From Octopus sinensis (Eukaryota), in the NCBI RefSeq assembly GCF_006345805.1, contig NW_021827374.1, forward strand, positions 1 to 10,525: a stretch of DNA of 10,525 nt. Direction: 5' to 3'. Within the stretch, counting starts at the first letter, position 1. Every line of letters starts with the position of its first letter. The position numbers and the translations under genes are program-made. The notes beneath the pieces are model-generated. The model made no database searches and was not told the origin of the DNA. It worked only from the letters and a program-made list of their open reading frames with translations. Shown here piece by piece: positions 1 through 10,525 of the stretch.

Positions 1-42
1 AGAATGTGTATCTGTCTGTCTGTCTGTGTGAATCCCTAAAAC
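1..42 (+). mobile_element. Fragment related to the GTCT-microsatellite element head at 1452-1580 (non-autonomous Helitron/HINE-like), cut by window edge
   Basis: agaatgtgtatctgtctgtctgtctgtgtgaatccctaaaact resembles 1474-1511 (agaatgtgtgtctgtctgtctgtttgtttccctataact). Confidence 0.5.
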
Positions 43-51
43 TATATATAT

Positions 52-83
<32 letters not shown>

Positions 84-712
84 CAAACATATATGTATGT
101 ATATATGCATGTTTAATTATATATCAATATATATATATATATATACACAAACATTATGTATGTATATATGCATGTTTAATTTATATATATATATATATAT
201 CTATATATGCATATATATCCATATATATATATCTATCTATCTATCTATATATATCTATATATATCCATATATATATATCTAGATATATCCATATATATAT
301 ATCTATATATATCCATATATATATATATCCATATATATATATATCTATATCTATATATATCCATATATGCATATCTATCTATATATCCATATATGCATAT
401 CTATCTATATATCCATATATATATATCTATCTATATATCCATATATATATATCTATCTATATATCCATATATATATATCTATCTATATATCCATATATAT
501 CCATATCCATATCTATATCTATATATCCATATATATATATCTATATCTATATATATATATCCATATATATATCTATATCTATATCTATATATCCATATAT
601 ATATCTATATATATCTATATCTATATATCCATATATATATCTATATATATCTATATCTATATATCCATATATATATCTATATATATCTATATCTATATCT
701 ATATCTATATAT

Positions 713-743
<31 letters not shown>

Positions 744-755
744 TATCTATATATA
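43..755. repeat. Compound (TA)n / CTAT / CCAT low-complexity tract, including an imperfect ~35-bp duplication (83-118 vs 147-181)
   Basis: Read directly from sequence; it produces the spurious YIYI-type ORFs. Confidence 0.97.
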
Positions 756-1138
756 TCTCTATATATAAAACTGAAATGCGTTTTTACCGCTTGGATCGCT
801 TTCAATGCCACTACGACCCGTCCGATTCGCTCCAAAATTTACAGGGACATGTAGAATGAGGTGACGATGCTCGTGGGCTACCTTAGAAATCCCCAACTTA
901 AAAGGTGTGGTTGCTAGGGGCCATCTTCCTCACTCACGCTATAATGTATGTGTTTGTGTGTTCTATATATAAATATGTATATATAATGTATGCGTGTGTG
1001 TGTGTTCTATATATATAAATATGTATATATAAATGTGTGTGTGTGTGTGTTCTATAATAAGTATGTAATATAATTTATATATACCAAGTGTATATATCTG
1101 TATTATGTATATTAAACTTTTTCATACTTTTTCATAGT
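756..1138 (+). mobile_element. Helitron-like non-autonomous element, 5' portion (family A, copy 1)
   Basis: Starts A|TCTCTATATATAAAACTG (A|TC is the canonical Helitron 5' junction). 756-942 matches 8494-8680 at 181/187; similarity resumes at ~950-1138 vs ~8905-9022. Confidence 0.65.
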
Positions 1139-1451
1139 AATTATATTTTTAAACAAATTATTAATTAATTTGATAATTTTTATTTTCAATTTAATTTAAA
1201 TTTTTCAATTTTATATTTTCTATATTATATTTTTTTTAATGTTTTTGTTTTTTCACTGTTTGATTTGCCTAAAAATTCCATTTTTCACTTTTATGATTAT
1301 ACCCAGAGTGCTCTAATCGAATATGAACTGTCTTCCCATTGGCGGACGTTTGTCTTTTTTATTTTTGAAACGAACACATTGCCTCTTTCGTTTTAAAACA
1401 ATAAAACAATACTACCTTAATACATTGGTCCAACAAACAAAACATCACCCA

Positions 1452-1580
1452 CTCTCATTCTTTTATGTATCTGAGAATGTGTGTCTGTCTGTCTGTTTGT
1501 TTCCCTATAACTTGAGAACTACTCAACCAATTTCATTCAAATTTTACACATGCCTTCCTTAGGGTATAAGGGGTGTGTTG
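1452..1580 (+). mobile_element. Head of a GTCT-microsatellite-containing non-autonomous element (family B; Helitron/HINE-like)
   Basis: (GTCT)n followed by ataacttgagaactactcaaccaatttcattcaaattttacaca, the motif order typical of DINE-1/HINE-like elements; related fragments at 1-42 and 1654-1692. Family assignment is from recall and boundaries are approximate. Confidence 0.5.
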
Positions 1581-1600
1581 AGCTGGGCTCTGGGCGCCAT

Positions 1601-1656
1601 TGGGCTCAATGTCCGCGGCTACGAGACAACAGTGAGCGCTATGGCGACCAGAGCTC
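1601..1656 (+). repeat. Solo, nearly complete copy of the 60-bp minisatellite unit
   Basis: tgggctcaatgtccgcggctacgagacaacagtgagcgctatggcgaccagagctc is identical to the first 56 nt of the array unit. Confidence 0.97.
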
Positions 1657-1692
1657 TCATTCTTTTATGTATCTGAGAATGTGTGTCTGTCT
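1654..1692 (+). repeat. Exact 39-bp direct duplication of 1452-1490
   Basis: ctctcattcttttatgtatctgagaatgtgtgtctgtct occurs at both places (offset 202). Confidence 0.95.
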
Positions 1693-1729
1693 ATATACAC
1701 TTTGTATATATAAATTATATATATAAATT

Positions 1730-2569
1730 ATGGCGACCAGAGCTCGCTCTGGGCTCAATGTCCGCGGCTACGAGACAACAGTGAGCGCTATGGCGACCAG
1801 AGCTCGCTCTGGGCTCAATGTCCGCGGCTACGAGACAACAGTGAGCGCTATGGCGACCAGAGCTCGCTCTGGGCTCAATGTCCGCGGCTACGAGACAACA
1901 GTGAGCGCTATGGCGACCAGAGCTCGCTTGGGCTCAATGTCCGCGGCTACGAGACAACAGTGAGCGCTATGGCGACCAGAGCTCGCTGGGCTCAATGTCC
2001 GCGGCTACGAGACAACAGTGAGCGCTATGGCGACCAGAGCTCGCTCTGGGCTCAATGTCCGCGGCTACGAGACAACAGTGAGCGCTATGGCGACCAGAGC
2101 TCGCTCTGGGCTCAATGTCCGCGGCTACGAGACAACAGTGAGCGCTATGGCGACCAGAGCTCGCTCTGGGCTCAATGTCCGCGGCTACGAGACAACAGTG
2201 AGCGCTATGGCGACCAAGCTCGCTCTGGGCTCAATGTCCGCGGCTACGAGACAACAGTGAGCGCTATGGCGACCAGAGCTCGCTCTGGGCTCAATGTCCG
2301 CGGCTACGAGACAACAGTGAGCGCTATGGCGACCAGAGCTCGCTCTGGGCTCAATGTCCGCGGCTACGAGACAACAGTGAGCGCTATGGCGACCAGAGCT
2401 CGCTCTGGGCTCAATGTCCGCGGCTACGAGACAACAGTGAGCGCTATGGCGACCAGAGCTCGCTCTGGGCTCAATGTCCGCGGCTACGAGACAACAGTGA
2501 GCGCTATGGCGACCAGAGCTCGCTCTGGGCTCAATGTCCGCGGCTACGAGACAACAGTGAGCGCTATGG
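1730..2569 (+). repeat. Tandem array of a 60-bp GC-rich unit (~14 units)
   Basis: Unit tgggctcaatgtccgcggctacgagacaacagtgagcgctatggcgaccagagctcgctc; starts at 1750, 1810, 1870, 1929, 1987, 2047, 2107, 2167, 2226, 2286, 2346, 2406, 2466, 2526; 37/60 GC, 6 CpG per unit; no substitutions, only three 1-2 bp deletions. Confidence 0.98.
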
Positions 2570-2709
2570 TTCCGTAATGGAATCGGCGGCTTATATTTAT
2601 TTGCTGCCGATAAATTTGGCGCGAGTGCGACGATTTGAAAATTTTAGGTCAGATATTGGCGAGGCATGGACGAGAATGCCTCGTGAAAAATATCTGTTCC
2701 GATTTGGCT

Positions 2710-2816
2710 ATTCCTTACTGATGAATCTAAGGGCCTATGGTAGATTGGCTTGATTTAATTTAATCAGGTTAGTTTACCATTAAACAGTAGAAGAAACGGT
2801 GCATCGTATAAGGAAT
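2710..2816 (+). ncRNA. Type I hammerhead ribozyme, copy 1 (predicted cleavage after A2808)
   Basis: Helix I attcctta 2710-2717 / taaggaat 2809-2816 (8 WC bp); CTGATGA 2718-2724; helix II tcta/taga (2726-2729/2788-2791) plus a 19-bp extension 2737-2755/2762-2780; GAAA 2793-2796; helix III ACGG/TCGT with TGCA loop; GTA triplet 2806-2808. Non-canonical A-A at 10.1/11.1. Confidence 0.85.
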
Positions 2817-3199
2817 TTCAGGGTAAATGTTTTTTAATTTTCTCCTGGTTTACGGAATTAATGTTATTTTGCGGTTGAAGCTTTTTGGCTGTTATTTCTA
2901 GTGGGTGAATGGCCTATTATGGCCGTTTCTTGATTGTGATATTGAACTTAAAAATGGTTTATGACTATTTAATTTTTTCCACTAGGCCGCTGGGGGCAAA
3001 AGAATTCTACAAAATTTTTTTGCCTCCCTATATTGATTAATTATGAATTTTCTGGTTGGTTCCGTAATGGAATCGGCGGCTTATATTTATTTGCTGCCGA
3101 TAAATTTGGCGCGAGTGCGACGATTTGAAAATTTTAGGTCAGATATTGGCGAGGCATGGACGAGAATGCCTCGTGAAAAATATCTGTTCCGATTTGGCT

Positions 3200-3305
3200 A
3201 TTCCTTACTGATGAATCTAAGGGCTATGGTAGATTGGCTTGATTTAATTTAATCAGGTTAGTTTACCATTAAACAGTAGAAGAAACGGTGCATCGTATAA
3301 GGAAT
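3200..3305 (+). ncRNA. Type I hammerhead ribozyme, copy 2 (predicted cleavage after A3297)
   Basis: Same core and helices as copy 1; only a 1-nt difference in the helix II internal loop (agggct). Confidence 0.85.
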
Positions 3306-3688
3306 TTCAGGGTAAATGTTTTTTAATTTTCTCCTGGTTTACGGAATTAATGTTATTTTGCGGTTGAAGCTTTTTGGCTGTTATTTCTAGTGGGTGAATG
3401 GCCTATTATGGCCGTTCCTTGATTGTGATATTGAACTTAAAAATGGTTTATGACTATTTAATTTTTTCCCACTAGGCCGCTGGGGGCAAAAGAATTCTAC
3501 AAAATTTTTTTGCCTCCCTATATTGATTAATTATGAATTTTCTGGTTGGTTCCGTAATGGAATCGGCGGCTTATATTTATTGCTGCCGATAAATTTGGCG
3601 CGAGTGCGACGATTTGAAAATTTTAGGTCAGATATTGGCGAGGCATGGACGAGAATGCCTCGTGAAAAATACCTGTTCCGATTTGGCT

Positions 3689-3794
3689 ATTCCTTACTGA
3701 TGAATCTAAGGCCTATGGTAGATTGGCTTGATTTAATTTAATCAGGTTAGTTTACCATTAAACAGTAGAAGAAACGGTGCATCGTATAAGGAAT
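3689..3794 (+). ncRNA. Type I hammerhead ribozyme, copy 3 (predicted cleavage after A3786)
   Basis: Same core and helices as copy 1; internal loop reads aggcct. Confidence 0.85.
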
Positions 3795-3930
3795 TTCAGG
3801 GTAAATGTTTTTTAATTTTCTCCTGGTTTACGGAATTAATGTTATTTTGCGGTTGAAGCTTTTTGGCTGTTATTTCTAGTGGGTGAATGGCCTATTATGG
3901 CCGTTCCTTGATTGTGATATATATATATAT

Positions 3931-4002
3931 ATATATGGATTTCGTGGACAGGAACTGAAACAAATCAATCGTATATATATGTATATATGTAAGTGTATGT
4001 GT
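3931..4002 (+). repeat. Left copy of the long target-site duplication of the RTE LINE (72 bp)
   Basis: Matches 6715-6790 with 3 substitutions and one 4-bp GTAT indel; ends exactly where the LINE reading frame begins. Confidence 0.85.
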
Positions 4003-6639
4003 TTTAGTATTGGCAACATGAATGACAATAGCCAGAGACTACTTGAATTTTGCACATACCATAACCTGTGCATCACCAACACATTCTTTCCCAACAAGAC
4101 ATCCCACAATGTATCTTGGAGACATCTAAGATCTCACCACTGGCATCAGTTGGATCTCATCATTACACGAAGATCCTTTCTGAATTCTGTTCAACTGACC
4201 CGTAGCGCGGATTGTGACACAGATCATTCACTAATAAGAAGGGCGAGGATTCTGCCTAAAAAAGTCCATCACTCCAAGAAAATGAGCCAACCACGCATTA
4301 ACACTGCCAGAACCTCGGACCCTACACTGCGACAATGTTTTGCTGTTTCTATCAAGGTTGCCCTCAGTAGCTGCCCAACCTCCTCTGCTGAAAGTAGGTG
4401 GAATTATATCAGGGAAGCTTTGTATACCACATCAATAAATACTTTCGGAATGAGAGAAAGGTAAAACCCAGATTTTGTTCAGTGCTGGGCTCTCAGAGCT
4501 GGAACAGTTATCGAAGCGAAGCGTACAGCTCTGATGCAATACAAGAGCGATTCTTCTACAAAGTCACTCGAGAACTCAGAAAGGCAAGAAATAAAACCCA
4601 ACTGACTGCCAGACGCTGTGCAAATGGGTATTGACAGGAAATCTGTCAGAGTATCCAGTCAGCTACTGACAGTGGCGACACCCGTGGGATGTATGCCGGT
4701 TTGAAGAAGGCCCTCGGTCCATCCGCAACCACCTCAGCCCCTCTGAAATCAACTACTGGAGATCTCATCAAGGACCAAAGCAAGCAAATGGATAGATGGA
4801 TGGAGTACTACCAGGATCTCTACTCACGAGAGACTACGGTAGCTGAGGCTGCAATCGAGGGTGTCAAGATCTTGCCAGTCATGTGTGAACTTGACAGTCT
4901 GCCATCTATAGCAAAGCTCACCAAATCTATTGACTCCCTAGCAAGTAACAAGGCTCCGGGAAAAGACGGCATCCCCTTAGAGATCATCAAAACCGGCAAA
5001 AACACCATCCTGCTTCGGGACATTCATGAGCTTCTGTGTCAGTGCTGGTAAGAGGGTACAGTCCCTCAGAATATGCGGGATGCTAACATCATTACGCTTT
5101 ACAAAAATAAAAGTGACCGTGATGATTGTAACAATTACCGTGGAATATCTCTTCTAAGCACAGTTGGAAAGGCCTCTGCTCGCATTATCCTGTCCAGGCT
5201 GCAACTAATTGCTTCTCGAATTTATCCAGAATCGCAGTGTGGCTTTAGAAGAAGCAGGTCAACTATTGACATGATATTCTCCATACGCCAACTTCAGAAG
5301 TCCAGAGAGCAGAACATGCCATTATATATGGCCTTCATTGATCTGACAAAGGGCTTTGACTTGGTAAGTAGAAAAGGCCTCTTCATCCTGCTCCAAAAAA
5401 TTGGATGTCCACCAAAGCTGCTGAGGATCATCAAATCATTCCATGCTAATATGCAAGGCACCATACAGCACAATGGCTCAACATCAGCCGTCTTCCAAAT
5501 AAAAAATGGGGTAGAGCAAGGTTGTGTCCTTGCTCCTACATTATTTGGCATCTTCTTCTCGCTGCTGCTGTCACATGCCTTTGAGACATCAGATGATGGA
5601 GTGTTTCTGCACAGTAGAAGTGATGGGAAACTGTTCAATCTCTCGCGTCTGCGTGCCAAGACCAAAATCTCAGAAGCGTCCTGATCAAGGAAATGCTATT
5701 TGCTGATGATGCCGCTCTAGTATCACACACAGAAGAAGCCCTACGAAGGCTCAGCAACTGTTTTGAGCAAGCATTTGGCAACTTTGGCTTAGTTATCAGC
5801 CTCAAGAAGACAAACATCATGGGTCAGACTACATCGGATATCCCAAACATACATATTGGAGACCACAGAGTATAGGAGGTGGAGAAGTTTACCTATCTTG
5901 GCTCTACCGTCACCTACAACCTATCCCTTGATGCTGAGCTCAATATACGCATTGGTAAAGCAGCTGCTGTGATGGCCCAACTCACCAAACGCGCATGGGA
6001 CAACAATAAGCTGACCAAGACCACAAAAATGAAGATTTACCAGGCATGTGTACTTAGCACTCTACTGTATGACTTTGACGCCATACACACGCCGTACGAC
6101 GCCATACGTCGCCTAAATATCTTTCACCTGCGCTGTCTCCGGAAAATCCATCGCATCAAATGGCAGAATCATGTCCCTAACAAAGATGTCCTCAAGCAAG
6201 CAGGAATACCAAGCATGTTTGCACTCTTCACACAAAGACGTATGAGATGGCTTGGACATGTTAGCCGTATGGAAGATGGTAGAATCCCCAAGGACATACT
6301 CAACGGAGAGCTTGCTAAGGGCACTAGGTCTGTGGGAAGACCGTTCTTACGATACAAGGATGTTTGCAAAAGGGACATGAATGCCTGCAACATCAATATT
6401 ACCAACTGGGAAGCAGTTGCCAGCAACCGTGGAGATTGGCGACGTACCGTAAAAGAGGGAACACAAGGAGTGACATAGTGAGAAAGGAGAAATGGAAAGA
6501 CAAGAAAAGACGTCAACAAGAAATTATGACATTACAACCAGCCAGGAACAGTCTTCGCTACATTTGCGGTACCTGCCAGAGGGAGTGTTTGTCCAGGATA
6601 GGACTACACAGCCACAGCAAGAGATGTATTAGGACATGA
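4003..6639 (+). pseudogene. Disrupted RTE endonuclease/reverse transcriptase ORF
   Basis: APE C-terminal motifs (GNMNDNSQRLLEFC, HWHQLDLII, DCDTDHSLI); RT motifs (NKAPGKDGIP, NNYRGISLLS, PESQCGFR, FIDLTKGFD, GVEQGCVLAPTLF, FADD at 5699-5710, EKFTYLGS); RWLGHVSRM; C-terminal CGTCQRECLSRIGLHSH zinc finger. In-frame stops at 4462, 4632, 5049 and 5873, plus frameshifts near ~4480-4570, ~5675 and ~6460. Confidence 0.93.
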
Positions 6640-6714
6640 AATGTAAAAGCCGGACTAGATTATTTTATGTGCAACTCCATTGTCTCCCGAGACAAAAAGG
6701 ATGCCAACAACAAC
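4003..6714 (+). mobile_element. 5'-truncated, inactivated RTE-clade non-LTR retrotransposon
   Basis: Single long pol-like frame in pieces, 3' UTR ending ccattgtctcccgagacaaaaaggatgc with a (CAA)n tail at 6705-6714, and flanking direct repeats. Confidence 0.92.
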
Positions 6715-6790
6715 ATATATGGATTTCGTAGACAGGAACTGTAACAAATAAATCGTATATATATGTATGTATATATGTAAGTGTATGTGT
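6715..6790 (+). repeat. Right copy of the long target-site duplication (76 bp)
   Basis: Begins immediately after the (CAA)n tail and matches 3931-4002. Confidence 0.85.
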
Positions 6791-6915
6791 GTGTCGCCCT
6801 CATCACTGCTTCACAACTGCTGTTCACTTATTTACATCTACATAACTTACTTGTTTCGCAAGAACAAACTAATAGAGTAAGTACTAGGCTTATCAACATA
6901 AAAAAGCACTAGGCT
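6721..6915 (+). mobile_element. Degenerate, 5'-truncated SINE (resembles an abundant octopus tRNA/CORE-type SINE body) into which the LINE inserted
   Basis: Motif order ggattt..gtagac..aactg..cgtatatatatg-(TG)n-gcttcacaac..tttac..taactta..aatagagtaagtactaggctt fits a repeat I recall from Octopus. Not verifiable within the window. Confidence 0.45.
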
Positions 6916-6987
6916 ATGTCTCATATTTTTGTTTGCCCACTCAGTTGTATCTATCAATTTATCTTTGTATGTGTGCATGTGTGTGTG

Positions 6988-7056
<69 letters not shown>

Positions 7057-7057
7057 G

Positions 7058-7146
<89 letters not shown>

Positions 7147-7159
7147 TATATATATATAG

Positions 7160-7214
<55 letters not shown>
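6988..7214. repeat. (CTAT)n tetranucleotide microsatellite followed by (TA)n
   Basis: About 40 CTAT units to ~7146, then an interrupted TA run. Confidence 0.98.
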
Positions 7215-8466
7215 ACACCCTAAGGGAGCCTTAAATTCCAAATTAGTAATTTTTTATGATCCAAAACTTGGATCTTTATGAAATTTGGAAATTATATTCT
7301 ATGCATAAGGGCCATAACGCCCATGACAATTCATATATTTTTGCTGTTGATGAAATTTTAACCATAGACATTAGACACAAATGAAGTAATATCTATAAAA
7401 TTTCATCTTACAAAGTTAGAAAGACCCCTCCATGGGGACTTAACATCTACAATTTTGTCATTTTATCTAAGCAAAAATGAATACAGTTGTGCTCTTGGAA
7501 GCTGTAGGGTTACCCGAGCATAAAAGATGAGCATTATTTGTAATTCAATGGTACAACAGTGTAACAGTTTGCTTTGACATACACTTAGATTGTGATTTCT
7601 GCAATGTGCTGCATAAATTGTCAAGTAAATGAGAGGCATCTTTGCCTCCACTGATTCAGTTGCAAAGTGTAGAGTAAAATTTATTTGATTGCAGACCTCC
7701 TTTCAGTCTTTTTATTATCACTCGGTCACACATAGTCCCCAGATGGTAACATTGATTTCAAGGCCTTCCCAGATGAGTGACTGGTTCTAGATTTTAAATT
7801 TATTCTGTCCAGTTACGTATCAGTATAGTGGTCATTTGCAAACTACAGAGGTGACACTTTCATTTCTCCTTAGCCCTCACGTCAAACAGTTGTTAATGTT
7901 GATTTCAGTTGGGTCACGCACTTCCAATTGCTATAGATTCGTAATGCATCTTACGGCTGTGCCTGTCACCTGGATGGTGAGGAATCCTACATTAGGAGTG
8001 GTAACGACTAGGGTAGGGTAACTGACTGCTTATTGTAATCATTCGTCTTTTGGTTTCCTGTAGCTTTGCTCCCTTTTACAAACCCAGTGAACATATATTT
8101 CCTATTTCAAAGAAATTCAAACAATAGATATAAGACCCAAGTTAAAAGATTTTCAACAATTCAACTTCTCTGGTTGACATTAAGATGCCCACCCCCAACA
8201 GGGGCCTTAACTCTCACATTTTAGAGCTCCATGACCTTCATTTTTCAGGAACAAAATCTTTTTAACAAGTTAAATAAGACTGGAATTTTTGGAATATGCG
8301 CATAAAAATCAGGATTATGGGATACATGTGGCACGATTACAATTTTTTAGGGTGTGTAAAGATTGAAATAACCCTCATCTGCAATTTTGATGAAATTCGA
8401 AACATAGATATTCCAGTTCATCACAGAAGATATAACAGAAAAGTCTAATTCTCCAATTGAATGTAA

Positions 8467-8493
8467 TCGGGCAACGCCGGGTATCTCTGCTAG
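8467..8493 (+). mobile_element. Helitron-type 3' terminus (GC-rich imperfect hairpin, then CTAG)
   Basis: tcgggcaacgccgg hairpin (8467-8480), 9 nt spacer, CTAG at 8490-8493. Its 5' partner is not determined. Confidence 0.7.
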
Positions 8494-9022
8494 TCTCTAT
8501 ATATAAAACTGAAATGCGTTTTTACCGCTTGGATCGCTTTCAATGCCACTACATCCCGTCCGATTCGCTCCAAAATTTACAGGGACATGTAGAATGAGGT
8601 GACGAAGCTCGTGGGCTACCTTAGAAATCCCTATCTTAAAAGGTGTGGTTGCTAGGGGCCATCATCCTCACTCACGCTATTTCCTCCTTTCCCTCTCTTA
8701 CTCCCCTTCATTTAGCCCACTCCCGTTATTTAATGTAAGAACATTTTCACTCACTCTATCTCTTAGCTTCCCATAATTTTTACTCATGTATCTCTATACA
8801 GAGAAACAAATAGTCCATCGCCATCGCCACCGCATTCTATTGTCTACCTGTCAACGCGCCCATCGACCAAATACAAACAGAACACACCAACGAGCGTTTA
8901 TATACATGTGTGTGTGTGTGTGTGTGTGTGTTCTATATATAAATATGTATATATAATGTATATATACAAAGTGTATATATCTGTATTTATGTATATTAAA
9001 CTTTTTAATACTTTTTGATAGT
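8494..9022 (+). mobile_element. Helitron-like non-autonomous element, 5' portion (family A, copy 2); may extend to ~10128
   Basis: Starts TCTCTATATATAAAACTG; 96.8% identical to 756-942 over 187 bp; carries ~225 bp (8681-~8905) absent from copy 1. Confidence 0.65.
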
Positions 9023-9771
9023 TACGTAAAGGGAACTGGTTGCTTCTTTACACTTTTTGGGTGCAACTTGGGTGCGAGACAGATAACTTTCTCTGTTAAT
9101 TACGTGACCAACAGGGGTCTAACAGGGGGAAATTATGCCTAAACATGAGCGCAGCGCATGTGAACACCCGAAGTGCTTTGAGTCGGGAGAAGAATTGAGC
9201 TGTTGCAGACGTGTTGCAAAACAAGGGAGTACACGTGCAGAACAGAGGTGCATGAGTGCAATAGGGCTTGCTAGGCTGAAATACAGCGTACAGTATTGAA
9301 TATCCCAGTGATTAATGCGGTAAGGCTGAGGCTGCCAGCCAGTGCTTGAGCTATTATATGCCTCGGTCGTGCAGGAACAAAAGTGTGGCATGCTGGCGCG
9401 TTGTAAGGGACAAACAACTTTCTCTATGTATGCGTGACCGACCTAGGGTCTTACAGAGATGAGTTGTGTTTACAAGGGCACATTGAGCATGAAAAACAAG
9501 CGAGAAAGGCATGTGTAGCGTATGAATGTGACAGAGATAGTGTTTTGCTGTCTGCCTTGAAGCAGACCTTTCCGTTGTTACTGCCTGATATTTATGATTG
9601 ATCTTTCTAAATATTTCATTTCTCAACTTACTCAAGATCTTTTGTTGTTTATAAATGGGAGAGAGATAGATAAAGATAGAGAGTAAGAGAAAGCGAGGGA
9701 GAATCCGAGAGAAAGGAAGAGTTAGAGAGTGGGAAAGTGAGAGATAAAGGAGAGAGAAACAAAGAGGGAGA

Positions 9772-10060
9772 ATCATCATCATCATCATCATCATCATCGT
9801 TTAACGTCCGTTTTCTGTGCTAGCACGGGTTGGACAGTTTGACAGGGGTCTGGGAAGCCAGGAGGCTGCACCAGGCTCCAGTCTGATCTGGCAGTGTTTC
9901 TACGGGTGGATGCCCTTCCTAACGCCAACCACTCTGTGAGTGTAGTGGGTGCTTTTTCGTGCCGCCACGATCGGTTGGTGCTTTTTTACGTGCCACCAGC
10001 ACAGAAGCCAGTCAAGGCGGCGCTGCAATCGGCCACGTTCGGATGGTGCTTTTTACGTGC
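9772..10060 (-). mobile_element. 5'-truncated SINE/non-LTR retroposon fragment with (GAT)n tail
   Basis: Minus strand ends ...aaaacggacgttaaac(gat)9, a non-LTR-type tail. Three internal ggtgcttttt(a)cgtgc repeats near 9948, 9977 and 10045. Resembles a very common octopus repeat (recall). No clear TSD. Confidence 0.7.
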
Positions 10061-10096
10061 TGAAAGGAAGCAACAGAAAGTAACAACCACACTCTT

Positions 10097-10128
10097 ACCC
10101 GCGCGTAGAGCGGGTCACCTTCAGCTAT
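10097..10128 (+). mobile_element. Possible degenerate Helitron 3' terminus
   Basis: Perfect 6-bp stem acccgc/gcgggt (10097-10115), 9-nt spacer, then CTAT|T where CTAG|T is expected. Confidence 0.45.
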
Positions 10129-10326
<198 letters not shown>

Positions 10327-10440
10327 AATATAACAACTTCTTATCTCTGACTCCACCACCCTCACCTTACCGCTCAATCTAATTATATGTCTTTATTTTA
10401 AATTATATCTACAAATTTGTCCTTATCGCGGACACAAACA

Positions 10441-10525
10441 ACACACACACACACACATGTACACACCACACACAGATACAATGATACACGCGCGCACACA
10501 CATATATAAATGTACACATAAATGT
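10441..10525. repeat. Interrupted (CA)n low-complexity tract
   Basis: Read directly from sequence. Confidence 0.85.

Follow-up and report, generated by a model that had tools for sequence, protein, structure and literature searches.

A 489-bp tandem repeat with a divergent hammerhead-like motif: a credible candidate circular-RNA element

Is a short tandem repeat that carries a hammerhead-like motif in every unit a source of ribozyme-made circular RNA, or a satellite that only looks like one? The question is raised by a locus in the window analysed here (the whole stretch of 10,525 nucleotides), which a sequence-only reading had put forward as a candidate retrozyme or generator of circular RNA. 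Our preferred answer, which we hold to be somewhat probable, is that the array is a plausible divergent type I hammerhead satellite or a repeat of the non-LTR-retrozyme type. We regard the 489-bp repeat as a credible candidate circular-RNA element, not a textbook one.

The array and its motif

TRF reports a period of 489 bp, 2.8 copies and 99% matches at 2567-3920, with units starting at 2567, 3057 and 3547 and the array ending 371 nt into unit 3; a tandem repeat of ~490 bp had been claimed at this place, and the claim holds. Pairwise, the units differ at just 3-4 positions, mainly homopolymer indels (~99% identity), and we likewise judge the repeat young. It had also been placed near the large end of the known size range, which needs a small correction: metazoan non-LTR retrozymes occur as dimers up to multimers of head-to-tail units of about 150-450 bp, and 489-490 bp lies slightly over that range (PMC7229834). 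The GC content of the unit is 36.8%, below the <45-50% typical of these retrozymes, which also code for no protein and are without LTR, PBS or PPT. Its longest ORFs are of 69-95 aa, the 69-aa one without a match in a Pfam search. No LTR-like terminal repeats of the unit were found elsewhere in the window, nor any continuation of the array past the LINE described below. The context of the array (tandem, low in GC, non-coding, with a self-paired monomer) fits published metazoan retrozymes (PMC7229834, PMC7761336).

A descriptor scan of the window gave exactly three hammerhead-like sites, one in each unit and every one on the + strand; the minus strand had none. The features of the array are as follows.

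2567-3920, + strand: tandem array, 2.76 units of 489-490 bp (TRF)
2710-2816, + strand: hammerhead-like domain, copy 1 (descriptor scan), predicted cut after A2808; CUGAUGA 2718-2724, A.A 2725/2792, helix II 2726-2791, GAAA 2793-2796, helix III 2796-2807
3200-3305, + strand: hammerhead-like domain, copy 2, predicted cut after A3297; CUGAUGA 3208-3214, GAAA 3282-3285
3689-3794, + strand: hammerhead-like domain, copy 3, predicted cut after A3786; CUGAUGA 3697-3703, GAAA 3771-3774
2710-2717/2809-2816, 3200-3207/3298-3305 and 3689-3696/3787-3794, + strand: helix I strands of the three copies
2737-2780, + strand: distal helix II hairpin, 19 bp (14 Watson-Crick and five G.U pairs) with a 6-nt loop
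2796-2807, + strand: self-complementary 12-mer ACGGUGCAUCGU, the helix III segment (folding)
2809-3297, + strand: predicted 489-nt monomer between two cut sites

The motif has the three-helix layout with an open-ended helix I that marks type I topology. Helix I is ATTCCTTA/TAAGGAAT, with eight Watson-Crick pairs in every copy, and is prolonged by a 5-bp extension beyond an internal loop (CU/U) that lies 8 bp from the core; helix III is a 4-bp stem with a palindromic UGCA tetraloop (ACGG-UGCA-UCGU). The core strand C3-U4-G5-A6-N7-G8-A9 is present (CUGAUGA at 2718, 3208 and 3697), as are G12-A13-A14 and A15.1-U16.1 (GAAA at 2793, 3282 and 3771, U16.1 at 2807, 3296 and 3785). Position 17, the last base of GUA, is A at 2808, 3297 and 3786, a non-G as required. 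Each of the three helices closes exactly on the core strings, and the predicted cleavage sites lie 489 nt apart in the array. The scan bears out the sequence-only reading in the order and coordinates of the elements, in the perfect 8-bp helix I and in the predicted cuts after 2808, 3297 and 3786 with their 489-nt spacing.

The "complete core" of that reading does not stand. Positions 10.1/11.1 (A2725/A2792) form an A.A mismatch instead of G-C in all three copies, and 13 of the 15 conserved core positions are matched. This pair is the most conserved in hammerheads after 15.1-16.1, and the best-tolerated mismatch there is U.U, not A.A (PMC3088659). "Helix II" is a rod of 66 nt (2726-2791) rather than a short hairpin, much larger than in usual hammerheads, and consists of a 4-bp UCUA/UAGA stem, internal loops and the 19-bp hairpin, which recurs in copies 2 and 3; no loop 1-loop 2 contact is recognisable. 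With this mismatch and so large a helix II, cleavage would be expected to be weak at best in a single motif and to depend on the dimer.

Other registers of the hammerhead were rejected, there being no second GAAA between CUGAUGA and 2793. The proximal UAGAU (2741-2745) as helix II partner was rejected as an active fold, with 47 nt between 11.1 and G12. One may speculate that the hammerhead was once compact and took up the 47 nt of 2745-2791, with UAGA on either side, as an insertion.

Chance expectation and predicted folds

A covariance-model check had been proposed earlier. Run as Rfam cmscan, it returned no hammerhead model on the window (E<=1), on 2660-2860 (201 nt, E<=10) or on 2706-2820 (115 nt, E<=10), and no other ribozyme family either, just low-complexity miRNA-like noise. 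This result favours a rival explanation that we consider unlikely, namely that the array is an ordinary young satellite or minisatellite, grown by unequal exchange or slippage, with a chance hammerhead-like string that was never a ribozyme and entails no RNA cleavage. The A.A at so conserved a pair and the 66-nt helix II point the same way, as do the commonness of stems in the unit, which holds several other strong hairpins, and the setting, in which tandem repeats abound and a 60-bp array directly adjoins.

How often such a string arises by chance was estimated with a descriptor that is relaxed and was fitted post hoc, the motif being already known: it found a comparable match in 0 of 3,000 dinucleotide-shuffled windows (helix I >=7), in two of 20,000 shuffled units (helix I >=8) and nowhere in 60 Mb of Markov sequence of the unit's composition (helix I >=8), weaker random matches (helix I >=7) occurring at 0.05 per Mb per strand. 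This rarity speaks against an ordinary satellite, and so does the exact closure of all three helices on the core strings; the relaxed, post hoc nature of the descriptor speaks for it, as does the choice of the motif in a prior screen of an unstated number of windows. Extrapolation from the 60-Mb random set gives roughly 0.1-30 chance descriptor matches in a Gb-scale genome. With 2.8 near-identical copies, the locus shows no covariation.

Folded alone, the single motif reaches -35.2 kcal/mol when constrained to a hammerhead, only 2.8 kcal/mol above its MFE of -38.0 kcal/mol, in which the core UGAUG pairs with CAUCG of helix III. That the motif lies in a long, imperfect hairpin, with the "core" paired in the MFE, again favours an ordinary satellite. 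The 12-mer ACGGUGCAUCGU forms a weak hairpin by itself (-0.2 kcal/mol); with positions 3285-3296 of the next unit it forms a 12-bp duplex (-17.5 kcal/mol), which is helix III of a predicted double hammerhead. Two hammerhead domains folded together form the double hammerhead with -87.5 kcal/mol, while two monomers reach -75.8 kcal/mol. For the transcript 2690-3320, which contains two natural units, the unconstrained MFE is the double hammerhead, in which helix III has its 12 bp, the strands of helix I pair in trans, all three helices are kept and both cores stay unpaired. Where metazoan type I hammerheads work as dimers, their helix III is likewise described as short and capped by a palindromic tetraloop (PMC7229834). 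The descriptor demands neither the palindromic tetraloop nor an MFE with open cores, which tells against an ordinary satellite. As independent evidence the dimer fold counts only modestly, because any palindromic-loop hairpin in a tandem repeat can pair between units.

As a circle, the 489-mer is predicted to pair 60% of its bases, at an MFE of -150.2 kcal/mol (z = -5.8). The excess of G.U pairs in hairpins of the + strand might reflect RNA-level selection, or A-to-G editing fixed via an RNA intermediate; as proof of such selection the asymmetry was rejected, not being significant after allowing for base composition.

From the layout and these folds we infer a route by which the 489-bp repeat may be transcribed, cleaved, circularised and retrotransposed. 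The array would be transcribed on the + strand as a multimer, in which adjacent units would pair via the self-complementary ACGGUGCAUCGU and exchange their helix I strands. This strand swap would produce two three-way junctions and with them a double hammerhead like that of the newt and axolotl repeats; in each junction CUGAUGA(A) and GAA would lie unpaired around the cleavage site GUA/U. Cleavage after A2808, A3297 and A3786 would release 489-nt monomers with 5'-OH and 2',3'-cyclic phosphate ends, which a host RtcB-type ligase could close into highly structured circles. A retroelement reverse transcriptase that copied circles or multimers might then give rise to new tandem arrays. The ribozyme may already be dead.

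Neighbouring sequence and a possible larger element

The array lies among the following features.

1729-2569, + strand: unrelated 60-bp tandem array of 14 units (TRF), directly adjoining the 489-bp array on its 5' side
3918-3935: (TA)n microsatellite closing the 489-bp array on its 3' side
4006-6714, + strand: non-LTR retrotransposon, 5'-truncated and frameshifted, with an RVT_1 domain

The window is rich in other tandem repeats. Close by, an insert with a single 60-nt unit at its end sits between the two copies of a perfect 39-nt direct repeat. A tRNA scan and a bacterial promoter/terminator scan of the window were empty or irrelevant.

Microhomology marks the junction of the 60-bp and 489-bp arrays, which are jointly bounded by TA-rich microsatellite (1692-1730 and 3918-3935). 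Such boundaries, and the direct repeat around the insert just described, suit a further explanation to which we give very little credence: a genuine hammerhead that belongs to a larger element, either a Penelope pseudo-LTR or terminal tandem or a composite transposon with the 60-bp array, rather than to an autonomous retrozyme. Some Penelope-like elements (Naiads) are biased to (TA)n insertion (PMC8557442), and retrozymes have lately been argued to stem from Penelope pLTRs (bioRxiv 10.64898/2026.07.22.740005). Linkage to a Penelope RT/GIY-YIG ORF had been raised earlier; in the window no such ORF adjoins the array, and neither a Penelope-type ORF nor a GIY-YIG domain was found, the sole reverse transcriptase being that of the RVT_1 LINE. 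This LINE is separate from the 489-bp repeat, is not a Penelope-like element and has its own flanking duplication, a direct repeat of ~75 nt (3931-4005/6715-6796). Penelope hammerheads are described as minimal, without helix III or loop-loop contacts (PMC7761336), whereas the motif in the 489-bp unit has a 4-bp helix III. The Naiads of cephalopods are reported to be old remnants in which canonical hammerheads are absent (PMC8557442), which bears on the window only if its source is a cephalopod.

The LINE reverse transcriptase, whose relatives are "jockey-like", gave 1,917 protein matches, the best only 75% identical and the named ones coming from turtle, fish and Littorina. Two contigs recovered through these matches have no repeat in common with the window. 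An APE endonuclease remnant read by eye at 4009-4464 was left unconfirmed by Pfam and PDB searches.

Related systems and meaning

A protein search with the 69-aa unit ORF found no homologue, and one with all six-frame segments of the array, concatenated, yielded nothing at E<=10 among 7,437 candidates. When five ORFs of the window were looked up by exact sequence, none was on record. DNA pattern scans of metagenome contigs (twice), viral contigs and prokaryotic genome contigs gave 0 matches.

By description the repeat resembles newt satellite 2 and the axolotl retrozymes HHR_Amex1 and Amex2 (PMC7229834), which likewise run head to tail, are low in GC and have no ORF. Each of their units has a type I hammerhead, where ours has a hammerhead-like junction, and a short helix III with a palindromic tetraloop lets two of their motifs form a double hammerhead, as is predicted here. 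Amex2 offers a precedent for a mismatch at the base of helix II, U.U there and A.A in the 489-bp repeat; HHR_Amex2 with its U.U cleaves 22% in 1 h (PMC7229834). The newt and axolotl units measure 330-350 bp, against 489-490 bp here, and number ~10^5 copies, against the single 2.8-unit locus that we examined. Unlike theirs, our motif has a 66-nt helix II, is without a recognised conserved loop 1-loop 2 motif and is missed by Rfam.

In monomer size the repeat resembles Dolichopoda pDo500 (PMC2837043), a ~500-bp satellite with a hammerhead in each unit; the likeness is drawn from its description, and pDo500 is a proven family conserved in several species, with a canonical hammerhead. The coral (Acropora) and mussel (Mytilus) retrozymes, tandem type I hammerhead repeats of invertebrates, are comparable in layout, with monomers likewise predicted to be highly self-paired, and the ribozymes of the mussel, a mollusc, likewise are without most canonical loop-loop nucleotides (PMC7229834). 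They differ in their compact canonical hammerheads, efficient single-motif cleavage, thousands of copies and abundant circRNAs, and in size, coral units being of 220-240 bp and retrozyme RNAs of about 170-400 nt overall (PMC7229834). Penelope-like elements and Terminons (PMC8557442, PMC7761336) have in common with the 489-bp repeat type I topology, repeated retroelement-associated sequence and TA-rich sites; their hammerheads are minimal and lie in pseudo-LTRs beside an RT/GIY-YIG ORF, whereas ours is oversized and without such an ORF.

The retrozyme and circRNA reading made from the letters of the DNA has the layout in its favour, and now also the predicted double-hammerhead fold; it has against it a non-canonical ribozyme, an oversized helix II and the empty covariance-model search. 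That the motif is an active divergent hammerhead, functional only as a double hammerhead and missed by covariance models and standard descriptors, seems to us decidedly improbable; if it is true, there would be an undetected class of ~490-nt retrozyme circRNAs in a possibly cephalopod genome. Should the motif fail to cleave, it would be a useful case of satellite DNA closely imitating a hammerhead by chance or after decay. If it does cleave, natural hammerheads would have a wider structural range, with a non-G-C pair at 10.1/11.1 and a very long helix II; model-based surveys would undercount retrozymes; and an animal lineage without one in the literature searched would have a large (~490 nt) ribozyme-made circRNA.

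Elements of the hammerhead-like motif

Scanned on both strands with a descriptor, the window shows exactly three hammerhead-like sites, all on the + strand and one in each unit of the 489-bp tandem repeat. The predicted cut sites of the second and third copies are 3297 and 3786, at a spacing of 489 nt each; the elements of the first copy are as follows.

Elements of the hammerhead-like motif, copy 1
2710-2717 / 2809-2816, + strand: helix I, ATTCCTTA / TAAGGAAT, 8 Watson-Crick pairs
2718-2724, + strand: core strand, CUGAUGA
2793-2796, + strand: GAAA
2796-2807, + strand: helix III, pairs A-U, C-G, G-C and G.U with a UGCA cap
Last base 2808, + strand: cleavage triplet GUA, predicted cut site

The sequence-only reading was essentially right about motif coordinates and element order, and its cut-site arithmetic and perfect 8-bp helix I both stand. 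It overstated the case in calling the core complete. The closing pair of helix II (10.1/11.1 in hammerhead numbering) is A2725/A2792, an A.A mismatch in place of the hammerhead G-C, and therefore 13/15 conserved positions fit. This pair is the most conserved after 15.1-16.1, and its best-tolerated mismatch is U.U (Perreault et al., PMC3088659). A helix II basal mismatch has a precedent, U.U instead of A.A, in axolotl HHR_Amex2; the monomer of that motif cleaves 22% in one hour and its dimer does better (PMC7229834). The proposed search with hammerhead models gave no Rfam match at E<=1 for the window, or at E<=10 for 201 nt and 115 nt around the motif; by this standard test the motif falls outside the curated hammerhead families.

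The 'helix II' is 66 nt long. It opens with a 4-bp UCUA/UAGA stem and continues through a 2x2 AG/AG loop, a single G-C pair and an internal loop to a 19-bp hairpin. Its 5′ strand, UCUA, has alternative partners in a proximal UAGA(U) (2741-2744) and a distal UAGA (2788-2791), and 47 nt (2745-2791) lie between the two repeats. Without 2745-2791, the remaining 73 nt have a compact hammerhead layout in which loop 2 is 11 nt; the segment may have entered a once-canonical ribozyme by insertion or inverted duplication.

Chance expectation and predicted folds

The motif might be a hammerhead look-alike that arose by chance in an ordinary satellite, which we consider unlikely. No site with a helix I of 7 bp or more turned up when the window was shuffled 3,000 times with dinucleotides preserved; of 20,000 unit shuffles, 2 reached 8 bp or more. 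A relaxed descriptor, permitting the 10.1/11.1 mismatch and a CUGAUGA-GAAA gap of up to 200 nt, was run on 60 Mb of first-order Markov sequence matched to the unit in composition. Matches per Mb per strand were 0.88, 0.33, 0.05 and 0 for helix I of at least 5, 6, 7 and 8 bp, and 0.18, 0.083, 0.017 and 0 when at least 4 bp were also required in helices II and III. By extrapolation, chance matches of such quality in a Gb-scale genome would number from less than one to a few tens, with still fewer inside tandem repeats. Chance is only disfavoured by these figures, because the descriptor was fitted post hoc, real genomes are hairpin-richer than random sequence, and the estimate takes no account of the number of windows originally screened.

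Folded alone, a single 126-nt domain reaches a minimum free energy (MFE) of -38.0 kcal/mol (z = -4.05). Helix I and the extended helix II persist in that structure, in which UGAUG from the core is paired to CAUCG from helix III; the hammerhead-compatible fold lies just 2.8 kcal/mol above it. ACGGUGCAUCGU, the segment that makes up helix III, is self-complementary: its hairpin alone is marginal (-0.2 kcal/mol), and a pair of copies gives a 12-bp duplex (-17.5 kcal/mol). Co-folding of two hammerhead domains reaches -87.5 versus -75.8 kcal/mol for two monomers. For a two-unit transcript (2690-3320) the unconstrained MFE structure, at -205.7 kcal/mol, is a predicted textbook double hammerhead, with 2796-2807 paired to 3285-3296, helix I formed in trans (2710-2717 with 3298-3305, 2809-2816 with 3200-3207) and the CUGAUGAA strands of both copies unpaired. 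This would be the arrangement of newt and axolotl type I hammerheads, which have a weak helix III with a palindromic tetraloop and cleave efficiently as dimers (PMC7229834). The fold was not built into the descriptor and so lends independent support to the ribozyme reading, modest because a palindromic tetraloop is the sole extra requirement.

As a circle, the 489-nt monomer folds at -150.2 kcal/mol (z = -5.8, 60% paired), strongly structured like reported retrozyme circRNAs. The unit's hairpin stems (2992-3027, 3226-3269, 3072-3101 and 2908-2927, within 2809-3297) were scored symmetrically for both strands, giving 72 Watson-Crick pairs, 10 G.U on the + strand and 1 A.C (G.U on the - strand); five of the ten belong to helix II's 19-bp hairpin. 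The asymmetry has p = 0.006 against 1:1 and about 0.13 allowing for the unit's G>C, T>A composition, and could come from constraint on a + strand RNA or from A-to-G changes fixed via an RNA intermediate.

The array and its neighbours

Tandem Repeats Finder places 2.8 copies with a period of 489 bp at 2567-3920 (99% matches), with units starting at 2567, 3057 and 3547. In pairwise comparison the three units differ at only 3-4 positions, mostly single-base indels in homopolymer runs, which would make the array very young, recently homogenised, or varied by mere assembly noise. The third unit breaks off after 371 nt at a (TA)n run (3918-3935).

Features adjoining the 489-bp array
1729-2569, 5′ side: unrelated GC-rich 60-bp tandem array, 14 units, 98%
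~4006-6714, 3′ side: 5′-truncated, frameshifted non-LTR retrotransposon (LINE), RVT_1 domain E = 6e-24

The two arrays meet at a few bases of microhomology and are jointly bounded on both sides by TA-rich microsatellite. A lone additional 60-nt unit (1600-1656) forms the 3′ end of a 163-nt insert with a perfect 39-nt direct repeat on either side (1452-1490 / 1654-1692), which suggests that the 60-mer derives from a mobile element's tail.

The LINE has an unusually long flanking direct repeat of its own (~75 nt, 3931-4005 / 6715-6796, 79-90% identical) and a C-terminal Cys/His motif at about 6570-6630. Its relatives, named 'jockey-like', are 65-75% identical (best only 75%) and come from turtle, fish and Littorina records, a hint that the family may be widely distributed or horizontally spread. 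Within the window the 489-bp array does not resume beyond the LINE.

A genuine hammerhead forming part of a larger element seems quite improbable. Recent work makes the case that animal retrozymes arose from Penelope pseudo-LTRs (bioRxiv 10.64898/2026.07.22.740005), and some Penelope-like elements are reported to insert preferentially at (TA)n (PMC8557442). The linkage check proposed earlier found nothing resembling such an element anywhere in the window, and no link to the repeat there, although TA-rich microsatellite bounds both arrays.

A dispersed repeat occurs in two direct-orientation copies (756-1138 and 8494-9022), which match at 97% over 187 nt before running into TG/TA-rich tails; the second copy carries ~220 nt more. 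Between the copies lies the whole region with the LINE and both tandem arrays. At 43-767, 6988-7157 and 10131-10326 there are very long microsatellites, of TA-rich, (TATC)n, (TA)n and (AG)n type; Rfam matches to mir-297, mir-3149 and a pestivirus UTR all came from microsatellites and were rejected as spurious. An (ATC)9 run followed by a GC-rich, SINE-looking block of ~330 nt (9772-10110) lies within 9772-10125, where ARAGORN found no tRNA-like gene; as a lead, the block may resemble the abundant octopus SINE.

Relation to known retrozymes

Metazoan non-LTR retrozymes are short tandem repeats of 150-450 bp with a type I hammerhead in every unit and GC below 45-50%. They carry no LTR, PBS or PPT and have no coding capacity; their monomers are stable and self-paired, their genomic copies numerous, and their linear and circular RNAs abundant (PMC7229834, PMC7761336). 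The retrozyme reading made from sequence is borne out in part: it holds for tandem layout, GC (36.8%), lack of coding capacity and structured monomer. The candidate ribozyme is non-canonical, and the unit slightly exceeds the size range, being nearer in length to pDo500, a cave-cricket satellite of ~500 bp (PMC2837043). No relatives of the unit were found by protein searches (one with a six-frame concatenation), by exact look-ups of five ORFs, or by pattern scans of metagenome, viral and prokaryotic collections, the collections searched containing essentially no source-genome sequence; no paper in the searchable literature links hammerheads or retrozymes to cephalopods.

We lean towards a hammerhead satellite or retrozyme-type repeat whose divergent ribozyme probably depends on dimerisation and may by now be inactive. 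Overall, self-cleavage detectable in vitro is a somewhat doubtful prediction.
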